Source: a virus
Taxonomy: Duplodnaviria; Caudoviricetes
Direction: 5' to 3' (one strand)
Virus record (IMG/VR): IMGVR_UViG_3300021426_000086
Location: 1-64,000 of that record
Length of the DNA: 64,000 bases
This document shows, one piece after another, positions 1-64,000 of this stretch (positions are counted from its first letter, which is position 1; each line of letters starts with the position of its first letter). The notes beneath the pieces were generated by a model. It did no database searches. It was not told where the DNA came from and saw only the letters and a program-made list of their open reading frames with translations. Made by a program: the position numbers and the translations under genes.

Positions 1-1113
1 CCTACAGAGAATTGAGCCATTCTCCTTGCGCGTCTCTCGCACAATTCTCTGTAGGTCAGTGAGGGGAGCTTGCGGATCGAGCGCAGGCAGTGCATCAATT
101 TTTTGTTCATCGAGCGTGGTAGCCACACCCGACACTTGGTCGTACCAGCGGTTTGATACATATACATAGTTTATACGTCCGTTATCGTCTTTACGTTCCA
201 GTCGGCAGGTGTGTGCGCTGCGGTAGCGCAAGCCGGTAATCTTAGGAGTCCACATGTTAGTGGGAGCGTTTTTGCCATCGGCATCAATGGTGCGCTTGTT
301 AAGCGTAATCTCGGGAAAGCAGATGTTCTGGTCCTGCATGTCCTCGATGAGCTGCAGATAGGTGAGGTGCAGATTGTTGCGGCGCAGCAGTTTCTGAATC
401 TCCTCGTTACTCTGCTCCCACTTAGCGAACTCCTTTTCCAGTTGGTCAATCTGTGACTGCAAATCCTGATGCAACTGACGGGCGGCGTTAGGTTCTTCAA
501 CCAAATCGCCAGCGGGGGTTACTACCGAAATGCTTGGACTACTCAGCAGGTCGGGATTATCCTGTTCCAACTTGATAAGCTGCTGCTTCAGGTCGCGAAT
601 CCAGCCTTTGATGAGCACACCAGCATCTTTAAAGGCGATGCGCTTCTCGGTGATATTGCCACCCACATACTGTGTATAGGCATAAACGGCACGCGGGCCG
701 CGACCCTCGCACAAATCTACGTTGAACTTATGCGCCGAGGCGGTATAGGGGCTGGCCTCGCGCAACAGCGTTACAAAGTTAGGATTGCGATTGGTTACGC
801 CCCAACTCATGTAGCCTAAGCCCTTGGTGCCGCAGTTATCGCAGGGCACCTCGCCACCACTTGATAAGTGCAGCGTGGGGTAGCCACGGCCAGGCTTGCT
901 GCCGGGCTCCTTACACATTAGCTGTGCATGTATATACTCCTCCCACCGATGGTCGGGGCCATCGCTGCCTTTGCCATGCCGACCAAAGTCGTTGGGCATA
1001 GGCGCGGGAGTAAAGCCTTGCTTAACAAGGCGGTCGGTTTCGCGGCGGAGCGCGTCGGCGCCGCTTACCGTTACCACATTGGGATGCTGAGCTTTCTTCT
1101 TAACGTTTGCCAT
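1..1113 (-). CDS. Probable portal protein, truncated at the window edge
   Basis: Hand translation from ATG at 1113 (MANVKKKAQHP...GTKGLGYMSWGVTNRNPNFV...) found no stop down to ~300; open to the edge is inferred because the ORF track does not close it. Lies directly downstream of terL. Confidence 0.55.
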   Translation of the reverse strand, partial: MANVKKKAQHPNVVTVSGADALRRETDRLVKQGFTPAPMPNDFGRHGKGSDGPDHRWEEYIHAQLMCKEPGSKPGRGYPTLHLSSGGEVPCDNCGTKGLGYMSWGVTNRNPNFVTLLREASPYTASAHKFNVDLCEGRGPRAVYAYTQYVGGNITEKRIAFKDAGVLIKGWIRDLKQQLIKLEQDNPDLLSSPSISVVTPAGDLVEEPNAARQLHQDLQSQIDQLEKEFAKWEQSNEEIQKLLRRNNLHLTYLQLIEDMQDQNICFPEITLNKRTIDADGKNAPTNMWTPKITGLRYRSAHTCRLERKDDNGRINYVYVSNRWYDQVSGVATTLDEQKIDALPALDPQAPLTDLQRIVRETRKENGSILCR

Positions 1114-1181
1114 AATCTGTATTTCGTGTTGAATTTATTACTGATGCAAAGATAGGAAACATGCAGCGAACATAACTGACA

Positions 1182-3170
1182 TCACCCGCCATTAGGCATC
1201 ACCAGGAAGCCCATGCCCGAGCGGAAATGCTTAACGCCAATATACAGCTCGTCGAAGGCATCGGTACCATCTGTACGCAGCTCCTCGGGGGTAGCATCTT
1301 CGGCATCTACGCTGATTTTCTCGCCTGATTTATCCTTGCGGAAGCCTTGGTAGCCCACCTGCACATCGCACTGTTCGATGGCGCCCAGCAGGGCCTCATT
1401 GTTCTGCGCATTAAAGCGGATGGCGGGCCACGAATAGCCTGCAAAGGCCGAATTGATGTCCTGATACTTCTGCTCGTGATGGGGGGCTTGGCCTTCGTCA
1501 ATCTGTCGAACCATCCAGCCGCGCTTCTGCAGTTCGTCGGTCACTACATCCTTAATATCCATCATTGAAATGCCGTGCAGCTTGAACTTGGCGGTGTGGC
1601 TGTAGTAATAGTTCACGTTGGGGTTCTTCTTTTTGTGCGGGGTGTAGTAGCGGTCGAACTCGCGTATCAGGTCCTGAATCATCATGCCGTTCTTAACAAA
1701 CATCGAGTTGATGACGCTCAGTGTTTCAACACCGCCCACCTTATACATCTGACCTACGCACACCCAGTTAATCAGGTTGTTGTAGTCGAGGGCGATTTCG
1801 AGTGGCAGCGAGTCAATCAGATCGCCATCAAGCGTGCAATCCTTAACACCCGACAGATAATCGAAGTCGGGACTCTCGTACTCGGTCTTATAGGCCGTGC
1901 CGCCCACCAGCTGCTTGCCCTCGTGGATGGTGACGCTCTTGTCGATAGCGGGGCAGTCGTCGTCAATATAAGTATGTCGCTCGGGGTCGAAGTTGCAGTA
2001 GAATCCTTCGCCCGATTTCTTGGGTTTGATGTTTAGGATAGAGATGGCGAAAACCAACGGTGGCAGGTCGCGCTTCATGCGGCGAATATAATCCTCGCCA
2101 AGAATGTCGATATTATCGAGGCTCGATGCACGCACAAAGTAGAAAGCATTGCGGCGCAGGGCGTCGATGTGCTGGCGGTACTTCTTACTGCCTCGGATGG
2201 CCATCATCTCGAAGTGCTCATCTTGCGATATCAGATAGCGGTAATCAAACAGCAGGTCGGCATCTTCCTCGGCTATCAGCTTGTATGATAGCAGCATGCC
2301 GATGCAGCCTTTGGTATCTACCTGATACTGGCGGGGGATAATCTTGTATTGGCCATCGCGGGCGGCTATGGCATCGGCCAGGGTGTGTATGCGCTCCTTG
2401 GTGGTGGCAGATACTACCTGCACGCGGTGGCCAGTGCGCTTGGCCGAGCGCAGCAGCTCGTTGAAGTACATCACGCGGTCGGCATACTGCTCCAGTTCGG
2501 TCTGTACCTCGCGGTAGGTGCGGCCTTGCATCTCGCCATGGTCAATCTCGTTGTCGAGTATGTCCTCCTCCTTACCCAGCCAGTTTCCCTTGCTCGATAA
2601 GCTGGCATCGCTCACAAAGCAGGTGCTCTTGTAGTAGGGGTTATCCTCGGTAAAGCGCTTATCGCCCAGCGGATGCACGATACCGCTCACGGCGGGCATC
2701 ACCTCCTCGTCTATCTTCTTCTTGGGCAGGAACTTGCACTCGTCGCCAAACACCTCGTTAAGTGTCATACCGTTGGCCGAGCCCATGGTGGCCAGTGATA
2801 GCGAGTGAATCAGGTGGCCATTAGCAAACCACATGGCGTTCTCGTAACTCTTTGGACGGATGATGCAGGCGGGCGTGCCTTTGGGCGGTTTGCCCCAGCC
2901 AAAGTGTATGCCCTCCTTAAAGCCGTAGAATCGCTCTATGGCGGCGATGACACCAGGAATGGTGCGCGAGAACAGCTGCTTGCGCGATGCGCCAAGGAAT
3001 GCGCCTGCACCCTGCGGCATACTGTCGGCCACAGCCCAGATGCGCGGACCAAGCACGCCGTCGGTCTTACCAAAGCGTCGGGCTGCCACCACGCGCACAT
3101 CGCGAGCACCAGCGTAGAATATGCGCTGCTGCACGGGGTTCATATATACATCGCGAGTTTCTTGTGCCAT
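1182..3170 (-). CDS. terL: Terminase large subunit
   Basis: 662 aa; N-terminal Walker A-like VAARRFGKT, Walker B-like VFGDE, C-terminal RNase H-like nuclease acidic motifs (IALDYN, DGTDAFD). Confidence 0.85.
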   Translation of the reverse strand: MAQETRDVYMNPVQQRIFYAGARDVRVVAARRFGKTDGVLGPRIWAVADSMPQGAGAFLGASRKQLFSRTIPGVIAAIERFYGFKEGIHFGWGKPPKGTPACIIRPKSYENAMWFANGHLIHSLSLATMGSANGMTLNEVFGDECKFLPKKKIDEEVMPAVSGIVHPLGDKRFTEDNPYYKSTCFVSDASLSSKGNWLGKEEDILDNEIDHGEMQGRTYREVQTELEQYADRVMYFNELLRSAKRTGHRVQVVSATTKERIHTLADAIAARDGQYKIIPRQYQVDTKGCIGMLLSYKLIAEEDADLLFDYRYLISQDEHFEMMAIRGSKKYRQHIDALRRNAFYFVRASSLDNIDILGEDYIRRMKRDLPPLVFAISILNIKPKKSGEGFYCNFDPERHTYIDDDCPAIDKSVTIHEGKQLVGGTAYKTEYESPDFDYLSGVKDCTLDGDLIDSLPLEIALDYNNLINWVCVGQMYKVGGVETLSVINSMFVKNGMMIQDLIREFDRYYTPHKKKNPNVNYYYSHTAKFKLHGISMMDIKDVVTDELQKRGWMVRQIDEGQAPHHEQKYQDINSAFAGYSWPAIRFNAQNNEALLGAIEQCDVQVGYQGFRKDKSGEKISVDAEDATPEELRTDGTDAFDELYIGVKHFRSGMGFLVMPNGG

Positions 3171-3174
3171 CGTA

Positions 3175-3531
3175 TCATGCTTTTCGTATCACGAACAGAC
3201 ATGGTTTGCCGGTGATGCTGACACGCATACGGAAACCTGCCAGTTTAAGATCTTCGATATAGAGTTTGAGTGGGTCGCCCAGTCCGCACACGTATGCCTT
3301 GAAGTACTGGCGCAGGCGGGCATCGTCGAACACTTCGACATACTCGCTGCGGTCGTCCATCGTTTCGGGCGCTGGGGTGTAGGTGTTCTGAAAGGCCGTC
3401 ACCTTCTCCTCAATCACAAAGTCGCGCAGATAAACCTGGAACTGCTTATCGTCGCCAGTGGGTATCTCTGTAGCGTCGGGCGCATCGTCCCAATCGTCCC
3501 AGTCCTGATTTTTTTTCTTTCGCTTTACCAT
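3175..3531 (-). CDS. Hypothetical protein
   Basis: 118 aa ORF packed in the operon, GGCGAT-ATG start context. Confidence 0.6.
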   Translation of the reverse strand: MVKRKKKNQDWDDWDDAPDATEIPTGDDKQFQVYLRDFVIEEKVTAFQNTYTPAPETMDDRSEYVEVFDDARLRQYFKAYVCGLGDPLKLYIEDLKLAGFRMRVSITGKPCLFVIRKA

Positions 3532-3537
3532 ATCGCC

Positions 3538-4263
3538 TTATTCCTCGTTCTCCTCAAACACATCGTGCTCTTCTTCGGGCTCTTGCCATACGCCGTTGAT
3601 TTCCTCCATCTGCACGGCCATCTCCTTATCAGTAAGGCCATACTTCTTGCGCAGGGCTTCGCGCTCCTCGGGGCTCAGACTCTCGCGACCCTCTTTCACC
3701 ACGCCCACATCGCCGGTGATGTTGATGTTGGTGTTGGGCATCTGCTCCTGCGGATCATCGTCGTCCTTAAAGTCGTTGTGCAGTTTAAACAGCTCTTGGT
3801 TGGCCTCTTTCACAGCCTGCCAGGTGCCCGTCTGTCGGCCATACTCACTCAGCCACTCTACGTTAGCTTCTACCATCGCCTGATGGATGTGCTTTTTGCT
3901 GGTGTTGAGTCGGGCTAACAGCTGATTAACCAGCCAGATATCGTTGGCAATATTAGTTTCGGAGCGCAACGATACGGCACCCGACTGCTCATCGCGGCGC
4001 ACACCCAGGGCGGCGGCCATGGCTATGCTGGCCTCGTTGCCACGGTCGGCACAATCCATGAGCGTGGCATACTCGCGGGCAGCAATATTCTTAACGATTG
4101 TGCGGATGGGCGTGGCAGGATTGTTCATAAACACGTGGTAGCAATCCAGGCACAACTTGGCACGGAACTTCTGCTCAAGTGTCATGTTCATCTTCTCGAT
4201 GGGCACCCCGCCATAAGTCCACCGCATCACCTTATCTACATAACCTTGTGATAGCTGGCTCAT
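3538..4263 (-). CDS. Hypothetical protein, candidate terminase small subunit
   Basis: 241 aa helical protein two genes upstream of terL; function is a positional guess. Confidence 0.35.
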   Translation of the reverse strand: MSQLSQGYVDKVMRWTYGGVPIEKMNMTLEQKFRAKLCLDCYHVFMNNPATPIRTIVKNIAAREYATLMDCADRGNEASIAMAAALGVRRDEQSGAVSLRSETNIANDIWLVNQLLARLNTSKKHIHQAMVEANVEWLSEYGRQTGTWQAVKEANQELFKLHNDFKDDDDPQEQMPNTNINITGDVGVVKEGRESLSPEEREALRKKYGLTDKEMAVQMEEINGVWQEPEEEHDVFEENEE

Positions 4264-5624
4264 TTCTTCTTATCCTTTTTAGTTTTACCTGCAGATTTAT
4301 CGGATTTAGCCTTTTTAGGTTTCTCTTCCTTCTTAAAGTTGGTCTCGTAGTCGGCGATGGCTACGTCAACTATCGGGCGATACACTTTGGCTTCGTCCTC
4401 ACCTAAAAGCTCAATCAGTCGCTGATAGCGCTTTTCCATCGTATTGATGCGAGCCTTTACATTTGGCTTATCCTTACGTTTTAGGTAGCGCAGAATATCG
4501 GTTACTTCCTGCTTCTTTTCCTCCTCAGCCTTCATCTTAGCAGCGTACTCAGGCGAATCCTGCTCAATCATGGTACGGATGCGGAGATCGAACTCAGGCG
4601 AGCGCAGTTTGTCGTAATAAGGGCGGGTAATGTGGGCTATCTGCACCAGATCTACGCCCTTGAAGCGCTTGCAGAACTTCTCCTTATAAGGTTCGTCCAT
4701 CTGCAGACGGGCAAAGACAATGGCCAACTCTTCATCTACAGCGGCGTAGGTGGCCTCGTAAGCCTTCAGCGCCTCTTCGGCCTTCTTGGTCCATGCGGCT
4801 ATCTCATCGGGATTACCACCGTGCTCGGCCAATACCTTGGCGGTTTGCGAGGCATCGCCAAAGGCGGTGCGCTGGTCGCGCACCTTAGCTATGCGCTCCT
4901 GCAGTTCCTTAGAGCAAAGCCAGGCCAACTCGTTTAAGTGCAATCGGTCGTTGTCGATGCGCTCAGCGTAGATTTCGCTCATACTGGGATTGCGCAATGG
5001 GGCAGCCTCGTGTGATGGCTGCTGGGTGGCGGGTGTTGGTGGAGTGTCGGTTTCGGGTTTGTTGCTGTCATCCGCAGCACCAGCATCGGGTTTAGCAAAC
5101 AACGATGGATGTATGCGCTCCTCAGCTGCTTTCTTGGCGGCTTTTTCGGCGGCAAGCTCGGCATTGTTCTTTTCGCGGACGGGCTCGCCGTTTACTATCG
5201 CTAAGCCTAACAGCTTGGCCACGGCGCGGCGGCGACGGGTTTCAGGCGTGTCCTCGGGCACTACCTGCACCTCGCCACGCAAGCGGGCAGCGGCTTCCTC
5301 GCGGGTGGGACGGCCACGGCGGCGCAAGGGCACGCCTGGGGCTACCACGGCTATCGGACGCCCGTTGGCATCGGTCTGCACCAGTCCATCGGCCAGCGCA
5401 TCCTTTATCTTATCAATATACACGGGTAGGCGCTTAACGCGCTGCATGTAGTCGCCATACTTGATGGCATCGCCGCAGAATCGCTCGGCAAAAGGCCACA
5501 CACTTAGTAACTGAAACAGCTGCTGTACCTCACTCGGTTCGCTCGGAATAGGGTTGCTTAATCGGGCAAACTCATCAATCCACTGTGCCTGCTCACCAGG
5601 CGTCATCTCATTGTAATGTTTCAT
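4260..5624 (-). CDS. Hypothetical protein
   Basis: 454 aa ORF with TATCTTTG promoter box at 5656-5663; RRRGRP AT-hook-like patch; Lys-rich tail. Confidence 0.6.
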   Translation of the reverse strand: MKHYNEMTPGEQAQWIDEFARLSNPIPSEPSEVQQLFQLLSVWPFAERFCGDAIKYGDYMQRVKRLPVYIDKIKDALADGLVQTDANGRPIAVVAPGVPLRRRGRPTREEAAARLRGEVQVVPEDTPETRRRRAVAKLLGLAIVNGEPVREKNNAELAAEKAAKKAAEERIHPSLFAKPDAGAADDSNKPETDTPPTPATQQPSHEAAPLRNPSMSEIYAERIDNDRLHLNELAWLCSKELQERIAKVRDQRTAFGDASQTAKVLAEHGGNPDEIAAWTKKAEEALKAYEATYAAVDEELAIVFARLQMDEPYKEKFCKRFKGVDLVQIAHITRPYYDKLRSPEFDLRIRTMIEQDSPEYAAKMKAEEEKKQEVTDILRYLKRKDKPNVKARINTMEKRYQRLIELLGEDEAKVYRPIVDVAIADYETNFKKEEKPKKAKSDKSAGKTKKDKKK

Positions 5625-5817
5625 ATCGCCATAGATATTTAATTGATTTACACCGCAAAGATAGGCAAAGCGCAGCGAAAGTAACGGACATAAAAAACCG
5701 CCTATCTATCACAGACAAGCGGTAACGTAACCAATAATAAACTAATAGACCTAAACTATTAATACTACTAACCTAAAACATAAACTGTTGAAAATATTAC
5801 TATTGCGCATGTCACGT

Positions 5818-6144
5818 TTAAGAATTATCGGGTTGCTCGGCTTCCATATCGCAATTATTCACTGCACGGGGCTCTTGCGGCTCCAGGCCCTTTTGCACTG
5901 GCTCGCCATCTCTGCCATAAGTCTGGGTAAACTTGCAGGCGAATACGATGCCTGCGCCACCACCTATCAGATAACGCTCGATAAATATCCACCATTCGTC
6001 TGGCTGGATATTAAACTGTGCCATCGCCTCGTGTGCGGCAATAGCAGTGCCGCTCATCAGGCCGCCTATCCACATAAGCCGCTTAAAGAACACGGGCATG
6101 TGGTTGCGCCAGCGATTGTGTATGGTTTGCCAGAACTTACGCAT
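5818..6144 (-). CDS. Small membrane protein, holin-like
   Basis: Two hydrophobic segments (LMWIGGLMSGTAIAA; YLIGGGAGIVFAC) and a polar C-terminus. Confidence 0.4.
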   Translation of the reverse strand: MRKFWQTIHNRWRNHMPVFFKRLMWIGGLMSGTAIAAHEAMAQFNIQPDEWWIFIERYLIGGGAGIVFACKFTQTYGRDGEPVQKGLEPQEPRAVNNCDMEAEQPDNS

Positions 6145-6149
6145 ATATT

Positions 6150-6470
6150 TTATTGTCGGTTTACTTTCACACCTGGGTCGGAAATAAGTATCAGGTTTGA
6201 TAAGCCTTTTACCTCGGATAAGAGTCCTTGGATGTCGGTGCGAACACCGCCCATTTGCTCAATCATCTTCTTTTCGAGCGAGTTAATCTTTTCCAAAAAT
6301 CCATCTTGTTTAATAGAGTGGCTGTCGATGCGCTTCTGCTGACTCTCGACAGTACGTTCGAGAATAGCCACACGGGTGCGCAGGTTATGCACCCAACCAA
6401 TCAGTCCTGCAATGCCAGCAATGAGTGCAGGCAGCAGATATGGCCAAATATCATTCATCAAGTTGTTCAT
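6150..6470 (-). CDS. Membrane-anchored coiled-coil protein, holin/antiholin-like
   Basis: N-terminal TM helix (YLLPALIAGIAGLIGW) followed by a heptad-rich region. Confidence 0.4.
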   Translation of the reverse strand: MNNLMNDIWPYLLPALIAGIAGLIGWVHNLRTRVAILERTVESQQKRIDSHSIKQDGFLEKINSLEKKMIEQMGGVRTDIQGLLSEVKGLSNLILISDPGVKVNRQ

Positions 6471-6577
6471 TGCTTGACAGTATTTAATCTTTAGGTTCTA
6501 TAAAAATGGCGGCCCCGAGAAATTTTAGCCCGAGGCCGCCGGGAGAATATTAACCTTTTTAACTGGAGGGCGCAAAA

Positions 6578-7135
6578 CTACTCAGTTGGTGCGGGACCTA
6601 CCAATGTGTCGAAACCACCCTCGGGAACGGTTACGAACAGGTTGGGGTACTTAACTGGGCCAAGGGTAAGATTGACCGTAGTGATACGATCGTCGCCTGC
6701 AGCAGCGCCAGTGTCTGATGTCAGACCGCCGCTCTCAATGCGAATCTTCTTGTTGGCGTCGTACAAAATCTGAGCCTCGTCGCCGTCAGGCAGGATAACA
6801 AAAATATCCAAGTTGTTCAAGGCGCGAGCCAACTTGGCAATATCCTTATTCACTGCGTCGAACACCAGTGTAGCCACCAGGTTGAAACCTTTGCGCTTGC
6901 CCTGACTTTCGCCGGCAATCTTCTGACTCTCGGCCTTCAGCTCAACCTTAACCAGGCGTTTTGCATCGTCGGCAAAGTCGGTAGCTGCCAGGCTGTAAGT
7001 ATCGTCGGTAGCGGTAAGAGCCTTCTTGAGCTCAGAACGCAGACCAATATATGCGACCTCACCCAGGCCGGCGATGTTTTCCAAACAATCGTCGCTTGCC
7101 AGGTAGTTGGCCAATGCTGGACATGTCTGTGCCAT
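6578..7135 (-). CDS. Probable major tail (tube) protein
   Basis: 185 aa beta-rich protein immediately after the capsid gene; resembles Bacteroidales phage tube proteins. Confidence 0.5.
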   Translation of the reverse strand: MAQTCPALANYLASDDCLENIAGLGEVAYIGLRSELKKALTATDDTYSLAATDFADDAKRLVKVELKAESQKIAGESQGKRKGFNLVATLVFDAVNKDIAKLARALNNLDIFVILPDGDEAQILYDANKKIRIESGGLTSDTGAAAGDDRITTVNLTLGPVKYPNLFVTVPEGGFDTLVGPAPTE

Positions 7136-7251
7136 AATATATAACTTTTTTTAGTTTAACTTTTGATGAATTTAAGCGAAGGGGAGGGCTCAGCACAGCG
7201 GGCGATATGGCGCCGGGAGCCCTTACCCCCTTTATCGTGAGTGGCCGATTA

Positions 7252-8493
7252 CTACTCGAAGATAGCTACGATACCCTCTGGGCCTTCGCCCTTAACAACT
7301 GTGATCTGAGCGGTGGTTGCACCATTGCTCCAGTTCTTGAAGGTAGCGCCTGTCTTAGCGGCAGCAGTCAGAGTCAGAGTTGTACCCTTAGCATACTCGC
7401 CGTCAACAGCTGCTGGGCTGATGGTTACAGTACCCTTCTCAGGATCGTTAGGAACGGCTGTGTAGCTATCCTTCTTGTAGTCGCCCTGCCAGATGCAATC
7501 CTCGATTACACCACCGTTGGTTACGAAGTGGCTTGGGAGGATGTTGAGCACGCGAGTACCATAGATACCCTGAATCTGGAAGATGATATCCTTGATATCC
7601 TCGTCAGAACCGTGCTGGATGCCTACGAAGCTCTCGTCGCCCTCAGAGTTAACACCGAACTCGAAGTTGCCAGGAGTTGTGGCTACCATACGGGTACCCT
7701 TACCGAAGTCGTCAGAAGGTACGAATGTTACCTTTGGATACTCGGGCACCTTGAAGTTGCCGTTAGCATCGGGCAGATATGTAACCTCCTTCAGGCTGCG
7801 GTGGTGCTGGCCGTAGGCGTTGGCAATGGCGTGACCGTTAGCGATACTCATGTAGCAGAGTACCTGTACGCGCTTCAGAGCGGGGCTCCACTGGTCGTAC
7901 CAAGCTACCCAAGCCTTCCAAGCTGCATCGTCGCCCTCAGTCTGAGGATCGTCGATAACGTCGCAAGGAATCAGGTTGCCACGAGCCTGGCTGATGTCGC
8001 CGTTCTCGATGTCCTTGTTGATGTTGGTGTGAATACCATCGTAGAGAGAAAGCTCAGCTACGTTCGAGTTCTCGTCGCCGAAGAACAGGTTGGCGTACAC
8101 ATCCTCAGAGAATGTCATGCCGATGGCATTGATCATCTCCTCAGTGAGAGGATAGTGGAACTTGGCGCCGCCCTCGATAGCGATAGGCTTCTCTTGGAAC
8201 TCATCTTCGTTGTGACGATAACGGTTCCAAACGATGCGAGCGGTCATAACGCGCTCGGTGAGATAACCGATCTTGCTCTCGATAGGTGTGCCTACCACCT
8301 TGCGGCGGCTGGTTCCACCCTTGCGGTTAAGAACCATAGCGGTGTTCTTGAACTGCACGCCAGTGATGATCTTGAAACCAAGGCGCTTCAGTTCGTCCTT
8401 ACTAAAGTAAGCAGGACCCATTACGATGTTGGGCTGCAACTGGTCTGCAACGTGTTTTACGTTGTCGATACCGATGAAATTTGGTGCTGCCAT
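7252..8493 (-). CDS. Major capsid protein with a C-terminal Ig-like/B-repeat extension
   Basis: 413 aa, follows the protease/scaffold gene; last ~70 aa (GTVT...Y.KGTTLTLTA.AKTGATFKNWS.G) match the InlB B-repeat-like pattern. Confidence 0.6.
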   Translation of the reverse strand: MAAPNFIGIDNVKHVADQLQPNIVMGPAYFSKDELKRLGFKIITGVQFKNTAMVLNRKGGTSRRKVVGTPIESKIGYLTERVMTARIVWNRYRHNEDEFQEKPIAIEGGAKFHYPLTEEMINAIGMTFSEDVYANLFFGDENSNVAELSLYDGIHTNINKDIENGDISQARGNLIPCDVIDDPQTEGDDAAWKAWVAWYDQWSPALKRVQVLCYMSIANGHAIANAYGQHHRSLKEVTYLPDANGNFKVPEYPKVTFVPSDDFGKGTRMVATTPGNFEFGVNSEGDESFVGIQHGSDEDIKDIIFQIQGIYGTRVLNILPSHFVTNGGVIEDCIWQGDYKKDSYTAVPNDPEKGTVTISPAAVDGEYAKGTTLTLTAAAKTGATFKNWSNGATTAQITVVKGEGPEGIVAIFE

Positions 8494-8580
8494 AATCTCT
8501 GTTTATTTTTTGTGTTAATACTAAAATGTTATTTATAATAAATATTTTTGTGTTGGTTGAGGGCTGCCTTGTGAGTGGGC

Positions 8581-10170
8581 TTAAAGTCCGTGCTCCTTGT
8601 TCCAGCGCTCCTCGGCCTCGCAGTTCTGCTCGTAGGTGAGCTCGTTGTTGTAAACGTAGCGGTTAACAACTACCTGTGGGGCATCGGCACCTGCGCCGTT
8701 GTTCTTAGGACTTGCACCTGCCTGTGGGGCTGCGCCTGGCTCGGCCTGCAACTCCTCTACCTGAGCGTTCAGGTCGGCGATGGTCTGATCCTTCTCAGCC
8801 AGCTGTCCCTCGGCAGTAGTCAGGCTCTCCTTAGCACCAGCAAGCTCGGTGGTAAGCTGCTCAATCTTAGTGACCTGCTCCTCGTTCTTGGCGGTAAGGT
8901 TAGTTACCTGCTCGTTCAGGTCGGCGTTAGCCTGCTGTGCAGCGGCCAGTTCGTCGCCCTTAGTAGTAAGCTGCTCGTTCAGCTGGTCGATGGCCTGCTG
9001 ATGCTCAGCATTCAGATTCTCGATAGCAGTAGCGTGATCGGCCTTCAGGCTGTCAACCAGCGCCAGAGCGTCTGCCTTCTCCTTCTGTGCGGTTTCGATA
9101 GCCGCATTCAGGTTGGCCAGCAGTTCCTCGTTCATAAAGGCGCCGCCTTCCTGCATCTGCATCTCCTCAACCTGGAGGGCTGCAAATAATGATGGGTACT
9201 TCTCTTTCATGTTGATACTATTGTTATTTGGGTTTAACATATTCTTAGCGTTGCGGGCGCTCTGCAGTCCGTTCTTGATACCACGGTCGATAACTACGTC
9301 GAACACCTCGCCCAGACTCTTCTGGTCGTCCATCAGGATGCCCTTAACCTCGGCAGCGTCGAACACCTTACCATGCAGGTGCTCATCGGTAGCCTTGGGG
9401 CAGGCACGCTTCACGTCGGCACGGAACTCCACACCCAGCTTAGCCAGTTCGGCCACAAGCAGGTCGGTCTTACCGTCGTTGGCAATATCGCGAAACTCCT
9501 TATTCTTGTCGAAGCTCTCGGGGTCGTACAGCTCGTGATAAGTCTCGTTACTGAAGGTGCAGGTGCTACCATCCTTTTCGGTATAGAAGGCTGCCATCAC
9601 ACCAATGCAACCAATCTCATCTTTAGGGTGCATGTAGTAACGCTGATCGCAGAGTGCTGCCAGATACATACCTGCGCTGCAGCACATACCATCTACAAAG
9701 GCTACTACGGGCTGATTCTTAGCACGGGCGTAGTCGATGGCCTGCTGATAGTCGTTCTTAGCCCAAGCGCTGCCACCAGGGGTGTTGATATGGAAGATAT
9801 GGCCTACGCAGTTAGCGTTGTCGGCTGCGCTCATCATCATGTCGCGATGCTCTACGCTGCCGTAGCTGCAAGCACCACCGTTGCGGGTGATGGGACCATC
9901 TACAAACATTACATTAATAAATGGATCGTCCTTGTTGTCGTTCCACGAGCGGATGATACGACCATCCTTAGCCGAATAGCGCTCTTCCTTGATGCGTGTC
10001 TCAACACCCTCGCGTGTGAATACGATACGGCATCCCATCTCGTGCTCACGCTCCTCGGTGATGTCGATGTGGTTGTTCAGGTTGTTCTGAATCACCGGCA
10101 TCATGCTGTGGACGTATTCTGGGCGAATCATCCAATGCTTATTGGTAATTAATTCCAAAAGTCCATTCAT
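8581..10170 (-). CDS. S49 (SppA-like) prohead protease fused to a coiled-coil scaffold
   Basis: INTPGGS, VDGMCCSAGMYLA and GCIGV motifs; C-terminal ~170 aa A/Q/E/L coiled coil. Confidence 0.85.
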   Translation of the reverse strand: MNGLLELITNKHWMIRPEYVHSMMPVIQNNLNNHIDITEEREHEMGCRIVFTREGVETRIKEERYSAKDGRIIRSWNDNKDDPFINVMFVDGPITRNGGACSYGSVEHRDMMMSAADNANCVGHIFHINTPGGSAWAKNDYQQAIDYARAKNQPVVAFVDGMCCSAGMYLAALCDQRYYMHPKDEIGCIGVMAAFYTEKDGSTCTFSNETYHELYDPESFDKNKEFRDIANDGKTDLLVAELAKLGVEFRADVKRACPKATDEHLHGKVFDAAEVKGILMDDQKSLGEVFDVVIDRGIKNGLQSARNAKNMLNPNNNSINMKEKYPSLFAALQVEEMQMQEGGAFMNEELLANLNAAIETAQKEKADALALVDSLKADHATAIENLNAEHQQAIDQLNEQLTTKGDELAAAQQANADLNEQVTNLTAKNEEQVTKIEQLTTELAGAKESLTTAEGQLAEKDQTIADLNAQVEELQAEPGAAPQAGASPKNNGAGADAPQVVVNRYVYNNELTYEQNCEAEERWNKEHGL

Positions 10171-10280
10171 ATCTGTGTCGAATTAAAATTTGATTTCTGG
10201 TGGCAAAGGTACGTACCTTTATATATATGGGGCGGACATGATTAAGCGGGTTTTGGCAAATTTAGGGCAAAATTGGGGGT

Positions 10281-10316
10281 AAAAAAAAAGGCAGCGGTTC
10301 ATCGCGAACGGCTGCC
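10281..10316 (-). terminator. Intrinsic terminator
   Basis: GGCAGC...GCTGCC stem followed by minus-strand T9. Confidence 0.65.
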
Positions 10317-10369
10317 CTCAAAACTTCACTTTGTTTAGTTAACGGAAAAAATTATATTCAAAGAAAGAT

Positions 10370-10927
10370 TCAAATCAATTTGATGACGTGGCTCATCGAG
10401 GTTAGCTGCACCTTGAGCGTGCCCTGCTGGTTGATGCCCTGCTCGTCTAACAGCACACTGCTGCTGCCAGGCACGGCATAGAGCACATAGCGCACACCCT
10501 CGGCACTGGTCAATACGGCTATAATATCCTTAGTCTGGCACTGAGCCACTGCGGCGCGAAGGTCTTGAAAACCTACTAAAATAGGCACTTCCAGCTGGTG
10601 CTGCACGGTGATGCCTGCGGGCACGCGCTTCTCGGTTTGCTTTAGTGTGGGGGCCGATAGTATCTCGGCCTGCTCGGATAGCGTGGGGTCGAAAGCCACA
10701 CTTACCACTGGGGTGCCTATACGGTCAACCGCCTGCCCACTTACATCCTTGGTGCCCTGCATTACGGTGATGCCACTTACCTGAAATGGTATAGCCATAT
10801 CGCACTCGGCTGCCAACACCAGTTGCACCTTTACGATGTCGTCTAAGAACTGTTCGTTGCAATTTTGTTCCATTTTTATATAGTTTTTGGGGTTATTCTT
10901 CTGCTTAAAAACGTCACGGACACGCAA
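10370..10927 (-). CDS. Hypothetical protein
   Basis: ORF in the operon; true start probably an internal Met. Confidence 0.5.
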   Translation of the reverse strand: MRVRDVFKQKNNPKNYIKMEQNCNEQFLDDIVKVQLVLAAECDMAIPFQVSGITVMQGTKDVSGQAVDRIGTPVVSVAFDPTLSEQAEILSAPTLKQTEKRVPAGITVQHQLEVPILVGFQDLRAAVAQCQTKDIIAVLTSAEGVRYVLYAVPGSSSVLLDEQGINQQGTLKVQLTSMSHVIKLI

Positions 10928-11741
10928 ATGATAGTTTTTCTGCGTTATTTAACTTTCTTTCACAGGTACTTTTACACTTGTTTGCTTTCTTTAGTTCGGT
11001 GTTTATCTCGCCCACAAAGTCGAAATCGTCGGCTTCCTGCTGCTCGCGCTCGGTAACAAACGTCATATCCTCGCCAAAGTCGATGCGGTCGTTGGGCAGC
11101 ACGCGGGCTTTCTCTATCCATCGGCGCCCCATGCGGTACATGCTTTCGCGTTCGCGCTTGTTGGTACCTATGAAGATATAATAGCGCTCAAAGAATCGCT
11201 CGATGGTGGTGCCTATCTCGCGGCGCAAGCCCAGGCGATTGCAGTAGCGGCGGTCTTGTATCAGCCAGTCAAGGAATGTGTGTACGAACTCATCGCGCAG
11301 CATCTCCTGCAGGTGTATGGCGTCGCGCTGCTTCAACGAGTAGCTGCCATTGGTTTTGCGCACCTCGTCGCCCAGCATCACGTCAGGGGGCAGCTCTATG
11401 GCCAGATAGTCGTAAGCCTCCATCTTAGCCACGCTCTTCTCGCCTATGATGGCGCACAGCTCCTTGGTGGTAATCCACTGCTGCTGGTCACGCTGTACCA
11501 CGGCCTTGCCACCCGTGGGTGGTATGCCACGCAGTATATTGTTGAACGCCCGCTGCGAGTAGCACCAAGAGCACGTCTGCTCAGTCTCGGGTATCAGCGT
11601 AAGCTGGTTGCGCATAAGTATATACTCGTGCTGGAAGGGGCAGAAGGCGTAGGGCTGGTTTTCGGCCAACCGCTTGTTGGGATCAATGGCGCGATAGAAC
11701 TGCGCCACATACGTTGGCACTCGCAGATAGATGTTAGGCAT
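10914..11741 (-). CDS. Hypothetical protein
   Basis: 275 aa ORF overlapping both neighbours. Confidence 0.6.
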   Translation of the reverse strand: MPNIYLRVPTYVAQFYRAIDPNKRLAENQPYAFCPFQHEYILMRNQLTLIPETEQTCSWCYSQRAFNNILRGIPPTGGKAVVQRDQQQWITTKELCAIIGEKSVAKMEAYDYLAIELPPDVMLGDEVRKTNGSYSLKQRDAIHLQEMLRDEFVHTFLDWLIQDRRYCNRLGLRREIGTTIERFFERYYIFIGTNKRERESMYRMGRRWIEKARVLPNDRIDFGEDMTFVTEREQQEADDFDFVGEINTELKKANKCKSTCERKLNNAEKLSFACP

Positions 11742-12480
11742 TGATGGGGGTGTTTAGGTTCATCGCTTCTATATCGCGCTGGCATCGCAAAAGATCTTCC
11801 TTGCGCTGCATAAAAGCCTCTTGCTGCATAAGTTGCAGGCCGTCGGCATGGCAGGGGTAGGCCATACACAGGTAGTAATAGCCATCGAAATCAAAGAACA
11901 CGGGGGTTACAGGTTCTATTTTTTTAGCATCTAAAAAGTCAACCTGCAGCAACTTGTAGAATCTATCGGTAAGCACCGTGGGCAGCAGCAGGCGCTCGCG
12001 TTCTATGCGGATGGCCTGACGGGCTGTGCGACTAAGCTGGCACTGCTTGCCGCGCTTGGTGCTACGGCTCTGGTGCTGGGGCTCGTCGCTATAAAGCTCT
12101 ATGTAGTGCAGGCGCCCATCAATGGCGGGGCGCTTGGCGTATAATCGGGTAGCGGTGTCAATGGGGCTGTGGTTGGGGTTATAGTCTATGCTGCCCTCAC
12201 GCTTGTTGCAGCGGGGTTCCCACATCTCAATGCCGTCGGCATCTTTTCCGCAGCTGCGCCACAGCTGCTCGTCGGGGCGGGCGTCATCGGCAAAGCTAAC
12301 ACACATCACTCCGCCGGCAAAGGCACTGGCGGCTGGGTAATACTGCTGGGCACCCACCTTCTTGGCAAAGCGCTCGGCGGCTTGCTCAGCGTGCATACAC
12401 TCGCGGTGCAGCGAGCGGAACTGCTTGCCCAAATGTGTACTGATAGGTAATCGGTAGTAATAACGTTTCTGCTGTTCCAT
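11734..12480 (-). CDS. Hypothetical protein
   Basis: 248 aa ORF with TATCTTTG box at 12511-12518. Confidence 0.6.
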   Translation of the reverse strand: MEQQKRYYYRLPISTHLGKQFRSLHRECMHAEQAAERFAKKVGAQQYYPAASAFAGGVMCVSFADDARPDEQLWRSCGKDADGIEMWEPRCNKREGSIDYNPNHSPIDTATRLYAKRPAIDGRLHYIELYSDEPQHQSRSTKRGKQCQLSRTARQAIRIERERLLLPTVLTDRFYKLLQVDFLDAKKIEPVTPVFFDFDGYYYLCMAYPCHADGLQLMQQEAFMQRKEDLLRCQRDIEAMNLNTPINA

Positions 12481-12654
12481 AAATCTTTCTTTGTAATTTT
12501 AGGTCGCCTGCAAAGATACAACAATTTACATCAATATACATCAATTAGCATCGAAATTTACATATAATTAACACGCTGACAATAGGTTAAAGCCGTGTTA
12601 ATGCTCAGCAGGTGCAACTGACTGGATAGCCGAGCATACGGTAAGTTTTTAAAC

Positions 12655-12689
12655 AAAAAAAAAGAGAGGCGATTGCCTCTCCTTTTTTA
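12655..12689. terminator. Intrinsic terminator ending the tail/DGR operon
   Basis: AGAGGC-gatt-GCCTCT stem flanked by A and T runs. Confidence 0.7.
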
Positions 12690-13241
12690 TTCAGCAGCGG
12701 GCTTCTCTTCGTTGGCGGGCTCGGGGTAGAGGGCTTTGTAGGCGCTCCAGTCGATAGCGTCCTTGCGAGCCCATCCTGCCTGCTGGCATGCCAGTACATG
12801 CTGGGTGGTAGCGGTGCAGATGGCGTGCATTTCCTCGGCGTTAGCAAACTCCTCGAACACGGCTGTGCCGTCGGCCAGCTCGCCTACCTTATACTTCACG
12901 GGGAAGGTGAGCGCATCGGCATTCTGGTGCATGGCGTGGAAGTCGCTCTGGTTCTCCTTAGAGAGCCATACGTTAACATCGGTACCAGCCTGTGCGCCGT
13001 GCAGCACGGTGTAAGCAAAGCCACGGGTAATCTGCTCTACGGTGTCGGCATTGATGTCGGCCTCGATGGCAGCCTTGATTACTGCAAAGGTAATCTGCTG
13101 CACTTGCTTGGTGGGCAGATAAACCTCGAACCACTCGTAGTTGTCCTTCTTGATCTTAACAAGTCCGTAACCAACTACCACGCGCGTACCTTCGTCGCGC
13201 ACCAGAGCAAAGTCGCTCTTAACTCCATTCATTTTGTTCAT
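12687..13241 (-). CDS. DUF4376-like tail-fibre-associated protein
   Basis: C-terminal LTFPVKYKVG...AGWARKDAIDWSAY pattern typical of this family in Bacteroidales phages. Confidence 0.55.
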   Translation of the reverse strand: MNKMNGVKSDFALVRDEGTRVVVGYGLVKIKKDNYEWFEVYLPTKQVQQITFAVIKAAIEADINADTVEQITRGFAYTVLHGAQAGTDVNVWLSKENQSDFHAMHQNADALTFPVKYKVGELADGTAVFEEFANAEEMHAICTATTQHVLACQQAGWARKDAIDWSAYKALYPEPANEEKPAAE

Positions 13242-14439
13242 AATGCTTGTTATTTAAAGGTGAATAATTATATAATGTAAACTTAGTAACGTCGCGGTCA
13301 AAATAGCCTATCTGCAGCAGCTTGGGTATAAGAAACAGGCGGCAGCGGATGTTGAACGAGTCGTAATGGCTCAGCACGCCCAGAAACGAGTTGACTGACA
13401 GGAAGGCGTGTATAGGGTCGGCGGTATTGATTTTGTTCACATTGTATATCATGCGGTCGATAGATGCGTTGCTGATATAACTGTGGCCATTCTTTACAAA
13501 TGCGCCCAGAAACTCCACACCGCTGTAGGCATCAAGTGTGTGCAGCTTATTGCGGTTAAGCTCAAGCCCCAGGCGCTCGGCCAGAAACTGCTCGGCAGGG
13601 TCAATCAGGCTGCGCAGCCACTCCTTGCTGGTGCCTACCACAAACGAGTCATCTACATATCGGCCAAAGTGCTTGCAGCCCATCTCGCGCTTCATATACT
13701 GATCGAACTCATTAAGATACACATTCGAGAATAGCTGCGATGTAAGATTGCCTATGGGCAGGCCGCACCCGTCCATGGTGTAGAACAGGCTCTTGGCGTG
13801 GTCAAGCCCCTCCCAGTCGTCAACACTGCCTGCTATGCGGCAGTTGCCACGAGGGTCGAGCAGTGCTATCTCGCGTGTTAGCCACAGCAGGAAGTCGATA
13901 TCAAGCTCATCGGCCCATGTGCAGCCTATGCCGCGCCCGCGTCGTGGTGCCATCTTCAGCAGGTCGGCACAGGCTATATCGGCCAGTCGCTGTCGGTCGA
14001 TGTGCATAAAGTAGCCGCGCTTATCCAGCTTGAGCACCCAGCAGGGCTGCTGATAGCCACAACTGGCACGGCGTATGTGCATCTTCAGTCGCTCTATGCC
14101 GTAGTGCGTGCCTCGGCCTGGTATGCAGCTGTAGCAGTCCTCTATAAACAGGCGCTCGTACAGCTGGTGGGTGTAGTTGTAATACAGGTGGTGAAGCACG
14201 CGATCAGGGAATTGCGCTGCAAAAACCTCACGCTTTTTTGGGCGCTCTACTATAAAACAGCTTGAGGGTTCTGGCTTATACCGTCGGGCCATCAAGTCGT
14301 CGGCCATCTTATTCAGATTCTCGTCAAGATTCTGCTCGTATTTTACTACATACGGCTTACTGGCCTTGTGGCGCTTGGCGCTCACAAAAGCAGCATGAAG
14401 GTCGAGCAACAAATCCTCGCGAGTTAAATGGTATGCCAT
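13219..14439 (-). CDS. DGR reverse transcriptase
   Basis: Starts MAYHLTREDLL; GLPIGNLTSQLFSNVYLNEFD and GRYVDD motifs; adjacent to TR. Confidence 0.95.
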   Translation of the reverse strand: MAYHLTREDLLLDLHAAFVSAKRHKASKPYVVKYEQNLDENLNKMADDLMARRYKPEPSSCFIVERPKKREVFAAQFPDRVLHHLYYNYTHQLYERLFIEDCYSCIPGRGTHYGIERLKMHIRRASCGYQQPCWVLKLDKRGYFMHIDRQRLADIACADLLKMAPRRGRGIGCTWADELDIDFLLWLTREIALLDPRGNCRIAGSVDDWEGLDHAKSLFYTMDGCGLPIGNLTSQLFSNVYLNEFDQYMKREMGCKHFGRYVDDSFVVGTSKEWLRSLIDPAEQFLAERLGLELNRNKLHTLDAYSGVEFLGAFVKNGHSYISNASIDRMIYNVNKINTADPIHAFLSVNSFLGVLSHYDSFNIRCRLFLIPKLLQIGYFDRDVTKFTLYNYSPLNNKHYEQNEWS

Positions 14440-14502
14440 ATAGTCCTTTTTTGTTCTAAACAACTCTAATAACATCTGAATTATAAATAACATCAATAAA
14501 AG

Positions 14503-14690
14503 CTGAACCGGGCGAACAGCGAAACCGTTGAAGCGGTTGTTGTTGTTCTGCGGATTGACACCACCCGAATTGAAGTTCAGGTTGCGACCGTTCGTGGCGG
14601 AATTGAGCGACGACGACCAGTAGTTGCCGTTGGAGCCACGATTGTTCCACGACGTGCCATTACCGTTACCGGCGCACGGGAAGAACAAGA
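14503..14690 (-). repeat. DGR template repeat (TR)
   Basis: 188 bp matching 15645-15832 with 14 mismatches, all at minus-strand adenines of this copy; rich in AAC codons. Confidence 0.95.
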
Positions 14691-14915
14691 ACACGCCCGG
14701 AGAAACATCTCGTTACCACCTTGCTAACGTAAGGCCAGAACAGGCACCACCTGCGGGTAGCGTGGCTGAGCCAGTCTATGTTTTTCTGGGGGATTTTTCG
14801 CCAGCCCTAACCAGAGAGCAGCGGACGGATAACCTATGTAATTATCTACTGTCAAAAATAAAATCAGATATGTAAAAGAGCGCCCGTCGAAGCGGAGGTT
14901 TGTTTTTATATTTTG

Positions 14916-15497
14916 TTAAAGCAGTCCTGCCACTTGCTGTTTCAGGCTACTTATAAATGCTATATTCTCTTCAGGAGTGCGGTCCTCAAGTGGGTAGGCT
15001 ATCACCTCGCTCACTATCGAGAACAGTCCGCTACGGGCCAGTGCCGATTGCTGGCTTGGTCCGCTTTTTATGTCCCTTTTACTTTGGTTGTTGGTAGTAA
15101 CCTCGGTAGGCAGAGCCAAACGCCATGTTTCGTAGTCGCCCTGAATTTTATCAGGCGTATCTTCGAGAGGAATCTGGGCGCCGTCGATAACTATCAGCAA
15201 ATCGTCGTTATCAAGCACCTGCTTAGAAGCGTAGCTGGGTATGAACTTTGATAGCGACTCAAGCGGGAAACCAAGCTGCACAAAGTCGTAGCTCTTCTTG
15301 GCATAATGCTTTACCTGTAGTAGTTTAGAGTCGCCACGTTGCTTCTGGAACTCCTCGGTACACAGATAGTGCTTTATCAGGTAGGCACTTATCTCGTAAG
15401 CACGATAAAACTTTCCCTGCTTGTGCAGGATTACCTTTCGCCAGTCGTAATCGCCCTCGCGCTGCTGCTCAAAAGCTATTGCTTCTTTCTCCAGCAT
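14916..15497 (-). CDS. DGR accessory protein, MutS N-terminal-like (MSL type)
   Basis: ILHKQGKFYRAYEISAYL resembles the MutS domain I motif; lies between target gene and TR. Confidence 0.6.
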   Translation of the reverse strand: MLEKEAIAFEQQREGDYDWRKVILHKQGKFYRAYEISAYLIKHYLCTEEFQKQRGDSKLLQVKHYAKKSYDFVQLGFPLESLSKFIPSYASKQVLDNDDLLIVIDGAQIPLEDTPDKIQGDYETWRLALPTEVTTNNQSKRDIKSGPSQQSALARSGLFSIVSEVIAYPLEDRTPEENIAFISSLKQQVAGLL

Positions 15498-15556
15498 AAT
15501 TATATTTTTTTAATTAGTTAATAATCTTGTTAATTTTTAATTTCCATTTCCCTGCC

Positions 15557-15595
15557 CGTGCTGCGCCGCCCTTGGGGGCGGCTGTATGCAGCACG
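15557..15595. promoter_or_regulatory. GC-rich hairpin downstream of VR, candidate DGR homing cruciform
   Basis: CGTGCTGC-GCCGCCC-TTGG-GGGCGGC-tgtat-GCAGCACG nested inverted repeat ~50 bp past the target stop codon. Confidence 0.65.
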
Positions 15596-15641
15596 CGCAT
15601 TGAAATGGGTTTTGTTGTTTGTTCGGTTTGACAGTAAATAA

Positions 15642-16721
15642 TTACTGAACCGGGCGAACAGCGAAACCGCTGAAGCGGCTGTTGTTGTCCTGCGGATAGA
15701 CACCACCCGAATTGAAGTACAGGCCGCGACCGTACGTGGCGGAATAGAGCGACGACGACCAGTAGCGGCCGTAGGAGCCACGATTGTACCACGACGCGCC
15801 ATTACCGTTACCGGCGCACGGGAAGAACAAGATAGCGTTATTAATCTTACTCTTCAAGCGAATACCAACGATACTATTCATCGTAATCAGCTTGTTAGTG
15901 GTAGCTGCAGCTATCACGTTACCATCGGCATCAATATAGTCGATATTGTTGAACAACTCGGCAAACTCGCCCGTAGTAGGCATACGCCAAGGAGCGCCAA
16001 GGTTAGCGCGAGCAGCATCGAACGATGGCGAGATGTTGCCTGTAAGGGCTGCGCCTGGAGTGTCGGCATAAGGACCATCGTTGGCTGTACCCCAGTTGTA
16101 GTCGAACGCACTTGCGCTGATGGGGTTGTGCATCTGGGTGTTACCCCACGAGCAGAACGAGCACTCGTACTGATACTCGCTGGCGGCAAAGCCGTTGGCC
16201 TGAGTGATATCAATATTCTTCTTAGCCCAGAGCACGCCGCTTGGCAAGCCCATATCTACATAAAGATCGCTGGGGCTGCCACCACCTTCCAAGCCCATCA
16301 AGCCCACAATGTTGTAGGCCGAGCCATCGTAGCACATAATGGCTGTCATACCAGCCTTGATAACGCCTGGCTGCAGATTGCTGCCGTTAATCTTTATGTT
16401 CTTAGCACCTGTGCTGCTGATGTTAAGTGTGGCATCGGCCACGTTAACGGCATTGGCAAAGCGGATGGCCACAAAGCCATTCTTCAGCAGAATAAAGTCG
16501 GAGATAGAGGCCGTTTTAGCGGCAGTGGTAGCAGCTGTGCTACAGGTGGCCTGTCCACTACCAGCGGTGGCAAGGTCCTGTATAAGCTGGCGTGCCAGAT
16601 ACTTGCCGGCAGGTGTACCGTCGGCGTTGAACAACATTACAGTCTGTGCCGCACCTGGTGCAGCCTGACTCAGCCCGGCCTGTATAGCCTTGAGCATGTT
16701 TAAACCTGTAATCGTTTCCAT
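15642..16721 (-). CDS. DGR target: tail fibre/receptor-binding protein with a C-terminal CLec-type domain
   Basis: Fibre-like N-terminus (TCSTAATTAAKT...), YVDMGLPSGVLWAKKNI, ends YWSSS...GFAVRPVQ containing VR. Confidence 0.85.
   Translation of the reverse strand: METITGLNMLKAIQAGLSQAAPGAAQTVMLFNADGTPAGKYLARQLIQDLATAGSGQATCSTAATTAAKTASISDFILLKNGFVAIRFANAVNVADATLNISSTGAKNIKINGSNLQPGVIKAGMTAIMCYDGSAYNIVGLMGLEGGGSPSDLYVDMGLPSGVLWAKKNIDITQANGFAASEYQYECSFCSWGNTQMHNPISASAFDYNWGTANDGPYADTPGAALTGNISPSFDAARANLGAPWRMPTTGEFAELFNNIDYIDADGNVIAAATTNKLITMNSIVGIRLKSKINNAILFFPCAGNGNGASWYNRGSYGRYWSSSLYSATYGRGLYFNSGGVYPQDNNSRFSGFAVRPVQ
15645..15832 (-). repeat. DGR variable repeat (VR)
   Basis: Encodes the C-terminus of 15642-16721; 12 codons differ from TR. 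Confidence 0.95.
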
Positions 16722-16771
16722 GTGATAATTTTAAAAAATTTATAAATAATCTCTTAACTCTCAATTCCAAA

Positions 16772-17287
16772 TTAACCATTGATAACCACCGTCTTTGGCA
16801 TCAGGCTTGCCACTGCCTGCAGCAGTTCGCTCACAGTGTATTGCTGGCCGTTAACGGTGTAAGTATCGGTGGGCTGCACAGCGCTGCCAGCCTTGCTGCG
16901 TATGGTGGCCAAATCACTGATAGCATCCTGCTTGGCAGCCAGAGCGGTGTTTATGCTCTCTACCCAATACTCTATGCTGGCATCGGTAAATATCTCCCAG
17001 TCGGTGTTGGGCGTAGCATTGCTCACCACAAAGGCAATCTTGCCGTTAACCGTGTGTACCACAAAGGCATTGCCCTGCGTAACCATGGTGCATGGCAGGT
17101 TGCTGGTGGCCTTGGTGCTGCGATACAGCACGCCATTAATGCCCACCACGGCGTTTTTAACAAACGTACTCGATGGCGTCATGCTCGATACTGCCACGGG
17201 GTGCAGCATGTCGTCGGCCAAAAGTTTTGTACGGAATCGCCCGAGCCGTCGGGTTGTCACATACTTAGTTGGATTCGTTATTGCCAT
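16772..17287 (-). CDS. Tail-fibre-associated protein
   Basis: 171 aa; N-terminus shared with the next ORF. Confidence 0.5.
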   Translation of the reverse strand: MAITNPTKYVTTRRLGRFRTKLLADDMLHPVAVSSMTPSSTFVKNAVVGINGVLYRSTKATSNLPCTMVTQGNAFVVHTVNGKIAFVVSNATPNTDWEIFTDASIEYWVESINTALAAKQDAISDLATIRSKAGSAVQPTDTYTVNGQQYTVSELLQAVASLMPKTVVING

Positions 17288-17328
17288 AATCTTATCTTTT
17301 TAAAGTTGCCTACGGTATTTTTTTTGTA

Positions 17329-17358
17329 ACCCTGCGGGGAGTCGAACCCCGCAAGGTT
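17329..17358 (-). terminator. Probable intrinsic terminator/stability hairpin
   Basis: AACC-CTGCGGGG-AGTCGAA-CCCCGCA-AGGTT inverted repeat between two tail genes. Confidence 0.4.
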
Positions 17359-17388
17359 TGGTAGTTAAGCGTGATTTTACCGTAGCAA

Positions 17389-18258
17389 CTATGAGAAGAT
17401 GCTGTCGATATCGTCGTCTGAGCACTCCTGCAAGCCTGCCAGCTGCTCAGCCTGTGCAGCAGTCATCAAACCAGCCTGACCGCCCACACCAGAGGTAGAT
17501 GCAGATACAGTCTGCACGGTCTTTTTGTGTGGAGTGATTACACCGTTAGCATCCTGGCTGATGCTGTCGATGAAGTCAACGCCAGTGCCGTCGGCTGATG
17601 GATCGTTAACAGCGGTCTGCTTGGTCTTGTACTCAGAGAGTGCGTGACTGCTGTCAACGGGGTTGCCGTTGGCGTCAAAGATGGCGATGTTGTCAGCCAC
17701 AGCGTCGGTGTCCTTGTCGGCCTTGCCAGAAATGTCCTGGTGGGCAACGAGTACCTGCTGAGAGAGACCACTCTTCAGAGTGATGTTCTTCTTAGTGGCG
17801 TCGCCATCAACAGCCTCGATGGCCATCTCGCTCTTCAGGGCGTAGCCTGAGAGGTCGTACATACCCTGGAAGATGTCGTACTTGTAAACGGGCTCGGCAG
17901 CAGTACCAGTGTTAGCCACGTAAACGTTAGCACCTGCAGGAATGCTGTGGCCAGCACCCTCGGCGAAGTCAGCAGTTGTTGTGAACGCATCGGTGATGTT
18001 CCACATCCATCCCAGACAACCAGCTACCAGGTCGGTGGCAGGAGCCAGGCCAGCGAAAGCCTTAGAGCCCTTTGGTACGATGGCCGATGGGATGGCTGCA
18101 ATCTTACCCAGCAACTCAGCCAGAGCTTCCTCTACGGTCTGAGCTGTGAGGCCAGTGATGGCTGCGATAGCCTGAGTCTGATACTTAGCAGCGAGCTTTG
18201 TCTCGAAACGCTGCAATCTCTGTACGCTAACGTACTTTGTAGGATTAGTCAATGCCAT
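17389..18258 (-). CDS. Tail-fibre-associated protein
   Basis: 289 aa; GWMWNITDAFTTTADFAEG and KADK fibre-like segments. Confidence 0.55.
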   Translation of the reverse strand: MALTNPTKYVSVQRLQRFETKLAAKYQTQAIAAITGLTAQTVEEALAELLGKIAAIPSAIVPKGSKAFAGLAPATDLVAGCLGWMWNITDAFTTTADFAEGAGHSIPAGANVYVANTGTAAEPVYKYDIFQGMYDLSGYALKSEMAIEAVDGDATKKNITLKSGLSQQVLVAHQDISGKADKDTDAVADNIAIFDANGNPVDSSHALSEYKTKQTAVNDPSADGTGVDFIDSISQDANGVITPHKKTVQTVSASTSGVGGQAGLMTAAQAEQLAGLQECSDDDIDSIFS

Positions 18259-18344
18259 AATCTAACAATTTTTAAAAATGAAACTTTAGTTAACTATAAT
18301 TGAGTTGTTACTCAATTCGTTTTTGTGTCGGAGAGGCGCAGGGG

Positions 18345-18644
18345 CTATTTCTTTTTCTTAGCCCTCGGCTTAGCAGGTTTCTTAGCCTTCGGCTCGGTGC
18401 TTGGCTTTTCTGCCTTCTTAGTTGGCACTCTCATCGTTACAAACAGCTGCCCTTTGGCATCCTGCATCAGCAACTTGGTTTGACCAGTTTCGCGGCAGTA
18501 GTCGCCAAAAAACTCGGTAAACATCGTCATAATCTCCTCGCCGGTTACTTTGTGTGCGTCGGCACTCAGTTCGCCGTTCTTCAGCTCGCGAGCGGCATAA
18601 AAGCCATCGTCGCGGCGGTACATTTCAATTTTTTTCTTTTCCAT
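18345..18644 (-). CDS. Hypothetical protein
   Basis: 99 aa with a Lys/Pro-rich tail. Confidence 0.55.
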   Translation of the reverse strand: MEKKKIEMYRRDDGFYAARELKNGELSADAHKVTGEEIMTMFTEFFGDYCRETGQTKLLMQDAKGQLFVTMRVPTKKAEKPSTEPKAKKPAKPRAKKKK

Positions 18645-18680
18645 ATCGCCAGAATAATATTAAACATGAAACATTAAATA

Positions 18681-18938
18681 TTATATATCGTCGTTGCCAT
18701 CGTCGGCGCCAGCGTCATAGCCAGCATCGTCGTCGTTGTCGAAGATCTCGTCGATATCGCTGTCGGTAGCTTCGTTCTCTTCCTCGCTCTCGTCGATTTC
18801 ATCCTGGATTTTCTGCGGAATGGTTTCCTGATCGTCAACACCTGTCATTACCTGCATCAGTTCGGGTATGGTGTTAACGGCACCATTGGGGTCTTTGCCC
18901 TCGATGAGCTGCAGGAACTGCTCACCCGTCATTTGCAT
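18681..18938 (-). CDS. Small acidic protein
   Basis: 85 aa, D/E-rich; its TDSDIDEIF resembles the SDDDIDSIFS tail of 17389-18258. Confidence 0.5.
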   Translation of the reverse strand: MQMTGEQFLQLIEGKDPNGAVNTIPELMQVMTGVDDQETIPQKIQDEIDESEEENEATDSDIDEIFDNDDDAGYDAGADDGNDDI

Positions 18939-19454
18939 TTAAACTTTGCCCATATCTTCTACTTCGTTAGATAATTGATTCGTGAATTGTATGCGCTTGC
19001 CGTCGCTGGTGTAAACATAGCGGCCATAGCAGTCGGCCAGATAGTCCTCGCCATCTATGCTGCAGCTCCACACCTGCTCGTACTGCACGGGGCAGGCAGC
19101 TGGGTGGCGCTGGCGGCGCTGGCGCATCATGCAGCCCTCTCGGCAAACAAACAGCACTTGTCGGTCGGTCCAGATGCGCTGCTGCTCGTCGTAGTCCTCA
19201 TCCTCGTAGGCTCCGATAAAGATGGCAGTGTAAGTGCCCACCTGCGGATTGGTGATATTGAAATACCATCGGCCCTGGTCGTCGTAGTAGCAATCGTTCT
19301 TAGTGATGCGATGCACCGTGCGTCCCAGATTGTTCTTTATAACGATATTCCACTTATCGCCCGCCAGGGTGAAATCATCCTTGGTGGTGGTAAGTCGGAA
19401 CTTCAGGTCGGTGCCTGGGCACACGGCTGGTATGGTTCTTTGCTCTGTTGCCAT
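18939..19454 (-). CDS. Hypothetical tail/baseplate-associated protein
   Basis: 171 aa beta-rich ORF in the tail region. Confidence 0.45.
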   Translation of the reverse strand: MATEQRTIPAVCPGTDLKFRLTTTKDDFTLAGDKWNIVIKNNLGRTVHRITKNDCYYDDQGRWYFNITNPQVGTYTAIFIGAYEDEDYDEQQRIWTDRQVLFVCREGCMMRQRRQRHPAACPVQYEQVWSCSIDGEDYLADCYGRYVYTSDGKRIQFTNQLSNEVEDMGKV

Positions 19455-19526
19455 AGTTTTATGTTTTTAATTTCTGACAGCAAAATTAAAAAATGCCTGC
19501 CACACATGGCAGACATTACCTTGGCG

Positions 19527-19802
19527 TTACGACTGCTGCGATTGCAACAATTCTTTAAGCGAATCTATCATATTTGGGCTAAACATCACTTGCCCAAAGT
19601 CGGTAAGCAGTTTTATCTCCTTGTCGTCAAGTTCCACCTCACCAGGGGTGTTGTATATCTTCAGCGCCAGTGCATGATAGGCTATACCCGTGCCGCGACT
19701 GTAGATGATATCACACAACTCCTGCTTAACATCGCTTACAACCAGCTGCTTGTGGGCAATATCCATAAACAGCGGGAACTTCTCAAAATTTATTTTTGCC
19801 AT
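19527..19802 (-). CDS. Hypothetical protein
   Basis: 91 aa ORF in the operon. Confidence 0.55.
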   Translation of the reverse strand: MAKINFEKFPLFMDIAHKQLVVSDVKQELCDIIYSRGTGIAYHALALKIYNTPGEVELDDKEIKLLTDFGQVMFSPNMIDSLKELLQSQQS

Positions 19803-19807
19803 AATCC

Positions 19808-21673
<1,866 letters not shown>

Positions 21674-21679
21674 GTTATA

Positions 21680-22861
21680 TTACGATTGAGTCTGTGCCTG
21701 TACGTAGCCACGTATGCCTCCGCTGGTGCTCTGACCACCTGCGGTCAGGGCTGCAAGAGCAAACGGAACGGTGATGGTGGCCTTACCGTTGTTCACGGTC
21801 ATGGCGCGATAGCCATTAGCATCGGCTGCTGCCTGGCTGCCGTAATCAGCCGAACTTAAATCCTGCATTAGCGTCTGCTTATTGCTATCCACAAGCAATA
21901 CCTTCCACGAGCTGAAGCTGGTATCTACGTTGCTTGCCGATGGATTTCCTGCATCGCCCACCCAGATAGTAAAGGTAACACTCTCGCCCTGGCGCAAGCT
22001 GGCGCTCTTGCCGTTAGCACCGTTATAAGCAAAGTACATCTCCTGTGGGTCCTGAGTATCGTCAACCTCCAGATAGTCGGTGCTCACCAGCGTATCTACG
22101 TTAGTGCCGCTGCCATTATCCTTTGGCATGTAGAACTCGCACTTTACGATGGCATAGTCGTACACATCCTGCTCGGTAACGGTAAGTGTGTTGGTAGCGC
22201 CCTTGGCCACCTTCTCGGTGTCGTTTATCAGCCAGCGATACTTCACGCCGTTCTGAGCGTTGGTCATCTCGTTGCCGCTACTGTCGTACAGGCGTGCCAC
22301 CAGTCCTACGGTATCGGTAGGGCTACTGATGTCCTTATCAACTGTGCCCGAGGCCAGATAAATCATACCTACATAACCACCCTTGATAAGTTCGGTAATG
22401 GTAACATTAATGCTGGCCTGGAAAGGAATAGCGTTTGTGGCCAGGGTTTTCTGACCCTCAAAGCTGATAACGTCGATATCTACGTTGTTGCTGCTGGCCA
22501 CGTTCTTAACTATCTTGATAGCGGGCACGTACTGGCCGCTCTGATACATCTCGGGTGTGTAGTTAGTTATCTTCTCGAATGTACCTGCTGGCAGATCGCC
22601 ACACGCCAGGCTCTTGCCTGCGTCGTCCCACTGTATCTCGGTGCCGTTGTAACGCCACTTATAGGTAGAGTCGGGCAATATCCAGCTGGCGCCGTTCTGC
22701 AATACTATATACACCGTGGGCTGACTAACGCCGCCTGCCCAGTTAGGCACACACGTACCGTCGCTATAAGCCTGAGCCAGCGGCTGTGTGCTGCGTATCT
22801 CGCCGCGAAGCATCGAGCCATCCTCGATTACTTGTACGAAAAATGAGTTACTGATAATCAT
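21680..22861 (-). CDS. Tail structural protein
   Basis: 393 aa beta-rich ORF in the tail operon. Confidence 0.5.
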   Translation of the reverse strand: MIISNSFFVQVIEDGSMLRGEIRSTQPLAQAYSDGTCVPNWAGGVSQPTVYIVLQNGASWILPDSTYKWRYNGTEIQWDDAGKSLACGDLPAGTFEKITNYTPEMYQSGQYVPAIKIVKNVASSNNVDIDVISFEGQKTLATNAIPFQASINVTITELIKGGYVGMIYLASGTVDKDISSPTDTVGLVARLYDSSGNEMTNAQNGVKYRWLINDTEKVAKGATNTLTVTEQDVYDYAIVKCEFYMPKDNGSGTNVDTLVSTDYLEVDDTQDPQEMYFAYNGANGKSASLRQGESVTFTIWVGDAGNPSASNVDTSFSSWKVLLVDSNKQTLMQDLSSADYGSQAAADANGYRAMTVNNGKATITVPFALAALTAGGQSTSGGIRGYVQAQTQS

Positions 22862-22875
22862 AGCTGTATCTGTTT

Positions 22876-23115
22876 TTATTGTTTGTTAATCGGTTCCAGT
22901 CGGTAGCCGCCTTGGGCTATCAGGGTTAATGCATCGTTACGATCCACCTGCTCTACCTGAGCCTGCTCGCCATCCGACATTTGCACACGGCGCAACAGAC
23001 GCGAATCAACCACCCATCGCCCGTCGGCTGTGCGATAGGCGCTGCCACCAATACGTGAAGCTATCACGGTGGGCACTATGCAGTAAGACAAATTAAACAT
23101 GGAAACATTAAACAT
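22876..23115 (-). CDS. Hypothetical protein
   Basis: Small ORF; start lies inside a heptamer repeat so the N-terminus is uncertain. Confidence 0.45.
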   Translation of the reverse strand: MFNVSMFNLSYCIVPTVIASRIGGSAYRTADGRWVVDSRLLRRVQMSDGEQAQVEQVDRNDALTLIAQGGYRLEPINKQ

Positions 23116-23128
23116 TAAAGATTAAACA

Positions 23129-24334
23129 TTAAAATCTACATATCACTACTTTGCCGTCTTGCACTACTACGGCTGAGCCTTGCTTTACTACCTTGTAGGC
23201 GCCCAGTAGTTCAAGCTCGCTATATACCAGCGATGACTCTTGGGCGTGTATCTTTGCACCCTCCAACTCCATCTGTGGGCCTGTGCCCAGAGTGGTTACA
23301 GCATCGGTAGGTGTGCTGCCACCTGTAGTGCGGCTGGCGGGGCGGAACTTCCATGTTTGCAGAAAGTTTGCGTTTACCACGCTGGCATCGAGTGTGCGGT
23401 TGCGCAGGGTTACTATGTTGCGGAACGTCTTGCTGGCGGTGTCCTGCTTAATGGCTCCGCCGTCGATGGCCTCGGTGGTTACGTCGGCACGTATATTGTT
23501 GTCCCATGTCAGTGAGCGCAGAGCCTTGTCGGGGTACAAGCGGTTGGTAGCCACATCCTGCACTCGGGCCACAATGGTAATCTGGTCGGCAAGCATGGCA
23601 TCGACCACCAACTGCGGTGTACCCTGACCACTAACATAGCATGGAAACTTAGCACATGGGCTGTCTGTGGCATCTATCAGCTGCTCGGTGGTTTCGCCAT
23701 TGCCTATAGCATACCACTTTACACGATACTTAGCACCTGCGGCTGTGGTGTCAATCACCTTGTCGCCCAAACGTACCGTAGCATTAAAGGTAAAGCGGCT
23801 GCTCGCGTCGATAAACGGATTGTAGAGCACCGTACCCTCCTGATTAATCTCGATGCTGGGCGATGTAACAGTGCTGTCGCGATTGGTCTGCAGCTGCACC
23901 TTATCTTTCACCTCATAAGTCTTACCAGCATTACGCGGGTCAACGTATATGGCGCGGCACAGAATGTTGACGGGCGATGATTCGTTCACATTCTTCTTTA
24001 CCGTCAGGTCGCCGTTGCTGCGCACCACATAGTCCACATCGCCCTCCTCGGTATTGGTAATCTCGGTGTCGTAGTTACCCGTAGCGGTGTTAAGCAGATA
24101 CCAGCGCACTGAGTAGAACGATGGTGTGTAGGTGGCGTGAGTCTCGGGGTCGAAAACACTGAGCATGGGGCGCAATGTGAGCGGTGTGATGGCACGGTCG
24201 GGCATATACTGTCCCGTCTGGTCGTAGTGCCACTGCTGCAGGGTGTCGCTGGCCTCTATGTAGAAGCTCTCGGTAAATGGCGGCAGCAACACATCCATCA
24301 CCATTGGGCGGCTTATTCCAATCTTTTTTGCCAT
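23129..24334 (-). CDS. Tail structural protein
   Basis: 401 aa beta-rich ORF in the tail operon. Confidence 0.5.
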   Translation of the reverse strand: MAKKIGISRPMVMDVLLPPFTESFYIEASDTLQQWHYDQTGQYMPDRAITPLTLRPMLSVFDPETHATYTPSFYSVRWYLLNTATGNYDTEITNTEEGDVDYVVRSNGDLTVKKNVNESSPVNILCRAIYVDPRNAGKTYEVKDKVQLQTNRDSTVTSPSIEINQEGTVLYNPFIDASSRFTFNATVRLGDKVIDTTAAGAKYRVKWYAIGNGETTEQLIDATDSPCAKFPCYVSGQGTPQLVVDAMLADQITIVARVQDVATNRLYPDKALRSLTWDNNIRADVTTEAIDGGAIKQDTASKTFRNIVTLRNRTLDASVVNANFLQTWKFRPASRTTGGSTPTDAVTTLGTGPQMELEGAKIHAQESSLVYSELELLGAYKVVKQGSAVVVQDGKVVICRF

Positions 24335-24337
24335 ATC

Positions 24338-26758
24338 TTATGCTATTATCTGATTCTGAATTATAAGCTGCTCGCTGCCATCCTGTACGGTGGCGCTGCA
24401 GGTAAAGATGGCCTTGTTGCTACGGCTCCAGGCGGTTGGCATATCGTCGTTGCCCAGATTCAGCACGTTGGTGCCTTGGTGGGCGGGCATAGCGTCCCAG
24501 GCTTGGTCGGCCTCGGTCTTGCCACTCTCCGATGAGCGCGTCCAACCAAATGCAGCGGCGCCTACGGTGGCGGTAACATCCTCGTCGCCCCAATATAGAT
24601 GGGCAGTAACCACGGTGCTAACATGGCCTTGATAGAAGGCATCGCCATTTGTCGAGGCAAATCCCATGGTCCACAGCATGTAGCCGCTTATAACCTTCCA
24701 CTTGGTGCAACCGTACTTAGGCTCTTGGGCGGTGCCGTCCTCAAGGCACTCCCACAGTTTATTGTTATTCCACACGCGGCTCACCTCAAGATCAACCTCT
24801 TCGCGCCACTCCTCATACATCTTCAGCAGCAGCTGCTTGTCGCTCATACTGCCGTAGTGGGCGGTATCGAGTCGGTAAGTCAACCACTGGTTCATAGTAA
24901 ACGTGCGATAGTGGTAGCCATCGGCTATGGTGTCGCCAGTAGCATAAGTGCCGGCATAACCATTGATTATCGGCAACTGCGCAGCGTAGTCGGCCAGCTC
25001 AGGGTCGGTGGCATCAAGTGTGCCATCGGGGGTGTAGGTGCCGCTGTAAACACCATCGTAAGTACTGGTCGGGTTGGCGCTCCACTGCCCGCGATCCACC
25101 TTCTCTACCTTAGCGGGGTAGTTGGCACGCGCCTGATGGTCGTAGAAAATTGTGTTGACGTAGAGCGACGGCATTTCGCGATTGCGCCAGTCTGGAAGGT
25201 TGGCCAGCTCGGGCAGTATGCCCAGGCACAGCGCGTACATATCATCAAGAATGATGGGCTGATCTACTCGCCAGAAGAATGTAAGTCGCTTATCGGTGGT
25301 GCTGAGCACCCAAGCCTGCTGGCGACCCAACTGGCTCTGGTGTATATGCTCATCGTACTGACCTGTATCAGGATTGATGCCATCGGCCACGTTACCATGG
25401 CGGGTAACGGTAAGCATAGTGTCGTAACCATCAGGACCCACGGTGGCAGCCTCTTGCTGCATGGGTGTGCCCACATCGGTGGTAATCTGTGTGCCGTAAG
25501 GACTGAAGTTGCTACCACCAGGAACGATTGGCTCGTAGATGGGTTGGTGCTGCTCGTCGTAACCACTGATGCGACGGCCTTGATACAGTGCCACGCGCAG
25601 CACGTTCTCGGTAAGATCAACGCTCTTTACACGCATCCACGTCTTAAAGTAGCTGCCGTTGGCCGTTGGAGTATGGCCGTCGGGCACTGCGCTGCCGCGA
25701 GGCAACAGGTCGTTCTTTATACCATAGATAATGTCGCCGGGGTAGAAGGGGGTATAGTCGTTGTCGTGGTCTTTGTGCATGTGCAGCACTAAGGTCTGTC
25801 CGTCGTCCTCATAGTCCACGTGGTCCACGGTGTCGCCCTCGGTAAAGCTATAGTCGCTCTCCATCAGCTGCAAGCGGTTGATGATAAGCTCCATCACTCG
25901 TATAAAACCGCGCACGTTCATGCCGTCGGTCTCAATCAGTCCCTCAAGCGCGTCCATCCAGATGCCCTTACCATCGGTAAAGCCACGGCGGGCACCGAGC
26001 GACTTCAGGACCTTCTCGAATGTTATATCATCCTTAAACGTTATCTTGCCCTGGGCTATATCGTCCTTAACCTTGCTGAGAAAAAATTTGCTAACATAGT
26101 TTGGCGTGGCCACCATCTTGTCGCTATCCACTGGCACTGCCAGGGCGCTGGTAGCTACGTCGATAAGTTCCTTGTTGTTAAGTATGAAGTTGATAAACGA
26201 GGCATCGCCCACCTTCATCTTAATCTGCTTAAGGAAGGTCACAATGTCGTCCTCCTTTGAATACGAGTACCAGTCGGTCTCGGTGACGTCCATTATGTCC
26301 TCGTAGGTACCCAGACTACCCGAGTCCATCAGCTGTATAAAGTGGCGCTGTGCTGGGTTCTGGTTGTCGGGCTCGCTGATTATGCCCTGCAGCCAGATGT
26401 AGTAGTAATCCTCAGAGCCTATCTGCTGCTCATTCTCGTTCACGCCGTATATGTCGAGCAGTTCTGATGGATAAACCACCATGGCCTGCACGCCCACATC
26501 GGCGCTGCGGGGGATGGCTACGTAGATGTACTTCTCTGAGTTATTGTTGAAATATGTTGGACTGACTGCCAGCGACCATCGGCGGGGATTGCGACCATTG
26601 TCAAGGTCAAGGCCCTCTATACCCTCTATATAGCACGATACCACCGCATTGCTGGGCACACTGACCTGCACGCGGTTGGCATTGCCCAGGGCATTAAGCG
26701 TAATATTAACAGCCCCTGGCGCTATCCAGTATTGATTAGTCTTAGCATATATGCTCAT
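24338..26758 (-). CDS. Large tail protein
   Basis: 806 aa; DGMNVRGFIRVMELIINRL segment and Ig-like C-terminus typical of Bacteroidales phage tail proteins. Confidence 0.55.
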   Translation of the reverse strand: MSIYAKTNQYWIAPGAVNITLNALGNANRVQVSVPSNAVVSCYIEGIEGLDLDNGRNPRRWSLAVSPTYFNNNSEKYIYVAIPRSADVGVQAMVVYPSELLDIYGVNENEQQIGSEDYYYIWLQGIISEPDNQNPAQRHFIQLMDSGSLGTYEDIMDVTETDWYSYSKEDDIVTFLKQIKMKVGDASFINFILNNKELIDVATSALAVPVDSDKMVATPNYVSKFFLSKVKDDIAQGKITFKDDITFEKVLKSLGARRGFTDGKGIWMDALEGLIETDGMNVRGFIRVMELIINRLQLMESDYSFTEGDTVDHVDYEDDGQTLVLHMHKDHDNDYTPFYPGDIIYGIKNDLLPRGSAVPDGHTPTANGSYFKTWMRVKSVDLTENVLRVALYQGRRISGYDEQHQPIYEPIVPGGSNFSPYGTQITTDVGTPMQQEAATVGPDGYDTMLTVTRHGNVADGINPDTGQYDEHIHQSQLGRQQAWVLSTTDKRLTFFWRVDQPIILDDMYALCLGILPELANLPDWRNREMPSLYVNTIFYDHQARANYPAKVEKVDRGQWSANPTSTYDGVYSGTYTPDGTLDATDPELADYAAQLPIINGYAGTYATGDTIADGYHYRTFTMNQWLTYRLDTAHYGSMSDKQLLLKMYEEWREEVDLEVSRVWNNNKLWECLEDGTAQEPKYGCTKWKVISGYMLWTMGFASTNGDAFYQGHVSTVVTAHLYWGDEDVTATVGAAAFGWTRSSESGKTEADQAWDAMPAHQGTNVLNLGNDDMPTAWSRSNKAIFTCSATVQDGSEQLIIQNQIIA

Positions 26759-26815
26759 ATCATTTTCTTTTTTCTATGGGCAAAGATACTGCAAGCCGCC
26801 GATATGTGGCTGACA

Positions 26816-27925
26816 TTACACGGCGCCATCTACGTCCATCTGCACCGTCAGTTGCACTTCTATCATCTCGGGTTTGCTCTTGTCGCGCAGCTGGGTGGTC
26901 TCTTCGGGCAGCACGTGGCAGGGCAGCCACATCTGGCCTCGGTGCAGCCACATCACCTGTGCCATCAGTACCTCGTGGATGTAGAACTCGGCCCAGGCTT
27001 CGTCAAGCGGACCGCTCGATAGCGTCCACGTTTCGTAATCAGCGTGCTTGCGGGTGGTGGCGCGGCTGAACTTCTTGAAGGTTTCCTGTCGCGATATCAC
27101 GTACTTATCGGTCTGGATATTCACCACACGCTTTGGCAGGCACTGCAGGTGCAGGCTCTCCATACAGCCCTTGCTGCTTATGAATCGCAACTCGGCAGCA
27201 TCGGCTGGCTTAGGTATCACGTAGATGTTGCGCCCGCCAACCACCATAGCACCCGTGGCCTGCGGTGTAAACTGGTCAGATCGTGGCCCGTTCTGCGGCG
27301 CATTGCTCACAAACTCTGGGTCGGGGTCGTCGCTCATATAGTCGCACTCCAGCCCGCGACTGAAATCTACGGGATAAACCATCGTGGTGTTCTGATGCAC
27401 CACCTCTACACCCGATGCAGGCTTGCAGGTCATTACCGATAGCTGCTGCGTATCTTCGCCCGTAGCCTGCAGTCGCTCCAGGTCGGTAAATCGGCCAAGG
27501 AAGGCATAGTAGTAGAAGTAGAGCGTACCCTGGTCGCCCTGCATGCTGCCTGGGTGATACACACGACCTTGGTTCTCATACAGTCGCCCATCAATCATCC
27601 AGTCGTCGGCAGCCTCCAGTCGGAATTTCACGTAGGGGTACTGCGATGGTGGTGCTACATCATACACGTAGCGGTCGGCCACGGCACGCAGTGCGCTCGA
27701 TATGTCGAACTGCGCCACTGTGGTGGTGGCATCTACTGCAGTCGAGAATTTAAACTCCAGATCGTCCTCGTCGCTATCGCCGCCGGGGATAATCAATCGG
27801 GCATACACCATCAGCTGTGTGCGATGGAAATTGTATATCGACTTGTGCGTGCTGGGTGTTACGTTGAACACCAGTGGACTGCCTATCAGCGGCGAACCAC
27901 TCAGGAACTCTATCTTCTTAGCCAT
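26816..27925 (-). CDS. Probable distal tail-type protein
   Basis: 369 aa ORF paired with 27940-30744. Confidence 0.4.
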   Translation of the reverse strand: MAKKIEFLSGSPLIGSPLVFNVTPSTHKSIYNFHRTQLMVYARLIIPGGDSDEDDLEFKFSTAVDATTTVAQFDISSALRAVADRYVYDVAPPSQYPYVKFRLEAADDWMIDGRLYENQGRVYHPGSMQGDQGTLYFYYYAFLGRFTDLERLQATGEDTQQLSVMTCKPASGVEVVHQNTTMVYPVDFSRGLECDYMSDDPDPEFVSNAPQNGPRSDQFTPQATGAMVVGGRNIYVIPKPADAAELRFISSKGCMESLHLQCLPKRVVNIQTDKYVISRQETFKKFSRATTRKHADYETWTLSSGPLDEAWAEFYIHEVLMAQVMWLHRGQMWLPCHVLPEETTQLRDKSKPEMIEVQLTVQMDVDGAV

Positions 27926-27939
27926 ATCTTATATAGTTT

Positions 27940-30744
27940 TTACATTGCAAAGAAATCTATCTTGGTTTTGCCCACACCCTTCTGCACATCTACGGCATAC
28001 TCTATGGTGTTGATAAAACCTATCTTACCGTCAATCTCCCACAGGCGCAGCCACTTGTTTGGAATGTCGGCCAGTTCGGCGGCGGTGCAAAGTGCTTCAA
28101 CCTCATAGCGCTGGCGATCAAGCAGGAAGCGGAAGAACTCGGCCATAAACGTGTCAGTGGTGCCGCGACTGCGAATGCGGGCGGCTATCGTTCCGTCGGC
28201 ATTGCGCACGTCGTCGTCGCAAGGTATCAGCCATGAATCGTCCCACTCCTTCGGATTGGTTGATATCTTGAGCTGCCCCGATACATATTTGTAGCGGAAG
28301 GGCTTGTAGGCGCAGGGCTTGAGCGAGAATGAACCTGCGGGCGATGTGCCCATAAATCGGCCACGCACATCGTATGAGTCAGCCGTTACGGCATAATCCT
28401 CAGCCGATATACCCCAACGACTATTGCCAAAGCCGTCGTAGTCCTCGTCGAACTCGTAAGGCTCTTCGCTGCCTGCTCCTGGGCGCAGTATGCCCACGGT
28501 CAGTCCCCACTCATGGCTCATCAGGGGCGATTGTCCGTCGTCTGTGCCCGTGGGATCGTAGTTCTCAAGCAGCTTCATGTTGTAGTTAAAGAACACCTCG
28601 CTGCGACCCACCACCATCACGTTCTGGACAATCATAGGCAGCAGCTCATGCTCCATATCTTCATCTACAAACGGGGCCAGCAGTATAGAGCCGTTCTGGT
28701 CGCGCTTTAGCACGTTGCAGATGATAGGTTCAAACTGGCTGCGATACTCGCGCACATAGTCGTCGTTCTCTTTCGAGCAGTCGCCTATCTCGGCACCCTT
28801 CAGTCCGCCCACCTCAAATAGCGATGGTTTCATCTCACCCACGGTCTTGGCGTCAGCATCTATCTTTATGCGGTAGGCGTTGCCGGTGGCCAGGTCAACG
28901 TAGCAGTTCATATTACCTATATCCACTAACTTTGTTATAGTGCTGTAAGGTGCCAGCAGGGTGCGGCCCTGCTGGTACTCCATGTAGTCGTAAGTGGTGT
29001 CGTAGTCCTTCTTCTGGTAGCGTATGTTGTCGCGCTGCTCCTGCAGATCGCTTTCGGCAGCATATCCGGCACGCACGCCAGTAATCTTCTCGGTGTGTTT
29101 TACCATCGAGAGCACTGTACCCTTCAGTTTCACGGGGGCTTGCTGCTGGCGGAACATGTCGCGCAGCAGGCGCACCGTCACCTTGTTTTGCTCTACATCA
29201 TAGCAGAATCGCACGCCAAAGGTGTTCTCAAGGCTCTCGATAACCTCCGATACGTTCACATCTGGGTAGTTATCGTTAGTGGCATACATCTCCTGCACAC
29301 ATGCCGAAACCTGCTGATTGCGCACGCTCGACACGCTGTAGGTGCGATCCAGATGGTAAGTCCATCCCTCGTAGCGGCACGGCCATTGGTTCCACGTTAC
29401 CAGCGGACCCACCGAGCCGTCATCGTTATCCATCTTGATATAGTACGATGGTGTGTAAGGCACGTTCTCAAGCACCACGGCATTGTCGCACGATTTCACC
29501 TCTTCTGCTGTAAGCGTAAGATACTTATGATAGTCGTCGCTCGACTGGTCGATGGTGTTAAGCAGCACCTCCTTGTCCAGGTTGTTATAGTCTATGCTTA
29601 GCTGTCCGCCACACCCGCGACTGCTCAACCATCGGTTTATATCCTCTATGTTGTCGAGCTCCAGTTGGGTGTTCTCGGTACTATACTTGCAGGCGGTGTT
29701 GAAAAAACACAGATAGTTAAAATCTTCGATATTGGTCAGGGCGCTCATATCGTAGGCCATGCCCAGGTCCTTAAACAGTCGCTCAAGGAAGTAGGCCACG
29801 TAGAAGCAGATGCCGCTGGCAGGGCGGTTGGCATCCAGCACCCAGTAAGGACCAAAGTTATGCTTGTCGTCGGGCGTGGCAGCGCCATTGGGCACCAGCG
29901 CATCGTCAGTCTCATACACCAGATTGCCGTCCTCGTCGGTTTCGCCGCTGTTCTTCTTGTCGTGGTGGGCGTAGCAGATGCGCGAGTTGCAGTAAGGCCA
30001 TCGCTTGCCGTGTTCGTCGCCAGCGCCGTAAGGTGTCTTGGTGTTGATATACAGCTCATCCACCTGCGGGGTAGTTATGTGCTGTCCGTCGATGGTAAGC
30101 GAGTCCTGACTGGGTACGGCCTCTATGCCGTCCTCCTTGGTTATGCACTTGGCGGGATAGCTAAAGCCCAGAGCGGGCGGTTGGAAAGTGCCGTCGATAA
30201 CCTCGGCCTTCTGCGTTATCTCGGTGGTGCCTATCTCGTGCGTCCACTGGTCAGATGGGTCTGATGGGTCGCCAGGCGATTGGCGGTCAACCTGTATGCG
30301 CTGTCGCCACACCGTCTCGTACTCCACGTGCAGACTCACGTCGCCTATCTTCTCGCCTATCAGTATGTCGTCATCCACCGATACGTCGCGGCAGCGCAAG
30401 TCTTGAATCATATCCTTAAAGGTGCGGTTGGTGGCATCCAGGTTCACGTCGATAGAGTCGGTCACTCGGGCATCCTCCTGCACCTTCAGTACGGCGCTGC
30501 GCATGGGCACACCGTCGATGACTATCTGCAGTCGCTCGCCCTCCATATCCACGGCACGCATCTTTGAGTTCACGTTCTCAAGGTTCTGCACCAGATGGCG
30601 GTTGCCATCCAGCGGCAATGGGAAGTCGTGGCTAAACATCTCCACGTCATTGAACATCGGGTTTTTCTCTGTTATCGTCACCGATGAGTCGGGCTTCATG
30701 GCCAGCGGCCCCGATTTACCGATTATAGCTAAATGACTGTGCAT
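27940..30744 (-). CDS. Large tail (baseplate hub-like) protein
   Basis: Likely ATG at 30744 (MHSHLAII); N-terminal ITITEKNPMFNDVEMFSHDFPLP pattern; promoter box at 30769-30776. Confidence 0.5.
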   Translation of the reverse strand: MHSHLAIIGKSGPLAMKPDSSVTITEKNPMFNDVEMFSHDFPLPLDGNRHLVQNLENVNSKMRAVDMEGERLQIVIDGVPMRSAVLKVQEDARVTDSIDVNLDATNRTFKDMIQDLRCRDVSVDDDILIGEKIGDVSLHVEYETVWRQRIQVDRQSPGDPSDPSDQWTHEIGTTEITQKAEVIDGTFQPPALGFSYPAKCITKEDGIEAVPSQDSLTIDGQHITTPQVDELYINTKTPYGAGDEHGKRWPYCNSRICYAHHDKKNSGETDEDGNLVYETDDALVPNGAATPDDKHNFGPYWVLDANRPASGICFYVAYFLERLFKDLGMAYDMSALTNIEDFNYLCFFNTACKYSTENTQLELDNIEDINRWLSSRGCGGQLSIDYNNLDKEVLLNTIDQSSDDYHKYLTLTAEEVKSCDNAVVLENVPYTPSYYIKMDNDDGSVGPLVTWNQWPCRYEGWTYHLDRTYSVSSVRNQQVSACVQEMYATNDNYPDVNVSEVIESLENTFGVRFCYDVEQNKVTVRLLRDMFRQQQAPVKLKGTVLSMVKHTEKITGVRAGYAAESDLQEQRDNIRYQKKDYDTTYDYMEYQQGRTLLAPYSTITKLVDIGNMNCYVDLATGNAYRIKIDADAKTVGEMKPSLFEVGGLKGAEIGDCSKENDDYVREYRSQFEPIICNVLKRDQNGSILLAPFVDEDMEHELLPMIVQNVMVVGRSEVFFNYNMKLLENYDPTGTDDGQSPLMSHEWGLTVGILRPGAGSEEPYEFDEDYDGFGNSRWGISAEDYAVTADSYDVRGRFMGTSPAGSFSLKPCAYKPFRYKYVSGQLKISTNPKEWDDSWLIPCDDDVRNADGTIAARIRSRGTTDTFMAEFFRFLLDRQRYEVEALCTAAELADIPNKWLRLWEIDGKIGFINTIEYAVDVQKGVGKTKIDFFAM

Positions 30745-30835
30745 ACTATATCTGTATTTTTGTTGATGCAAAGATAAGGTAAAGCCTCGTAGTTAGGCAG
30801 ACATTGCGGGACACGCGATGTTTTCTTTTCGGCAA

Positions 30836-31381
30836 CTACTTGCGGCGCAGGGTTACTTCCCAGCCCATCTGCTCGATGCGGGCTACAAGCCAGTTTAGGT
30901 CGTTACGATGCTCGTAGCACTCGTCGCGCTCGGCTTCCATCAGCTCAACTATATGGTTTTCCAACTCACGCTGTTCGTCCTCCAGCTTTCGTTGACGGCG
31001 GCGACGATTACGGGCTTGTATCAGCCGGCGTATCTTTTTGATATTCTCAGCCACACGCTGCTCGTCAGGGTTGGTAGTGCCTGCAGGTGGCATCAACTTA
31101 TTTAGTGCGCTTACACTAAGCAGTGGGTAGGTATCGGCAAACATCCGTAACTTTTCCTTATCTGCTTTTAAGGTTATTGCATAATAATAGTAATAGCACT
31201 GTTCACCCTGTTTCCATGTTTCGGGTGCGGCACTGAATGTAATCAGTATGCCGTCGCATACACCCTGCTCTAAAAGCCACAGCACCTCTTTCTGTGTGGC
31301 TATCACAGAGCCTTCAGAGCGGCCATTCCTTCTTACATTCGTCCAAATGGCATCTTTCTTCTTTTTTATTTCTTCTGTCAT
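30836..31381 (-). CDS. Hypothetical protein
   Basis: 181 aa with a C-terminal coiled coil. Confidence 0.55.
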   Translation of the reverse strand: MTEEIKKKKDAIWTNVRRNGRSEGSVIATQKEVLWLLEQGVCDGILITFSAAPETWKQGEQCYYYYYAITLKADKEKLRMFADTYPLLSVSALNKLMPPAGTTNPDEQRVAENIKKIRRLIQARNRRRRQRKLEDEQRELENHIVELMEAERDECYEHRNDLNWLVARIEQMGWEVTLRRK

Positions 31382-31392
31382 ATCGCCTACTT

Positions 31393-31662
31393 CTACTTTT
31401 TCAAATACTCCTTTTCAGCAGTGTTTAGGGCGGTTTGTATCAAATCTTCAAAGATTTGGACGCAGCCCTTCTTGTCGGCTGATTTGCGTAGCTCGTCGAG
31501 TGTGCGGTTGACAGAATAGCGCATGCCAAACTCTATGCCTGTCTTAACACCACGCCTCACACCAGCGATATATACTATCATCAGGAGTGCTAATACCGCA
31601 ATAGTCATCAGTACCACCACCCAAATATTCATCTGCAATAGCGCAATAGGTAATATACTCAT
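31393..31662 (-). CDS. Small membrane protein
   Basis: N-terminal TM helix. Confidence 0.5.
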   Translation of the reverse strand: MSILPIALLQMNIWVVVLMTIAVLALLMIVYIAGVRRGVKTGIEFGMRYSVNRTLDELRKSADKKGCVQIFEDLIQTALNTAEKEYLKK

Positions 31663-31726
31663 ATCATTCTTTTGTTAGGTTAAGCAAACCTGCCAGGGAC
31701 CTGTCCCCTGGCAGGGTGGGAAACTC

Positions 31727-32296
31727 TTAGAACGGCAGGTCGTCGGTGTCCTGCTGTGGAGGGAAGGGCTGCTCGGCGGTAGGCTGCCAACCTTGGGCAC
31801 CGCTGGCGGCGGTAGCGTTGGCGGGGGCTGCCTGCTGACCGCCACCCTGGCGCTGATGACAGTACATAGAGCCCAAACGACAGCGCACGGCATCGTACAT
31901 GGCATTGCGCAGGTCGGTGTTGTGCTCGGGATCCTCCAAGTCGGGGCCAGTCCACTCGGGATGCTCTGACAGCAGGCGCTTGCGTGCTGCCTCTAAAGCA
32001 CGCTGGCGAAACTCAGGCGAGAACGATACCTCCATCTGGTGCGATGGGGGAGTGTAGCCCGTCATATCGTCGCCACTCTGCTGCTTGCGCTGTATGCAAG
32101 CCTGACGGAACTTATCGTTGGTCTCGGCCATAAACACACGCGCCGAGGCGTACTTGCCATCCTGAGTAATCTGGATGTCGTTGTAAGGTACGGGTATGCA
32201 CACCCAAGCCATGTCGGGGTGCTTCTCATCGAGATGGGTAAACACTCGGGCTCCTTTAAAGCCCAAAAGATTCAATAATCCACTAAAATTTGCCAT
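31727..32296 (-). CDS. Possible single-stranded DNA-binding protein
   Basis: Q/G/A/P-rich linker ending in acidic DTDDLPF, inside the replication module. Confidence 0.5.
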   Translation of the reverse strand: MANFSGLLNLLGFKGARVFTHLDEKHPDMAWVCIPVPYNDIQITQDGKYASARVFMAETNDKFRQACIQRKQQSGDDMTGYTPPSHQMEVSFSPEFRQRALEAARKRLLSEHPEWTGPDLEDPEHNTDLRNAMYDAVRCRLGSMYCHQRQGGGQQAAPANATAASGAQGWQPTAEQPFPPQQDTDDLPF

Positions 32297-32320
32297 AGGT
32301 TATACATTAAACATTAAACA

Positions 32321-33583
32321 TTAAACATTGACCAGCATTGGCATAACCAGGAGAGTTTTGCCTTGCAGTTTCTGACTCTCGTTGCGCAGCAGGATAGGGT
32401 GGCTCTGGTCGCTAAAGTACAGGCATACGCTATCTTCATCCAGCATATCGAGCATGTCGATAACGTTGCTGAGCTTCATACCAATCTTAAAGCCTTGGGG
32501 CAGGAAGGCGTCGGTCTCCTGTACGGCTACGCGCTCTGAGCCTTGGCGACCTTCTACGTCGTTGTTGGCTTCTACGATAAACGATTGACCGTCGCTACGC
32601 ATAATGGCCAGGTTGGTAGTGCCATCACTGCTGAGCTGCACGCGGAGCAGAGCCATCTTCAGACTCTCACGACTGATCTGCACCTTGTAAGGATTGTCTT
32701 TTGGAATCACGCTGTCGTAGTTGGGATAGTTGCCCTCAATCTGAGCCATATTCAGCGTAGCACCGCCCATCTGCAGCATCAGTCGGCGGGTGTCGGCGGT
32801 TACGGTAAGCGTGCCGCTGCCACCAAAGGCGGCTATGAGCGATGCCATGGCACTCTTAGGTACCAGCAGTTTGGCGCTGCCATCGGCTGCAAAGCCCACG
32901 TGCTTCATGTAGCCTGGGCACTCTATCACCTGCTTATACAGGCGGTGGCCATCGCTGGCGGCTATCACCACGCTATCTACCGAGCAATCCATGCACACAG
33001 CACCCATTACGGGGCGCAACTCGTCAGCAGCCACACAGGCGCGGCTCTGGATAACGGGACCAAGCAGATCACTGGCACCAATCTGGAAGCGGCATACAGC
33101 ATCGGTGCCCTCGCGTGGAGCCTCGGGGGTTACGATGGCGGGTGCATCGGGAAACTCCAGTGCATCCTGATAAGGCACATCCATCGCGCCATCCTGATAG
33201 TCGATAGTGCAGGTGCGCACATCGCCCTTCTGTTTTAGGATTACAGTGCAGCGGCGACTGGCGGGCAGCAGGCTGAATGCCTCGCGCAGTGGGGCATAGG
33301 GCAGGCACACATCAGCAAAGGGCTCCTTGGGGTCCTCTTTCAACAGGTGTACGCAGGGCTGGGTGTCGGCGTTGCCGTCGGCATCGGTAGTGGTGGTGGC
33401 GCAATCCACCGTGAGCCACAATTCACTGTTACTGCCTGTAAGGCGGAACACTTCGGCCTGACGATCGAATGATAACTTAACGCACTGCAGTATAGGCAAT
33501 GGTGTTTTTGGGCTAATAGCACCTTTGAGCTGGTTTAGCACATGACGGAAGCCAGCAACGTCGATTGTAATTTCTGTTTGCAT
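32321..33583 (-). CDS. dnaN: DNA polymerase III beta sliding-clamp homolog
   Basis: KTPLPILQCVKL, DELRPVMGAV, AASDGHRL, IEGNYPNYDSVIP and C-terminal LVMPM motifs. Confidence 0.9.
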   Translation of the reverse strand: MQTEITIDVAGFRHVLNQLKGAISPKTPLPILQCVKLSFDRQAEVFRLTGSNSELWLTVDCATTTTDADGNADTQPCVHLLKEDPKEPFADVCLPYAPLREAFSLLPASRRCTVILKQKGDVRTCTIDYQDGAMDVPYQDALEFPDAPAIVTPEAPREGTDAVCRFQIGASDLLGPVIQSRACVAADELRPVMGAVCMDCSVDSVVIAASDGHRLYKQVIECPGYMKHVGFAADGSAKLLVPKSAMASLIAAFGGSGTLTVTADTRRLMLQMGGATLNMAQIEGNYPNYDSVIPKDNPYKVQISRESLKMALLRVQLSSDGTTNLAIMRSDGQSFIVEANNDVEGRQGSERVAVQETDAFLPQGFKIGMKLSNVIDMLDMLDEDSVCLYFSDQSHPILLRNESQKLQGKTLLVMPMLVNV

Positions 33584-33653
33584 AATAATTTAAAAATTTA
33601 TAGATTTAACGTATATATATGCGTACTATATTAATATATATTAGGGAATGAGC

Positions 33654-34283
33654 TTAGTGGCGGAACGATTCGCCCTCGATAAAAAACACGCGACGGGTGA
33701 TGGCGGTAAGTCTGTCGAACGTTCGCAGCTGATAGCGGTCGGTAAGTTCCTGTTTGCTCAGGTTGGTTGATACCAGCAGCAGCTTCTGCTTGCGCTCGCA
33801 CTCATCTACCAACTCTGAAAAATAGCAGTGGTGCTCGCCAAACACGTTGGCATCGGGCTCGGTACCCACATCGTCCAGGGCAATAATCTTGTTCTCGCGG
33901 CGTATCTTATCGTAGCGGGCGTGGGCCTTGCCTTTACCATCCACATCAAACTCGTTAAGCTCAAGCGCTGTGTAGCAGTTCACATACAGGCGGCAGTACT
34001 GATTAAGTATCTTAGGCAACACGTGGTGTATCAGCACCGTTTTGCCGCGACCTGGGCGACCAATCAGCATCAGGCCCTTGCCTTGATTGTTGGTAAGCCA
34101 CTGGGCCACCTCCTCGTACTCGTCAATCCACATCGCCTCGTCGCCCAGATACTCGGCCAAGCCCTCCATCAGCCGCTCGCGGGCATCGGGCATCTGAATA
34201 TATACACGCTCGTCCTGTCGGCGCACAGCATTAACGGCCTTGCGCCCCAGCATCTTGGCGATAGCTATAGGTTGCTTTACCAT
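33654..34283 (-). CDS. DnaC/IstB-like AAA+ helicase loader
   Basis: GRPGRGKT Walker A, LDDVGTE Walker B, STNL and RTFDRL motifs. Confidence 0.8.
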   Translation of the reverse strand: MVKQPIAIAKMLGRKAVNAVRRQDERVYIQMPDARERLMEGLAEYLGDEAMWIDEYEEVAQWLTNNQGKGLMLIGRPGRGKTVLIHHVLPKILNQYCRLYVNCYTALELNEFDVDGKGKAHARYDKIRRENKIIALDDVGTEPDANVFGEHHCYFSELVDECERKQKLLLVSTNLSKQELTDRYQLRTFDRLTAITRRVFFIEGESFRH

Positions 34284-35251
34284 TTCTCCTTGTACTTATC
34301 GGGTTTAACATCATGCAGCGGCACTGCCTGCCCATGGCGCGGAGCTGACTTAGAGCCTACGGGGCGGTCGCCACGCTCCTTGCGATAGTTCTCAAAGGTG
34401 CGGCAGCGTGCCCGCCAGTCGCGTATAGGTTTACCATCCTTCAGCGTCCAGCCGCTTTGGCAGCAGGCATCGTAGAATCCTTCGGCTGTGACATATACAA
34501 AGGGCTTGCCCTGCGCGGCGCGTTCGTCGAAGTAGGCTTGTATCTCTTCTAATGTAGGCGGACTGTCGGCCACCGTAGGTCGTTTTTTGCCGTTTAGCGT
34601 TTCTTTTTTATTTTTCTTTTCTTTCTTTTCATTATCTACTATATTATTATTCTCACTCTCACTCTCAGCGCGTGATGCGCGTGCGTGAGAAACAGGTGCT
34701 TTTTCGTGTACTTTTTTTGATACTTTTTTATGCACTTTTTTTGTACCTTTATCAGCACTTAAAAAATCAGTGTTTTTATCAGCCGTTTTCAGGGCGGCAT
34801 CGTCGCCTCTGAGCGCCATCGAACCGCTGTGCGGATCGTCGAGTATCGTGCCCTCGGCATCAAGGGTAAAACCGTTGTCGGCGAACATGCGCGGCTGGAT
34901 GAGCGCATCGCCCACCACGGTGATAATACCTCTATTATATAGCTCCTGCAGACTCTCCAGAATGTCGCGCTCGCGCCAGGGCAAATCGTTGACCGAAAGC
35001 ATCTTGGCAAAATACTGCAAACGGCTGTATTTATCGGGCTCGGCGAGGCATCGGGTGGTCTTGCTTCGGCTCCAGTTGGCATGCTCTTCCCAGTCGCTCA
35101 ATCGGTACGCACCAGGCGTGGGCGGTTCGTTGAGTCGGCACAGCAGGAAGAGGTAAACGCCAGCAGCCTCCCGACTGAGCGCACGGCATCGCGGCGACGA
35201 CATGATATCGCGGGTAAATAGCGGTAGATATGGATTGCGTTTACGTCCCAT
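34277..35251 (-). CDS. Phage replication initiator (lambda O-like)
   Basis: N-terminal PYLPLFTRDIMS...GVYLFLL; C-terminal PPTLEEIQAYF...GWTLKDGKPIRDWRA; upstream of the DnaC-like gene. Confidence 0.75.
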   Translation of the reverse strand: MGRKRNPYLPLFTRDIMSSPRCRALSREAAGVYLFLLCRLNEPPTPGAYRLSDWEEHANWSRSKTTRCLAEPDKYSRLQYFAKMLSVNDLPWRERDILESLQELYNRGIITVVGDALIQPRMFADNGFTLDAEGTILDDPHSGSMALRGDDAALKTADKNTDFLSADKGTKKVHKKVSKKVHEKAPVSHARASRAESESENNNIVDNEKKEKKNKKETLNGKKRPTVADSPPTLEEIQAYFDERAAQGKPFVYVTAEGFYDACCQSGWTLKDGKPIRDWRARCRTFENYRKERGDRPVGSKSAPRHGQAVPLHDVKPDKYKEKW

Positions 35252-35505
35252 AAGCGGGGGTTGTTTATATGTTATTTATATGCTAATTTGTGCCGAATTT
35301 GATTGCAATCTGATGCGATAAACTGCAAAAAGTGATGCGATTTTGCAACTACTTATGCAACTGATTATACACCGAAACTGCACCTGTTTTGCAACTGATT
35401 TTGCACCAATTTAGGTGCATTTTCTGCGTTAATTCGGTTGCAAAATTGACGCCATTTGCAACAGGTTTTGCAACAAAAGTGGCGTTAATTTGCAACTATC
35501 GTGCA

Positions 35506-35760
35506 TCATTTCAGCGCTTCTTCCACCATTGTATATATATCCTGCACGGTGGCGCCATCGGTCATCTGGTGCATCTGATAGTCGGAAATCGAGATATTGA
35601 ACTGGTGCTCAATCTCCATAGTGATATCAATGGCATCCAGACTGTCGGCACCAAAATCCTCGGCCAGCTTAGCCTCTGGCTTCAGCTCGTCGCGGTTGTC
35701 GATACAAAGTTTGTCAATAAGGATGTCGTTAATCTTGTTAATCATTTCTTGCTTTTCCAT
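35506..35760 (-). CDS. acpP: Acyl carrier protein
   Basis: 84 aa acidic protein with DFGADSLDAIDITMEIEHQFNISI (phosphopantetheine Ser motif). Confidence 0.9.
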   Translation of the reverse strand: MEKQEMINKINDILIDKLCIDNRDELKPEAKLAEDFGADSLDAIDITMEIEHQFNISISDYQMHQMTDGATVQDIYTMVEEALK

Positions 35761-35779
35761 AATTATTGCATTTATTAGT

Positions 35780-36694
35780 TTATAATTCTATAGTCTGGGT
35801 AATATGTAGAATACCTTTCCACTCTCGCCTGCGCAGCTCGGCAATCAGTTCCTCCTGAGTGCAGTTGCGTAATACACCTTCTACGTGATTTACGATTTCT
35901 TCCTCAAATTCCTGCTGGGCCTCAATCACTGCAGTTTGCAAATCAGGCTGTGGGCGTTCTGGACCATCAAACACTTTGCGCATCAGCTCTTTTTTATCTT
36001 TCGCCAAAACGCTTTCGTACTTTGGTTTGTCTATAGACTTGGTTTTTGCTTTTCTGCCGCCGTTATGCGTGCGCTTATCGGCGGGCTTAAAGGTTTCTTC
36101 GTCGCCGGGACGGCACCAGTAGTAGCCACCCGATATGCCGCAGCGACTGATGGCACGCTGCACGTTCTTAATGCCCAGCCCATTTTGTGCTGCATTGCAG
36201 CTCTTCCATACCTTGATGGGCTTCAGTGTGTCAGCATCAAGCTGCACCACGCTCTTTGGCGGTGTACCAGTGCGGCGGGCCAGTTCGCCCTCGCGCTTAG
36301 CCTTTGCCGCCGGCTTAACCTTAACCAGCGGTTCTTTTATTTCTGTAGTGGCTTTCTCGGCCTCTATCTTCTCAATCGTTTGCACCATCTTCGAGGGCTT
36401 CATGCCTTCAAAGTTCACAATGTCGGTGTGGGTAAAGGTGGGCGCAGGGTTCAAGTCGGGCTCCTGCTGGTGCGCATAGTTCAGCACATGCACCATCACA
36501 CTGGCTGCCTGCACCTTATCACCTTTGTCGGCATTTGCCTGCTGCAGCGCACGGCCCAATACTGGCAGTGTGTAGTACTCGCAAGGCTTGTTGGTAGGTA
36601 TCAGCCACCAAACCTTTCTAAACTTCTGTCGGGTGTTAATGTAGAGCGTTTCGTTTTCCTGCCCCCACCTCTGGTAAGCATCATCCAATTTCAT
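35780..36694 (-). CDS. Protein with a NUMOD1-like DNA-binding domain
   Basis: KSVVQLDADTLKPIKVWKSCNAAQ...GGYYWC segment. Confidence 0.55.
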   Translation of the reverse strand: MKLDDAYQRWGQENETLYINTRQKFRKVWWLIPTNKPCEYYTLPVLGRALQQANADKGDKVQAASVMVHVLNYAHQQEPDLNPAPTFTHTDIVNFEGMKPSKMVQTIEKIEAEKATTEIKEPLVKVKPAAKAKREGELARRTGTPPKSVVQLDADTLKPIKVWKSCNAAQNGLGIKNVQRAISRCGISGGYYWCRPGDEETFKPADKRTHNGGRKAKTKSIDKPKYESVLAKDKKELMRKVFDGPERPQPDLQTAVIEAQQEFEEEIVNHVEGVLRNCTQEELIAELRRREWKGILHITQTIEL

Positions 36695-36713
36695 ATATAT
36701 AGCGGTTTTTAAG

Positions 36714-37103
36714 TTATAGGTTCAGTAGCGTGTCTATCTTAAAATACTTCATCTTGTGGCCGCGACCTTTTATGTTAGCCTCCAGCATCAGGCGCAGCTG
36801 CGATAGATCGAGAAACTGCGCGTTAAAGTCCTCAAGTATCACTCGCAGTCGCCACATCATGTGGTGCTTGCCGCGTGTAAAGCTGGTGCGCACATAGCCC
36901 AGACGGAATCCCTTGCATACGTAGCCGCCCTTGGCTATCTGTGCAAACACATCATTTAATAAAGGTATAGTGGCGCCCACAAAGCTGAATGCAGGCTGGC
37001 GTGGATTGTCCTCGTCCTGCTCCAGGGCATAACCTATATTCAGGTGGTTAAGCCAGTCGCCCTTGCGTTTTATTTTAGGTGCTCGTTTTTTAATCATTGT
37101 CAT
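36714..37103 (-). CDS. Hypothetical protein
   Basis: 129 aa ORF in the operon. Confidence 0.55.
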   Translation of the reverse strand: MTMIKKRAPKIKRKGDWLNHLNIGYALEQDEDNPRQPAFSFVGATIPLLNDVFAQIAKGGYVCKGFRLGYVRTSFTRGKHHMMWRLRVILEDFNAQFLDLSQLRLMLEANIKGRGHKMKYFKIDTLLNL

Positions 37104-37125
37104 TGTAATTGTCGTTAGGTAAATT

Positions 37126-37410
37126 TTAAGATTGTTTTTTCTTGCAGATAAGTTCTTTTATTCGTCCGTCTTTCACCATCAGCATTATCTCGTGCAGCGG
37201 GTAAACCCACGACGTCTGGTGTTTTTTGCCTTCGTCGTCGGTCCACTCGGCACGGGTGCGATTAAAGCAGGAGCCGTTGCGTTTCAGCCACTCGGGCGTT
37301 AGCACCTCAATGTGCTGGCAGAGTGTTTCTGCCGTTACATATCGTTCGTTAAGTTCGGTCATCTGCTGACGGAACTCCCTTACTATCTCCTGCCTTAATA
37401 CGCGATCCAT
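37126..37410 (-). CDS. Small DNA-binding/excisionase-like protein
   Basis: 94 aa; YVTAETLC...WLKR...YPLHEI winged-helix-like pattern (tentative). Confidence 0.35.
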   Translation of the reverse strand: MDRVLRQEIVREFRQQMTELNERYVTAETLCQHIEVLTPEWLKRNGSCFNRTRAEWTDDEGKKHQTSWVYPLHEIMLMVKDGRIKELICKKKQS

Positions 37411-37464
37411 AGATACAAAAGTAGTTTAACTGATTATATATTGTAAATGGAAAAAAAAGAAGTG

Positions 37465-37680
37465 TCAGCTCAGTCGGCGATAGGCAATGCTGCGCTCGGC
37501 GTCGCCACCGTTGCCCAGGTCAACATACTCGTAGTCGTGGCCAAACTTGTGGCGCAGATGGCTCACTGCCACACGTGCCGCCTCGCGTGCCTTGCGGTCG
37601 GGGAGCGTAAACACGCCCAGTTCGCCAATATCTAAATTCAGCCAGTCCTTGCGGCCAACTCGTTGTTTTGTAGCAATCAT
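37465..37680 (-). CDS. Hypothetical protein
   Basis: 71 aa ORF after the promoter box at 37776. Confidence 0.5.
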   Translation of the reverse strand: MIATKQRVGRKDWLNLDIGELGVFTLPDRKAREAARVAVSHLRHKFGHDYEYVDLGNGGDAERSIAYRRLS

Positions 37681-37775
37681 ATTGTTTTATTGTTTACTTG
37701 TAATATTCTAAGTTTCAGTGTGTATTAATAGGTGATGTTGTTATTAGTTTACACCAAAATTTACATTTGCAGGTG

Positions 37776-37812
37776 CAAATATAGCAAAATAAAATTATAC
37801 TTGTGCTAATTC
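37776..37812 (-). promoter_or_regulatory. Leftward Bacteroidetes-type promoter with a shared TTGTGCTAATTC box
   Basis: TATATTTG (-7 element) at 37776-37783; 12-bp box at 37801-37812 recurs at 50741-50752. Confidence 0.55.
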
Positions 37813-37862
37813 GTGCTAAAAATTAATCCTTTTTAATACAAACTTTACGTAAACCCGAAGAT

Positions 37863-37887
37863 AAAAAAACGGGGCCGCTGCCCCGTT
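37863..37887 (-). terminator. Intrinsic terminator
   Basis: AACGGGGC-cgct-GCCCCGTT stem followed by a minus-strand T run. Confidence 0.7.
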
Positions 37888-37937
37888 CCAAAACACACAC
37901 AAAGCAAACCGCTGCCTTCGCAGCAAAACGTAACTAA

Positions 37938-38180
37938 TTACTTTATCTCTTTATGATCATAATCGTCCCACTTGCGGCCATCCTTGGTCACGATGTTATC
38001 ATCATCATCGCGCGTCCAGCACTCCTCGCAGTAGTGACGACCGCCTTCGCACTCTATCCACCCGCAATCAGGTAGAATATTCGTAGTGAGCGCTTCCTTA
38101 TCGTCCCACCATGTTTCTTCATCGAGCAGCGCCCCGCAATGGTCGCACTCTACGTTATGAAATGTTCTGTCGATAATCAT
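37938..38180 (-). CDS. Small Cys-rich (zinc-binding) protein
   Basis: CDHC ... HYCEEC motifs. Confidence 0.55.
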   Translation of the reverse strand: MIIDRTFHNVECDHCGALLDEETWWDDKEALTTNILPDCGWIECEGGRHYCEECWTRDDDDNIVTKDGRKWDDYDHKEIK

Positions 38181-38193
38181 AATTCACTCCTCC

Positions 38194-39102
38194 TTATTTT
38201 TTGGGGTATCGTTCTTTGTATCTCTCATCAACTTGCTTGGTAAACTCCCGATAGTTGAAATCAGGTTTAAGTTTTTTCACCAGATCTATAAACATGTGAC
38301 GCTCGATAGTGTCGAAATTGATGTCGTGCTCTAAGTCGCTATATCTCTGCTTATAGTAATCTGCATTCTTTTCGGCTTGCTCTACGCTCCGCTCGGCTTC
38401 TTTAAGTTGGTCGGTCAACTCCAGATATGAATGCTCCTGGCCTTTGCGCTGCAATTCATCCTGCAGGCGCTGTCGGTACATCAGCGAGTACTTTACCTGC
38501 TCGCGATAGTTATGCTTCCACGTCTGCATGTTGTAGTAGAACTTCTCGCCCAGGTTCAGCTCGGCATCGGTGTACTTAGTCTTATGCAACTGCGGTGCCT
38601 TACGCACTATTTTGATGTCGTGATAATACTTGTCTGGATCGTCGCGATGGTATTTAGGACCCTTACTGGTGGTAATGTAAATCAGTCCGGCATAAGGTGG
38701 CACCTCGTCGGGTTCAAGCATACCCTCTGGCACAGCGTAGTAAAAGAAGTTTGGCAGTTTGGTGTTCTCGGGATAGATATTCAGCTGCTCCTTAGTAATG
38801 CCAGGGTAGCGTTTCTGCTTTTGCTTCAGCAGGTTATCAAACAAATCTAACTGCACAGACTCTGCCTCCTTTGGCATCTTCGAGCTCAGCAGCAGGTGCT
38901 TCTCGGCCTTATGCTTAAAGTCGTTCTTATAGTCAGCACGACTAATCTTAATCTCAAACTCATAGATATAGCCAGATTTGGTCCATAGTAGCTTGTCAGA
39001 TTCCCAACGGAACACAAACAGCCCGTCCACCTTATATTTAGGCGATGCCATAAACTTATTCAGCACCCGCTGTATCTTTTGCTCGGTTAGTGTCTTATCC
39101 AT
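38194..39102 (-). CDS. PD-(D/E)XK nuclease-like protein (MmcB-like)
   Basis: ESDKLLWTKSGYIYEFEIKISRADYKND and FFYYAVPEG motifs. Confidence 0.55.
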   Translation of the reverse strand: MDKTLTEQKIQRVLNKFMASPKYKVDGLFVFRWESDKLLWTKSGYIYEFEIKISRADYKNDFKHKAEKHLLLSSKMPKEAESVQLDLFDNLLKQKQKRYPGITKEQLNIYPENTKLPNFFYYAVPEGMLEPDEVPPYAGLIYITTSKGPKYHRDDPDKYYHDIKIVRKAPQLHKTKYTDAELNLGEKFYYNMQTWKHNYREQVKYSLMYRQRLQDELQRKGQEHSYLELTDQLKEAERSVEQAEKNADYYKQRYSDLEHDINFDTIERHMFIDLVKKLKPDFNYREFTKQVDERYKERYPKK

Positions 39103-39105
39103 CGC

Positions 39106-39390
39106 TCAGCCCTCCTTTATTTCTTTCCATTCTACTGTGCGGTAGTAGTGCCACACAAAACCATCTATCTGTATGGTGCCGATGTAGATAAGTGCGGGCA
39201 GATTATCCATCACATAGCCCGTGCCAAAGCAGTAGATGTTGAGCTTCACCAGCGGCATATCGGTGTTGCACTCGTACCAGAAGGTTGGCACGCCCTGCTG
39301 CGCACCCAGATGCAGTATATTAAAGTCGCTCGGCAGTTGTACCGTCTGTATATCTTCTATCTCCAGTTTCTGTTTAAAAATCGTGTGCAT
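39106..39390 (-). CDS. Hypothetical phage protein
   Basis: 94 aa; common small phage protein pattern (YCFGTG...YIGTIQ..GFVWHYY). Confidence 0.6.
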   Translation of the reverse strand: MHTIFKQKLEIEDIQTVQLPSDFNILHLGAQQGVPTFWYECNTDMPLVKLNIYCFGTGYVMDNLPALIYIGTIQIDGFVWHYYRTVEWKEIKEG

Positions 39391-39409
39391 AGTTATTCCT
39401 CTTTATTAC

Positions 39410-39805
39410 TTAATATGATTCTCCATAAGATAGCGGGCAGTAGGCAAATTGCTGCGGGTTCTTATCAACAAACAGCGAGCCGCGCGTAAGGTCTTGTAGT
39501 GCCATTACCTTGCCCATCTGCCATAGATAAATCTTAGTGCCTGCAGGGGCATAGTCCAGTATAAACTGTGGCGAAACGCACAGCTGGGGCGAATAGTGCT
39601 CGGCCAGTGCCTTGGTCATAACCACCTCTTTGATGGCATCCACGCGGCACCAGCACTTTACGTCGTCGGTACCCTTCTCAACCACAAAAAAGCCATCCTC
39701 GCCCACCTTTATATTCTTTGGCAGACTCTTGCGCATCTCGTACCGCTTCTCGCCAGATATAATCTTTGCCAGTAGCTGCTTAGGCAGTGTTATCAGTATA
39801 TTCAT
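39410..39805 (-). CDS. ASCH-domain protein
   Basis: ITLPKQLLAKIISGEKRYEMRK N-terminal ASCH signature. Confidence 0.7.
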   Translation of the reverse strand: MNILITLPKQLLAKIISGEKRYEMRKSLPKNIKVGEDGFFVVEKGTDDVKCWCRVDAIKEVVMTKALAEHYSPQLCVSPQFILDYAPAGTKIYLWQMGKVMALQDLTRGSLFVDKNPQQFAYCPLSYGESY

Positions 39806-39808
39806 AAG

Positions 39809-40195
39809 TCAGCCCTCCTTATGTTTTGTTACGCCGCAGGTGTCGGCAATCAGGCGGATCTTCTCGCAGAAAAAGTCCACTTGGTCGGCCAACTCATGTA
39901 GTGCCCAGTTGTACTTCGACTGCTCCACGTTGCGGTCAATCATCTCAAACAGCCCAGTGCGCTGCTCGTCTGTAACACACTTCTCGTTTACCAGATAGTT
40001 GGTAATATCCTTAAATGTGCCAGCAAGCAAGTTGATGGCCTCGCGCAGGTAGTCTGGTGTCTTGCTCATACACCAATCGCGTCGGGTAGTCTGCTGGCAG
40101 TCCTCCACACAAGTAGGCTGCCTTTTCTCCTCGCCAGGGAACGTATCAAAAATAAATATCCCCGACAAATCACGTCGTTTCAAATCTTCTGCCAT
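39809..40195 (-). CDS. Hypothetical protein
   Basis: 128 aa coupled ORF. Confidence 0.55.
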   Translation of the reverse strand: MAEDLKRRDLSGIFIFDTFPGEEKRQPTCVEDCQQTTRRDWCMSKTPDYLREAINLLAGTFKDITNYLVNEKCVTDEQRTGLFEMIDRNVEQSKYNWALHELADQVDFFCEKIRLIADTCGVTKHKEG

Positions 40196-40197
40196 AG

Positions 40198-40827
40198 TTA
40201 TTTCTCCTTATTATTTAATATATTTGCCAGGCGTTGTTGCTGATTTTTGTCGAGCACCAATTCATTGCCGGCGTATAAATCTTTGTTGTGCCCAGCAGGG
40301 TTGCTGGGTGCATCGTCGTAAGTCAGCATGCCTGGGTGCTGGTCGAGGTACTGCTGATGCAGTTGGTGCTGTATAAAGCGGCGATGCTGGCGGGCCATCA
40401 TGCGGCGTACTATTCTGGTGAGCCGCTGCACCCACTTGGTGCGGGGATAGCTGGCAGGATGGATGCGCACACGCATGTCGTACTCGATGGTGAAGTTCAC
40501 AGCGTCGCGATCTGATAGTGCATCGGTTTTAAACTGCGGGTCCATCACATCAAAGTCAGCGTGCCGTGCGGCCTTCTTTAGTTTGCGAGGCAGGCGTGGC
40601 TTCTTCCATATCGCCATCTGGCGAATCTTACGCAGGCGGCGCTTGGAAATCTTTACCTTAAACGAAAGCACGGGTGCCTCTTTGGGGAATGGTAGCTCGG
40701 GTATCGTTATCTTCTCGCGCAGATTCAGGACATCCATCTCGTTAGGCTTATCGCTCGGCAGCACCAGCCCCTTGCCCTCGGCAATCTTCTGCCCCGTTTT
40801 CTTATCGAATATCATAAAGTTACTCAT
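40198..40827 (-). CDS. Hypothetical protein
   Basis: 209 aa basic protein. Confidence 0.55.
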   Translation of the reverse strand: MSNFMIFDKKTGQKIAEGKGLVLPSDKPNEMDVLNLREKITIPELPFPKEAPVLSFKVKISKRRLRKIRQMAIWKKPRLPRKLKKAARHADFDVMDPQFKTDALSDRDAVNFTIEYDMRVRIHPASYPRTKWVQRLTRIVRRMMARQHRRFIQHQLHQQYLDQHPGMLTYDDAPSNPAGHNKDLYAGNELVLDKNQQQRLANILNNKEK

Positions 40828-40839
40828 CGGTCAGTCCTC

Positions 40840-41268
40840 CTACTTATCATATCGCTCCACCCACTTGTGTTCCTTCAGGTCGTAGATGCCGACGTTCCAG
40901 TTGGCAATGATGGTGGAAGGGATGTCGAAATACTTATTGATGAACTCGCGCAACTCCTTCTGCGCCTCTTCTTTCTTACTGTAGGTCACGTCCTGGTCAT
41001 CATCAATGTTGTGGTCGCTGTAGAACCTATCTGTCATCTGGTCGGCTATATCGTCCAGCGATGGCGCAAAGTCGGCAGGCTCGTATGTCTCAGCCGTGCC
41101 AACGTAGATGCAACCAGTGTAGTCGCAATCCTCGTCGAACGGGTTTCCGTCCTTTTCGTCCCATGACGCTTGTGCATACTCAATCACTTCTTCGATTGTG
41201 TCGAATAGGTCAGACTCGCAGTGCGTATCATCCGTACCGAAGGCATACTTTAATTTTTTCTCTGTCAT
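40840..41268 (-). CDS. Hypothetical acidic protein
   Basis: 142 aa ORF. Confidence 0.55.
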   Translation of the reverse strand: MTEKKLKYAFGTDDTHCESDLFDTIEEVIEYAQASWDEKDGNPFDEDCDYTGCIYVGTAETYEPADFAPSLDDIADQMTDRFYSDHNIDDDQDVTYSKKEEAQKELREFINKYFDIPSTIIANWNVGIYDLKEHKWVERYDK

Positions 41269-41325
41269 AGTTCTATTTCTTTTTCGATATAATTATCTTA
41301 TTTTTTAAAGTAAAGTGTGAATAGG

Positions 41326-41772
41326 TTAGAGGTCTTTCACCTTGTCGTAGCAGATGCCGATGTCTATGCAACAGCATCGTAGTATATGCTGGAACAGATG
41401 CAAGTAGTCGGCAAAACCCTCAAAGTATTGGAAATTGTCGGTCTGCTTACTATGTCCGTGACGCACACACACCCACCAGTGGTCAAGTTCCGTGTGGTCA
41501 ACGCAGATGTCAATGCGCTTCTCGCTGTCCTCGTATATCCACTCGTTAGGTGATACGCTTGAAGCAAATCCAATAGCCATCAGCAACCTTTCCGTTATCC
41601 TCATAGGGGCAATGCCTCGCATGGTGTGAGATTCGAGTCCGTTGCCCTTGCCCTGATAGATGGTGATGTCTTGCTGTCCGAATGAATAAGTAATGCCGCT
41701 TATTCTGACTATCTCAACGGGCTTTCCATTGCGTAGTACGATGTCGCCTACCATTAATTCGTCTGATTTCAT
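41326..41772 (-). CDS. Hypothetical protein
   Basis: 148 aa; starts MKSDELMVGDIV, a common phage N-terminus. Confidence 0.55.
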   Translation of the reverse strand: MKSDELMVGDIVLRNGKPVEIVRISGITYSFGQQDITIYQGKGNGLESHTMRGIAPMRITERLLMAIGFASSVSPNEWIYEDSEKRIDICVDHTELDHWWVCVRHGHSKQTDNFQYFEGFADYLHLFQHILRCCCIDIGICYDKVKDL

Positions 41773-41775
41773 ACG

Positions 41776-42105
41776 TCAGTCCTCCTTTTCTATTACGTTC
41801 ATGTCAATATATGTGCCACCTGTAAAGATGGTATATACGATGCGCCCGTTAGGTTTGTCGCCAGGCTTAGACTTTACATAAGGTCGGCGAAAATTGGGCT
41901 GCTCAGTGTCAGTAAGTCGCTGTGCCAACTCGTCGGCGCTGGTATGGTTCTCTACCCATGGCATTGCCATCAGGTCGAGATCGTGTACTGCAGAGCCATG
42001 GATGGCAATAGCCCACCCACACTTAGCTGCTATTCTTCGATACTCTGGGAACTTGAATATCCAGAATATTGCATTGTTATCTTCGAGTTTTTTCAAATCA
42101 AACAT
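41776..42105 (-). CDS. Hypothetical protein, nucleotidyltransferase-like motif
   Basis: GWAIAIHGSAVHDLDLMAMPW (GS...DxD pattern). Confidence 0.45.
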   Translation of the reverse strand: MFDLKKLEDNNAIFWIFKFPEYRRIAAKCGWAIAIHGSAVHDLDLMAMPWVENHTSADELAQRLTDTEQPNFRRPYVKSKPGDKPNGRIVYTIFTGGTYIDMNVIEKED

Positions 42106-42120
42106 AGTGTATTCAGTTTA

Positions 42121-42432
42121 TTAATAACACAATGCACAAAGTGCTTTGTTCTTAAATGCTTCATAGAATAAATGTCTGGCGATATTGCAGCCTTCAGAAT
42201 CCTTGGCATCAGGATGCTTACATAAGATGTACGACTCGTTCATACGTACACCAGCTGTAACACCAAACGACCATGGGTGGATAGAACTTCCATAATACTT
42301 ACATCTCTGGCATCTTTCGCTACCAGCTTTGCAAGGCAGTCCGCTGCCTTTGCATTTTGTGTCCCATTCAACGAAATGGAAATCAATCTCTATCTGTCCT
42401 GTCTGGTAATCAAATGTAGTTGCCATAGTCAC
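42121..42432 (-). CDS. Hypothetical Cys-rich protein
   Basis: 103 aa ORF. Confidence 0.5.
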   Translation of the reverse strand: MTMATTFDYQTGQIEIDFHFVEWDTKCKGSGLPCKAGSERCQRCKYYGSSIHPWSFGVTAGVRMNESYILCKHPDAKDSEGCNIARHLFYEAFKNKALCALCY

Positions 42433-42438
42433 TTCTCC

Positions 42439-42963
42439 TTATTTTTTCTTAAATCTATCAGAACATTGCAGTTGGATTTCGGGATTGTCGTGGATGTTGC
42501 CGATAATCTCGAAGTCGAAGATGGGGTTACTGCGCTTCTGATCGCCCCAAAGGCAACTGATGTAGGTGTCGTTTTCCCAGTCCAGACTTACCATCATCAT
42601 GCCCTCGTCGAAAGCTACGGCGGTGATGCTCTCGGCCTCCAGCTCGTCCATCAGGTCGTCGAGGTCGAACATACGGCGCATTTCCTTGGCTTCTTCTTGC
42701 GGCATCTTGGGGTTCCATGATAGGTTACTAAACGTGCGCAGTCGCAGTATGTCGCCCTCGTACACGCCATTGCCCATCTTATCCGTAAGACCAGTGTACT
42801 CGCCCACTGTATCGGGGTCAACCTGGAACTTCTCGTAATCGTCAATATCCAGCAAGTTTGTAGGTAGCATATACTGCTCGCCGCCATCATCATAAAAGTT
42901 GCCATACAGCCACTCGCCGCTGATGATACTCTTGCCTCGAAACTTAATGATTCGCTGTGCCAT
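42439..42963 (-). CDS. YopX family protein
   Basis: IKFRGK...GEWLYG, TVGEYTGLTDKMGNGVYEGDIL and C-terminal EIIGNIHDNPE. Confidence 0.85.
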   Translation of the reverse strand: MAQRIIKFRGKSIISGEWLYGNFYDDGGEQYMLPTNLLDIDDYEKFQVDPDTVGEYTGLTDKMGNGVYEGDILRLRTFSNLSWNPKMPQEEAKEMRRMFDLDDLMDELEAESITAVAFDEGMMMVSLDWENDTYISCLWGDQKRSNPIFDFEIIGNIHDNPEIQLQCSDRFKKK

Positions 42964-42965
42964 AA

Positions 42966-43388
42966 TCACTCCTCCTTATTGATTAGATTCTCCAAACAAT
43001 ACTTGATAGTTGCTTCTGCAGCGCCGAAGTGCGACGTATATGTACCGCTTGCAGGGTCGTCGCCATCATCTTCGAGAAATTTTATGTCGGTGCCGCTCGG
43101 TATTGCCACTACGCAGCCTATCCAACCATATGCCGTGCGATATACTTCTACACTCAGATTATGCTTTTGTCGCAACCACTCGCAAGCCATCTGATGAGTA
43201 GGCGCAGAATAAAACTTGCGTTCGGGGTATGTGTGATACCAATCGCAAGGCTGATAAACATTGCCAACCCTGCTGCAAAACTCCTTTTTCTTGATGTCGT
43301 AGAAAGGAACCGTAGGCCAGTCGAAACCATTCTCTTGCAGCAACTTTGCAACGTCGTAGCTTACAAAATCTTCATATCCTATTTTCAT
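42966..43388 (-). CDS. Hypothetical phage protein
   Basis: EDFVSYDVAKLLQENGF ... SAPTHQMACEWLR pattern. Confidence 0.6.
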   Translation of the reverse strand: MKIGYEDFVSYDVAKLLQENGFDWPTVPFYDIKKKEFCSRVGNVYQPCDWYHTYPERKFYSAPTHQMACEWLRQKHNLSVEVYRTAYGWIGCVVAIPSGTDIKFLEDDGDDPASGTYTSHFGAAEATIKYCLENLINKEE

Positions 43389-43406
43389 TGTTTAGCCTCC
43401 TGCTTT

Positions 43407-44240
43407 TTATCCTACTTCTATCTCGTATCTGATGCGGATGCCCCAGCGACGGGCGATGGCCTCTAAGCCTTTGCGGGTCAGTCCGTAGAATATCGTATGG
43501 CCTATCTCGCCCCATCGTTTAGCATAACCGTTACGCACAAGGTCCTCCCATTCGGGTATGCACTCGTTATAGCACGATCCGTTGCGGAAGGCTTTGTAGA
43601 GTCCGTCCTTTACCTTGTCGTGCTCGATGCCAATGCAATGTTCCATGCGCTCGTAGTGCTTCTCCTTTGGCATGAAGTCGGGTTCGCGCTCGTTCATGTC
43701 GAGCACTTGGAATGAGTGAACGTAGTCCTTTTCGGCATTGCGCTCTTCCATGTACTCCTTGACCTTCTCACGTTCATCGGGACCAAAGAACTTCATCGAG
43801 TCCATTTTGAATTGACCGCAATGTCCGTGACCGACAAGGAATCCCATTGTATGATACGACTGCGACAGATGTACGGCTGCGGGTTTCTGCGTGAGCATAC
43901 TCAGCAGGTCGAAGTCTTGATTCAGCAGCCACAACAGCATCTTCGGGTGTTCCGTTATACTCGCTGACTTTGTACTGCGGCTGTACGGATAGCGGTAGTC
44001 CACATGATACGAAAGCGCGTTGTAGTCGAAGAACATCACGGTCAGCGATTTCTCGCCGTCGCTGATGCGTGTCTGCTCGAAGTCAATTACGATGGTGTTC
44101 TTGAACATGTTACGGTCGATGTCCGTAATTGTAAAGTTACCCCAATAATCCTTGTGGCCGTAGCAGCCACTCATCTCGACGATCACTCGAAGCTCTTGGT
44201 CGGTGATGTCTCTCAGTTGTCTTTTACCTGGTGTAAACAT
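43407..44240 (-). CDS. Hypothetical protein
   Basis: 277 aa ORF. Confidence 0.55.
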   Translation of the reverse strand: MFTPGKRQLRDITDQELRVIVEMSGCYGHKDYWGNFTITDIDRNMFKNTIVIDFEQTRISDGEKSLTVMFFDYNALSYHVDYRYPYSRSTKSASITEHPKMLLWLLNQDFDLLSMLTQKPAAVHLSQSYHTMGFLVGHGHCGQFKMDSMKFFGPDEREKVKEYMEERNAEKDYVHSFQVLDMNEREPDFMPKEKHYERMEHCIGIEHDKVKDGLYKAFRNGSCYNECIPEWEDLVRNGYAKRWGEIGHTIFYGLTRKGLEAIARRWGIRIRYEIEVG

Positions 44241-44394
44241 GATTATTCCTCTTTATTGTTTTTACTGATAATCTGATGACTCTTGTCGATGATGACGGTG
44301 CCAAAGCGAACGGCACAGAGCGTGATAGTCAACCCCAGCCAGTGCCAGAAGTCGCAGAAAAAGAACTCACACAGATACTTTGCTGTCTCCATAA

Positions 44395-45084
44395 TCACTC
44401 CTCCATTTCTATTCTTATTTCTTGCTTAAAGTTGCCAGTGTTGGCCATGGGCATCAGTACAAGCTGCATACCGTCGCATACCTCAAACCAGTTCATGCCG
44501 GTTTCGCTCTCGCCAACCCACGTCATCTGCTCAAAACCCATCAGGCGCAGGGTTTCTACAACCTTCCACACGCGGCGGGCATCGAAAAAAGTGCGGTGCA
44601 TAATGAATACCGAACCCTCGGGCACCAGCATTCGGCCAGTCTTTACGGGAACATAATCCTCGCGTATGCCTGTGCCGTCGCATATCGGGCAGTCGCATTC
44701 GTGATAGTAGGTTTCGCCGTTTTCGGCGTTGTACTCAAACTCCACCTTTCCTTCGCCGAGGCACTCAGGGCAGTCCTTATCCTTGCCATCTTCTGACACC
44801 TCCTCGGGCACCAACTCCAGTTGCTTGTAGGCATCGTCGATAGCCGCAAAACTGATGGGGATGCTGATGGGTTTGTACGACTGCTGACGGGGTATCTTCA
44901 GGCTGTCGGTCTCGTACTTGCAGCGCAGCAGTTTCTTATCCACTATCAGCAGCACGTAGCCGTCGGTGGCTATCACCTTGCCATCATACACGCTATTGAT
45001 AAACGGGCGTGTCAACTGCTTACGAAAGTGCGTATCTTCCGAGCAGAACATCTGCAGGGCCTTTTTCTCGTTTTTGATTTTCAT
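44395..45084 (-). CDS. Clamp-like protein with an inserted zinc finger
   Basis: Likely start MKIKNEKK at 45084; VIATDGYVL, CPECLGEG...CPICDGTG, ends LVLMPM. Confidence 0.5.
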   Translation of the reverse strand: MKIKNEKKALQMFCSEDTHFRKQLTRPFINSVYDGKVIATDGYVLLIVDKKLLRCKYETDSLKIPRQQSYKPISIPISFAAIDDAYKQLELVPEEVSEDGKDKDCPECLGEGKVEFEYNAENGETYYHECDCPICDGTGIREDYVPVKTGRMLVPEGSVFIMHRTFFDARRVWKVVETLRLMGFEQMTWVGESETGMNWFEVCDGMQLVLMPMANTGNFKQEIRIEMEE

Positions 45085-45112
45085 ATCGCCTAATGTTTTA
45101 AATGTTTCTGAA

Positions 45113-45814
45113 TCAATGCCTGCGGCGGGCCTGTTTTTGCTGGCGGCGCTTAGCTTTTTTCTTTTTAGCGGCATTCTTGGGCTCCTGATAGTTGTAATGC
45201 TTGTGGTTATAGATGGCACCGAATTTTCCATAGGAAGATATTGGGCGTGCGCTGTCGGCCACCTCGCGCTGTTTCTGCATCTCTTCGTGTTCCTGGCGCT
45301 CCTCGGCAGTCCACGGCTTAACCACGTGGCGATGGCCGATGGCATCAATGTAGGTAATGTCGTAGCCGGTAAGATCGTACTTGTTACCCTCCTTATCGCC
45401 CACCTCGCCAAGTATCTTCAGTAGGCGCTCGCCATCGTTACGAATGGCTTCCTCGATGTGCTTTGGGCGGCCAAAGTCGGATGATGAGTCGTAGAGTGTT
45501 ACGCGGTGGTTCTCGCCATCCACACCCCAGAAACCACCACCATCGCATCGCTGGTTGTAGATTTCATCCTGCGAAAGCAGTGAGCGGTGCATATCAGTAT
45601 ATCGAGCACGGAAGCAGTAGCTGCCATGATTTTTTACGATAACATACTTGGGCTCAAGTTCGCTGCGAATAAACTCCTCCTCTTCTTCCCAGTTGGGTTT
45701 TTCGCGATGCGTAGGGTCGGCCATCAGTCCCTTTAACTTATCTTCCAGTCCATCGCCCTGATGTGCCGAAAGCATTTCTCTTAGTTGGTCGTAACTTCTG
45801 TCTTGCATAATCAC
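45113..45814 (-). CDS. Hypothetical protein
   Basis: 233 aa with a basic tail. Confidence 0.55.
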   Translation of the reverse strand: MIMQDRSYDQLREMLSAHQGDGLEDKLKGLMADPTHREKPNWEEEEEFIRSELEPKYVIVKNHGSYCFRARYTDMHRSLLSQDEIYNQRCDGGGFWGVDGENHRVTLYDSSSDFGRPKHIEEAIRNDGERLLKILGEVGDKEGNKYDLTGYDITYIDAIGHRHVVKPWTAEERQEHEEMQKQREVADSARPISSYGKFGAIYNHKHYNYQEPKNAAKKKKAKRRQQKQARRRH

Positions 45815-46173
45815 TTCTTCTTATTAAATACTCGTGCCCAGAAACCGCGACATTCCAGAGCCATTAGGCGGCGACTTAGGGTGGTTTTCTCGTCGGCCAG
45901 TTCGGTGGCTACTTTAGTCAGGCGCTCTATCTCCTTCTGAGCATCGGCCAGCACCTTATCCTTGCTAAATATTTCGAGGGTGTTACGCTCGCGCAGCATC
46001 TCGTATTCCGACTCCCAGCCCTTTGGTGCCTTGCGCCAACACTGGGTGATGTATCGCACCATGTAGCCGCGCTCGTCGGCTTTGGCTGCAATCTCCTCCA
46101 TCAACTGCTGCTTATCTTTCTGATCCTGCACCAGCTGCTCGTACTCTTCGATAGGCAATGTTACTGTTTTCAT
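45811..46173 (-). CDS. Hypothetical coiled-coil protein
   Basis: 120 aa; starts MKTVTLPIEEYEQL. Confidence 0.55.
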   Translation of the reverse strand: MKTVTLPIEEYEQLVQDQKDKQQLMEEIAAKADERGYMVRYITQCWRKAPKGWESEYEMLRERNTLEIFSKDKVLADAQKEIERLTKVATELADEKTTLSRRLMALECRGFWARVFNKKK

Positions 46174-46182
46174 ACGTTTAAT

Positions 46183-48258
46183 TCATTTATCTTTAACTCT
46201 TGGCTCTGCATTAAAGCCGTATTTATCGCACAGCTCACGTATGCGACTGTTTTTCTTTACGTGCTGTACCATTCGACTCCAGATGGAGTGCATCTCGGTC
46301 TCGCTTGGTAGTGGTCGGCGATGGTGCTGGGCGGTAAATGCCTCCATCATCTTTATCTTGTCATCAAGCGATATGGTCTTGGCATCGTACTGCTGGCGCA
46401 GGGCTATCACGCGGCTGTCGTCCTTGTGGTGCCAAACGATATACCGCCAGATGGCGTATTCTTTTTTCTCACTCGTGTTGGGGCGACGACCATGCTTAGC
46501 CGTAAACTCCTGCATTGCTTCTATCTTCTCGTCGGTGGTCAGCGTCTTGGGACCGTACTTCTGGCGCATGGCTATCACTCGTGGATCATCTTTGCCAGGG
46601 TCGAGCATATCGTGCCACACGCGATACATCTCTTTCTCGGCAGGCACGGGCTTACGACCGTAGCGGGCTGTAAACTGCAGCATGGTTTCTACGTGCTCCT
46701 CCTGAGTCATCTTGGTGGGCATGTATTTTTCGCGCATGGCTTTTACACGCGGGTCGCCTTTGTCCTCGGATGTCATCGTGCCCCAGATGGCGTACATCTC
46801 CTTTTCGCTCCACAGTGGCTTGCGATGGTGCTTGGCGGTAAACTCCTGCATCATCTGTATTTTGACCTCCTGCGACAGCACCTTGCGCCCGTATCGCTCC
46901 ACCAGGGCTTGCACCTCGGGGCGGTCGGCATACTTGCGCAGCTTTATGTAGTTCAAGCGTATCTCTCTGTCGGCCTTCTTGCCGGGGAAATGGCCGTGCT
47001 CCTCGCAGTAGGCAGTAACCTGTGCCAGGCACTCCTCGAATGATACGTAGGTGTGCAGGGCGGGTGCAAACTCTTTCATTAGTCGGTTGATGGATAGCGT
47101 ATAGTCGTGTACTTCAAATTTGCGGGGCTGGCGACCTTCAATCTCAGCCTGTGGCACCTCGATGGCGTTAAACTCGTCCTGCAGACACTTGATGGCATTG
47201 GTAGTAGTGATGTTATCCACCATATCCAGCACCAGCGGCTTCTGCGTGTTAGCAGCGGTAAGGCATCGGCCCATCTGCTGCATATAGATAATGCGGCTGG
47301 CAGTGGTGCGCAGCATCAGCACGGCGTTCACGTTGGGCACGTGTATGCCCTCGTTCAGCATGTTTACACTAAACATCAGCTGCAGTCCGTTGCCATCGTT
47401 TTGCTCAAAGCGTTCCATCTGCTCGCGCTGTTCGCGGTCGGTCAGGTTAGAGTGCATCAGGCATATTCCCTGTACCTTAAACCCAGCTTTGGTGAACCAT
47501 TCCACCACGTCGTGCTGCATCTGGTCGATACTCTCTATGCCACCACAGAACACGATTACGCGGCGTGCATCGCGGTCAAGATGTTTTTTCAGAATGGCTG
47601 GCATGCCATACGACATCTCCCAGTGCAGGCGTGCATTGCTCAGGCGGAAGATGCGGTCGCGCTTGTCATCGTCGGTCAACGTGCGATTGCGGTTGATACG
47701 ATCGGTGGCTTCGGCGATGGCTTTGTCCCAGCGGAACAATCCGCTCACGTAGCGCGGTATGGGCAGTATGTTGCGGTTCCATGCCTCGGCTATCGACATC
47801 TGACTGGCTACGTTTCCACCGAAAAGCTCGTCGGCCATATCGCGGTTGTCGTCGAGCCAGCGCACGGGTGTAGCAGTAGTGCCCAGCACCTTGGCCTGCG
47901 GATTGAGTGCCAACAGTCGGTCGATAGCTGCACCCCACTCGGGAGCACCAGCACGATGGAACTCGTCAAGGCATATCAGATCGTAATCCGTGCGTGGATT
48001 CTCGGTGTGCATCAGCAGCGCATAGGTCATATATTCTATGCCACGCTTGCGCCACTTCAGCACGTCGGCCACCTGGTCGAGCACAAACGTATTAGGCCCC
48101 AGCACCAACACCCGCTTGTAGCCCTCGCTTACGGCGGCTATCAGGTAGCTTTTGCCAGTGCCTGTTGGGTGTACCACACAGGTACGGTCGGCGCTCTTCA
48201 GTGCCTCTATTACCTTGCGGTAAGCCATTTTGTTGTGTTCTAACAGTGATGTTCGCAT
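46183..48258 (-). CDS. Superfamily 2 (DEAH) helicase with C-terminal tandem repeats
   Basis: HPTGTGKS, LDEFHRAG, TATP, MLNEGIH and QQMGR motifs; five ~56 aa repeats. Confidence 0.9.
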   Translation of the reverse strand: MRTSLLEHNKMAYRKVIEALKSADRTCVVHPTGTGKSYLIAAVSEGYKRVLVLGPNTFVLDQVADVLKWRKRGIEYMTYALLMHTENPRTDYDLICLDEFHRAGAPEWGAAIDRLLALNPQAKVLGTTATPVRWLDDNRDMADELFGGNVASQMSIAEAWNRNILPIPRYVSGLFRWDKAIAEATDRINRNRTLTDDDKRDRIFRLSNARLHWEMSYGMPAILKKHLDRDARRVIVFCGGIESIDQMQHDVVEWFTKAGFKVQGICLMHSNLTDREQREQMERFEQNDGNGLQLMFSVNMLNEGIHVPNVNAVLMLRTTASRIIYMQQMGRCLTAANTQKPLVLDMVDNITTTNAIKCLQDEFNAIEVPQAEIEGRQPRKFEVHDYTLSINRLMKEFAPALHTYVSFEECLAQVTAYCEEHGHFPGKKADREIRLNYIKLRKYADRPEVQALVERYGRKVLSQEVKIQMMQEFTAKHHRKPLWSEKEMYAIWGTMTSEDKGDPRVKAMREKYMPTKMTQEEHVETMLQFTARYGRKPVPAEKEMYRVWHDMLDPGKDDPRVIAMRQKYGPKTLTTDEKIEAMQEFTAKHGRRPNTSEKKEYAIWRYIVWHHKDDSRVIALRQQYDAKTISLDDKIKMMEAFTAQHHRRPLPSETEMHSIWSRMVQHVKKNSRIRELCDKYGFNAEPRVKDK

Positions 48259-48261
48259 CGG

Positions 48262-48483
48262 TTATTCCTCCCTTTTTTCGATGATGTCAATTTTGATGCA
48301 GCAGGGCTGCGAGTTGAACCAGCTGGCCATCAGCAGGGCTATCTCGTCCTGATGCAGGCGGTGGGTTCGCGCCATGTGCGCCACCATCTTGTCGAAGTCG
48401 GCAAACACGGCTGTCTGGTGCTCGGGCTTAAAGCCCTTCAGTCGCTTCTGTATCAGCTCTTGTAATGCTTCGTCTCTGTTCAT
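48262..48483 (-). CDS. Hypothetical protein
   Basis: Likely start MNRDEALQ after a GGAGG motif. Confidence 0.5.
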   Translation of the reverse strand: MNRDEALQELIQKRLKGFKPEHQTAVFADFDKMVAHMARTHRLHQDEIALLMASWFNSQPCCIKIDIIEKREE

Positions 48484-48487
48484 CGGC

Positions 48488-48982
48488 TCAGTCCTCCTCG
48501 TCAATATCCTGTATGGCTGCATCGGCCTGCAGGGTGATGATGCGATGGTGAATCATCGACTTGCACGTGTCGAGCAACTTGGGCCATCCGTACACGGCAT
48601 ACACGGCACCATTTACTATCAGCCCCATCTGCAGCAGCTGGAACATGGCCATTGACACGTCGTCGCGGTAGTCCTGCGTAATCTCGAATATCGAGTGGCC
48701 CGTAACGCTCTGTATGTAGCTCTCCATCAGCTCAGGCTTGCACTCGGCTATGTGGTGGCTGTGCGATGCCTGGTAGTCATCTATATACCACAGCGCCTTC
48801 TTCAGATCCTCCACCTCCTTATCCACATCGTCCTTGCCCATTTCGGGTTTCAGTCCGGCACGCCACAGGTACTTCAGCGCATTGGCCACATCGCAGGTGT
48901 AGTTGCGGATGATGCTGATGCACTCTATACCAGCGGGGTGCTGATTATAGTGCTGGGGATGATTTACGTTTTTGTTTGCCAT
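48488..48982 (-). CDS. DUF3310-family protein
   Basis: VNHPQHYNQHPAGIECI...NALKYLWRAGLK...DLKKALWYI. Confidence 0.8.
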   Translation of the reverse strand: MANKNVNHPQHYNQHPAGIECISIIRNYTCDVANALKYLWRAGLKPEMGKDDVDKEVEDLKKALWYIDDYQASHSHHIAECKPELMESYIQSVTGHSIFEITQDYRDDVSMAMFQLLQMGLIVNGAVYAVYGWPKLLDTCKSMIHHRIITLQADAAIQDIDEED

Positions 48983-49298
48983 ATTTGTATTTTGGGTTTT
49001 AAGTTTTGCTATCGTTTTGGGATGTTTGGGTTTCAGCCCCCGCTGGGGCGAGCGGCAAGCCTGCAATCACTGCTGTCAGCTGCTCAGATTGTTTAATGAA
49101 AGGAGGGACATCAACAGATGCCCTTGGTGGATATCTCTCAAAATTTCTGTGATTATTATCTTACCACTCTCCGCCAAAGGGTCGGAACCCCAGAGCGTCG
49201 AGCTCGGCCTCCAGCTTGCGGTCTATCACGCGCGGCTTCTTCGGCCTTGGCTCGGTGAGTATCATGCTTTCGTCGTCGGGAATCATACCTTATATATA

Positions 49299-49655
49299 TT
49301 ATAGCGATAAAATAAGCTCTACGGCAGCCATGATGGTTACAATCATCTTTAGCATATAGATAATCCAGTCAACCGTGGTGATGTAATCGGGATAGCCGTA
49401 GCACTCACCGTTGAACTCGATGCCCTGCAGTCGCTTCTGTTGGCGCACAAACAGCTCCAGTGCAAAGCCCTGCCACAAGTACTGCAGCACGCCCAGCATC
49501 AGCGCCACCATCGCCAACTCCAAACTCACTGCGCCGTGGCCAGTGGTTACATATACCACCAGTGCCGCCAGCGTAATCAAGTACATCAGCATGTTGCCGC
49601 TCTTGGTTCGGGCGTACAACTCCTGGTTAGCCTCGTTAATCTTAATTTTCTCCAT
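49299..49655 (-). CDS. Membrane protein
   Basis: Three hydrophobic segments. Confidence 0.55.
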   Translation of the reverse strand: MEKIKINEANQELYARTKSGNMLMYLITLAALVVYVTTGHGAVSLELAMVALMLGVLQYLWQGFALELFVRQQKRLQGIEFNGECYGYPDYITTVDWIIYMLKMIVTIMAAVELILSL

Positions 49656-49767
49656 ATCGCCTTTATATTTAGTTACCGTTAATTAAACCAAGCATCAGCA
49701 GGTATAGTCTGGTGATTGCTCTCGTCGAACTTTGGAAAGTCCTGATCCTCGTTGTGTCTGTTTGTTG

Positions 49768-50034
49768 TCATTTCTTTTTGCGTTTTTTGTTTTGTGGATG
49801 ATGGTTTGCGTATATCTTCAGCGCCGTTTTGCGATTGCTGGCCAGTATGCGCTCACCTTTTATTATAAACTCGTGTTTGTCTGTGGCGGCAGGGTTCATC
49901 CTGTGGTAGCGGTCCTTGCGCTCGTCGTCGCTCTCGCCTGCGTGCGGCTGTCGTGGTGGTGCGTATATGTCGCGCATGCCATGTCCTGCCAGCATCAGCA
50001 TCGCCGCCATTATGCCTAAACTCTTCCTTGTCAT
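49768..50034 (-). CDS. Hypothetical basic protein
   Basis: 88 aa ORF. Confidence 0.5.
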   Translation of the reverse strand: MTRKSLGIMAAMLMLAGHGMRDIYAPPRQPHAGESDDERKDRYHRMNPAATDKHEFIIKGERILASNRKTALKIYANHHPQNKKRKKK

Positions 50035-50426
50035 TCTTCTGTGGCTTTTTTGTTCTCAGTCGTTCCGTGTTCCATCGCATACTTACGCAGTGCATAAGTG
50101 CGAGCCTGCAGTCCGATGGCCTGTATCACCTTGCGCACGGCAGCTGGCTGTTTACTCTTCTTCTGCCAAATCAGCTCAAACTCGGCCCAAAGTTTCTCTG
50201 GGTCGTTGTAACCAAACTTTCTGCTGAATAGCTCCCAGTCGTTCTTCTCGTTGTAGTGATTGCCATACTTTTTGCGTTCATCGTTCAGCATCTTATGCAC
50301 ACTTTTTACAGCCTCCTTTACACCATCAATCAGGTAGTCGTGCGGAATCTCAAACATTTCGTCATTTACCTGCTGGTCGTCGTTTTCAGCCGTTGTCACG
50401 GCAGATGTTTTGTCGTTTAGTGCCAT
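50031..50426 (-). CDS. Hypothetical protein, first gene of the leftward early operon
   Basis: 131 aa ORF divergent from the repressor. Confidence 0.5.
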   Translation of the reverse strand: MALNDKTSAVTTAENDDQQVNDEMFEIPHDYLIDGVKEAVKSVHKMLNDERKKYGNHYNEKNDWELFSRKFGYNDPEKLWAEFELIWQKKSKQPAAVRKVIQAIGLQARTYALRKYAMEHGTTENKKATEE

Positions 50427-50576
50427 ATCGTTCTTATTTATATTATATTGTTTTAGGCCAATAATTTCACCCAGATATTTGTTAAATTTACACCGCTTGT
50501 CAGCCTGTTGTCATCGCGTAAATTTTAAATTACCTTAAAATTTTACATCGGTTTTTTGTTATCGGGAGAAAAGCCG

Positions 50577-50584
50577 TACCTTTG
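50577..50584 (+). promoter_or_regulatory. Candidate -7 box of the repressor promoter
   Basis: TACCTTTG with TTTG ~25 bp upstream. Confidence 0.45.
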
Positions 50585-50716
50585 CAAACGTTTCAAGTCA
50601 GGCGTAAGGTGGTGCTTTTGTCGCTCCCAAAAGGTATTCGCAGTACCTTTACGGCATTTTTCCACCCGATAGTTTAGGCCAAGTTGTATTTCGCAGCGAG
50701 TGCCGATTTTTGCCTG

Positions 50717-50752
50717 CAAATATACACATAAAAATTGTATTTGTGCTAATTC
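50717..50752 (-). promoter_or_regulatory. Leftward early promoter with TTGTGCTAATTC box
   Basis: TATATTTG at 50717-50724; same box and near-identical spacing as at 37776-37812. Confidence 0.55.
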
Positions 50753-50802
50753 ACGTAAATTATTAAGATAAATTAATACAAACGTGACTAATTTAAGCGC
50801 TT

Positions 50803-51480
50803 ATGATACGGATTAGTAAAAAAAAGAAGAAAGCAGGCATTTTGCCAAACCATCGGGTTATTGCGATGGTAGATTACATTCTCGACCATCGAGTTTACGC
50901 TGATCAGAAGCAGCTGGCAGCAGCTGCAGGTCTTACCAACACCACTATCTCGCGCATGAAGAGTGGCGCCATCAAGAATCCCACCATGAGCTCGCTGATT
51001 AAGATCAACGATGCTTGTGGTGGCATTTTCAATATGGATTATCTTCGTGGCCGTAGCAACACCATGTTGGCTGCCGAAGCTGTTACCCCTACTACCGATG
51101 CCGCCGCACCCGCACAGCCCGCCGTTATGCCCGCCAGCAATGCCGAGCTTAGCAGCTATGTCAACAGTGCCCTGGCCAGCAAGGATGAAACCATCGAGGC
51201 TCTTAAATCAAAGTTGGCTGACCTTGGTACACTGGTTGACGAACTTCGCGAACAACTGGCCGAGAAGCGTCGCGACAAAGCCGAGCTGCAGGATGAGAAT
51301 TGTCGTCTGCGCAAGGAACTATCTGATGTCAAGCTGGAGCGCGACCGCTTGCGAGCCCAGTTAGATGCCGACCCGCTACGCCACTATCCTTACCCGATAG
51401 GCGTAGCCGAGCCAGGCAGCAAGTCGCAGGTAGGCACCGGCGATGCCGCCGCAGTCCCCACCCAGAGCGACGCCTTGTAA
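50803..51480 (+). CDS. XRE/Cro-CI-type HTH repressor with a coiled coil
   Basis: QKQLAAAAGLTNTTISRMKSG HTH; divergent from the early operon and upstream of the integrase. Confidence 0.65.
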   Translation: MIRISKKKKKAGILPNHRVIAMVDYILDHRVYADQKQLAAAAGLTNTTISRMKSGAIKNPTMSSLIKINDACGGIFNMDYLRGRSNTMLAAEAVTPTTDAAAPAQPAVMPASNAELSSYVNSALASKDETIEALKSKLADLGTLVDELREQLAEKRRDKAELQDENCRLRKELSDVKLERDRLRAQLDADPLRHYPYPIGVAEPGSKSQVGTGDAAAVPTQSDAL

Positions 51481-51574
51481 CCATCCATCGCAAAAGCGCT
51501 AATTTTGTTATACCCCTGCGCTCACTCATTTCTGCGAAAACCCCATAAACACTAAGGTTTCCGCCAATTCCACC

Positions 51575-51593
51575 CGAGCCCCAAACGGATCAC
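51575..51593 (+). other. Candidate attP core resembling a tRNA 3' end
   Basis: CGAGC-CCCAA-ACGGATC-A-C has the spacing of T-loop tail, 3' T-stem, 3' acceptor strand and discriminator; ~500 bp upstream of the integrase. Confidence 0.5.
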
Positions 51594-52104
51594 TACTTTG
51601 GGAGGGAGGAGGAATAAACGGAAAACCTGAATAATACTGGGAATGCGGCGCGGAGCCGCTTAAATACACGGAAAACTTTCACTTTGTTTAGTTGTGAGCG
51701 CTGGGGGAATCCGGGGCAAATTGGGGTATATCGGTAGTGATGTTTTACCCCTTTCGAGAAAAAGGTACAACCAAGGGTACAACAATTTTTCTCTATTTTG
51801 CTATCTCCGAGTTGCAATTTGGCGCTTTGCTGCGCTCGCTCACAAAATTTTTTTTGGGGGATTGGGGCATTGCTTCGTTCGCCATGATGGTGCGGCTGCA
51901 GGTGCTTTCGCCACCCTGAATCGCCGAATTTAACAGATGTACGGGGCACTACGGCGGCTTTTTTCGCACAATTTCGTCGATAACAACGCCTTTTGTAAAC
52001 ATTTCGATAGAAATCTTCGTCCACAACAAAATCACCCATGTAAAGATTTTAGAAACTAATAAAGTAAATAAAGTGAAACTAATAGATATAATAGGAGGAA
52101 TTGA

Positions 52105-53397
52105 ATGATGAATGCTACATTAACTATCATCCACGACCGCAAACGTAAGGCGGTTGGTACCAACAAAGAGGCTGTTTTGGAGGTTCGCGTCACCCGCCAC
52201 CGCCGCAGCATACACGTAAGCACTGGCATCAAGGTTCGCCACAGCGAGTGGGTGGCTGGTCGCGTGGTGGGCCGTCTCGATGCTCAGGTGCTCAACGATC
52301 AGCTGGCCATCATATATAATAAGGTGGGCTCGGCTGTTAACGATGCCATCCGCACGGGACAGCCGATTGATGCCGACGTTATCAAGCACAAGGTGTGGCA
52401 GGTGGCCGAGGAGCGCACCGATAAAGAAACGCTCATCGAGTGGTGCGCGGCGCAGATACCCGTGCTAAACATCAGCGAGGGGGCCAAGAAGCACTATCGC
52501 GCACTCATCAACCGATTGGATGAGTACCGCCGATTGCGCCGATTTGCCGACTGCACGCCCGAGGCTATCTGTCAGTTCGATGCGTGGCTGCACTCCCTGC
52601 GCCGGCCATCCACCAAAGCTGCCCAATCTGCCAAATCTGCCAGGGGACTGCCCCCTGGCATAACCGATAAGCTGCCAGGTAGCTGTCTCCTGGCAGATGT
52701 GCCCGTCACCTTCAGTCGCTTGGGCGATGGGCTCAGCGATGCGGGCGTGTATAACTATCATAAGTGCCTTAAAGCCCTGCTGCGCCGTGCCCGATTGTTC
52801 AACAAGATAGAAACTAACCCTTACGATTTATTAAGAGGCGAGTTCAAACGCGGCGACTGCGAAAACATCGAGTTCCTTACGTGGGATGAGATGCAGCGCA
52901 TCATCCATCTCAACCTGCCCGAAGGCAGCAAACTGCAACGCAGCCGCGACTTATTCGTTTTCCAAATGTTTACTGGTCTGGCCTATAGCGATGCCATGGC
53001 GTTCGACTTCTCGCAGTACCGATGGAATGGCTCGGCGTGGGTGTATCGTGGTCGCCGCGTAAAAACGGGAGTTCCCTTTGTCAGTCAGCTGCTGCCGCCG
53101 GTGGTAGATGTGCTGGAGCGCTATGGCGGACAGCCACCACGCATGGATAATGCCGACTACAATCACGAGCTCAAAACCATCGGCATGCTCGCCCAGTCGT
53201 CGTGCCCGCTCCACTCCCACCTGGCCCGCCACACCTTTGCCACGTGGATGCTGGCCAACGGCGTCAAGGTAGAAAATCTGCGCCGGATGCTGGGCCATAA
53301 GAATATCGCTCAAACCATGCGATACGCCAAGGTGCTCGACCAGTCGGTCATCGACGAATACCAGATGATTGAGGCCAAGCTCGATGCCAGGGGATAA
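52105..53397 (+). CDS. int: Tyrosine recombinase/integrase
   Basis: RDLFVFQMFTGLAYSD, HSHLARHTFATW, LGHKNIAQTMRYA; N-terminal arm-binding-like domain. Confidence 0.92.
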   Translation: MMNATLTIIHDRKRKAVGTNKEAVLEVRVTRHRRSIHVSTGIKVRHSEWVAGRVVGRLDAQVLNDQLAIIYNKVGSAVNDAIRTGQPIDADVIKHKVWQVAEERTDKETLIEWCAAQIPVLNISEGAKKHYRALINRLDEYRRLRRFADCTPEAICQFDAWLHSLRRPSTKAAQSAKSARGLPPGITDKLPGSCLLADVPVTFSRLGDGLSDAGVYNYHKCLKALLRRARLFNKIETNPYDLLRGEFKRGDCENIEFLTWDEMQRIIHLNLPEGSKLQRSRDLFVFQMFTGLAYSDAMAFDFSQYRWNGSAWVYRGRRVKTGVPFVSQLLPPVVDVLERYGGQPPRMDNADYNHELKTIGMLAQSSCPLHSHLARHTFATWMLANGVKVENLRRMLGHKNIAQTMRYAKVLDQSVIDEYQMIEAKLDARG

Positions 53398-53417
53398 AGT
53401 GAACCCTGACATAAGCT

Positions 53418-53457
53418 AAAACCCCGAGGATGACTATCGCAGTCGCCTCGGGGTTTC
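53418..53457. terminator. Terminator between the convergent integrase and endolysin genes
   Basis: AAACCCCGAGG...CCTCGGGGTTT inverted repeat. Confidence 0.7.
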
Positions 53458-53656
53458 AGTGAAACGCTTTTCAATCAATAATTCATTACTCTATTCACAT
53501 TATTAACATTAATGTATGAAAAAACCAACTTTGTTATGAATAACTAAAAACCTAATTACATTATTAAAAAAACTGCCCGAACCTCACGGCGGAGGCAGAA
53601 AAACAAATCTAATCTAAAACAATCTAACTTCAATAAAAGTATTATTATCAATGGAT

Positions 53657-54220
53657 TCAGAACTTCACGATGGTGCGGGCCTTGTCGTTCATCCGTAGGT
53701 AGCTCCATTGGATGCTGTTCAGGCGGTTAAGCCATCCCTGCAGAAACTTCTTCTGCGTGGGGTTGGCTCCCAGTCGGCGCAAATACTCCTCGCGCTCCTT
53801 CCATAGGCGATTGAATAGCTCGCGCTGATCAGGATAACCATTCAGCGCCGCGATGGTCTTGGGGCCTACTGCACCGTCCATCTTCACGCCCAGTATCTTC
53901 TGCGGCAGGCGTATGCCGTAAGCGCCGCTGTTCCAGTACCAGTCCACCACCAAGTTGGCTATGGCCTGGCTCTGTATCTTGTCGGCCTGCCATTTGTCCC
54001 AGTACACGGGCTTCATTATCTCGTATATGGCGTCGTACTCGGTTATCAGCATCACGTCGCGCTCGTCAATGTCGCCGTCGCAGTCCTTGTCGTAGCCATA
54101 TCGGCGCCATGTGGCCAGCGTCACGCCCTTGTTGGTAGCGCCGCCACGGTCGCCCTTCACTTTGTTGTAGCCGCCCTCAAAGCTGAGTATAAACGGCGCA
54201 AGAATTTCTAATTTCGCCAT
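53657..54220 (-). CDS. Endolysin, glycoside hydrolase family 108 with a peptidoglycan-binding domain
   Basis: EGGYNKVKGDRGGATNKGVT catalytic motif; DGAVGPKTIAAL; KFLQGWLNRL. Confidence 0.9.
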   Translation of the reverse strand: MAKLEILAPFILSFEGGYNKVKGDRGGATNKGVTLATWRRYGYDKDCDGDIDERDVMLITEYDAIYEIMKPVYWDKWQADKIQSQAIANLVVDWYWNSGAYGIRLPQKILGVKMDGAVGPKTIAALNGYPDQRELFNRLWKEREEYLRRLGANPTQKKFLQGWLNRLNSIQWSYLRMNDKARTIVKF

Positions 54221-54259
54221 AGTTCTAACTTTTTAGTGTTCATGCCAGGGGACAGGTGG

Positions 54260-54580
54260 TTAATGCGTAACCACCCTTTTGCCGTCGATTTCGATGATTA
54301 GATAGTCGCGTATGCGGCGTATCTGATTGCTCTCGCAGAATTTCACCATGCGCTGATGCTCGCGGGTGTAAACCTTCAGCGTTATCACCATGCCCTCGAT
54401 GAGTTCGCCTTTGCCGGTGATGGCCCGTATGTAGTACGGCTTTTGGCGCACCTGTTTGGCACCCTGCGGCGGATTAAATCCGCTCACCTCGGCGCCCGTC
54501 CGTGCGTCGCGCCACGTCCACACCTCGGTCAGCGCTCTTATCTGCTGCCAACTTATCGTCTGCTGTCCTATCCTCGGCAT
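54260..54580 (-). CDS. Hypothetical protein in the lysis cassette
   Basis: 106 aa; QIRRIRDYLIIEIDG C-terminus. Confidence 0.55.
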   Translation of the reverse strand: MPRIGQQTISWQQIRALTEVWTWRDARTGAEVSGFNPPQGAKQVRQKPYYIRAITGKGELIEGMVITLKVYTREHQRMVKFCESNQIRRIRDYLIIEIDGKRVVTH

Positions 54581-54592
54581 CGTTCTCCATAT

Positions 54593-55240
54593 TTAGTGGC
54601 GCACCATCGGCAGCCAGAATTTGCGGGTAAATATAAACAGCAGTGCCAGCGCCAGTATCAGCAGCCAGCCAAACTTGCGGTCGAACTTGTCAAGCCACGT
54701 TTCGGCGGCCTTGCCTTGCAGCTTCTTGTCGGCCACGCTGTCGGTGCGCTCAAAGTGCGTGCGCAGCTGCTCCAGCTTGGCGTTCCACTCACTGTCGTGG
54801 CGTGTTATCGCCTGCTGCAGTCGCGTTTCAAACTCCTGCACCAGCCGTTCCTCCGTCAGGCGCTGCTGCTTCGACGTGTTGCGATCGGTAACGCGCTGCT
54901 CCTGGCGAACTTCTCGGCCCAGGCTATCCACCCAGCTGGTGATGGTCTCGGTGATGCGTTCGCGCTGCTGCTCTTGCGATTCCTGCTGCGTTGTTACCTG
55001 CGTGGTCACTGCCTTCATGGCGCTATCCATGCGCTGCTCCACGCTCTTGGTTCGTGCCTCCATCATCTGCACAACGCTGGCGCTGTCAAGTCCTATGGTG
55101 CGATACTCGGTGCGGTCTATAATCTTGGTTGGCGCACAGCCCACTATCAGGCTTATCACCAACACCAGCACCACTGCCCAGAAGCACGCCAGGAAGCAGA
55201 TGCCTCCCACGGCGTGCCAGTTAATCTTAGGTTTCGTCAT
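54593..55240 (-). CDS. Candidate unimolecular spanin
   Basis: Hydrophobic signal ending in the lipobox IVGC, helical body, C-terminal TM helix (FGWLLILALALLFIF). Confidence 0.6.
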   Translation of the reverse strand: MTKPKINWHAVGGICFLACFWAVVLVLVISLIVGCAPTKIIDRTEYRTIGLDSASVVQMMEARTKSVEQRMDSAMKAVTTQVTTQQESQEQQRERITETITSWVDSLGREVRQEQRVTDRNTSKQQRLTEERLVQEFETRLQQAITRHDSEWNAKLEQLRTHFERTDSVADKKLQGKAAETWLDKFDRKFGWLLILALALLFIFTRKFWLPMVRH

Positions 55241-55247
55241 AGCGCCG

Positions 55248-55430
55248 TCATTTTTCGGGTTCTGCCTTCACGAACAGGTTGCAGATGGTACTGATGGCAC
55301 CTGTTGCCACGCCGATAGCGGTATTGATGGCCGTAGCGTTGGCTGGCTCGTAATAAGTTACAAAGGCGATAGCGCCTGTAGAAACCGCTGTCAACAGCGA
55401 GTTGATGAGTGTAAACATTTTCTTACTCAT
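55248..55430 (-). CDS. Small holin-like membrane protein
   Basis: 60 aa with two hydrophobic helices, first gene of the lysis cluster. Confidence 0.5.
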   Translation of the reverse strand: MSKKMFTLINSLLTAVSTGAIAFVTYYEPANATAINTAIGVATGAISTICNLFVKAEPEK

Positions 55431-55514
55431 AGTTTTTTTGTTTTTAGTTCAACAATATTGTTAATTGATCTCGATAATGCGAAATTACGAAATGTATCTG
55501 AGCGATGGCTGACA

Positions 55515-56297
55515 TCATGTGCCGTAGGATTTGAGGGTCTCGATATCTTCCTGCGAGATGTATTTCTCGGCGGTGTCGAGGTTGTGCTCCAGGGCAAACT
55601 TTCCCATTCGGTTGATGTAGTCTGGGTCGTTCAGCTTGCGTGTCAGCACGTCAACGGCCAGGTTCACTTGTTTGTCGTCGTTCAGCACCACCTGGCCCTC
55701 GCGCTTGTCGTCGCTCTGCACCCAGATGTCGCACAGCTGGCTCCATGTGTGCAGCACGCGATCGTAGCGCCCATCTTGAAACAGTGCGGTGTAGTCCACG
55801 CCGTATTTCTCTTTCATGCTGCGCATCACCTCGTCAAACTCGCCCACGGCCAGTGTGCAGCAGATGCGTGCGCACTCCAGTCGGGCTTTCAGGTCGGTTC
55901 GGGCGTCGCGATGGTAGTCCATCACCTGTTTGATGGTCATAAAGATGTGAAATATGTGCTGGCGATACTCATGCTCCACGCTGTCGAGATAGTCGAGCCA
56001 CAGTTTCAGTCGGTCGCCAAAGTTCTTGTTGTGCATCGCCTCGTACTCCTCCTGCCGGCGTTCGGTTTCGCGGCACAGCTGCTTGGTGCGCTGTTTGTAA
56101 AGTCCGGCGGCCTTGATGGCGTCGATGGCGTCGCTCACGGCCAGTCGTGCCACCTCGTTGGCCACGCCCACCAGCATGTTCACACGGCTGTTGGTTTCGT
56201 CCCACCCCTGCAGATACTGTTTCGGGGTCAGCTTCGGGTTCATAGCGTGCAGCAGCGCATTGTGGCGCTTCTGATATAATAGTGGATTTATTGGCAT
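55515..56297 (-). CDS. Hypothetical protein
   Basis: 260 aa helical ORF. Confidence 0.55.
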   Translation of the reverse strand: MPINPLLYQKRHNALLHAMNPKLTPKQYLQGWDETNSRVNMLVGVANEVARLAVSDAIDAIKAAGLYKQRTKQLCRETERRQEEYEAMHNKNFGDRLKLWLDYLDSVEHEYRQHIFHIFMTIKQVMDYHRDARTDLKARLECARICCTLAVGEFDEVMRSMKEKYGVDYTALFQDGRYDRVLHTWSQLCDIWVQSDDKREGQVVLNDDKQVNLAVDVLTRKLNDPDYINRMGKFALEHNLDTAEKYISQEDIETLKSYGT

Positions 56298-56320
56298 AGT
56301 TCTACATTAAACATTAAAGA

Positions 56321-56821
56321 TTAAACATTAATTGCGCGGGCGCGGCGGGTTTCCCATGTTTTCTTCGAGCGTTCGCTCAGTTCCTTTTTGTGTGTCATGT
56401 TCCATCGGTGCAGTCCGGCTATGCGTTTCTCGCGCATCTCGGGTGTCTCCTTGTGGCCTTTTTTAAACTCGCCTGCGGGGTTGGCTCGCACGCCCTTCTT
56501 AAATCGGCCTGGGTTGCCAGCCTTGCTGGCTGCTGCCCGTGCCATTATGCGGCGCTCCTCATACATATCGTGCAGCCATGTGGGGTCCTTCTGCAGTCCC
56601 AGCTGCCGTGCCTTGCGTATCATTGTGCGCATGCTCACGCCCAGCCATCCTGCCAGTTCGTCGTTCAGTGTGGTGGCAAAGTTTCGCTTCAGGTAGTCCA
56701 GCATCTGCGTGCTCCAGAATATGCGCGTGCTGTAGCCGTGGTGCTCCATAACCCGCCCGTATTTAGGGTGCAGGTAAATGCCCTCCTTGGCCTTAACATA
56801 ACCATTGTCTTTTTTCTTCAT
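56321..56821 (-). CDS. Basic DNA-binding protein (HTH plus NUMOD3-like repeats)
   Basis: LAGWLGVSMRTMIRKARQLGL; NPGRFKKG...GEFKKGHK. Confidence 0.5.
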   Translation of the reverse strand: MKKKDNGYVKAKEGIYLHPKYGRVMEHHGYSTRIFWSTQMLDYLKRNFATTLNDELAGWLGVSMRTMIRKARQLGLQKDPTWLHDMYEERRIMARAAASKAGNPGRFKKGVRANPAGEFKKGHKETPEMREKRIAGLHRWNMTHKKELSERSKKTWETRRARAINV

Positions 56822-57015
56822 ATCGCCGATGTTATTCTATCTCTACCTGATTGCCGCCGGTGCGCTCCAGGTCTATCAGGCACTCGCCCAGACGTTTCAT
56901 GTCGCGGTCGCAACTTAACAGTACTACCTGATGTGCGCCTTTGTCCTCGATAACTACTTTTACCAAATTGTCCTCATAATGTTTTGTAACTTTCATAATG
57001 TTTTGTTTTTATTGT

Positions 57016-57269
57016 TTATAAATCGTGTTCGATGAATACACATAGGCTGGTGGAGCCTGTCATAATAGTGCCTGCGATGTGACCGCGATCAGTTACGCGG
57101 GCTCTACGGGTTATGCTTGAGGGGTAGTCGATGTCGAACACGCCCTGCGGGTCGCACTCGATGTAGCCTTGTTCGGTGGCTTGGCGGATTCGGAGCACGA
57201 TTTGCCCCCCCTCGCAGCGATTTCAAGGAACGGTCGGGATGATGTTTTATATATCATTGATTCACTCAT
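57016..57269 (-). other. MTase-associated cassette 13, out of frame (G7; G8 restores 84 aa)
   Basis: MSESMIYKTSSRPFLEIAARGG|QIVLRIRQATEQGYIECDPQGVFDIDYPSSITRRARV...FIEHDL; tract 57205-57211. Confidence 0.75.
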
Positions 57270-57460
57270 ATTCTATTAGTATTACCGTCTTTGGATAGTG
57301 AGCCAAGGTGAGGATATCTTCTGGCAGCTGCATGCCGTCGTAACGAGTATTGAGTGTGCAAACACATCCTCCAGTGGTAACATTGACTGGCAGGCAGTAC
57401 CCCCCCCCTAACAGGTTTGGCCGTAGCCTGATTGGTGCAGTGCAGTTTAATCGTATTCAT
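57262..57460 (-). other. Cassette 12, out of frame (G9; G8 restores 65 aa)
   Basis: MNTIKLHCTNQATAKPVRGG|YCLPVNVTTGGCVCTLNTRYDGMQLPEDILTLAHYPKTVILIEYE; tract 57400-57408. Confidence 0.75.
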
Positions 57461-57584
57461 ACTCTATCATTACCATTTGGTTGCGGTCGCTCATCGGGTT
57501 GGCACATACGCTGAAAGCATAGGGCTTGATGCTGAGCGATGGTTTGTCGCGGTCTCCTACTAATTGAATCATCCTATATCTCAT
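57447..57584 (-). CDS. Cassette 11 (45 aa, no tract; paralog of cassette 5)
   Basis: MRYRMIQLVGDRDKPSLSIKPYAFSVCANPMSDRNQMVMIEYEYD. Confidence 0.75.
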   Translation of the reverse strand: MRYRMIQLVGDRDKPSLSIKPYAFSVCANPMSDRNQMVMIEYEYD

Positions 57585-57717
57585 ACTCTATCATAACCTT
57601 TGGGATGTTGCCAGAACCTTCGCCGCTCTTGACGGCACGGCAAATGTCGTTGACGTAATACACATTCTGCGTGAACCACCACGACAGCCTCCCTATTCGC
57701 TTCTTAATCGTATTCAT
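57574..57717 (-). CDS. Cassette 10 (47 aa, no tract)
   Basis: MNTIKKRIGRLSWWFTQNVYYVNDICRAVKSGEGSGNIPKVMIEYEI. Confidence 0.75.
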   Translation of the reverse strand: MNTIKKRIGRLSWWFTQNVYYVNDICRAVKSGEGSGNIPKVMIEYEI

Positions 57718-57853
57718 ACTCAAATAAAATCGAAGTCATGCTGGCTTGCCCCCCCCTCAATAGGGTGGCAGCATAAAACTTGTAGCAGCCGGCAAGGATG
57801 GCCTTGGCGGTGCCGTCGCAGTTACTGTTGATGTATTGTATCTTAATCGTCAT
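57704..57853 (-). CDS. Cassette 9 (49 aa, G8 in frame)
   Basis: MTIKIQYINSNCDGTAKAILAGCYKFYAATLLRGGQASMTSILFEYEYD; tract 57749-57756. Confidence 0.75.
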   Translation of the reverse strand: MTIKIQYINSNCDGTAKAILAGCYKFYAATLLRGGQASMTSILFEYEYD

Positions 57854-57985
57854 ACTCTACAATAATCTTTGGAAGGCCGAAGTCGGTAGTTCCGATGCAA
57901 GGACACCAAGTACCCCCCCAACTATATCGACTACAGCGGCATGGTGCTGCATCGAACCTAATATAGTAATTACCTTATACGTCAT
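57843..57985 (-). other. Cassette 8, out of frame (G7; G8 restores 47 aa)
   Basis: MTYKVITILGSMQHHAAVVDIVGG|GTWCPCIGTTDFGLPKIIVEYDD; tract 57913-57919. Confidence 0.75.
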
Positions 57986-58162
57986 ATTCTATCAGTGCTA
58001 CAGTCATGGGATAGTGTGCCAGTGAGATGATGTTGGTTGGGCCAACGGCATCGTAACGGGTAGTGAGTGTGGCAGCGCAACTGTCGCCAGTGGTGTTGAT
58101 GGCTCTGATTTGCCCCCCCTAATGCGCTTAATCTTCCCAATATTCGTTGTTCTATATTTCAT
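57975..58162 (-). other. Cassette 7, out of frame (G7; G8 restores 62 aa)
   Basis: MKYRTTNIGKIKRIRGG|QIRAINTTGDSCAATLTTRYDAVGPTNIISLAHYPMTVALIEYDV; tract 58113-58119. Confidence 0.75.
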
Positions 58163-58333
58163 ACTCTATCAATATATACGGTGTGGTGTTATACATACCT
58201 GTGGCTGAATCTTTCCCAATACCCCCCCACATAGCGAGGTTATGGTGTTGCACGTCTGTTTTAGGTGATATTTTGAAACATCACCCTTTCCGCTGCCATG
58301 CCGCGTCCATCCTATAAATTTATATTTCAGCAT
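58152..58333 (-). other. Cassette 6, out of frame (G7; G8 restores 60 aa)
   Basis: MLKYKFIGWTRHGSGKGDVSKYHLKQTCNTITSLCGG|GIGKDSATGMYNTTPYILIEYEI; tract 58222-58228. Confidence 0.75.
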
Positions 58334-58457
58334 ACTCTATCAATATCATTTGGTTGCGGTCGCTCATCGGGTTAGCACATACGCTAAAAGCATAGGGCTT
58401 AATGCTTAGCGATGGGGCATCGCGGTCGCCTACCAGTTGTATCATGCTATATATCAT
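58320..58457 (-). CDS. Cassette 5 (45 aa, no tract)
   Basis: MIYSMIQLVGDRDAPSLSIKPYAFSVCANPMSDRNQMILIEYAEI. Confidence 0.75.
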   Translation of the reverse strand: MIYSMIQLVGDRDAPSLSIKPYAFSVCANPMSDRNQMILIEYAEI

Positions 58458-58602
58458 ACTCAACCAAAAAAGATGGTTCCCGATTACCCCCCCCCATACA
58501 GGTTAGCGCGGGGCAAACACCTTGCAGGCTCCATACACCATAGGCAAAGCCCGTGTTGTACTTAGGGTTCTTGCTATTGCCGAGATATATTACTCTATTC
58601 AT
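58447..58602 (-). CDS. Cassette 4 (51 aa, G9 in frame)
   Basis: MNRVIYLGNSKNPKYNTGFAYGVWSLQGVCPALTCMGGGNREPSFLVEYDI; tract 58487-58495. Confidence 0.75.
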   Translation of the reverse strand: MNRVIYLGNSKNPKYNTGFAYGVWSLQGVCPALTCMGGGNREPSFLVEYDI

Positions 58603-58888
58603 AACTCTCTCTCTATCCATACCAGATTATCTTTTTGTACTGATGTGATGGTGTTGGTGGCTTGCGACGACCCGAGTTCGATAACTTGGTGGAATGGTCG
58701 CTCGCCGTGCGGACCACGGAAGCCTACATCCTCTACATCGCGGTTCACCATTGCGCATACTCTCACATTACCCCCCCATATTCAGGGCAGCGGTTGCGCA
58801 GATAGGTTTCTGCACCGCGCCCTCGGCTGGCTGAAATCCTTACGGGTTTCATACCCTCACTTGGTTCTGTATCTTTAATCAGTATCAT
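58599..58888 (-). other. Cassette 3, out of frame (G7; G8 restores 96 aa)
   Basis: MILIKDTEPSEGMKPVRISASRGRG...CPEYGG|GNVRVCAMVNR...ATNTITSVQKDNLVWIEREL; tract 58771-58777. Confidence 0.75.
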
Positions 58889-59039
58889 ATTCTATCAATA
58901 CGCTTACATCGAATTTCGTTGCTTTCAGACTGCGAGATATGTCGGGCAGCGGTGGATGCACGAAGTCGGCTCGCACAAAGGCATAGATGCCGTAGTACCG
59001 CCTTGGGCATTGCCCCCCCCTCAATCCTTTATCACTCAT
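58875..59039 (-). CDS. Cassette 2 (54 aa, G8 in frame)
   Basis: MSDKGLRGGQCPRRYYGIYAFVRADFVHPPLPDISRSLKATKFDVSVLIEYDTD; tract 59013-59020. Confidence 0.75.
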   Translation of the reverse strand: MSDKGLRGGQCPRRYYGIYAFVRADFVHPPLPDISRSLKATKFDVSVLIEYDTD

Positions 59040-59240
59040 ATTCAGTAATCAATAAATTATCTTTCTGTACGCCGGTGATGGTGTTGCTGCAACCATCGGT
59101 GGCAGGGTAGTAGTTGCGGTCGGCAAAGTGGCAGTGCCCCCCCTGTCGCCGTAGGTGCGGCGCACTGCGCGGGCGTGCTCGGTTCGCACACCCCGCAGCA
59201 CGGAACTACTCACCACTTCTGGCTTGTGCAATTTCTTCAT
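59032..59240 (-). other. Cassette 1, out of frame (G7; G8 restores 69 aa)
   Basis: MKKLHKPEVVSSSVLRGVRTEHARAVRRTYGDRGG|HCHFADRNYYPATDGCSNTITGVQKDNLLITEYE; tract 59137-59143. Confidence 0.75.
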
Positions 59241-60525
59241 CGCTCAGCTTGTGATCTGTTACCACGTAGTGAATCTGTGCAGCCTCGGTGGCCTCATTCA
59301 CGGTCAGGAACTTAATCACCGAGTCGGGCTTCAGGAAAAAGCGCTCATCCACATTATCCTCCAGCACATCGGCTATGCACTTATCCAGTTCAAAGGGTCG
59401 CGGAAACTCATACTGTGTGCCATTCAGCAGGTCGGCACGTATGCTCACCATATACACTCGCTCGCGGTTCTGCGGCACGCCGTAGTGCTTGGCGTTCAGT
59501 ATGCCTGCCACGGTTTTGCGGTCGCGCTTGTCGGTGCCCCAAGGGATAGGGAACTGGGGTGCCAGAAAGTTCACGTAGCCGTGGCTCTCAAGCAGTTTGC
59601 ACCACTCTTTAAAATCGGGCATATTCACGCTGTTAATCAGCGCACGTACATTCTCCTGCAACAGCACCTTTGGGCGCATGTGGCGCACGGCTTCCTCGGT
59701 GCTCCACAGCACGGCACTGCGGGTGCCGCTGCCTTTCTTGATGCCCTCGCGCTTGCCGGCCTGACTGATGCTTTGGCAGGGGGTCGAATATGTCAGCAGG
59801 TCGATCTCGGCATCTTCAAGGTTGCTCCAGTCGGCCTTGGTCATATCGCCTCGGTTCAAGTCTTTGTACTGCGGAAACAGCAGGTTGTGGGCCACCACGG
59901 CTGGCTGCTCGTCCAGAGGGCGTGTGCTCTCGGGGTCGAACTCGCTCCATGCCATCAGCTTCCATCTAAAATCCTTATATCGCTGCTGCAGCATATCCAT
60001 GGCTATGGCTTGGCTATCGTAGCCGCTACATAATGTAACCAGTTTCAGTGGTTGTTTCTTCCAGTCGCGCGATAGTCGGAATTGTGGCAGTGCAAACAGG
60101 TCGGTTTGTTCGTTCGGCAGTCGGCGACCGGTGGGGTACATCAGTTCCTCGTAGATATACATCAGCACGTCGCACACTATCGAATTTCCTGCCAGCTTGT
60201 AGTGTGATGAGTTGGAGATAATCTGCACATCGCCGTAGCGCTGCTCTTGACTTGCAGCGATGATGGCCTGATAGGCTTGATCGTAATTCTGTCGTAATAG
60301 TGCGTTTTCCTCGGTATCAGCCTCCTGCTCCTCGGCTGTGATGCGCTGCAGGTCGGCATCGTCGGTTGGCATATCGTCGTCAGATGGTCGGTTCTCAAGG
60401 CTCTCTATGGCCTCGCGGTAGGCTTCGTCAACCTCTCGGCGTGTGGCACCGGGTTCCAGTCCGAATACGGTCAATTGGGCATCTACGCCCGTCCAGGCCA
60501 TATACGGTTTCTTTTCTGTTTTCAT
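59206..60525 (-). CDS. C5-cytosine DNA methyltransferase core, permuted (motifs X, I-VIII)
   Basis: YKLAGNSIV (X) precedes LVTLCSGYDSQ (I), WSEFD (II), TYSTPCQSIS (IV), LQENV (VI) and GVPQNRERVY (VIII); ATG at 60525 overlaps the upstream TGA. Confidence 0.9.
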   Translation of the reverse strand: MKTEKKPYMAWTGVDAQLTVFGLEPGATRREVDEAYREAIESLENRPSDDDMPTDDADLQRITAEEQEADTEENALLRQNYDQAYQAIIAASQEQRYGDVQIISNSSHYKLAGNSIVCDVLMYIYEELMYPTGRRLPNEQTDLFALPQFRLSRDWKKQPLKLVTLCSGYDSQAIAMDMLQQRYKDFRWKLMAWSEFDPESTRPLDEQPAVVAHNLLFPQYKDLNRGDMTKADWSNLEDAEIDLLTYSTPCQSISQAGKREGIKKGSGTRSAVLWSTEEAVRHMRPKVLLQENVRALINSVNMPDFKEWCKLLESHGYVNFLAPQFPIPWGTDKRDRKTVAGILNAKHYGVPQNRERVYMVSIRADLLNGTQYEFPRPFELDKCIADVLEDNVDERFFLKPDSVIKFLTVNEATEAAQIHYVVTDHKLSDEEIAQARSGE

Positions 60526-60872
60526 AAGTGTTGCAATCTGTGGGGGGGGGGTACTCCCATCAGACTGTAGCACTCTACAGGTGTAAGTTTTCGGATGTCG
60601 AAGTAGCGCACAGGGTGCGTTGGGTCCTTCTTGCCTTGCAAGTCGGGATGCCCGTCGGGATAAATTTTTGCAATCATAAATTTTCTGAGTTTATTTATAG
60701 TTCTTTCTTCGCATACGAAATAGTGGTTACGCGATGATATGCCTGCAAGTATGGTTATCGCTATCTGGCGATGCGCCTGCTGGTTGTAGGTGTCGAGCAT
60801 TTCGCCATGGTAGTCTGGCTCCCAATACCCCCCCTGAATCATTGCGTTTAGCCGCGAGTTATTATAGTTCAT
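60522..60872 (-). CDS. N-terminal MTase fragment: TRD-like module plus motif IX
   Basis: MNYNNSRLNAMIQGGYW...IRKLTPVECYSLMGVPPP; minus-strand C10 (plus-strand G10, 60542-60551) shifts it out of frame with the core; C11 or C8 would fuse them; in-frame G7 at 60828-60834. Confidence 0.85.
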   Translation of the reverse strand: MNYNNSRLNAMIQGGYWEPDYHGEMLDTYNQQAHRQIAITILAGISSRNHYFVCEERTINKLRKFMIAKIYPDGHPDLQGKKDPTHPVRYFDIRKLTPVECYSLMGVPPPHRLQHL

Positions 60873-61010
60873 ATTCAATCAGTATCTTAGGTTTGTCGGT
60901 ATCGTGCCCATTACCCCCCCTGCAAGGCAAAGGGCAGGCCCTTTGGGGCTTACCACTATGCCGTTTTGGCTGGGGCTGTACTGACCCAGAATAATAGGTT
61001 TATCGCTCAT
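60862..61010 (-). other. Cassette 0, out of frame (G7; G8 restores 49 aa)
   Basis: MSDKPIILGQYSPSQNGIVVSPKGPALCLAGG|GNGHDTDKPKILIEYEL; tract 60914-60920. Confidence 0.75.
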
Positions 61011-61324
61011 ACCTCGGGATGATTACTCTGCCTTGCACTCCATTCCAGGTTGGTGTAGTGATTATTGTCGCGGTTGCCATCCTTGTGCAGCACGTTAGGT
61101 AGGTTGTCGGGGTTGGGAATAAATGCCTCGGCCACCAGGCGGTGTACCTTAAACGTCTTACCCTGCAGACGCACGCGGCGGTAGCCTTTGCCATTGAAAG
61201 TGGCAATGCGGTGCCACGTCTTTGGGTCGCTCTCTGGGTTGGTGGTGCTCAGCACCTGACCATCATCAGTAACATAATAAATGGTTTTACCCTTCTGGTA
61301 AAATTTCTGAATTGTTGCTCTCAT
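61007..61324 (-). CDS. HNH endonuclease (NUMOD4/HNH_3 type)
   Basis: KVHRLVAEAFIPNPDNLPNVLHKDGNRDNNHYTNLEW. Confidence 0.9.
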   Translation of the reverse strand: MRATIQKFYQKGKTIYYVTDDGQVLSTTNPESDPKTWHRIATFNGKGYRRVRLQGKTFKVHRLVAEAFIPNPDNLPNVLHKDGNRDNNHYTNLEWSARQSNHPEV

Positions 61325-61384
61325 TTTATATCGCCTTAAAAATTTGATGTAAAGGTAGGATTTTGTGCCGACACATGGCGGACA

Positions 61385-62632
61385 TCAGCGCCCCTGGCGG
61401 GCGAGGTGGATGGTGACGCTCTGGCCGAAGTATTGGCGGATGATGGCGTTAAACTGGTCGGCCTCTGTGCCGGTGGTCAGGCGGTCGGCCAACTGGGGTT
61501 GACTGCGATCGTACACGTAGGTAACGGTGTGCGACTGCTGCTTGTAGTTGCCAAACCACACGTCGGCACCGCTTAGCTCCATGTCCTGCTTCAGTCGCTC
61601 CCACACCTTCTCTTTTGCTGCCATTGCCTGCTCGGGTGTTAGTCCTGGCTCTGCCGCCTCGGCCTGTGCAAACATATCGGGCGTGGTGTCGGGTGCTGGC
61701 AGGTGGGCGTGGTTCACCACCACGTTGTAAGCCGTTCCCAGTGCCGTATGTTTTACGTGGAACACCACTGCCTCGGGGTCGCCCTTGCGGCGTGTGCCTG
61801 GGTAGTGCAGGTCGTAGGTGTATGTAATGTCGGTGGTTGGTGGCTCTTGGCTGGCCATGCGCTGCAAATCTTTCTGTACGGCATCCAGCACCTTCTGCTT
61901 AAAGTTCGAGAACATCGGATAGGCCGTGGCCGATATGCCCAGATACTCCTTCAGTTCCATCAGCGGAATGCGCACGTCGGTCTGCTCGGCGCCTTTGGGC
62001 AGTGCCCGCATCAGCAGCAGATATATGCGCGGTGTGCTGCGCTTGGTGCTGTAGAGTGCTATCATCTTCAGGTGGTTCACGTAGCCCTTACTCATGTCGA
62101 ATGCCCACTGTGCTGCGTCGGGGTTAATCTTCACGTCGATATATGCCGTCTTGCGTGGCACTGCATCGGGCTGTCCGTCCTTGCGTGTAAAGCTGTACCA
62201 GTCGCCCGTGTCTTTAAACCCGAACTGACTGAACACGTTGGTTCGCAGTATGCGCCCAGTTGGTCGGCCTTCGTCGTCAAACTCGGGATGATCCACCGCC
62301 ATGTTTATCTCGTCGATGGCCCGTCGGGCAGCTTCGTAGTTGCTGGGTTGCACTCCCAGGTCTTGCAGCCATATCCGCAGCGGTGGTATGCCCTCCTGCA
62401 GCACGTACTGACTGAATAGCGGCTTGGGTGTGCCTTTGGCTCGGTCCAGCTTCATGTCGTAGAATCGCTTAATGTATGGTGCCAGCACGTCCGTCACCAT
62501 CAGCAGCGCCTGTTGCTGTATCAGGCTCAGTCCTGCCATCAGTGTGGTGTACGTCCAAGGTGTCTTGCTCCATGTGCGCTGTTCCACCATCTGCTGCATC
62601 AGCTCTAATTGCGTTAAACTATTATTTGGCAT
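61385..62632 (-). CDS. Plasmid-type replication initiator (Rep_3/RepB family)
   Basis: LSLIQQQALL, YSTKRSTPRIYLLL and IPLMELKEYLGI...YPMFSNFKQKVLD winged-helix pattern. Confidence 0.7.
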   Translation of the reverse strand: MPNNSLTQLELMQQMVEQRTWSKTPWTYTTLMAGLSLIQQQALLMVTDVLAPYIKRFYDMKLDRAKGTPKPLFSQYVLQEGIPPLRIWLQDLGVQPSNYEAARRAIDEINMAVDHPEFDDEGRPTGRILRTNVFSQFGFKDTGDWYSFTRKDGQPDAVPRKTAYIDVKINPDAAQWAFDMSKGYVNHLKMIALYSTKRSTPRIYLLLMRALPKGAEQTDVRIPLMELKEYLGISATAYPMFSNFKQKVLDAVQKDLQRMASQEPPTTDITYTYDLHYPGTRRKGDPEAVVFHVKHTALGTAYNVVVNHAHLPAPDTTPDMFAQAEAAEPGLTPEQAMAAKEKVWERLKQDMELSGADVWFGNYKQQSHTVTYVYDRSQPQLADRLTTGTEADQFNAIIRQYFGQSVTIHLARQGR

Positions 62633-62660
62633 AGCGTTTTTGCTGTTTTTTTAGTGCTTA

Positions 62661-62855
62661 AACTATATCTTTGTTAGAGTAAACCGCCCTGTATCGCCCT
62701 GTTTATGCGGGTTTTTGCCCTCGGTAATATACTTATACGCCACTCTATAAAGGCTGAGAAATAATATAAATATAGTAATGTATGTATATTTACTCTAACC
62801 GAAATATAGTTTAGGCGGTGTTTTGGGGTGCGATTACTATAACCGATTTATAGTT
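62661..62855. repeat. Three 22-bp iteron-like repeats upstream of Rep
   Basis: TTACTCTAACCGAAATATAGTT (62790-62811), TTACTATAACCGATTTATAGTT (62834-62855) and an inverted variant (62661-62682) in an AT-rich gap. Confidence 0.65.
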
Positions 62856-63229
62856 CAGGCGTTTTTCCCCTCCTGTCGGTCCAGCCAGTCGATGATGGCC
62901 TCGCCTGCTATCTGGGCTATATTCTGCTTGCGCAGAGTTTTCTGCTGCATCAGTCGCATGTAGTCCTTCAGTGGCAGATACGTTTGCACACCCTTGGTGT
63001 CAGGCCCCTTTAGGCCGATGATTTGTTCAGCTGCCTGGGGACTGGTACCTGGCAGGGCACTCTCGTTGGCTTGGTAGCTGCCAGGTACCTGTCCCCTGGC
63101 AGGTGCAGTTGCGTCTGATGGCGCAGCGGCTGTGCCGCCGTCGCTCGGCTTCTGATAGCCGCGAGTGATACGCTTTTCGGCGTCGTTCACCAAGCTATTC
63201 TCGATATCGTCAAAATTCCATTTTTCCAT
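62855..63229 (-). CDS. Candidate ParA partner (ParG/RHH-like adaptor)
   Basis: Directly follows parA; flexible N-terminus, C-terminal KGVQTYLPLKDYMRL...IAQIAGEAIIDWL strand-helix-helix pattern. Confidence 0.4.
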   Translation of the reverse strand: MEKWNFDDIENSLVNDAEKRITRGYQKPSDGGTAAAPSDATAPARGQVPGSYQANESALPGTSPQAAEQIIGLKGPDTKGVQTYLPLKDYMRLMQQKTLRKQNIAQIAGEAIIDWLDRQEGKNA

Positions 63230-63240
63230 AACGTCTATAA

Positions 63241-64000
63241 TTAATGTTGAAACATCTCCCTCACCAGTTCATCATAGGCGTTGGCCGCACTCTGCTTTTC
63301 GCGGCGGGGCAGGCCCTCTCCGTACTCATACACATCCTGCTTCTTGGTCTGCGCCTCCGTTACTTTTATCTCGCGTGGTATCACCGTGCGCAGCACTCGG
63401 TCGCCATAGGCACGGCGCAGATACTCCATAAAGCCTCGCGATATGTTCGGTCGTGCGTCCACCATCGTGGGCAGTATGCCTCGCAGTGCCAGTTTGTCGT
63501 TCAGCAGCTCGCGCACCTCCTTCAGCTGGTTCAGTATAGGTGCCAGAGCGTTCACTGGCAGTCCCTCCATCTGCACGGGCACCAGCAGGCTGTCGGCTGC
63601 ACCCATCGCGTTCATCGTGCGCATTGATAGGTCGGGCGGGCAGTCAATCAGCACGTAGTCGAAGTAGTCCTCAATGCTGGTGATGCCGTGGCCTGATAAG
63701 TCCTCGGGTTCAGCATGCAGCAGTCGGTCAAGCACCTTGTTTGGTGCCAACTGCTTCACCAGTGCGGGGTCGATACACTGCAGCTCGGGGCTTGCCGGTG
63801 TGTAGTATATGCTGCCGCCCGTCTGCAGCAGTCGCTCGTAGATGGGCAACTTGCCGCTGCTCGTCGCCATCGCGTCGGTCAGCGTAGGCGTCACCATCTG
63901 GTCGGGTTGCGCCCCCATCAGTTTTGTCAGATCGCCGCTTGGGTCCATGTCGATTACCAGTATGCGCCAGTACTGGCGATAGCGCACCATAGCGGCTGCC
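63241..64000 (-). CDS. parA: ParA family partition ATPase, 5' end beyond the window
   Basis: ILVIDMDPSGDLT, DYVLIDCPPDL, LLVPVQME and LRGILPTMVD motifs. Confidence 0.88.
   Translation of the reverse strand, partial: AAAMVRYRQYWRILVIDMDPSGDLTKLMGAQPDQMVTPTLTDAMATSSGKLPIYERLLQTGGSIYYTPASPELQCIDPALVKQLAPNKVLDRLLHAEPEDLSGHGITSIEDYFDYVLIDCPPDLSMRTMNAMGAADSLLVPVQMEGLPVNALAPILNQLKEVRELLNDKLALRGILPTMVDARPNISRGFMEYLRRAYGDRVLRTVIPREIKVTEAQTKKQDVYEYGEGLPRREKQSAANAYDELVREMFQH

Follow-up and report, generated by a model that had tools for sequence, protein, structure and literature searches.

Organization of the locus

At this locus, a C5 methyltransferase with circularly permuted motifs (order IX, X, I-VIII) is surrounded by 14 mini-ORFs, here called cassettes, that are translationally coupled; 13 of them lie downstream of the core and one upstream (Table 1). 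The window is the whole 64,000-nt stretch of DNA that was analysed, part of the 75,365-bp record of a rumen-type phage. The catalytic scaffold carries motifs X (GNSIVCDVL), I (LCSGYDSQ), IV (PCQ), VI (ENV) and VIII (QNRER), with the beginning of the variable region after them; a target-recognition domain (TRD) is absent from it. It is preceded by U1, which has a weak PHROG match to DNA-methyltransferase, ends just past a C10 tract, and has a TGA stop that overlaps the core ATG. Relatives have U1 and the core in a single ORF. A tract of C8 or C11 would join them here; C10 results either in a split into two chains or in a scaffold that is OFF. L034-L040 have C8 at this site, which fuses the two parts, L032 has C7, which leaves them split, and other lineages have a C8/C9 tract inside motif IX instead. 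Upstream of the array, an HNH_3 homing-endonuclease-like gene has a TGA stop that overlaps the ATG of cassette U2 (ATGA); we treat it as context and as no more than a candidate member of the system.

Table 1. Coordinates of the features of the locus. Tracts are given as read on the coding strand, and the higher coordinate of each free cassette (U2, D1-D13) is the position of its ATG.
Feature	Coordinates	Strand	Tract	Frame state	Remarks
HNH_3 homing-endonuclease-like gene	61007..61324	-			Pfam PF13392 E 4.9e-8; PADLOC HEase E 2.7e-14
Cassette U2	60862..61010	-	G7, 60914-60920	OFF, +1 needed	Family A1 (...SPSQNGIVVSP...GGGNGHD...ILIEYEL)
U1	60522..60872	-	G7, 60828-60834	In frame	TRD cassette fused to pre-IX strand and motif IX (RKLTPVECYSLMGVP)
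Poly-C tract	60542..60551	-	C10		Between motifs IX and X; G10 on + strand
Methyltransferase catalytic scaffold	59206..60525	-			PF00145 E 1.5e-36; PADLOC MTase_II
Cassette D1	59032..59240	-	G7, 59137-59143	OFF, +1 needed	NTITGVQKDN family; start overlaps 3' end of core by 35 nt
Cassette D2	58875..59039	-	G8, 59013-59020	In frame (ON)	
Cassette D3	58599..58888	-	G7, 58771-58777	OFF, +1 needed	RISASRGRG...NTITSVQKDN family, 96 aa
Cassette D4	58447..58620	-	G9, 58487-58495	In frame (ON)	PALTCMGGGN...
Cassette D5	58320..58457	-	None		D11 paralogue
Cassette D6	58152..58333	-	G7, 58222-58228	OFF, +1 needed	FIGWTR...CNTITS...GGGIGKDS family
Cassette D7	57975..58162	-	G7, 58113-58119	OFF, +1 needed	RGGQIRAIN...ATLTTRYD family
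Cassette D8	57843..57985	-	G7, 57913-57919	OFF, +1 needed	GTTDFGLP family
Cassette D9	57704..57853	-	G8, 57749-57756	In frame (ON)	
Cassette D10	57574..57717	-	None		G run replaced by SGEGSGN
Cassette D11	57447..57584	-	None		D5 paralogue
Cassette D12	57262..57460	-	G9, 57400-57408	OFF, -1 needed	CTLNTRYDGMQLPEDIL family
Cassette D13	57016..57269	-	G7, 57205-57211	OFF, +1 needed	VRQATEQGYIEC family, 84 aa; last unit of array

Eleven of the 14 cassettes contain a G7-G9 tract at Gly codons. Three of these are in frame and eight are off by one base (seven need +1, one needs -1); once the frame is restored, the cassettes are 45-96 aa long and every one ends in a hydrophobic-IEY(E/D)-type tail. The junction consensus TgATaGAgTATGA is found at every cassette border, with the following ATG embedded in it. 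A homopolymer scan detected 13 G/C runs of at least 7 nt in the window, all within 57205-60920, and no further such run in the rest of the window or of the whole record. Twelve are C7-C9 on the plus strand, i.e. poly-G on the coding minus strand, and the thirteenth is the poly-C tract. Under a first-order Markov model trained on the window minus the locus, 0.22 runs were expected in the 3,995-bp locus (13 observed) and 3.3 in the remaining 60 kb of the window (none observed). The initial annotation had described this arrangement from the sequence, and its cassette positions relative to the core, restored lengths, tract counts, frame states, restored tails and confinement of G/C runs to the locus were all reproduced exactly; its count of 14 mini-ORFs is right, to which U1 has to be added as a cassette fused to motif IX.

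The IMG/VR, ENA ERZ12302851 and Logan SRR873600 assemblies of the phage, which is known from one sample and whose assemblies may share the same reads, are 100% identical over 8.7-8.8 kb and agree on 13/13 tract lengths, which rules out assembler noise as the source of the frame states.

Tract lengths vary within two related lineages

Two related lineages include contigs, taken from different rumen samples, that are separated by 0-5 substitutions over 3-10 kb and yet differ by ±1 G in several tracts. The first comprises seven contigs from seven samples (L034-L040) with an identical 547-aa methyltransferase and 0-5 substitutions in 5-10 kb, where ±1 G at four tracts gives four ON/OFF combinations of four cassettes, each tract variant being found in at least two samples; the orthologues of D1 (G8, ON; G9, OFF) and D6 (G8/G7) are among those that toggle. 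In the second, L060 and L061 differ by no substitution and two tract changes; one substitution and one tract change separate L055 from L056, and likewise L055 from L057. Between L007 and L008, which are 96.6% identical, 7 of 14 indels fall in tracts. The D7 orthologue is ON in L003, L005 and L008 and OFF in L006 and L007, and that of D9 is OFF in L005. Over the window and L002-L009, 29 tract states are ON and 44 OFF, about one-third ON being expected by chance. The proposal of the initial annotation that the tracts switch cassettes is thus borne out in these two lineages. Since the phage itself is known from one sample and three identical assemblies with fixed tracts, we infer switching here from its relatives.

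Alternatively, the frame could be restored at the level of RNA or the ribosome, by RNA polymerase slippage or ribosomal frameshifting, the tracts acting as expression dimmers in a fixed genome. RNA polymerase slippage on homopolymers is well known, recoding would equally explain purifying selection on both halves of OFF cassettes (see below), and tract lengths are fixed both in the three assemblies of this phage and in the six near-identical contigs of a third related lineage (L045-L050), among which no tract change was found. Nevertheless, the ±1 changes between near-identical contigs occur in the DNA, in two lineages and recurrently in more than one sample, and every family has its ON length somewhere, with tracts ranging over 7-10 G around the in-frame length. 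We consider recoding in a fixed genome unlikely; recoding and switching in the DNA are in any case compatible.

Selection on the cassettes

A comparison of cassette content across related phages, a check suggested by the initial annotation, showed that the same families recur. U2 orthologues are present in L002-L017, and in the distant relatives L011-L017 (methyltransferase 56-58% identical) the same cassette families are in frame and tract-less, with the same stop/start overlaps. In the tract-bearing cassettes, pN/pS is 0.41 upstream of the tract and 0.23 downstream, each in the restored frame, indicating that both halves of each cassette are under purifying selection. The Tyr codon of the tail is TAT in 74/78 cases, versus 227/536 (42%) in the long ORFs of the genome, a bias that preserves the next ATG. 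Codon usage shows the tracts themselves to be under selection at the nucleotide level: GGG makes up 6% of the Gly codons in long ORFs, yet Gly-Gly-Gly in cassettes of the tract lineage is encoded by GGG GGG GGN, often preceded by AGG or CGG, where tract-less relatives encode the same residues by GGT GGT GGT, GGC GGC GGC or GGT GGA GGT. Furthermore, the two off-frames are open to the junction in 25/48 and 18/48 cassettes, versus 12.7 ± 2.1 and 9.1 ± 2.4 after synonymous recoding, although the significance of this test is overstated because orthologous cassettes are not independent.

These signatures also bear on whether the mini-ORFs could be a silent reservoir of TRD donors, similar to pilS- or vls-type donor cassettes, that become active only once recombined next to the scaffold through the 13-nt junction or the tract. 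From one relative to another the cassettes are shuffled in order and in side (upstream or downstream), fused forms occur naturally, TgATaGAgTATGA is present 13 times, L034 and L037 differ by a 15-nt junction indel, and D5/D11 is a duplication, all of which would fit such a reservoir. However, donors need no start codon, yet the TAT bias keeps the ATG; the N-terminal segments show conservation in the reading frame that this ATG opens; and the avoidance of off-frame stops would serve no purpose in silent DNA. Moreover, most scaffolds have no TRD in cis, a recombinase is absent next to the array, and the cassettes all have one orientation, so that recombination between them would irreversibly delete DNA. 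A silent reservoir is thus quite unlikely, and these features favour separately expressed mini-genes.

Cassettes as target-recognition domains

The identity of the cassettes is indicated by homologous permuted methyltransferases that have the same families joined to one end or the other. Family A1 forms the C-terminus of the permuted methyltransferase P0008 (ending ...KILLEYE) and precedes motif IX in P0013; the D12 family (family C) is fused before motif IX in P0228 and P0229, as is the D6 family (family 5) in L017. From these fusions, we identify the mini-ORFs as real C5-methyltransferase TRDs, as the initial annotation had proposed. Their T(L/I) dipeptide, likened there to that of SPR-type TRDs, may be a related feature, which we take as a lead. 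A D13 family member matches phrog_16427 'DNA methyltransferase' (E 1.1e-4). The cassette profiles had no match in Pfam and mostly none in PHROGs, and the profiles of two cassette families, searched against PDB sequences, gave no match.

When 1.84 billion representatives were searched exhaustively by profile, 76 matches were returned, almost all of 33-162 aa, about one-third of which extend only up to the tract position, pointing to the free, unfused cassette as the norm. Correspondingly, 35 scaffold homologues share the N-terminus MIAKIYPDGH, with conservation of at least 90%, and at their C-terminus they end ahead of any TRD. Most of those in the family alignment begin with MIAKIYPDG and lack a TRD of their own; L010, for instance, has a clean 514-aa scaffold ORF without one. 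The tract-less mini-genes, the TAT bias and these TRD-less scaffolds agree with the earlier suggestion that the variable region has been cut into separate peptides.

A complex model that pairs the scaffold of L010 with a free A1 cassette, following another suggested check, scored 0.81, versus 0.00 for the best of three controls; the mark for this score is reached by 58/80 solved complexes and 2/110 mismatched pairs, counts that are approximate with the alignments used here. At least 79% of contacts agreed between runs, and the partner pLDDT was at least 70. Cassette residues 48-50 contact scaffold residues 27-29 (the pre-IX strand) and residues 29-33 contact 422-425 (motif VIII), so that, in the model of this one family, the free cassette docks in the empty TRD site. 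The pass may also simply mean that scaffold and cassette resemble a single-chain C5-methyltransferase, like the halves of a split gene.

The mini-proteins might instead derive from TRDs without giving the scaffold its specificity. They could act on host enzymes, inhibiting or retargeting methyltransferases or restriction enzymes, or they could regulate the scaffold by filling its TRD site in a way that does not support catalysis. The cassettes do lack motif IX, and the genome already has a TRD in cis (U1), but the same families are the sole TRD of cis-fused enzymes, scaffolds without a TRD, like the one in L010, would be left with no DNA recognition, and the model places the cassette where a canonical TRD sits, making this very unlikely. 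Finally, it is extremely improbable that the tract lengths are homopolymer sequencing errors in an array wholly in frame, or that the array is decaying: homopolymers are error-prone on some platforms and 7/8 OFF cassettes are one G short, but three assemblers give identical lengths, variant lengths recur in independent samples, the ON fraction (29/73) is near that of random frames, and G7, G8 and G9 are each in frame at some cassettes of the genome, so there is no uniform undercount. Decay into pseudogenes is excluded, as pN/pS is well below 1 on either side of the tract and the cassettes are conserved across lineages differing by at least 40%.

Proposed mechanism and biological role

We consider it probable that the locus encodes a modular multispecific C5 methyltransferase with free, poly-G-switched TRD modules. 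One gene provides a circularly permuted catalytic scaffold with no recognition domain of its own, 14 flanking mini-genes would each provide one free module of 45-96 aa, and a fifteenth module is fused ahead of motif IX. In the model, the conserved hydrophobic-IEY(E/D) strand at the module end pairs with the YFDIRKL strand preceding motif IX, which would place the variable body of the module at the normal TRD position beside motif VIII. Different modules could then be fitted to one scaffold, which would methylate several sequences, provided that assembly occurs in trans, that the complex is active and that each cassette has a distinct specificity, as we infer. The TRD of U1, being in cis, could out-compete the free modules.

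There is published precedent for C5-methyltransferases that are split in nature (M.AquI, M.EcoHK31I), that complement as fragments or that are circularly permuted within the variable region (PMC3404938, PMC5944983). For the phage layout, with its scaffold and many separate TRD mini-genes, we found no published description.

Because each ATG sits inside the TATGA of the preceding tail, the array may be translated as one chain by termination-reinitiation. Replication slippage of ±1 G in a G7-G9 tract, built on the rare GGG codon, would turn a module ON or OFF heritably and reversibly, and since the off-frames tend to remain open to the junction, an OFF module probably leaves downstream modules unsilenced. 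The poly-C tract could be a master switch of the scaffold: C10 separates motif IX from the remainder, and with the resulting frameshift between IX and X the system as a whole may be OFF as sequenced. The 2^11 methylation states put forward initially are a theoretical ceiling only.

The phage population can thus probably set each methylation specificity ON or OFF independently against host restriction systems. The likely benefit would be bet-hedging, where each methylated motif shields the phage from a host Type II restriction enzyme and yet may expose it to methylation-dependent nucleases.

Organisation of the methyltransferase locus

The scaffold ORF, i.e. the catalytic part of the enzyme, matches the C5 DNA methyltransferase (MTase) family PF00145 (E = 1.5e-36) and carries motifs X (GNSIVCDVL), I (LCSGYDSQ), IV (PCQ), VI (ENV) and VIII (QNRER) in this order, followed by the first part of the variable region. 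Motif IX (RKLTPVECYSLMG) is located in U1, the ORF immediately upstream, whose N-terminus is a cassette of its own with an in-frame G7 tract. Only a C10 tract separates U1 from the core, giving the gene order IX, poly-C, X, I-VIII; this tract shifts the frame between IX and X, and the shifted frame stops at a TGA overlapping the core ATG. The two parts form one ORF in the related contigs L010 (514 aa) and L034 (where the tract is C8), and the related MTase protein P0008 is also a permuted single ORF. The enzyme is therefore a circularly permuted C5-MTase, with IX and X preceding I and the break falling in the variable region, whose ORF is interrupted by C10 in this phage.

In an alignment of 35 homologues, at least 90% start with MIAKIYPDGH, about 25 residues ahead of motif IX, and the C-termini fall short of any target-recognition domain (TRD), which indicates that the normal scaffold has no recognition domain of its own. 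Upstream of the MIAK ATG, L010 has only separate and partly degenerate cassettes, and L005-L008 have a U1-type cassette that is out of frame and ends 30-80 nt short of the MIAK start. Poly-C tracts were found at two different sites, past motif IX (C10 here, C7 in L032, C8 in L034) and inside it (KLTPPEC, written ACC CCC CCC; C8 in L003, L006 and L007, C9 in L008), which argues that two lineages gained a master switch at different sites. The scaffold family comprises hundreds of clusters in public metagenomes. In one tract-less relative, L017, the scaffold gene is frameshifted right after motif IV (PCQSI), which could represent a sequencing error or an inactive copy.

Positions of the features discussed, in the window and in related contigs
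Feature	Record	Position	Strand	Remarks
Scaffold ORF	window	59206-60525	-	PF00145 match over this range
U1	window	60522-60872	-	cassette fused to motif IX
Poly-C tract	window	60542-60551	-	poly-C on the coding strand
All G/C runs of 7 or more	window	57205-60920		13 runs
D5	window	58320-58457	-	tract-less paralogue of D11, MIQLVGDRD...SIKPYAFSVCANPMSDRNQM...
D11	window	57447-57584	-	tract-less paralogue of D5, with the same sequence pattern
HNH_3 homing-endonuclease-like gene	window	61007-61324	-	adjoins the array upstream; TGA overlaps the U2 ATG
Upstream neighbours	window	61385-64000		Rep_3-like initiator, ParA-type ATPase
Downstream neighbours	window	52000-54300		lysis and integrase genes
HNH gene	L010	4847-5134		directly ahead of an A1-family cassette
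Frameshifted scaffold gene	L017	5677-6965		record IMGVR_UViG_2602041664
Poly-C inside motif IX	L003, L004, L006, L007	about 5945		
Poly-C inside motif IX	L008	4048		
Poly-C in place of poly-G in a cassette	L002	7566		
Poly-C in place of poly-G in a cassette	L005	7592		
Tract reaching G11	L032	about 8490		
Indels outside tracts, L034-L040	L034	6777 and 1612		

An array of coupled cassettes with a common tail

All genes of the locus lie on the minus strand and were read by three-frame translation and one-base editing of the tracts. Together with the homopolymer counts below, this confirmed what the initial annotation had described: 13 mini-ORFs (cassettes D1-D13) downstream of the MTase core and one (U2) upstream, 11 of them with a G7-G9 tract at Gly codons. 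Of these 11, three are in frame (D2, D4 and D9), while the frame is restored by +1 in seven and by -1 in one. Every restored peptide closes with the same C-terminal tail, hydrophobic-IEY(E/D). The TATGA of this tail holds the ATG of the next cassette (junction consensus TgATaGAgTATGA) and the stop comes 8-14 nt further on; each cassette has its own ATG and stop, and overlaps its neighbour by 8-14 nt. TAT encodes the tail Tyr in 74 of 78 cassettes but only 42% of Tyr residues in long ORFs, and by this codon choice the next start codon is kept. D5 and D11 are paralogous, pointing to a recent duplication within the array. If D4 had G8 instead of G9, it would read through into D5 as a 99-aa fusion.

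A polyprotein produced by programmed frameshifting at each junction was considered and set aside, as the junctions have no slippery or stimulatory element, the stop lies at a variable 8-14 nt past the ATG, and the stop/start layout is the same in tract-less relatives. In 48 cassettes with at least 20 codons past the tract, the off-frames were open to the junction zone in 25 and 18 cases, against 12.7 +/- 2.1 and 9.1 +/- 2.4 under synonymous recoding (0 of 300 simulations matched the observed values), a significance that is overstated because the cassettes are related. The direction of this bias would fit ribosomes reaching the next start whether a cassette is ON (in frame) or OFF (out of frame). 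Promoter-like and terminator-like sites in the array were in no excess over shuffled sequences in a sigma-70 scan, which is unsuited to Bacteroidota.

Long G/C homopolymers are confined to the locus

The claim that G/C runs of 7 or more are restricted to this locus held for the window, where all 13 fall inside it, and also for the entire 75-kb IMG/VR virus record, of which the window is the initial 64 kb and which has none elsewhere. Twelve of the 13 are poly-G on the coding strand, the remaining one being the poly-C between U1 and the core. Under a first-order Markov model derived from the rest of the window, the locus should hold 0.22 such runs; for the remaining 60 kb the expectation is 3.3, against 0 found. 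A/T runs of 7-9 (n = 17 in the whole window) are dispersed and unclustered. As in contingency loci, the tracts are homopolymers within coding regions, and their length decides whether a full-length or a truncated product is read.

GGG is the rarest Gly codon (56 of 906), and a conserved Gly-Gly-Gly is written GGG GGG GGN in the tract lineage versus GGT, GGC or GGA in tract-less relatives. By codon usage, the tracts are thus under selection at the nucleotide level. A systematic undercount of G runs was considered and rejected, since a single genome has cassettes in frame with G7, others with G8 and others with G9. In some cassettes of the relatives poly-C tracts (C8-C9, coding Pro-Pro) replace poly-G, and one tract of L032 reaches G11.

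Tract switching among near-identical relatives

The proposal that the tracts switch the cassettes was borne out in relatives, where near-identical contigs differ by one G. The clearest case is a set of seven contigs (L034-L040) from seven bovine or rumen samples, which encode the same scaffold protein and show 0-5 substitutions over the 5-10 kb compared. Four tracts vary by one G among them, and each change toggles a cassette between a full-length tailed and a truncated form, giving four ON/OFF combinations, all but one of which were seen in at least two samples. Outside the tracts, these contigs differ only by two indels, one of 15 nt in L037 exactly at a cassette junction and one of 101-121 nt in L035 and L037 in a neighbouring large gene, and by 5 substitutions each in L038 and L039.

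In a second lineage, two tract changes and 0 substitutions separate L060 from L061, and L055 is set apart from each of L056 and L057 by one substitution and one tract change. In both L034-L040 and L055-L061, tract length changes far more often than other sites. In other pairs, 7 of the 14 indels between L007 and L008 (96.6% identical) and 2 of the 3 between L003 and L004 fall in tracts. A third lineage, L045-L050, shows no tract change. Taking the window together with L002-L009, relatives from IMG/VR with the same layout and many tracts, 29 tracts are in frame and 44 are not. For this phage itself, no tract variation was found among three identical assemblies, probably of one sample, and searches for further samples with its MTase, Rep-like and 260-aa proteins returned the same three contigs only.

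Cassettes as free target-recognition domains

L011-L017, whose scaffolds are 56-58% identical to that of the window, carry the same cassette families, all in frame and tract-less, with the same stop/start overlaps; in one example, FLFWGQ stands where the tract lineage has RGGGQ. A comparison of cassette content across these phages showed that the families recur among relatives, tract-less in-frame forms included, but that their order is shuffled and that they may lie on one side of the scaffold or the other. At least 13 families can be distinguished. Unrelated families are alike only in the tail, and a profile-profile comparison of two of them aligned the 9-residue tail alone. Such diversity is compatible with distinct DNA targets.

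That the cassettes are TRD modules of the MTase, as proposed in the initial annotation, is supported by the occurrence of the same families fused in cis to permuted MTases. Family A1, which includes U2, forms the C-terminus of P0008 (482 aa), whose end is the tail, and is also found ahead of motif IX in P0013; family C, which includes D12, is fused ahead of motif IX in P0228 and P0229, and family 5, which includes D6, in L017. Since fusions occur at either end of the scaffold, either connection can be cut in nature, and in the free cassettes both are cut. The cis fusions (P0008, P0013, P0228/P0229, L017 and U1) and the pose modelled below all place the cassette in the TRD position between motifs VIII and IX.

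An exhaustive profile search with family A1 retrieved 76 representatives, nearly all of 33-162 aa; about a third of them match no further than the tract, and are gene calls of the OFF state. In the restored frames, purifying selection is detected on both sides of the tract (pN/pS 0.41 and 0.23). Profile searches of PDB sequences with family A1 and the second profiled family, A2, gave no match, nor did Pfam searches with U1 and three cassettes. One cassette family only had a PHROG DNA-methyltransferase match (E = 1.1e-4), and the ESM Atlas, queried with one cassette, returned nothing beyond a sub-threshold lead. TRDs are known to vary too much for such a comparison with solved or curated MTases.

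To model the interaction, the L010 scaffold, which lacks a TRD, was paired with the free A1 cassette of the same contig, both entered as alignments. The complex scored 0.81 (three runs: 0.81, 0.78 and 0.81) against 0.00 for the best of three controls; the score mark is reached by 58 of 80 solved complexes and by 2 of 110 mismatched pairs. Contacts were reproducible between runs (at least 79% in common), with a partner pLDDT of at least 70. The tail of the modelled cassette (residues 48-50) lies against the strand ahead of motif IX (residues 27-29) and its central loop (residues 29-33) against motif VIII (residues 422-425), with additional contacts to motif X and to the start of the variable region. 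In the predicted pose the cassette thus occupies the canonical position of a TRD. The high score may stem from the resemblance of the pair to single-chain C5-MTases; as modelled, the complex supports a putative binding of the cassette to the scaffold.

Host and genomic neighbourhood

The samples are of bovine or rumen origin, and one named homologue belongs to a Prevotella MAG; the probable host is thus a rumen Prevotella. An HNH gene adjoins the array and is also present in L010 and in L032, where it lies 1.5 kb upstream of the scaffold. It may represent a mobile element or act together with the methylase as its nuclease partner. The array is flanked by a Rep_3-like initiator (Rep3_C, E = 1.2e-4) and a ParA-type ATPase upstream and by lysis and integrase genes downstream, and the genes tabulated for L041 and L043, two identical contigs, include a PF00589 integrase, a Glyco_hydro_108 and an NAD-dependent ligase. 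This neighbourhood fits a phage-plasmid.

Comparison with known systems

The multispecific C5-MTases of Bacillus phages (M.SPRI, M.Phi3TI, M.Rho11sI, M.H2I; Trautner et al. 1996, cited in PMC12707154) combine one core with several TRDs in one chain. The common ground is a phage enzyme with one catalytic core and several short, independent and exchangeable TRDs of about 40-50 aa, presumed to protect from several host restriction enzymes. However, in M.SPRI-type enzymes a single polypeptide of canonical motif order contains the tandem TRDs between VIII and IX, so that all are constantly expressed, whereas here every TRD has a gene, a start and a stop to itself, the scaffold is permuted and ends ahead of the TRD, and most TRDs carry a frameshift switch.

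It is known that a C5-MTase can be circularly permuted within its variable region or divided into two chains (PMC5944983; PMC3404938). M.AquI, M.EcoHK31I and engineered fragments of M.SssI, M.HaeIII and other enzymes reassemble from chains cut in or beside the variable region (PMC3404938; PMC5944983), but the M.AquI/M.EcoHK31I type consists of two fixed halves with one specificity, has no free TRD-only subunit cut on both sides and, unlike the array described here, offers no choice among many alternative subunits. M.BssHII, M.Alw26I, M2.Eco31I, M.Esp3I and M2.BsaI likewise have IX and X ahead of I-VIII with a break in the variable region (PMC5944983), but retain the TRD in the chain, whereas here the break falls exactly on both sides of the TRD, which is omitted.

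Stochastic and reversible changes in the specificity or expression of methylation, through simple-sequence repeats or cassette exchange, are known from phase-variable Type III mod and Type I hsdS/hsdM genes (PMC7383803; PMC11868660) and from multi-hsdS shufflons, and Type I systems also have a separate specificity subunit for a common methylase. The enzymes of these phasevarions and shufflons are adenine methylases of bacteria, controlled by a single switch or by a few half-genes that recombine, whereas the present system is a C5 enzyme of a phage, in which separate specificity subunits carry up to 11 independent homopolymer switches and the scaffold gene one or more tracts. Phages also use hypermutable homopolymers for bet-hedging: Campylobacter Fletchervirus phages have poly-G tracts in their receptor-binding proteins (Sorensen 2021, cited in 10.1101/2025.10.21.683753), and T2/T4 have contingency loci (10.1101/2025.10.21.683753), but these affect receptor binding or other single genes, not an array of MTase specificity modules.

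We found no description in the literature of a C5 enzyme with an array of free TRD-only subunits, each with its own homopolymer switch. A DNA search of GenBank phages with the locus gave no match, and a protein search nothing above 45% identity over 56% of the scaffold; no cultured phage with the system was found. The closest cultured-phage matches, Bacillus phages Hobo, BM15, BCP01 and JBP901 (29-33% identity), have the C5-MTase annotated as two adjacent genes, and these pairs may be further naturally split phage C5 enzymes.

Biological significance

Sequence, comparative and modelling evidence support a combinatorial phase-variable methylation system whose activity, specificities and switching in this phage are predicted. 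We lean slightly towards a scenario where, in a clade of rumen/gut phages, the TRD of a C5-MTase became a free exchangeable subunit with a universal docking strand (IEY(E/D) tail against the pre-motif-IX strand), a dozen or more such subunits being coupled, individually switched by homopolymers and insulated by open off-frames. If the modules act in trans, the enzyme would be the first among C5 methyltransferases to have a specificity subunit that can be detached and, if the scenario is true, the locus would be the most multiplexed phase-variable methylation system described, with 11 independent switches and a master switch in a 4-kb operon. It would also constitute a natural plug-in system to program cytosine methylation specificity, and small TRD peptides with a common docking tail a compact natural toolkit for engineering it. 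The locus is relevant to the interpretation of phage methylomes and host range in metagenomes, where most such mini-genes are currently missed or truncated by gene callers.

Methylation blocks Type II restriction and provokes methylation-dependent restriction. If correct, the scenario would show phages of restriction-rich hosts, probably Prevotella, hedging between the two by a heritable and combinatorial form of epigenetic bet-hedging for which no counterpart has been described among C5 enzymes.

Follow-up and report, generated by a model that had tools for sequence, protein, structure and literature searches.

The window analysed here, a stretch of 64,000 nucleotides from a phage genome, carries a DNA methyltransferase gene set within a series of very short genes. 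ORF analysis of the 64-kb window placed the methyltransferase core and 14 free mini-ORFs, here called cassettes, all on the minus strand, with cassettes 1-13 downstream of the core at 57016-59240 and one more upstream of it at 60862-61010. The TRD-type mini-ORFs encode products of 41-96 aa. Every cassette has its own start and a hydrophobic-hydrophobic-E-Y/H C-terminal tail, and its stop codon overlaps or adjoins the next ATG. These results confirmed the 14 coupled mini-ORFs around a methyltransferase reported in a preliminary description of this DNA, although that description had overlooked a fifteenth module, which is fused to the core and has its own G7 run. Most ORFs of this locus are missed by gene callers. 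The neighbouring genes belong to a replication region (ParA-like, Rep-like, HNH). A scan for promoters and terminators gave a result no better than chance level, and a self-comparison detected no inverted repeats of at least 40 nt. The phage is temperate, with an integrase, and its host is probably a rumen Prevotella-type bacterium.

The core (59206-60677, minus strand) matched PF00145 (E 1.5e-36) and, in a Foldseek structure search, M.MpeI and M.HhaI. It contains the C5-methyltransferase motifs I-X, in the order IX, acidic insert, X, I, IV (catalytic Pro-Cys), VI and VIII. Motifs IX-X therefore precede I-VIII, and the sequence predicts a circularly permuted C5-cytosine methyltransferase. Motif I is atypical (Cys-Ser-Gly-Tyr-Asp) yet invariant among 51 homologues; none of the annotated phage records covers the permuted core. 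An intact 490-aa copy, 92% identical, is present in the related locus L078. The core has no internal TRD and its TRD slot is empty; because the core is permuted, the TRD can sit outside it. Where a module of family F26 or F2 is joined in frame to the core, the chain has a TRD-type module at its N-terminus; many cores, 484-500 aa long and starting at an internal Met, have none. In our window the fused TRD-type module belongs to F26 (60678-60872, minus strand; G7 at 60828-60834, in frame), a family found either fused or free in relatives. When a protein in which module and core are naturally joined was folded, the prediction had low confidence over residues 1-93 and was set aside.

Runs of G7-G9 occur in 11 of the 14 cassettes, all of which lie on the minus strand, and their phases are those given in the preliminary description. 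Three are in frame, namely cassettes 2 (F1b, 58875-59039, G8 at 59013-59020), 4 (F20, 58447-58602, G9 at 58487-58495) and 9 (F21, 57704-57853, G8 at 57749-57756). Seven need +1: the upstream cassette (F3, HhaI-like, 60862-61010, G7 at 60914-60920) and cassettes 1 (F1, 59032-59240, G7 at 59137-59143), 3 (F4, 58599-58888, G7 at 58771-58777), 6 (F2, 58152-58333, G7 at 58222-58228), 7 (F0a, 57975-58162, G7 at 58113-58119), 8 (F10, 57843-57985, G7 at 57913-57919) and 13 (F5, 57016-57269, G7 at 57205-57211). Cassette 12 (F0b, 57262-57460, G9 at 57400-57408) needs -1. Natural in-frame copies exist in relatives for the upstream cassette (for example L088:1934-2083) and for cassette 1 (L080, L081 and others); the run of cassette 3 lies at a different position from the run site of most relatives. 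Cassettes 5 (58320-58445) and 10 (57574-57717) have no run and are constitutive, and cassette 11 (57447-57572) likewise has no run. Cassettes 5 and 11 are paralogues with 105 of 126 nt positions identical, and cassette 10 had no counterpart in the other loci compared.

With the fused module and the core included, the locus holds 13 runs (12 G and one C10), so the earlier figure of 11 G runs is correct for the cassettes but not for the locus as a whole. A search of the entire 64 kb bore out the statement that no other G/C run of at least 7 lies outside the locus, and the confinement of all 13 to 4 kb has p ~2e-16 by position. Outside the locus, Gly is encoded least often by GGG (37/861), and G runs in 50 Gly-Gly pairs of other genes do not exceed G4; the runs are thus not a by-product of glycine. 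The C10 run, on the coding strand just after motif IX (60542-60551, minus strand), extends the set of switches from the G runs already described to the core itself. It is out of frame, and C8 or C11 would be in frame. In the C10 state the product is a 116-aa chain (60522-60872), and its stop codon overlaps the starting ATG of a second chain, of 439 aa (59206-60525). In relatives the equivalent core site has C7 or C8, and another site in motif IX has C7-C10.

Comparison with related phages showed that about 43 loci share this layout and that the cassette set, drawn from about 25 families, differs between phages. Among 345 tracts, 124 (36%) were in frame, 157 needed +1 and 64 needed -1, and all large families occurred in all three phases. 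Pairs of assemblies with zero SNPs differed at 2-5 tracts and had no other indel, so that coding homopolymers shift frame between near-clonal genomes as in SSR contingency loci; the hypermutability of the tracts postulated earlier was borne out. G/C runs differed in 117 of 214 comparisons versus 13 of 104 for A/T runs. The possibility that the frameshifts are assembly errors, or the decay of a formerly fused gene, draws on the error-prone nature of homopolymers, but errors cannot produce 13 long runs within 4 kb and none elsewhere. Identical lengths recurred in separate assemblies (L145/L146/L151, L149/L152, L153/L154), including five, L138-L142, with up to 9 SNPs and yet identical tract lengths; this one lineage is at the same time a point against tract switching. 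Furthermore, pN/pS was 0.22 between OFF copies and 0.24 between ON copies, showing that out-of-frame cassettes are kept by purifying selection equal to that on ON cassettes. We consider error or decay extremely unlikely. We also rejected the idea that errors had interrupted one long ORF, as the cassettes have real stops and starts and repair of the runs gives no long ORF.

The excess of tracts needing +1 raises another explanation, in which ribosomal or transcriptional slippage on G7 yields these cassettes at a low level, so that all specificities are present in graded doses. The G7, +1-needing state is the commonest and is precisely the one that slippage by -1 on GGG codons would correct, and nearly all runs in L010 are G6. 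However, the phase of a programmed recoding site does not change, whereas here large families occur in all three phases and vary between zero-SNP assemblies, and deletion bias alone could explain the G7 excess. We therefore regard dose tuning as improbable, and a fixed programmed frameshift was rejected since phases are not fixed within families. Dose tuning and DNA-level switching can coexist.

What the cassettes encode was indicated by their relatives in other methylases. The preliminary description had likened them to methyltransferase variable regions, and we found cassette families fused before motif IX in other enzymes. In P0196, P0172 and P0209-P0211, tandem modules of F3, F20 and F5 immediately precede motifs IX-X. 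The final module of P0196 could be aligned both to the TRD of M.HhaI and to the profile of F3 (probability 82%), the upstream cassette's family; F20, the family of cassette 4, resembles a TRD fused within P0196 (E 2.8e-8), and F5, that of cassette 13, is fused immediately upstream of motifs IX-X in P0209-P0211. Cassette 13 also has a PHROG methyltransferase match. In Dulem virus 40 (PP511379.1) about nine cassette profiles were matched in a single chain before motif IX. Altogether, such matches cover F3, F20, F5, F0, F1, F1b, F4, F11, F12 and F18 and do not extend to cassettes 5, 10, 11 or F10. Homology to the C5-methyltransferase variable region, with a T(L/I)-type dipeptide, characterizes the modules of multispecific Bacillus-phage enzymes such as those of SPR and Phi3T, and the matched families have it. 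Searched singly, the cassettes gave almost no matches in Pfam and PHROG scans, most families having no Pfam, PHROG or PDB match alone, and the F3 profile, searched against PDB sequences, returned chance protease matches only. Relatives of F3 are nearly all proteins of 33-111 aa; large matches to its profile other than P0196 and P0172 were WD40, BNR, Kelch or VWA repeats and were discarded as noise. Homology thus identifies the mini-ORFs as TRD modules, which at this locus are separate ORFs with their own starts and stops and not tandem TRDs of a single chain between motifs VIII and IX.

Binding of the cassettes to the core, as had been proposed, came out as predicted in a structural model. The complex of an in-frame core and an F3 cassette, the one family modelled, both from relatives, scored 0.84, while the best of three controls scored 0.00. 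Of 80 solved complexes, 58 attain the mark set for this score, as do 2 of 110 mismatched pairs, a calibration that is rough here, where our own alignment was used, and the score may come from likeness to solved enzymes such as M.HhaI. Model runs agreed in at least 71% of contacts, with a partner pLDDT of at least 71. Predicted contacts join cassette residues 43-46 to core residues 26-29, and cassette residues 21-26 to core residues 402-404 and 434-436. In the model each core has a single TRD slot, so that the specificities of ON cassettes would simply be added to one another and would not merge into new motifs. The idea of many specificities is thereby retained in an additive form, and the 2^11 states previously suggested are only an upper bound on genotypes.

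Alternatively, the free cassettes might be a silent reservoir, only the core-fused module working and recombination or deletion moving other modules to its place. The family at the fused position does differ between phages (F26 here, F2 in L011-L014 and L109-L119, F17 in L082), cassette order varies among loci, and L083 is chimeric, with its junction in a G run. On the other hand, many cores of about 490 aa start at an internal Met and have no fused module, and each free cassette has a coupled start, a conserved docking tail and its own switch, which silent copies would not need. Binding in trans in the model also speaks against a reservoir, which we judge unlikely.

The homology to TRDs, the hypermutable tracts, the selection acting on OFF cassettes and the binding seen in the model together support the overall interpretation first put forward, and we propose the following mechanism. 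Circular permutation would have opened a phage C5-methyltransferase at its variable region, leaving a catalytic core without a TRD, and a translationally coupled array would make the TRDs as separate peptides. In the model the core's only TRD slot receives a peptide, whose conserved C-terminal hydrophobic-E-Y strand would pair with the strand that opens motif IX while its middle part packs on motif VIII, an arrangement much like that of the cis TRD of M.HhaI. One target may be methylated by each core-peptide pair. Slipped-strand mispairing at its G run would turn an individual cassette ON or OFF. Polar effects on the next cassette would mostly be avoided, since the tail holds stops in both wrong frames beside the following ATG. 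Such stops were found in 72% and 64% of cases versus 57-62% and 49-52% in recoded nulls, a modest excess among related sequences in an approximate test, a few rows of which took the frame running into the next cassette. The C run after motif IX would either inactivate the core or split it into two chains. As a result, a phage population would carry many methylation patterns. We therefore think that the locus probably encodes a multispecific, phase-variable methylase that serves against restriction and whose detachable specificity peptides act additively, all by way of one slot.

The purpose of such a system is most likely survival of varied Bacteroidales restriction systems together with evasion of methyl-directed defences. 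Switchable methylation could instead regulate host or prophage genes in the lysogen, like a phasevarion, or the peptides could act on host methyltransferases. The phage is indeed temperate, and phase-variable methyltransferases of bacteria are reported to control regulons. But the locus lies amid replication-region genes, the strong avoidance of restriction sites (many C-containing palindromes are avoided in the phage genome) suggests restriction pressure, and the cassette peptides are always found together with their own TRD-less core. These other purposes therefore seem very unlikely.

Multispecific C5-methyltransferases of Bacillus phages (M.SPRI, M.Phi3TI, M.Rho11sI, M.H2I and M.phiBssHII) have fixed modular TRDs on a single chain. 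They share with the present system a phage C5 enzyme with several modular TRDs for one core, and fused tandem forms of our modules exist; the difference is that here the TRDs are separate genes with homopolymer switches around a permuted core. The work on these enzymes is represented by titles cited in PMC8936443. Natural permuted C5-methyltransferases (M.BssHII, M.Alw26I, M2.Eco31I, M.Esp3I, M2.BsaI) have motifs IX-X before I-VIII and a new N-terminus in the variable region (PMC5944983), but they keep the TRD on the chain, whereas here many cores lack a TRD and have TRD mini-genes on either side. M.AquI and M.EcoHK31I consist of two chains, and M.BspRI, M.BsuRI, M.HhaI and M.SssI are active by fragment complementation (PMC3404938). 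M.EcoHK31I resembles the C10 state in having motif IX on the small chain. However, such enzymes have one fixed partner and one specificity, the partner not being known to be a TRD alone or part of an interchangeable panel, whereas one core here has 14-15 candidate partners in a set that varies between phages.

Reversible frameshifting by homopolymer slippage is shared with SSR phase-variable bacterial methyltransferases and with phage contingency loci, of which the poly-G receptor-binding genes of Fletchervirus and T2 agt, where slippage trades between restriction systems, are examples (bioRxiv 10.1101/2025.10.21.683753). In those loci single genes go ON or OFF; here 13 runs in one operon would choose among the specificity modules that serve a single enzyme. 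In Type I R-M systems, HsdS is switched by hsdS inversion or recombination (PMC7672463, PMC7394358). They likewise exchange a separate specificity subunit stochastically, but differ in enzyme class and fold, serve host defence, rearrange DNA and express one allele at once. Our locus has a C5 core, cassettes all on one strand and no inverted repeat of at least 40 nt.

A literature search found no description of this layout, most subscription papers being outside its reach, and poor calling of these ORFs may explain the absence of reports. Each ingredient is already known, and the search brought up no account of them together. On balance, with somewhat less assurance than for the locus itself, we favour a general design in which a universal C5 catalytic chassis takes trans plug-in peptides, each with a non-polar homopolymer switch and reshuffled between phages, giving heritable combinatorial methylomes. 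If true, this would be a new architecture of sequence-specific DNA methylation, with specificity on free exchangeable peptides instead of a fixed domain. Engineered TRD loop swaps usually abolish activity (PMC2790894); the system would offer a natural library of about 25 swappable DNA-recognition peptides of 45-90 aa, making the C5-methyltransferase recognition code directly testable, and possibly programmable methylation tools, for example for DNA passage through restriction in gut or rumen bacteria. Bacteroidales have 639 methylation motifs and about 1,000 prophage methyltransferases (PMC10333322), and the locus would give phages a concrete bet-hedging mechanism against their diverse restriction.

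The array (57016-61010) lies on the minus strand, with 13 mini-ORFs, here called cassettes, after the C5-cytosine methyltransferase core and one before it. Every cassette ends in a hydrophobic-hydrophobic-E-Y/H tail, and its stop either overlaps the following ATG or directly adjoins it. We found G7-G9 runs in 11 cassettes; three are in frame (ON), seven need +1 and one needs -1 (OFF), exactly the phases assigned in the preliminary description. That inventory had missed two further runs in the locus, an in-frame G7 inside a module fused to the N-terminus of the core and an out-of-frame C10 directly past motif IX. Its impression that G/C runs of 7 or more are absent elsewhere was confirmed by a run search over the whole 64 kb, and the clustering in the locus has a positional p of about 2e-16. 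In the other genes of the window, GGG is the rarest glycine codon and 50 Gly-Gly pairs never contain a run longer than G4, while tract-poor relatives write the same glycines with mixed codons. An HNH/NUMOD4 endonuclease gene (61007-61324, minus strand) has a stop overlapping the ATG of the first cassette, and such a gene likewise lies upstream of the array in two related loci, L144 and L153.

Comparison of cassette content across related phages, as had been proposed, revealed the same layout in about 43 loci, with about 25 cassette families varying in number and order. Scoring of 345 runs placed 124 in frame, 157 in the phase that needs +1 and 64 in the phase that needs -1. All three states are represented in most large families, and in-frame copies occur naturally. 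Two pairs of loci with zero SNPs differ at runs and nowhere else (3 of 8 in L007/L105, 2 of 8 in L085/L086), which, with the three states, supports the proposed phase variation by run slippage. Furthermore, in one strain represented by nine assemblies, which differ by 0-3 SNPs over about 5 kb, we counted up to five run indels and no other indel. In 28 close pairs, which are not independent of one another, differences affected 117 of 214 G/C runs compared with 13 of 104 A/T runs. Other, separate assemblies reproduced identical run lengths, and one lineage with shorter runs kept stable lengths in five assemblies; both speak against random assembly noise, although they also show that the rate varies. 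In L010:3143-7017 almost every run is an out-of-frame G6, which points either to a lineage locked in the OFF state or to an effect of assembly.

The OFF cassettes are not pseudogenes, because pN/pS in the post-tract segments is 0.22 in OFF copies, similar to 0.24 in ON copies. Wrong-frame stops lie at most 30 nt from the following start in 72% and 64% of cases, compared with 57-62% and 49-52% in synonymous recodings, a modest excess suggestive of non-polar design. In a chimeric cassette (L083:1405-1644), the first half of cassette 1 is joined at the G run to the second half of cassette 2, and the runs may also act as sites of recombination or deletion by which half-modules are reshuffled.

Direct family searches with the cassettes gave almost no matches. 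Their identity as target-recognition domain (TRD) modules is settled, at the sequence level, by fused forms that place cassette-type modules directly before motifs IX-X: modules of families F3, F20 and F5 in proteins P0196 and P0172, and an F5 module in P0209-P0211. The final P0196 module aligns both with the F3 profile and with the M.HhaI TRD, including its T-L dipeptide region, in agreement with the TRD likeness claimed earlier. In Dulem virus 40, a 373-aa chain annotated as a C5 methylase matches about nine cassette profiles in tandem before motif IX. This methylase (L137:4052-5992; PP511379.1) is naturally split into a I-VIII chain and a chain of many tandem modules with IX-X; it is a fused counterpart of the array, but lacks G runs. 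Outside fusions, nearly all F3 relatives are stand-alone peptides of 33-111 aa. Loci L011-L014, L022 and L109-L119 combine a permuted core and free mini-ORFs with 0-1 runs, whereas nearly every cassette in the window's clade has one. These forms can be read as a series, with no direction implied, from fused tandem modules through a permuted core with free mini-ORFs to runs in nearly every cassette.

The core matches PF00145, and its fold resembles M.MpeI and M.HhaI. Its motifs run IX, a long acidic insert, X, I, IV, VI, VIII and then about 80 residues, a permutation known as a natural form of C5 methyltransferases (PMC5944983). Many relatives' cores (484-500 aa) begin at the Met directly preceding motif IX and so lack a TRD entirely, unlike the known permuted enzymes. 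Because of the C10 run, the first chain stops 5 or 6 residues beyond motif IX, and the remaining core begins at an ATG that this stop overlaps. The arrangement could represent either an OFF state or a two-chain enzyme; the latter would resemble M.EcoHK31I, in which a small chain carries motif IX (PMC3404938). C runs occur in relatives at two distinct motif-IX sites and in all three phases, which suggests that they arose repeatedly. In more distant phage methylases, L021 (6040) and L020, runs of C8-C12 or G8 likewise lie within or close to motif IX and modules. The acidic helical insert between motifs IX and X (about 110 aa; about 60200-60500, minus strand) varies in length among relatives and is possibly a DNA mimic or interaction arm.

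Next to the fused forms stands a complex prediction, likewise proposed earlier, using an in-frame core (L078) and an F3 cassette (L088) from close relatives. The predicted complex received a score of 0.84, whereas the best of the three controls reached 0.00; the separate model runs shared at least 71% of contacts, and partner pLDDT was at least 71. Of 80 solved complexes, 58 passed the docking mark, as did 2 of 110 mismatched pairs; these numbers are rough here, our own alignments having been used. In the model, the cassette occupies the position of a cis TRD: its tail strand (43-46) pairs with core 26-29, the strand opening motif IX, which would account for the common tail of every cassette, and its middle (21-26) touches core 402-404 (motif VIII) and 434-436. 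Passing the mark may reflect likeness to solved enzymes, the pieces belonging to a known fold, and the model speaks for fit of cassette to core as opposed to binding in a cell. Fragment complementation is established for C5 enzymes split near the TRD (PMC3404938, PMC5944983). The model implies one slot per core, so that ON cassettes would contribute specificities additively.

Precedents exist for permutation, two-chain enzymes, phage enzymes with several TRDs, and poly-G switches in phages; our literature searches turned up no description of free TRD mini-genes that are switched individually. The working mode would be like that of multispecific phage methyltransferases, but their one-chain feature is absent, which sets this architecture apart as an unusual relative. 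Together, these data indicate that the system is real and selected, and very probably phase-variable and TRD-derived, with a putative methylation function.

The record containing the window (75,365 bases) encodes an integrase, head protease, tail fibre, helicase and reverse transcriptase. We infer a temperate phage of rumen Bacteroidales, since a Prevotellaceae genome assembly (L134) carries a core 75% identical to the window's and close relatives come from bovine or rumen-type metagenomes. The phage has two diversifying systems. The other is a diversity-generating retroelement (13219-16721, minus strand), comprising a reverse transcriptase (13219-14493), a template repeat (14495-14690) and a variable repeat (15637-15832) at the 3' end of ORF 15642-16721, all on the minus strand; the repeats match at 91% over 196 nt, with 14 of 17 mismatches at adenine positions. 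A 40-nt direct repeat (90%; 32290-32329 and 56291-56329), 5' of a gene at each site, is possibly a regulatory element common to the two.

The genome lacks or strongly avoids several palindromes, with observed/expected counts over the whole window of 0/224 for CTAG, 156/619 for GATC and 100/366 for CCGG, and several six-base palindromic sites are missing from it altogether. This avoidance is consistent with restriction pressure. Bacteroidales have very diverse methylation motifs and many prophage methyltransferases (PMC10333322). Given these observations and the analogy of the T2 agt contingency locus, the purpose of the array is best explained as anti-restriction bet-hedging, in which keeping about two thirds of the modules off would leave fewer of them competing for the slot and the phage less exposed to methyl-directed defences.
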